From NCBI GenBank assembly GCA_016840425.1, contig JAEOSI010000068.1, positions 1-9,768 on the forward strand: 9,768 nucleotides of DNA, read 5' to 3'. The translations under genes and the position numbers were made by a program. The notes below the pieces were generated by a model, which did not search any database, was not told the DNA's origin, and saw only the letters and a list, made by a program, of their open reading frames with translations. This DNA comes from Candidatus Wukongarchaeum yapensis. Lineage in GTDB: Archaea > Asgardarchaeota > Wukongarchaeia > Wukongarchaeales > Wukongarchaeaceae. Below are positions 1-9,768 of this stretch, in pieces. Each line of letters begins with the position of its first letter. Position 1 is the stretch's first letter.

Positions 1-207
1 GGGGGAGAACTTAATTGGAGTATGATTAAAAGCGGTTTAGTAGATGAGATAAGATTAACGATTGCACCAAGAATTCTTGGAGGAAATAAAGCGATAAGCT
101 TGGTTAGTGGCGCAGGGTTTCAAATGATAGATGAAGCGCCGAATCTTTCTTTAATAGATGTTAAAAAAGAGGGAGATTATGTGATTCTAACATATAAGCG
201 GATATAA
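1..207 (+). CDS. arfC: 3' end (5'-truncated by window) of 2,5-diamino-6-ribosylamino-4(3H)-pyrimidinone 5'-phosphate reductase, RibD_C family, archaeal riboflavin pathway
   Basis: The frame is open from base 1: GGELNWSMIKSGLVDEIRLTIAPRILGGNKAISLVSGAGF. This matches the RibD_C C-terminal signature (EGG)GxLNW...GLVDE....IAP.I.GG, including the LNW typical of the archaeal MJ0671-type reductase. The ATG at 22 in the ORF track is internal. Stop TAA at 205-207. Confidence 0.85.
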   Translation, partial: GGELNWSMIKSGLVDEIRLTIAPRILGGNKAISLVSGAGFQMIDEAPNLSLIDVKKEGDYVILTYKRI

Positions 208-218
208 TACTGTTATTT

Positions 219-731
219 TTAATCTATGAGAACGATCGAGTACCAGTTTTGTTCTTCAGTTTTATCTTTTAGTGTTTTTATGTAGAATCCTTGTTTTTTG
301 ACTGTTTCAAAGATGTTGATACCTAAGCTTGAAGGTGATGGTCTAGCCTTTTCTGGGTGGGGGCAGGGTTCTGGATATTTGCATGGTTCGCAAAGGGTAC
401 AATTGGCGATAGAAAATGCTAGGACATATCCGTCTAAGAATGCTTTTCTTTCAACTTCAAAAGCGATTCTTTGGTTGTCTTTATATGTATATGCATGGAT
501 TATCAAGGCCCAGTCATAGCAGGTTAGAAATCTTTCTTTGAAAATCCAGGGAGTTATGTCATGTTGGCGTGGGCACATCCAGTGGGTAAAGTAAAATGGA
601 CAGCCAAACCTGCATTTGAGCCTGATTCTATTATCAACTATTACGGCGGAAGCAGGGATTATTTCCGCGTTAACTGCTCCTTTCTCTTTTGCAAAATCTT
701 CATATTTCAAAAACTCGCTTATCGAAGCCAT
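219..731 (-). CDS. DUF2284-like Cys-rich predicted metal-binding protein (170 aa)
   Basis: Two Cys clusters: C40-x3-C44-x8-C53 (KCRFGCPFYFTHWMCP) and C111-x2-C114-x2-C117-x5-C123 (CTLCEPCKYPEPCPHP). These are followed by ARPSPSSLGINIF, matching the DUF2284 pattern P..ARPS...GI.V as recalled. Confidence 0.8.
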   Translation of the reverse strand: MASISEFLKYEDFAKEKGAVNAEIIPASAVIVDNRIRLKCRFGCPFYFTHWMCPRQHDITPWIFKERFLTCYDWALIIHAYTYKDNQRIAFEVERKAFLDGYVLAFSIANCTLCEPCKYPEPCPHPEKARPSPSSLGINIFETVKKQGFYIKTLKDKTEEQNWYSIVLID

Positions 732-762
732 TTTCAGCTCTTTAATTTTCTTTCCGGTCTTT

Positions 763-780
763 TTTTAAAATGTTTTAAAA
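763..780 (-). promoter_or_regulatory. Two tandem TTTTAAAA TATA-like boxes upstream of the DUF2284 gene
   Basis: TTTTAAAA at 763-770 and 773-780 (10-bp period), 32-49 nt upstream of the ATG at 731. The spacing is compatible with an archaeal TATA box, but the AT-rich background weakens the call. Confidence 0.35.
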
Positions 781-819
781 TTAGAATTTAAAAAATGATC
801 CATTTTCGCGTTTTTGTTT

Positions 820-1614
820 TTAAAACATTTTTGGGGCCTGAAATTTTGAAATGATATGGTTAGTAATAGCTTCTACAGATAGTTTTAGGAGGCTTTCACC
901 TTTTTCGGCTGATGATTGTTCTATGTTTGATGCAAGTACGCCGCTTTCACTTAGTAATGTCCAGGGGAGGTCGTCTAAATTATCTATAACGCGGTCATCC
1001 CACTCGTTTACAGCTAAGTTCAAACGTACTAATTCTGGTCGAAGGTGTAATATGAGGGAGGTTTCAATAGCGCCAGCGTGAAGATCTTTTTTACCGAAAA
1101 GTTCTACAAACTGTTCCCTAAGGAATTTCCAAGGGTTAAGAAACTCGACTTCGAGCTTTTCTTTTTCTTCTATTCCGTTTTCTTCTAAAGTGTACTTTCT
1201 AGCAGACTTTATGGTAGCTTCATATTTTTTGAAAACTGGGACATTGCCGCCGTGCCAGTAAACGACTCCGAGATATTTTACACCACTTTGTTCAAGAGAT
1301 TGAAAGATATCAGCAAGCAAAATAAGCAAAGTTGTCGACCTAAGAGAGATGGTTCCTGGAACGCCTAAATGCTCTTTAGAACAACTGTATGGTAGGATGG
1401 GTAAAAGGTAGGCGTCTATTTGTTCGCTAACTTTCTTCGCTATTTCTTCAGCGATTATTAGGTCTGTAGCAAGGGGCAGATGAGGTCCGTGTTGCTCGAT
1501 CGATCCTACAGGCAATATAGCTGTTTTAGACTCGATTTTTTCAAGATCATACCATGTTTGAGTTTCCCAAAGCTTCAAACTCGATTTGCCTCCTTTATTT
1601 TTTGAAATTAACAT
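820..1614 (-). CDS. Creatininase-family amidohydrolase (creatinine amidohydrolase / ArfB / MftE superfamily); the real start may be TTG at 1578
   Basis: Family metal-binding motifs are all present: GSIEQHGPHLPLATD, EHLGVPGT, HGGN, DLHAGAIETS, and C-terminal SESGV...SAEKG. A GGAGG lies 10 nt before an in-frame TTG at 1578. Confidence 0.9.
   Translation of the reverse strand: MLISKNKGGKSSLKLWETQTWYDLEKIESKTAILPVGSIEQHGPHLPLATDLIIAEEIAKKVSEQIDAYLLPILPYSCSKEHLGVPGTISLRSTTLLILLADIFQSLEQSGVKYLGVVYWHGGNVPVFKKYEATIKSARKYTLEENGIEEKEKLEVEFLNPWKFLREQFVELFGKKDLHAGAIETSLILHLRPELVRLNLAVNEWDDRVIDNLDDLPWTLLSESGVLASNIEQSSAEKGESLLKLSVEAITNHIISKFQAPKMF
1589..1593 (-). promoter_or_regulatory. Shine-Dalgarno GGAGG for an alternative TTG start (1578) of the creatininase-family gene
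   Basis: The minus strand reads AAAGGAGG-caaatcgagt-TTG AAG CTT TGG. The TTG is in frame (36 nt downstream of the ATG at 1614) and removes a low-complexity MLISKNKGGKSS leader. Confidence 0.5.
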
Positions 1615-1619
1615 GTTTT

Positions 1620-3248
1620 TTAAGCTTTATGCTTGACATGAGTTATAACGCCGATTCCTTTAGTTCGCCCTTCACGGAAAACAAACCGCATACCAGGCAC
1701 AATATATTCTGGTCTACAGATGAACTGGAAAAGTATCGTAGAGCGATCTCCTGTCCTTAGATATTTTTTATTCATCCACAAAATGCGGGCTGTTTGTTTT
1801 ATTGTGTGGCTGTGAATAACTGCTTGATAGCCGGTCTTGATTGTGGTTTTATGGTAAAGTATCATGCATTTTGCTTCAAATTCTCTGACCGCTTCTGGGC
1901 CTAATTCTTGGCTTACTAGTACCTGCCCTTTCCTAACCTCTTCTCTTTTAATTTTGTGGAGGGCAAAGGCAGCGGTTTGACCTGCAATCACCCGTCTTAC
2001 TGGGGTACGTTTATAGTGGATTGATTTGACGCGTACTTTCCTAAAATCACCGTCATCAAAGGGTCCGAGAAGTATTTGTTGGTTTACTTCTAGGGCTCCT
2101 GAAAGCACTGTGCCGGCCACAACTGTTCCTACACCAGTCACGGAAAATACTTCATCAATAAAGGTTGAAAAGGGTTGGTCCATCTTCTCTTTGAAGTCTC
2201 TTACCTTAGGGAGAAGGTTAAAAAAAGATTTTAGGAGGTCTAGACCTTCTCCTGTTGTGTTGCTTGCGAGGAAAACGGGAACGATTCTATATCTTGCCCC
2301 AGTAAACATGCTTTTAGCGCAAACAACTGCATCATCCACATCCCTGACTATTACAGGAATCTTATCCACGCCTGGTAACTTTAAGAGGCGCTGTAAATCT
2401 TCAATAACTTTATTGAGAACCTCTTTTGGTGCAAGATCTATCTTTGTGATTACGGCGAATATTGGGTAACCCAAAGCAAGGGCTACGCCTAAGTGTTCCT
2501 TGGTCATGGGAAGGACTCCCGCGTTACCCGCCACCACAAGCATGGCGTAGTCTGACGAATAGCCTACTAAACCAAAAATAGTTGTTCTTAAGTATTTTTC
2601 ATGGCCTGCAAGATCGATGAAGTTTATTATTTTTGATGAATGGGCAAGGATTTCAGCGTCTCCAGGGGGGGATGGGGGTAGGTAGTTTACAATCTCTCCT
2701 CCTTCGTCAAAGCCTAGAATTCTCGTGGAGATTGAAGATGTTCTACCGGATAGGAGTTCGTGTTTATGCCTGAATAGGAGAGTTCTTGCAGATCCATTGC
2801 CATCGTCAAGTTTCCCGCTTATCAGGACTCCTGCAAGGGTGGATTTTCCAGAGTCCACGTTGCCGATTTGAGCAATATTTATATCTATTGGGAAGCTTTC
2901 TTCATGGAAACGCCTGACTAGGATTTCAGCGATTTTTCCCTTACGGCCTTCCCCCACCCTTATAACGGTTAGCTGAGCTTTTATTTTTTCAGCCATCAGT
3001 TTTAGGACTTCGAGACTTTTTTCAAGCTCTTCCTCAGATATTCCTAACGGTTCCCCATCGTCAGTAACACCTAAGACGTAAACAGCTTCACCTTCCCCTT
3101 CATTTATCCTGTAATTCATTTGGGTGGCAAGGCTTTCAAGCTTTTCCTCACTAATATAACGTACAGGAGTTAGCTTAAGCTTGTATTCTAGGTTTCCTGT
3201 CTCTTTTTCTTTTACGCCTATACTGTTTTCAATATCAGGGAAACTCAA
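1620..3248 (-). CDS. GTPBP1: GTPBP1/GTPBP2-family translational GTPase (archaeal aGTPBP; EF-Tu/eEF1A-like G, II and III domains plus an N-terminal AlbA_2/Schlafen-like domain), TTG start
   Basis: G1 GNVDSGKST, G2 region SGRTSSIS, G3 DLAGHEKY, G4 TKID. Family-specific segments: GNLEYKLKL, LATQMNYRINEGEGEAVYVLGV, LFRHKHE, DDAV, GPFDDG, LRTGDRS and the C-terminal FVFREGRTKGIGVIT. Confidence 0.95.
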   Translation of the reverse strand: MSFPDIENSIGVKEKETGNLEYKLKLTPVRYISEEKLESLATQMNYRINEGEGEAVYVLGVTDDGEPLGISEEELEKSLEVLKLMAEKIKAQLTVIRVGEGRKGKIAEILVRRFHEESFPIDINIAQIGNVDSGKSTLAGVLISGKLDDGNGSARTLLFRHKHELLSGRTSSISTRILGFDEGGEIVNYLPPSPPGDAEILAHSSKIINFIDLAGHEKYLRTTIFGLVGYSSDYAMLVVAGNAGVLPMTKEHLGVALALGYPIFAVITKIDLAPKEVLNKVIEDLQRLLKLPGVDKIPVIVRDVDDAVVCAKSMFTGARYRIVPVFLASNTTGEGLDLLKSFFNLLPKVRDFKEKMDQPFSTFIDEVFSVTGVGTVVAGTVLSGALEVNQQILLGPFDDGDFRKVRVKSIHYKRTPVRRVIAGQTAAFALHKIKREEVRKGQVLVSQELGPEAVREFEAKCMILYHKTTIKTGYQAVIHSHTIKQTARILWMNKKYLRTGDRSTILFQFICRPEYIVPGMRFVFREGRTKGIGVITHVKHKA

Positions 3249-3276
3249 TCTTAAGGCCTACCAACCCATAAATATC

Positions 3277-3355
3277 TAAAAAAAAGTGCAATATCCTTTT
3301 AAAAGATACTGTTTAATAAAACAAAGAGCAATATCCTTTTAAAAGATACTGTTTA
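3277..3355. repeat. 40-bp-period tandem duplication in the divergent intergenic region
   Basis: 3277-3315 TAAAAAAAAGTGCAATATCCTTTTAAAAGATACTGTTTA versus 3317-3355 TAAAACAAAGAGCAATATCCTTTTAAAAGATACTGTTTA: 37 of 39 positions identical. The 28-bp core is exact (3288-3315 = 3328-3355). Each copy contains the perfect palindrome CTTTTAAAAG (3296-3305, 3336-3345). Confidence 0.95.
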
Positions 3356-3405
3356 TTTTTACATCAAGACAAAACCACTTCAAGGGTATATGACGGGGTA
3401 TAGTC

Positions 3406-3900
3406 ATGCCTGATAAGATGAACGGTGAGATCGTTTGGAACAAATTTAAAGAAGTGAAAAAGCGTGTTGCAAAACTTAGGGAGGAGAAGGATTATCTTGT
3501 GTTTTATAAAGCGCTTAAAATTGCGAAGGAACGAGAAGAAAAACTGTTAAGCCAAGAGGAAGAAAAAGGTTTCTCGGAAGCCCTAGAAGAGACGGGAGGA
3601 GAAAAGTTGACGGAAGATATGGACGATAATTTCAAAAAGATCTTTGAAACGGTTAAAGAACGCGATGAAAACGTTATAAGTATCATGATGGAAAAAATAC
3701 CACGTGTAATCCAAGAAACGGGAGAAATTGAGGATAAAAGATATAAAATAATTGATCTAAAAAGCTATTCTCCTTTTGTTAAAGGATTAGCCTTTGCAAA
3801 AGAAAGGGAAAGACGACAAGAAAACTACATAAAAATAAAAAAGAAGGAAAAAAGGCATGAAGTACCTTTAAAATTAAAAACAAAGAAAGAGCCTTTTTAG
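3406..3900 (+). CDS. Hypothetical highly charged, predicted helical protein (164 aa) with three internal repeats and a Lys-rich tail
   Basis: It fills an otherwise empty ~500-bp gap, starts with ATG and has the K/E-rich composition of the neighbouring soluble proteins. A recurring F.K.[LF]..[AV]KER[ED] motif at aa 33, 76 and 124 argues for a real protein. No family recognised. Confidence 0.75.
   Translation: MPDKMNGEIVWNKFKEVKKRVAKLREEKDYLVFYKALKIAKEREEKLLSQEEEKGFSEALEETGGEKLTEDMDDNFKKIFETVKERDENVISIMMEKIPRVIQETGEIEDKRYKIIDLKSYSPFVKGLAFAKERERRQENYIKIKKKEKRHEVPLKLKTKKEPF
3831..3853 (-). terminator. Candidate oligo(T) archaeal terminator for the HAD gene, embedded in the 3' end of the opposite-strand ORF
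   Basis: The minus strand reads TTTTTTCCTTCTTTTTTATTTTT, 44-66 nt downstream of the HAD stop (3897-3899). There is no intergenic space, because the two genes overlap by 4 bp. Confidence 0.35.
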
Positions 3901-4697
3901 TCCTTCATGAGGTCTGCTATGGAATTAAGCACGAGGTTAGGTTTTGTTTCATTTATTAGATGTTCTTCACTCTTACCTGTGCCTGTTCTAACAAAAACTG
4001 TGAAAATTCCAGCTGCTTTACCTGCTTTTATATCGGTTGTAATTCTATCTCCAACACACACCGCTTCTTCAGGTTTTATACCTGCTTTTTCTAAACCTAA
4101 ACGGATTAGGAACGGATTTGGCTTTCCAATAACTGTTAAAGCCTTTCTTCCTGAACATATTTCAACAGCCGAAACTAAAGCACCCGCCCCTGGTATAGGA
4201 AATTTTTCAGTGACTAAAAAAGGATCATCGTTGGTAGCAAGGAGTTCTGCGCCATTATAAAGATGTTTTAAAGCGGTGGATAATTTTGAATAATTAAAAC
4301 CCTTATCTAAGCCCACAACAACAAAATCAACAGATTTATTATCCTCCTCATCAACCACTTTTAAACCCGCATTTGAAAGCTCTTCTTTTAGACCGGATTC
4401 ACCGATCACGAAGACACGATTAGCTCTTTTTTCTTTAAGATAAAGGGCAGCTCCATAAGCGCTAGTGAGCACTTCATCAAGCCTAAACTTTTCCCCAAAC
4501 AATTTTTGAAGCTTTTCAACATAAGAAACACGACTTTTAGTAGAATTATTTGTAAGCAAAAAACAAAACAAGCCACGTTCACGTAAAAACTTGATAACTC
4601 GACTAGCACCGTGAATAGGCCGATTACCCATCCATAAAACCCCGTCACCATCAAGGAAAAACAAATTTTTATCCCGAAGAGGCTCAATCAACTCCAA
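3897..4697 (-). CDS. HAD-superfamily subfamily IIA phosphatase (NagD / Pho13 / phosphoglycolate phosphatase-like), TTG start
   Basis: Motif I DGDGVLW, motif II LTNNSTKSR, cap-region VVVGLD and ATNDD..PGAG, motif III GKP, motif IV GDRITTDI, then VRTG. Substrate not determinable from sequence. Confidence 0.92.
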   Translation of the reverse strand: MELIEPLRDKNLFFLDGDGVLWMGNRPIHGASRVIKFLRERGLFCFLLTNNSTKSRVSYVEKLQKLFGEKFRLDEVLTSAYGAALYLKEKRANRVFVIGESGLKEELSNAGLKVVDEEDNKSVDFVVVGLDKGFNYSKLSTALKHLYNGAELLATNDDPFLVTEKFPIPGAGALVSAVEICSGRKALTVIGKPNPFLIRLGLEKAGIKPEEAVCVGDRITTDIKAGKAAGIFTVFVRTGTGKSEEHLINETKPNLVLNSIADLMKD

Positions 4698-4705
4698 TTA
4701 GAAAA

Positions 4706-4710
4706 TCCTC
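4706..4710 (-). promoter_or_regulatory. Shine-Dalgarno GAGGA upstream of the HAD TTG start
   Basis: The minus strand reads TAGAGGA-ttttctaa-TTG, an 8-nt spacer. Confidence 0.5.
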
Positions 4711-4754
4711 TAAACCGTTTTTTTCCGCTTAATGTATATTTTTTTACAATAATC

Positions 4755-4762
4755 TATAAATA
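4755..4762 (+). promoter_or_regulatory. TATA-like box TATAAATA in the 79-bp divergent HAD / GT-C intergenic region
   Basis: TATAAATA at 4755-4762. It is rather close to the ATG at 4777 and better spaced for a leaderless start at the in-frame GTG at 4786. Confidence 0.35.
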
Positions 4763-4776
4763 TCCTGATTTTTAAA

Positions 4777-6045
4777 ATGAATGGCGTGATTAATCTTCCA
4801 TTTTTTTCACAATTTAAACGAAATAGACAATTAGAGCTCATTATATTCGTCTCTGTAATCATACATGCTATACTTCTCTTATTCGATCTTTTCATGACTC
4901 ACATTTTTAACAAGGAGACTTTATCTGGTGTAACTTTTGGATTAATGACAGATAGAGCTCCCGATATAGAAGTTTACGAGGCTCGTTCTAAGACGATTTT
5001 AGAAGGAGGAGTTTTGTATCGTGACGTTTATACTGAGAATCCGCCTTTAATCCAATACTTATTAGTTTTACCATATGTGGCTGGTGGGAGCATTTTCGCT
5101 TATCAAATCTACTTTTCAGCTTTTAACATACTTTCAGCGATCCTAATCTACAAATTCCCTTTAACCGAGGATAAAAAGTTGGAGTTTTACGCCAGTTTAC
5201 TCTTTATTACAAATCCGCTAACTCCCATTGTTGCCGTACTTAAAGTAACGGACGAACCTGTTTGTGTGTTTTTCTTTTTACTCCCTATCTATTTTCTTTT
5301 AAAACATAGATTACGATTAGCAAGCCTATTTTTAGCGATAGGATTTCTCGTAAAATTTTTCCCGATATTGCTATTACCGATACTCCTCAAAGAGGAAAAG
5401 AAATGGCTTGAAAGACTGATTTTACTGGGAATTACTTCCGTTACGATAGTCTTAATATATTTACCCTTTTACCTCATCGCTCCAGACGAAGTAATGCACC
5501 CAATAAGAAGGTATTTTATAAACCAAAAAGTTGAAGGTAGTGGTCTCTATACAATCATTGTTCATGATGCCGATATTAGCTTGCCAGACATCACAAAAAG
5601 GCTATTAATCATCCCAATAGTCCTTACATACGGTTTTGTCTTTAAAAGAAACTACGATCCTCTCAAGTCAATTGCTATTATAATAATAGTCTTTCTCATG
5701 GTATACACAAAAGTACACTTTGAATATTACTTATATGCGATCGCTCCAATCTCTTTCTATGTCGTGGAACCATCAATTAAAATAGCATCTTACTATGTTT
5801 ACGGTCTAATAGCATTAAGAACCCACGAATGGCGACACGACTCCTTACCCCTAGTTCTAGTACATGTAATTATCCTTGTATTAATCAGCATATTTCTAAT
5901 CATAACAATAATCAATACAAAAGAAGAAAAAGAGGCAGAAATAGATACTGGTAAGATGGTCGAATTCTACCGATACATAGTACTGATTTTAGTTGCATTT
6001 TTCATGTCTCAATGGGTATTCGTGAGGTTATGTGACTATTACTAA
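4777..6045 (+). CDS. Multi-pass membrane GT-C glycosyltransferase, GT87 (DUF2029) / PIG-M-like, copy 1
   Basis: After the first TM helix comes PDIEVY...ILEGGVLYRDVYTENPPL (D..VY, G..Y, PP). Later motifs are TNPL, VTDE, FLAIGFLVKFFP and VYTKVHFEYY. Many hydrophobic segments. Confidence 0.8.
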   Translation: MNGVINLPFFSQFKRNRQLELIIFVSVIIHAILLLFDLFMTHIFNKETLSGVTFGLMTDRAPDIEVYEARSKTILEGGVLYRDVYTENPPLIQYLLVLPYVAGGSIFAYQIYFSAFNILSAILIYKFPLTEDKKLEFYASLLFITNPLTPIVAVLKVTDEPVCVFFFLLPIYFLLKHRLRLASLFLAIGFLVKFFPILLLPILLKEEKKWLERLILLGITSVTIVLIYLPFYLIAPDEVMHPIRRYFINQKVEGSGLYTIIVHDADISLPDITKRLLIIPIVLTYGFVFKRNYDPLKSIAIIIIVFLMVYTKVHFEYYLYAIAPISFYVVEPSIKIASYYVYGLIALRTHEWRHDSLPLVLVHVIILVLISIFLIITIINTKEEKEAEIDTGKMVEFYRYIVLILVAFFMSQWVFVRLCDYY

Positions 6046-6076
6046 AACTTCGCTCTAATGAAAGAGTTCAAATCGC

Positions 6077-6091
6077 TTTTTTACCCCTTTT
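6077..6091 (+). terminator. Candidate oligo(T) terminator between convergent GT-C genes
   Basis: TTTTTTACCCCTTTT lies 32-46 nt after the stop at 6045, within a 56-bp convergent gap. Confidence 0.35.
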
Positions 6092-6101
6092 CAGAATCAA
6101 G

Positions 6102-7406
6102 TTAGCGGAGGAGATAGTAGTACTTGATAAGAGCGTAATAAAGTGGTATATTGAAGGCTGCAACACCTATTGCGTATCCAAGATAGTAAACACCGGTAGG
6201 AGATAATTCAAAATAATTCTTGTAAGTCAATTGTGCAAGGATTAATGTTGCAGGAATTAGCCACGATGCAATGAATAGTTTTATACTGAAAAGTTTGTGG
6301 GGATTAATCTTGCTATAAAGGGTCGAATACCAGGCTACAAGCATGCCTAACCAAGGCATAGAATACATGAAATATTGAGGCAAAGCTGTCATACTTAAAG
6401 CAATAAAGCCCATGGTCCATAAAAAGGCGAGGAAAACAAATTCAATATCTTTTAACACATCTTTATTACTAATAAACTTCTTTGTAACAATAATAAGAAA
6501 ACTTATCTTTAGTAAATATTCGAGTGGCGTTAATTGGTGAACTAGTGTAAGATCATAATTTTTCCAATATCTATTCTTTGGAACACTTCCTACTGAATCT
6601 GGATAATAATGAGAAAATAGGTGAGCAAAGTAACCGTATACAGTCACACGAGGCCTTGCAACCCTAGCAAAAGTTAAACTATAATGAACGAAATTATTAA
6701 AATCTAAGATCCAGAATGGAAAGGTTACAATTACACAAAAACTTATTACAATAGCGAGATAATGCATTAGGGGTTTATTGGACAAGAATCCCCAGTAAGA
6801 ACTTGTATGTTCTGTTTTTGTTTTTTTCCAAATCTGGATCAAATATGGCACGAGAACTAAAGCAGCTACATATTTGAACATGACGCTAACGGCTAAAAAA
6901 AGAGCTGATGTTTTCAATTTGTCCTTTTGCAGGAAATAGAAAGATAGAAGAATAAAAAATAGTGGGACAGCATCAAAATGGCCCCAACTCATCGAATTAA
7001 TTATATCAAGAGGGTTCACTGCGAGGAACAGAGCTGCAATGATAGCTTCACGCTGCGAGAATATGTTTCTTGCAATGATATATATAACTAATATATTTAG
7101 CATTGAAAAAATGAAAATAAAAGCTTTCACACCATCAACACTGGGGTCTCTTCCAATTAATTTGAACCAAAGTGCTAGAGTGTAAGACCATAAGGGCGGA
7201 TGGATGTCTCTGAAATCACGATAGGGAACTTCACCATCTAAAATAGCGTTAGCTCTTCCTACATAAAGTCGAACATCCGTCGTTTCTGTTTCCAATACCG
7301 AGTAAAAAAAGAATGGTATTCTTAAAAGGAATCCTGTAATAAAGATAATGATGAAGTATTTATGAGCATTGATAACTTCACGGAGATTATTCTTAAAAGA
7401 TATCAT
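6102..7406 (-). CDS. Multi-pass membrane GT-C glycosyltransferase, GT87 / PIG-M-like, copy 2
   Basis: Motifs TDVRLY...ILDGEVPYRDFRDIHPPLW, AVNPLDI, WGHFDAVP, VSVMFKY and ALPQYF follow the PIG-M/GT87 order (D..Y, G..PY, P, NP, G..D, K, QYF). Confidence 0.85.
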   Translation of the reverse strand: MISFKNNLREVINAHKYFIIIFITGFLLRIPFFFYSVLETETTDVRLYVGRANAILDGEVPYRDFRDIHPPLWSYTLALWFKLIGRDPSVDGVKAFIFIFSMLNILVIYIIARNIFSQREAIIAALFLAVNPLDIINSMSWGHFDAVPLFFILLSFYFLQKDKLKTSALFLAVSVMFKYVAALVLVPYLIQIWKKTKTEHTSSYWGFLSNKPLMHYLAIVISFCVIVTFPFWILDFNNFVHYSLTFARVARPRVTVYGYFAHLFSHYYPDSVGSVPKNRYWKNYDLTLVHQLTPLEYLLKISFLIIVTKKFISNKDVLKDIEFVFLAFLWTMGFIALSMTALPQYFMYSMPWLGMLVAWYSTLYSKINPHKLFSIKLFIASWLIPATLILAQLTYKNYFELSPTGVYYLGYAIGVAAFNIPLYYALIKYYYLLR

Positions 7407-7506
7407 GAGGCGTTCTAGACTCCTTTTGGATTATTACGCTGATTCTCGGCGAAATGTACGCATCAATATTGTTTGTTTAGGGATTCTTCTGTTTATTAAG
7501 GAGATA

Positions 7507-8838
7507 TTAAAAGTTTTTTTGTGCTAAAATATCTAGTTTTGAGTAATATTTAAAAAACGTATAGAATAGCGGAATATCCAAAGATAAAACACCAAAAGCA
7601 TATACAATGTAAAAGGTACTCTTTGGATACAGGTAAAAGTGATTCCAACGGCACAAGTATGCAAAGACTATTGCTGCGGGAACGATCAAAGATGCTATTA
7701 TTACCATGTCAAAAATTTTGTTAATATTAATTTGAGTTATATATCGAGCTACTAGTATACCTAGCCAAGGCATTAAATGCTCAAAGTAAGGTGGATTAGC
7801 AGAAATACTAAGCGAAATATATAGAGCTGACCAGAGAAATGCTAAGTATACAAACGTTATATTATCCAAACCTTCTCTTTTACTAAGAACTTTTTTCGTT
7901 ATAATTAAAAGGAATCCTAATATAATTATGAAAGCTATTCTGCCTAATTCAAATATCCAATCAGATCCTGGATGATAGTAATTATAGGCATGAGCTATAA
8001 ATCCGTATATACTTATTCGAGCTTTCAGATCCCGAGCAAATAGTGTTGTGTAAGAATAGTAATTGTCCCAAGCCATAATGATGAATGGTAAAGCTATAGC
8101 AAAACAGAAACCTATAACCGTTAAGAAGTAAGCCCATACAATCTTATTACGTAAAAAGCTAAGACTATTCTTTGAGCTTTCTTTCTCGCTATTTTTCCAG
8201 ACGTATATGAGGTAAGGGACGAAAATTAGGGCAGTAATATACTTGAACATAATACCTATACCTAGGATTAAGGCTGATAATTTCCACCTCCATTTTTGCA
8301 AGAAATAAAAGGAAAGAAGGGCGAAAAATAGGGGAACGGCATCATACCTTATAAACATCATTGAACTAAAAATATCTAGGGGATTTACAGCAAAGAACAA
8401 AGCTGCGATAATGCCTTCACGTTGTGAGAACAAGTTCTTAGCCAGTAAGTAAATAATAAGAATGTCTAACATGCAAAAGATAAAAATGAAAGCCCTCACC
8501 CCGTTCTGACTAGGATCCTGACCGATCAATTTAAACCAAGCAGCTAAAGAGTAAGACCACAAGGGAGGCTGAATATCCCAGAAATCACGATAAGGAACTT
8601 TTCCCTCAAGTATGGACTTAGATCGACGAACATAGAGTTTGACATCTCCACGATAACGACCCATTGAGGAAGGAGGGAAAAGAATAAAAGGTATTCGTAA
8701 TAAGAAACCGATGGCAAAAACTAGGACAAAGTATTTATGGATTTTTAACGTTTTTTTAAAACCGCTCAAAACAGTAGATGAACTGAGTGGATTAGGAAGA
8801 CGGGTTGTTTTTTCTGCTATTTCCTGCGATTTCGCCAT
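7507..8838 (-). CDS. Multi-pass membrane GT-C glycosyltransferase, GT87 / PIG-M-like, copy 3 (close paralog of copy 2)
   Basis: Motifs GDVKLY...ILEGKVPYRDFWDIQPPLW, AVNPLDI, FIRYDAVP, IGIMFKY and NPPYF. A hand alignment with copy 2 gives 68 of 92 identities, without gaps, from the loop-1 Asp to NPLDI. Confidence 0.85.
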   Translation of the reverse strand: MAKSQEIAEKTTRLPNPLSSSTVLSGFKKTLKIHKYFVLVFAIGFLLRIPFILFPPSSMGRYRGDVKLYVRRSKSILEGKVPYRDFWDIQPPLWSYSLAAWFKLIGQDPSQNGVRAFIFIFCMLDILIIYLLAKNLFSQREGIIAALFFAVNPLDIFSSMMFIRYDAVPLFFALLSFYFLQKWRWKLSALILGIGIMFKYITALIFVPYLIYVWKNSEKESSKNSLSFLRNKIVWAYFLTVIGFCFAIALPFIIMAWDNYYSYTTLFARDLKARISIYGFIAHAYNYYHPGSDWIFELGRIAFIIILGFLLIITKKVLSKREGLDNITFVYLAFLWSALYISLSISANPPYFEHLMPWLGILVARYITQININKIFDMVIIASLIVPAAIVFAYLCRWNHFYLYPKSTFYIVYAFGVLSLDIPLFYTFFKYYSKLDILAQKNF

Positions 8839-8924
8839 ATAACTTCCAATCCACCAGTCATTTGGAGCAATTAGTTTAACACAGGTATTAAATTTATCTT
8901 CTTTAGCTCTAATTTCTGGTTTTG

Positions 8925-9768
8925 TTATTTCTGACCCTTTAATTCTTTCGAAAATAGTAAAAATATGAGGGGTATAATGGCTGATGAATATATTATGACT
9001 ACCCCTAAAGCAAAGAGGGGCAAATCTTTAAAGTATTCATATTCCAGCCTGTAAACAAGGAATATCGCCCAATTAGCCATATAAAAGGTGCTCATGTGTA
9101 TTATGAAGGGTTTTTTTCCTGTTTTTATTAAGGATATGGAGAGAGGTAAAAAGACAGCAGGTATAATAAAGTATTGCAGAAGCACGTGTTTATTCAAAAG
9201 AAGGAAGGTAAGATAAAATGTGATTACAAAAACTTCAAGGCAAAACATTCTCCTTTTCTTTAAAGAAAATTTGCAGGAGAATATAAACAAAGCTGTTATA
9301 ATGGTGAGAAATATTGCTTGAATGATAAAGGGGAGATTGTATTCTAAGGATGTATCTCCTGAAATTTCGCTTGCTACTTTCCAAACGCTAAAGCCTCTTG
9401 CACCTATTTCTGTGTGTTCGAAAACGGTATCATCAAAATATTTTTCGCCTGCCAGATAAATAAAGGGAGAGAGGATTATTAAAACGGTTGTTATGGTGAT
9501 TATCATATATTTTACTAGCGATTTTTTTGATTTCATGTTGAGAAGAAAGGGTGGTAAAAAGAGAGCTGAAAAGTAGGTATACATAATTGCTATGCCCATC
9601 GTGATAGCGCTTTTTATCTCTTGTCCATTTTTAAGGGTTAATAAGGAGATCATGAGTAGGGTTGCTGGTATTATGTAATGACGGCCATAGTATGCCGAGT
9701 TAGCAAATATAATAGGGTTTAAAGCAATCATTAAAAGAAAAATCAGCAAAGAAAGCTTGTTTGGTGCT
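8925..9768 (-). CDS. Multi-pass membrane GT-C fold protein, GT87 / PIG-M-like, copy 4 (5'-truncated by window; divergent)
   Basis: The frame stays open past the track's TTG at 9749 to the window edge (APNKLS-LLIFLL), so the true start lies outside. ALNPII...YGRHY...GIAIMYTYF aligns without gaps to the paralogs. LLNKHVLLQYF resembles the PIG-M NK....QYF motif. Confidence 0.75.
   Translation of the reverse strand, partial: APNKLSLLIFLLMIALNPIIFANSAYYGRHYIIPATLLMISLLTLKNGQEIKSAITMGIAIMYTYFSALFLPPFLLNMKSKKSLVKYMIITITTVLIILSPFIYLAGEKYFDDTVFEHTEIGARGFSVWKVASEISGDTSLEYNLPFIIQAIFLTIITALFIFSCKFSLKKRRMFCLEVFVITFYLTFLLLNKHVLLQYFIIPAVFLPLSISLIKTGKKPFIIHMSTFYMANWAIFLVYRLEYEYFKDLPLFALGVVIIYSSAIIPLIFLLFSKELKGQK

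Follow-up and report, generated by a model that had tools for sequence, protein, structure and literature searches.

The window, a whole contig of 9,768 nucleotides from Candidatus Wukongarchaeum yapensis, carries at positions 4777-9768 four adjacent genes for membrane glycosyltransferases of the GT-C fold (g1 to g4), which are four of the five members of an array. The first, g1 (4777-6045, + strand, 422 amino acids), converges on g2 (6102-7406, - strand, 434 amino acids), and the 56 bp between their stop codons (6046-6101) are intergenic and free of any gene. They are followed on the - strand by g3 (7507-8838, 443 amino acids), whose protein we modelled, and g4 (8925-9768). All four open reading frames lie exactly where they were placed by a preliminary description of this DNA, which had reported four consecutive paralogous membrane proteins, one on the + strand converging on three on the - strand. 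No GT2, flippase, or sugar-nucleotide gene lies within the window itself.

Read as its reverse complement, the end of the window shares an overlap of 144 identical bases with a second contig (C207), and independent assemblies contain the two joined as a 24,445-bp contig. Within the window, g4 is cut by the contig end and comprises the C-terminal 280 residues of a 399-amino acid paralog; its first 119 residues lie on C207, and the completed protein is identical to a database protein (P0023). The join also adds a fifth paralog, g5 (421 amino acids). Thus, the cluster does run past the window, as had been suspected, but only by this one gene: the array then stops at a Zn-ribbon coiled-coil gene, a metallophosphoesterase, and topoisomerase VI, and its flanks are housekeeping genes. 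The five paralogs form two subfamilies, A (g2, g3, and g4; clade support 98) and B (g1 and g5; clade support 97).

Conserved residues and selection on the paralogs

The motif order proposed for these proteins is real, as judged from the alignment and from checked codons. In g3 it reads D65-x3-Y69, G79-x2-P-Y83-x-D85, P91-P92, N152-P153, D166 (N+14), K199 (+33), and [Q/E/P]-Y351-F. The key g3 codons, on the - strand, are Asp65 (8644-8646), Tyr69 (8632-8634), Asp166 (8341-8343), Lys199 (8242-8244), and Tyr351 (7786-7788). Their checked counterparts in g1, on the + strand, are a putative catalytic Asp63 (4963-4965), Glu160 (5254-5256), Lys193 (5353-5355), and Tyr317 (5725-5727); those in g2, on the - strand, are Asp44 (7275-7277), Asp145, Lys178, and Gln344-Tyr345-Phe346, with codon and motif positions checked. 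All key residues are present in g1, g2, g3, and g5. The first Asp of the PIG-M DxD motif is absent, and subfamily B has a D-x-D/E displaced by two residues.

In Gpi14 of C. glabrata, D39 is the catalytic base, while E140, K173, and Y319 bind mannose and phosphate (PMC12653191). By alignment, D65 of g3 corresponds to D39, and D166, K199, and Y351 correspond to E140, K173, and Y319; the spacing from acidic residue to Lys is 33 residues in both proteins. In PimE, D58 and Y62 are essential, K195A abolishes activity, and D160A reduces it (PMC12041525). D58 and Y62 show the same D-x3-Y spacing, K195 falls near K199, and D160 falls near D166 (g3 numbering), a comparison made by motif position and not by alignment with PimE. 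Four residues that act in Gpi14 are kept here, namely the catalytic Asp and, for donor binding, an acidic residue, a Lys, and a Tyr; by motif position, the same holds for PimE.

The exception is g4, which was correctly described as lacking the acidic residue and the Lys: it has Tyr (9675-9677, - strand) and Thr (9576-9578, - strand) in their places, and both substitutions are conserved in its ortholog from the same genus. The further claim that this copy shows only the later motifs does not hold. Full-length g4 has the early motifs GDAALY, G-K-V-P-Y-R-D, and PPL, which seemed to be missing because the contig ends there. From its sequence, g4 probably either lacks catalytic activity or takes a different donor.

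A second genome of the same genus has a one-to-one ortholog for every copy, with dN/dS of 0.17-0.30 (g1, 90% identity and 0.21; g2, 0.17; g4, 0.20). The copies, g4 included, are thus real genes under purifying selection. The silent-site divergence of g2 and g3 is three times faster than that of their neighbours, and one more g3-like copy is present in the congener; both findings point to turnover. These signs, the substitutions in g4 at two positions that correspond to donor-binding residues of Gpi14 and to residues needed for full activity of PimE, and the close structural match to PIG-U given below would fit a reading in which most copies are redundant recent duplicates without distinct roles, or several are non-catalytic scaffolds like PIG-U in the GPI transamidase. 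We consider this very improbable: every copy is constrained, four of the five retain every key residue, and the subfamilies are old, sharing 24-32% identity and each having distant relatives of its own.

Family membership, predicted fold, and phylogeny

The likeness among g1 to g4 far exceeds chance (BLASTP: g2-g3, 48% identity and E 1e-134; g1-g3, E 4e-15; g1-g2, E 8e-15; g2-g4, E 1e-6; g3-g4, E 4e-6). The Pfam model PMT_2 matches g2 (45.5 bits) and g3 (53.5 bits). The GT87 model is passed by g4 (40 bits) and g3 (27.2 bits), with g2 (20.3 bits), g1, and g5 under its cut-off, and g1 is the only one of g1 to g4 that is sub-threshold throughout Pfam. A close ortholog is named “glycosyltransferase family 39 protein” by NCBI, and relatives are named “glycosyltransferase 87 family protein.” All window genes fall below the cut-off of PF05007, the PIG-M family (19.4 against 23.4 bits), and score 11-22 bits with a yeast PIG-M HMM; with the DxD register also wrong, membership in PIG-M proper is not supported.

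Nevertheless, a profile of all paralogs searched against the PDB has a sole match, GPI mannosyltransferase 1 (PIG-M/Gpi14), at E 1e-24 and near full length. Separate subfamily profiles again find only this protein (E 1.9e-21 and, for clade B, 1.2e-16). Up to E 10, the sequence profiles match neither PimE nor any PMT in the PDB, and ALG3 is matched by neither the paralog nor the subfamily profiles. As an observation in its own right, that the profiles see PIG-M but not ALG3 favours the glycolipid side over a dolichol-linked acceptor.

The AlphaFold2 model of g3 (pLDDT 88, pTM 0.90) matches ALG3 with Z 32.0 (351 residues, rmsd 3.2, identity 11%) and Gpi14 with Z 30.9 over 390/407 residues (VIA-align), followed by PIG-U (Z 28.6), ALG6 (Z 26.2), and PimE (Z 24.0, rmsd 5.2). 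On this model, ALG3 and Gpi14 are about equally close to g3, ahead of PimE. The placement of the array among GT-C enzymes of the PIG-M/GT87 branch is therefore upheld: the fold matches, and PIG-M alone among solved proteins is detected by the profiles.

The model also matches ArnT, PMT (Pmt4, Pmt1/2), and OST, at Z about 19-21. In archaea, the last mannose can be added to a protein-bound glycan outside the cell, as by the Dol-P-Man-dependent AglS on the Haloferax S-layer N-glycan. With this precedent, the Pmt4 and Pmt1/2 matches, the PMT_2 scores of g2 and g3 (45-53 bits), and the family 39 name could suggest PMT-like or AglS-like enzymes whose direct acceptors at the cell surface are proteins, or glycans already attached to proteins, rather than lipid-linked intermediates. 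We regard this as unlikely. PMT, OST, and ArnT lie about 10 Z units under ALG3 and Gpi14 and align only in the N-terminal module, and the profiles match no PMT. The paralogs are also compact (about 400-440 residues, 11-12 membrane helices) and have no soluble acceptor-binding domain comparable to the MIR domain of PMT or the C-terminal domain of OST.

Phylogenetically, the paralogs belong to two prokaryotic clades apart from PIG-M, one of which contains a deltaproteobacterial member. PIG-M itself sits on a separate long branch. Branching far from PIG-M had been named as evidence against a relationship; the clades are indeed separate, but AU tests reject neither as the sister of PIG-M. Eukaryotic PIG-M probably arose out of the prokaryotic family to which the array belongs, or alongside it.

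This family is found in 16/31 Asgard genomes, with 12 copies in this genome, at least 8 in its congener, and 0-2 weak copies in each of the 29 others. Among the genomes searched, the 12-copy expansion is restricted to one genus. Conservation of the cluster in relatives, likewise put forward as a test, extends through the genus and was found nowhere beyond it. This suggests a lineage-specific surface elaboration rather than a conserved Asgard GPI pathway.

Genome context and the likely acceptor

A sister cluster on another contig (C21) has five paralogs interleaved with two GT2 genes and a sugar-nucleotide SDR. The GT2 genes have dolichyl-phosphate hexose transferase, ArnC, and PgfS as best NCBIfam matches, all under family cut-offs, and appear polyprenyl-phosphate-sugar-synthase-like, or DPM1-like. 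The cluster also encodes a membrane protein of 345 amino acids; its closest clusters in the ESM-Atlas carry PIG-V/PF04188 (score 0.98). On a relative's contig (L114), a g3-like gene is linked with a GT2, an epimerase, and a UDP-glucose dehydrogenase. The organism also has AglB, an inositol-1-phosphate synthase, and a likely archaetidylinositol-phosphate synthase, a CDP-alcohol transferase that matches this family best, at 154 bits against a cut-off of 180.

In mycobacteria, one PI-anchored lipoglycan can be built by many GT-C enzymes. By this precedent, the paralogs might assemble on archaetidylinositol a glycan like that of GPI or of PIM/lipomannan, as a prokaryotic counterpart or forerunner of lumenal GPI mannosylation. 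The array's only solved sequence relative, its retained donor-binding residues, and the inositol-lipid, DPM1-like, and PIG-V-related genes are consistent with this GPI-like assembly line, as is the reported Asgard derivation of eukaryotic GPI-anchor synthesis (PMC12872458). However, searches for GPI-pathway families detected no PIG-X, PIG-A (PIGA domain), PIG-L, GPI8/C13 transamidase, or GAA1. The sole C13-like hit is a metacaspase. The genome scan that had been suggested recovered synthase-like GT2 genes but none of the companion GPI genes searched for. Furthermore, inositol-phosphate synthase occurs in 29/31 Asgard genomes against 16/31 for the GT-C family, and therefore the two are not linked. 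Better candidates for such a pathway are the single-copy genes (family f16) found in other Asgard lineages, which do pass the PIG-M cut-off; the window genes all miss it and lack the first DxD Asp. In structure, g3 resembles ALG3 as closely as Gpi14. Of the GPI-like assembly line, the relationship with PIG-M and the key residues are upheld; its inositol-lipid acceptor is conjecture, and we think it improbable.

Since the searched-for GPI families were not found, some other lipid-linked surface glycan is the most likely product. We propose, with a probability of about 0.6, that the paralogs are dolichyl-phosphate-sugar-dependent enzymes which extend such a glycan and which arose by lineage-specific expansion. 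We prefer a lipid-linked acceptor, since lipid-linked substrates are used by all five of the closest solved folds. By analogy with Gpi14 and PimE, GT2 synthases such as the two on C21 would make dolichyl-phosphate-hexose on the cytoplasmic face, and this donor would then be flipped to the outer face and held by Lys199, Asp166, and Tyr351 (g3 numbering). At the tip of the first outer loop, Asp65 would be supported by Tyr69 and would deprotonate the acceptor hydroxyl for an inverting transfer. The likeliest acceptor would be a dolichol-linked oligosaccharide, later moved by AglB to surface proteins; a membrane glycolipid is an alternative. Dolichol-linked is placed ahead of inositol-lipid solely because of the structural tie between ALG3 and Gpi14 and the missing GPI genes. 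The five paralogs probably act one after another and differ in the sugar or linkage that they add.

Among known systems, the array shares with Gpi14/PIG-M (GPI mannosyltransferase I, which adds the first GPI mannose; CAZy GT50, PF05007, PDB 9wno, 23gx) a 12-helix GT-C fold, the catalytic-base Asp, G-x2-P-Y, P-P/T-P, N-P, the sugar-binding acidic residue, Lys at +33, and Q-Y-F. It differs in having five tandem copies, and 12 per genome, instead of one, and family searches found neither the PIG-X/Pbn1 partner nor PIG-A/PIG-L for a GlcN-PI acceptor. PimE and its GT87/DUF2029 relatives (polyprenyl-phosphate-mannose mannosyltransferases; PF09594, PDB 9dm5, 9dm7) are similarly compact and without a soluble domain, and g3 and g4 pass their Pfam model; however, PimE is a weaker structural match than ALG3 or Gpi14 and is not seen by the profiles. 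The best structural match to g3, though one that the sequence profiles do not detect, is ALG3 (Dol-P-Man:Man5GlcNAc2-PP-Dol alpha-1,3-mannosyltransferase; GT58, PDB 9s6r), a compact GT-C enzyme that works on the non-cytoplasmic face, where it lengthens the dolichol-linked precursor of N-glycans. Bacterial three-component glycan-modification systems combine a GT2, a flippase, and a GT-C (PMC11127046). Although no GtrA-type flippase was identified and the array in the window lacks a GT2, the GT-C paralogs beside GT2 and sugar-nucleotide genes on C21 and L114 resemble both these systems and mycobacterial PIM/LM/LAM assembly.

Extent of the array and its neighbours

The four adjacent glycosyltransferase genes in the window, g1 (4777-6045, +), g2 (6102-7406, -), g3 (7507-8838, -), and g4 (8925-9768, -), encode proteins whose pairwise similarity is well past chance (E 4e-6 to 1e-134). 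A preliminary description of this DNA had noted their adjacency and shared motifs. The closest pair, g2 and g3, shares 48% identity (E 1e-134). Similarity is weaker between g1 and either g3 (E 4e-15) or g2 (E 8e-15), and between g4 and either g2 (E 1e-6) or g3 (E 4e-6).

The array continues beyond the window. The window is an entire contig of a 2.16 Mb genome (277 contigs, 92% complete) that database names of near-identical proteins assign to Hodarchaeota, an Asgard group, and g4 is truncated at its end, with the remainder lying on contig C207 (14322-14819). The end of C207 (14678-14821) overlaps the reverse complement of the window end (9625-9768) by 144 identical bases. Joining the two contigs yields 24,445 bp, equal in length to an independently assembled JGI contig with the same genes, and gene order in the joined scaffold is identical in ENA and other JGI assemblies. 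Evidently, the assembler broke within a paralog-rich region. The ends of two other contigs that finish in truncated paralogs, C21 and C191, showed no overlap with the window end. Full-length g4 has 399 aa and is identical to database protein P0023. Upstream of it, g5 encodes a fifth paralog of 421 aa. Past g5 come genes for a coiled-coil protein with a Zn ribbon, a metallophosphoesterase, and topoisomerase VI. Given the C207 join and the unrelated genes on either flank, the array therefore comprises five genes, and the suspicion that the cluster might run past the window was well founded.

The left half of the window carries ordinary genes, among them those for a DUF2284 protein, a creatininase-family protein, and a HAD-IIA phosphatase. 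An EF-Tu/SelB-like translational GTPase of 542 aa (1620-3248, -) has an extension of ~120 residues ahead of its G domain and is 92% conserved in the congener, a genome of the same genus; its best NCBIfam matches, SelB and EF-1-alpha, are all far under the cut-offs. A highly charged 164-aa protein without a family match (3406-3900, +) has 78% identity to its congener counterpart, and its gene shares 4 bases with the end of the HAD gene that converges on it. On C207, 8 kb upstream of the array and separated from it by the topoisomerase VI genes, lies a gene for a geranylgeranyl-reductase-family flavoprotein (3778-5046, -). This enzyme could saturate archaeal lipids or dolichol; we claim no link to the array.

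Fold and active-site residues

GT-C glycosyltransferases are polytopic proteins with a conserved N-terminal seven-helix module and a variable module. Their catalytic Asp sits in extracytoplasmic loop 1, and they use a polyprenyl-phosphate-linked sugar donor. Our first AlphaFold2 model of g3 had a pLDDT of 66; remade with a 117-sequence alignment, it reached pLDDT 88 and pTM 0.90. Compared using VIA-align, this model matches about 30 GT-C structures at Z 20-32, and the best matches run over the full length. These include ALG3 (Z 32.0, 351 residues aligned, rmsd 3.2 Å), Gpi14 (Z 30.9, 390/407 residues, 4.0 Å), PIG-U (Z 28.6, 376/420 residues, 3.8 Å), ALG6 (Z 26.2, 387/479 residues, 3.8 Å), and PimE (Z 24.0, 356/383 residues, 5.2 Å). 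Matches to ArnT, PMT, and OST cover the N-terminal module only (Z about 19-21, rmsd 3.4-5.5 Å). The g1-g4 family consists of compact GT-C enzymes that belong with ALG3, PIG-M, and PimE, a type whose members all, to our knowledge, act on lipid-linked acceptors.

Sequence profiles point to one structural relative. A 13-sequence profile of paralogs and orthologs has GPI mannosyltransferase 1 as its sole PDB match, near full length (23gx_B, E 1e-24; 9wno_A, E 4e-22). Separate profiles of subfamily A (g2, g3, g4) and subfamily B (g1, g5) retrieve the same single match (E 1.9e-21 and 1.2e-16, respectively). PimE, PIG-U, ALG3, ALG6, ArnT, PMT, and OST went undetected by these profiles in the PDB (E up to 10 or 1), and g1 alone as a PDB query returned zero matches. 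Among domain families, PMT_2 (PF13231, cut-off 26.1 bits) is passed by g2 (45.5 bits) and g3 (53.5 bits) and has no match in g1 or g4. PMT_2 is a broad family of the ArnT/PMT-like N-terminal module and does not specify function. The likeness to GT87 (PF09594, covering PimE/DUF2029; cut-off 25 bits) noted in the preliminary description holds for g4 (40.0 bits) and g3 (27.2 bits), but g2 (20.3 bits) and g1 (9.8 bits) fall short, as does g5 (20.6 bits).

The shared motif order is as first described: D-x3-Y, G-x2-P-Y-R-D, PP, NP, an acidic residue at Asn+14, Lys at +33 from that residue, and [Q/E/P]-Y-F. The first-loop catalytic Asp is near-invariant, being present in g3 (D65), g2 (D44), and g1 (D63) as well as in full-length g4 and g5, and D65 of g3 aligns with D39 of Candida glabrata Gpi14. 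In that enzyme D39 serves as the catalytic base, while the mannose is bound by E140 and K173 and the phosphate and ring oxygen by Y319 (PMC12653191). In our alignments D39, E140, K173, and Y319 correspond to D65, D166, K199, and Y351 of g3, and the spacing from the acidic residue to the Lys is 33 residues in both proteins. Of the donor contacts E140, K173, Q318, and Y319, the acidic residue, Lys, and Tyr are kept in g1, g2, g3, and g5, and the Gln equivalent to Q318 is kept in g2 and g4. In PimE, D58, Y62 (at +4), and K195 are essential, and mutation of D160 lowers activity (PMC12041525). Candidate counterparts of these four residues, matched by motif position and spacing only, occur in g1, g2, g3, and g5 (D-x3-Y/W, acidic, Lys).

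g4 departs from this pattern. Tyr replaces the acidic residue and Thr replaces the Lys, both of which are kept by the other paralogs and by PIG-M; by motif position only, these sites are comparable to D160 and K195 of PimE. The preliminary description was right about these losses, but the early motifs that it found missing do exist in the full-length protein. The congener ortholog of g4 carries identical Tyr/Thr substitutions, and a dN/dS of 0.20 indicates purifying selection. g4 is a conserved paralog that probably either is non-catalytic or has an altered donor.

Relation to PIG-M and expansion within the genus

Judged by sequence, the window genes are not PIG-M proper. The PIG-M family PF05007 has a gathering cut-off of 23.4 bits, and the top score in this genome, on g3, is 19.4 bits; in hmmscan the window genes gave no PF05007 match at E up to 1. 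Scores against a yeast PIG-M HMM are also low (g1 21.7, g4 20.1, g2 19.8, and g3 11.4 bits), compared with 66 bits for an Ignisphaera GT87 protein, 51 bits for a protein from another Asgard family, and 46.5 bits for a paralog on C21 (7923-9095), which has a D-Y-D motif and is the most PIG-M-like protein of the genome. Both Asp residues of the loop-1 DxD are required in PIG-M (PMC12653191). The window genes keep just the second, the catalytic base; the first position is R in g3 and g4, T in g2, and A in g1. Subfamily B instead has a D-x-D/E shifted two residues downstream.

Phylogeny places the array genes in two well-supported clades. In an 86-row maximum-likelihood tree g2, g3, and g4 form one clade (support 98) and g1 and g5 another (97), and each array gene is matched one-to-one by an ortholog from the congener genome. 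The remaining rows of both clades are metagenomic proteins and one deltaproteobacterial protein. PIG-M, represented by yeast sequences only in a tree that was built without PimE, PIG-U, and ALG3, forms its own long branch on a weakly supported backbone. With this fungal PIG-M, AU tests reject neither its placement with clade A (p 0.42) nor with clade B (p 0.15). Across the Asgard, 16 of 251 genomes have a gene above the PF05007 cut-off. The best of these, at 46, 43, and 42 bits (G040:C5, G020:C167, and G057:C27), are near full length, single copy, and 421-428 aa long, and belong to a different family from this genome. They are better candidates for an archaeal counterpart of PIG-M than the window genes are.

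Paralogs are abundant in this genus. A local HMM search found 12 across the genome. Five lie on C21 (398-10350), interleaved with two GT2 genes, an SDR gene, and a gene for a 345-aa membrane protein (6159-7196, -). The SDR is of the sugar-nucleotide dehydratase/epimerase type (LegB/RmlB/GalE-like). Concerning the Dol-P-Man synthase that the preliminary description had named, two GT2 genes are thus present, but their best NCBIfam matches (dolichyl-phosphate hexose transferase, ArnC, PgfS, and PpgS) are all under the family cut-offs. The 345-aa protein has no Pfam match, and its closest ESM-Atlas clusters bear PIG-V/PF04188; this likeness, resting on ESM-Atlas features, is a lead only. A similar cluster of a related organism combines a g3-like gene with UDP-glucose dehydrogenase. 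The counterparts of the Gpi14 and PimE donor residues, together with the synthase-like GT2 genes of the sister cluster, lead us to infer a polyprenyl-phosphate-linked sugar donor.

The congener has at least eight copies, including the g1 to g5 array and an extra g3-like copy, and each of the 29 other Asgard genomes compared has 0-2, all of them weak. Relative to the congener, dS is ~0.76 for g2 and g3 (window 6102-8838 against congener locus 8655-12249) and about threefold lower, at 0.22-0.31, for g1, g4, g5, and the EF-like gene. This synonymous divergence, together with the extra g3-like copy, suggests that the central genes of the array have been subject to turnover or conversion.

Proposed surface glycan synthesis and the GPI pathway

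In our best reading (probability about 0.6), the array stems from a lineage-specific expansion, and its compact GT-C enzymes would elongate a lipid-linked glycan of the cell surface. The array enzymes are predicted to act at the outer face, to depend on polyprenyl-phosphate sugars, and probably to work in series. For the acceptor we slightly favour a dolichol-linked N-glycan precursor over a glycolipid; AglB is encoded in the genome. The genus-specific expansion to 12 copies implies that the surface glycan or glycolipid is an unusually elaborate one.

Other GPI components were sought in the same genome. PIG-M has an obligate partner, PIG-X/Pbn1. GlcN-PI is made by the GlcNAc transferase PIG-A and the de-N-acetylase PIG-L, the second and third mannoses are added by PIG-V (GT76) and PIG-B (GT22), and the transamidase comprises GPI8 (a C13 peptidase) and GAA1. 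For PIG-X (PF08320), a search of this 92%-complete genome to E 1 came back blank, which is a soft negative. The PIG-A, PIG-L, and GPI8/GAA1-like genes named in the preliminary description did not turn up in own-genome scans: the PIGA domain (PF08288) and PIG-L (PF02585) went unmatched up to E 0.1, with the PIG-L search positive in nine of 14 control genomes, and scans for the C13 peptidase (PF01650) and Gaa1 (PF04114) were blank. Scans for PIG-V (PF04188) and GT22 (PF03901) were blank both here and in the control genomes. These blanks are soft because the genome is 92% complete, the first scan missed a weak C13 match, and the PIG-V and GT22 controls were silent.

The weak C13 match (24.7 bits, found by hmmscan) is to a 417-aa protein on C207 (472-1725, -) that scores 64 bits for C14. 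With its N-terminal signal anchor, caspase-like domain, CARDB domain, and C-terminal membrane helix, it is predicted to be an extracytoplasmic, membrane-anchored metacaspase-like peptidase. We rejected it as a GPI8 candidate because its PDB relatives are metacaspases.

A different reading takes the acceptor to be an inositol lipid. The PIG-M-like paralogs would then work with the C21 cluster's DPM1-like GT2s and PIG-V-like protein at the outer face of the Hodarchaeales cell, adding mannose or other sugars to archaetidylinositol to give a glycolipid or lipoglycan, a free, protein-independent "proto-GPI". The genome does encode an inositol-1-phosphate synthase and a probable archaetidylinositol-phosphate synthase. 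Inositol-phosphate synthase, found in 29 of 31 Asgard genomes, is near-universal, and its co-occurrence therefore says nothing specific about the acceptor. We regard this reading as improbable. If it were true, the lumenal half of GPI synthesis, in which the glycan is built, would already have existed in the archaeal lineage nearest to eukaryotes before the steps for GlcNAc-PI and the transamidase were added. Few known archaea are as closely related to eukaryotes as Hodarchaeales. The locus supplies intact, conserved PIG-M-family genes fit for expression and assay.

The expansion devoted to a lipid-linked surface glycan remains our preferred reading. The initial observation of the array is confirmed and extended, and its interpretation holds for the enzyme family and general chemistry, but the GPI-like or inositol-lipid product that it envisaged is unsupported. 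A 2026 phylogenomic study has already reported GPI-anchor synthesis as Asgard-derived (PMC12872458). The array genes would not be the orthologs wanted for the origin of that pathway; the single-copy genes of another Asgard family fit PIG-M better. What the locus documents is an expansion of compact GT-C enzymes to 12 copies, specific to the genus, and a conserved g4 that has lost donor-binding residues. This loss in g4 is reminiscent of PIG-U, a GT-C protein turned non-catalytic subunit.
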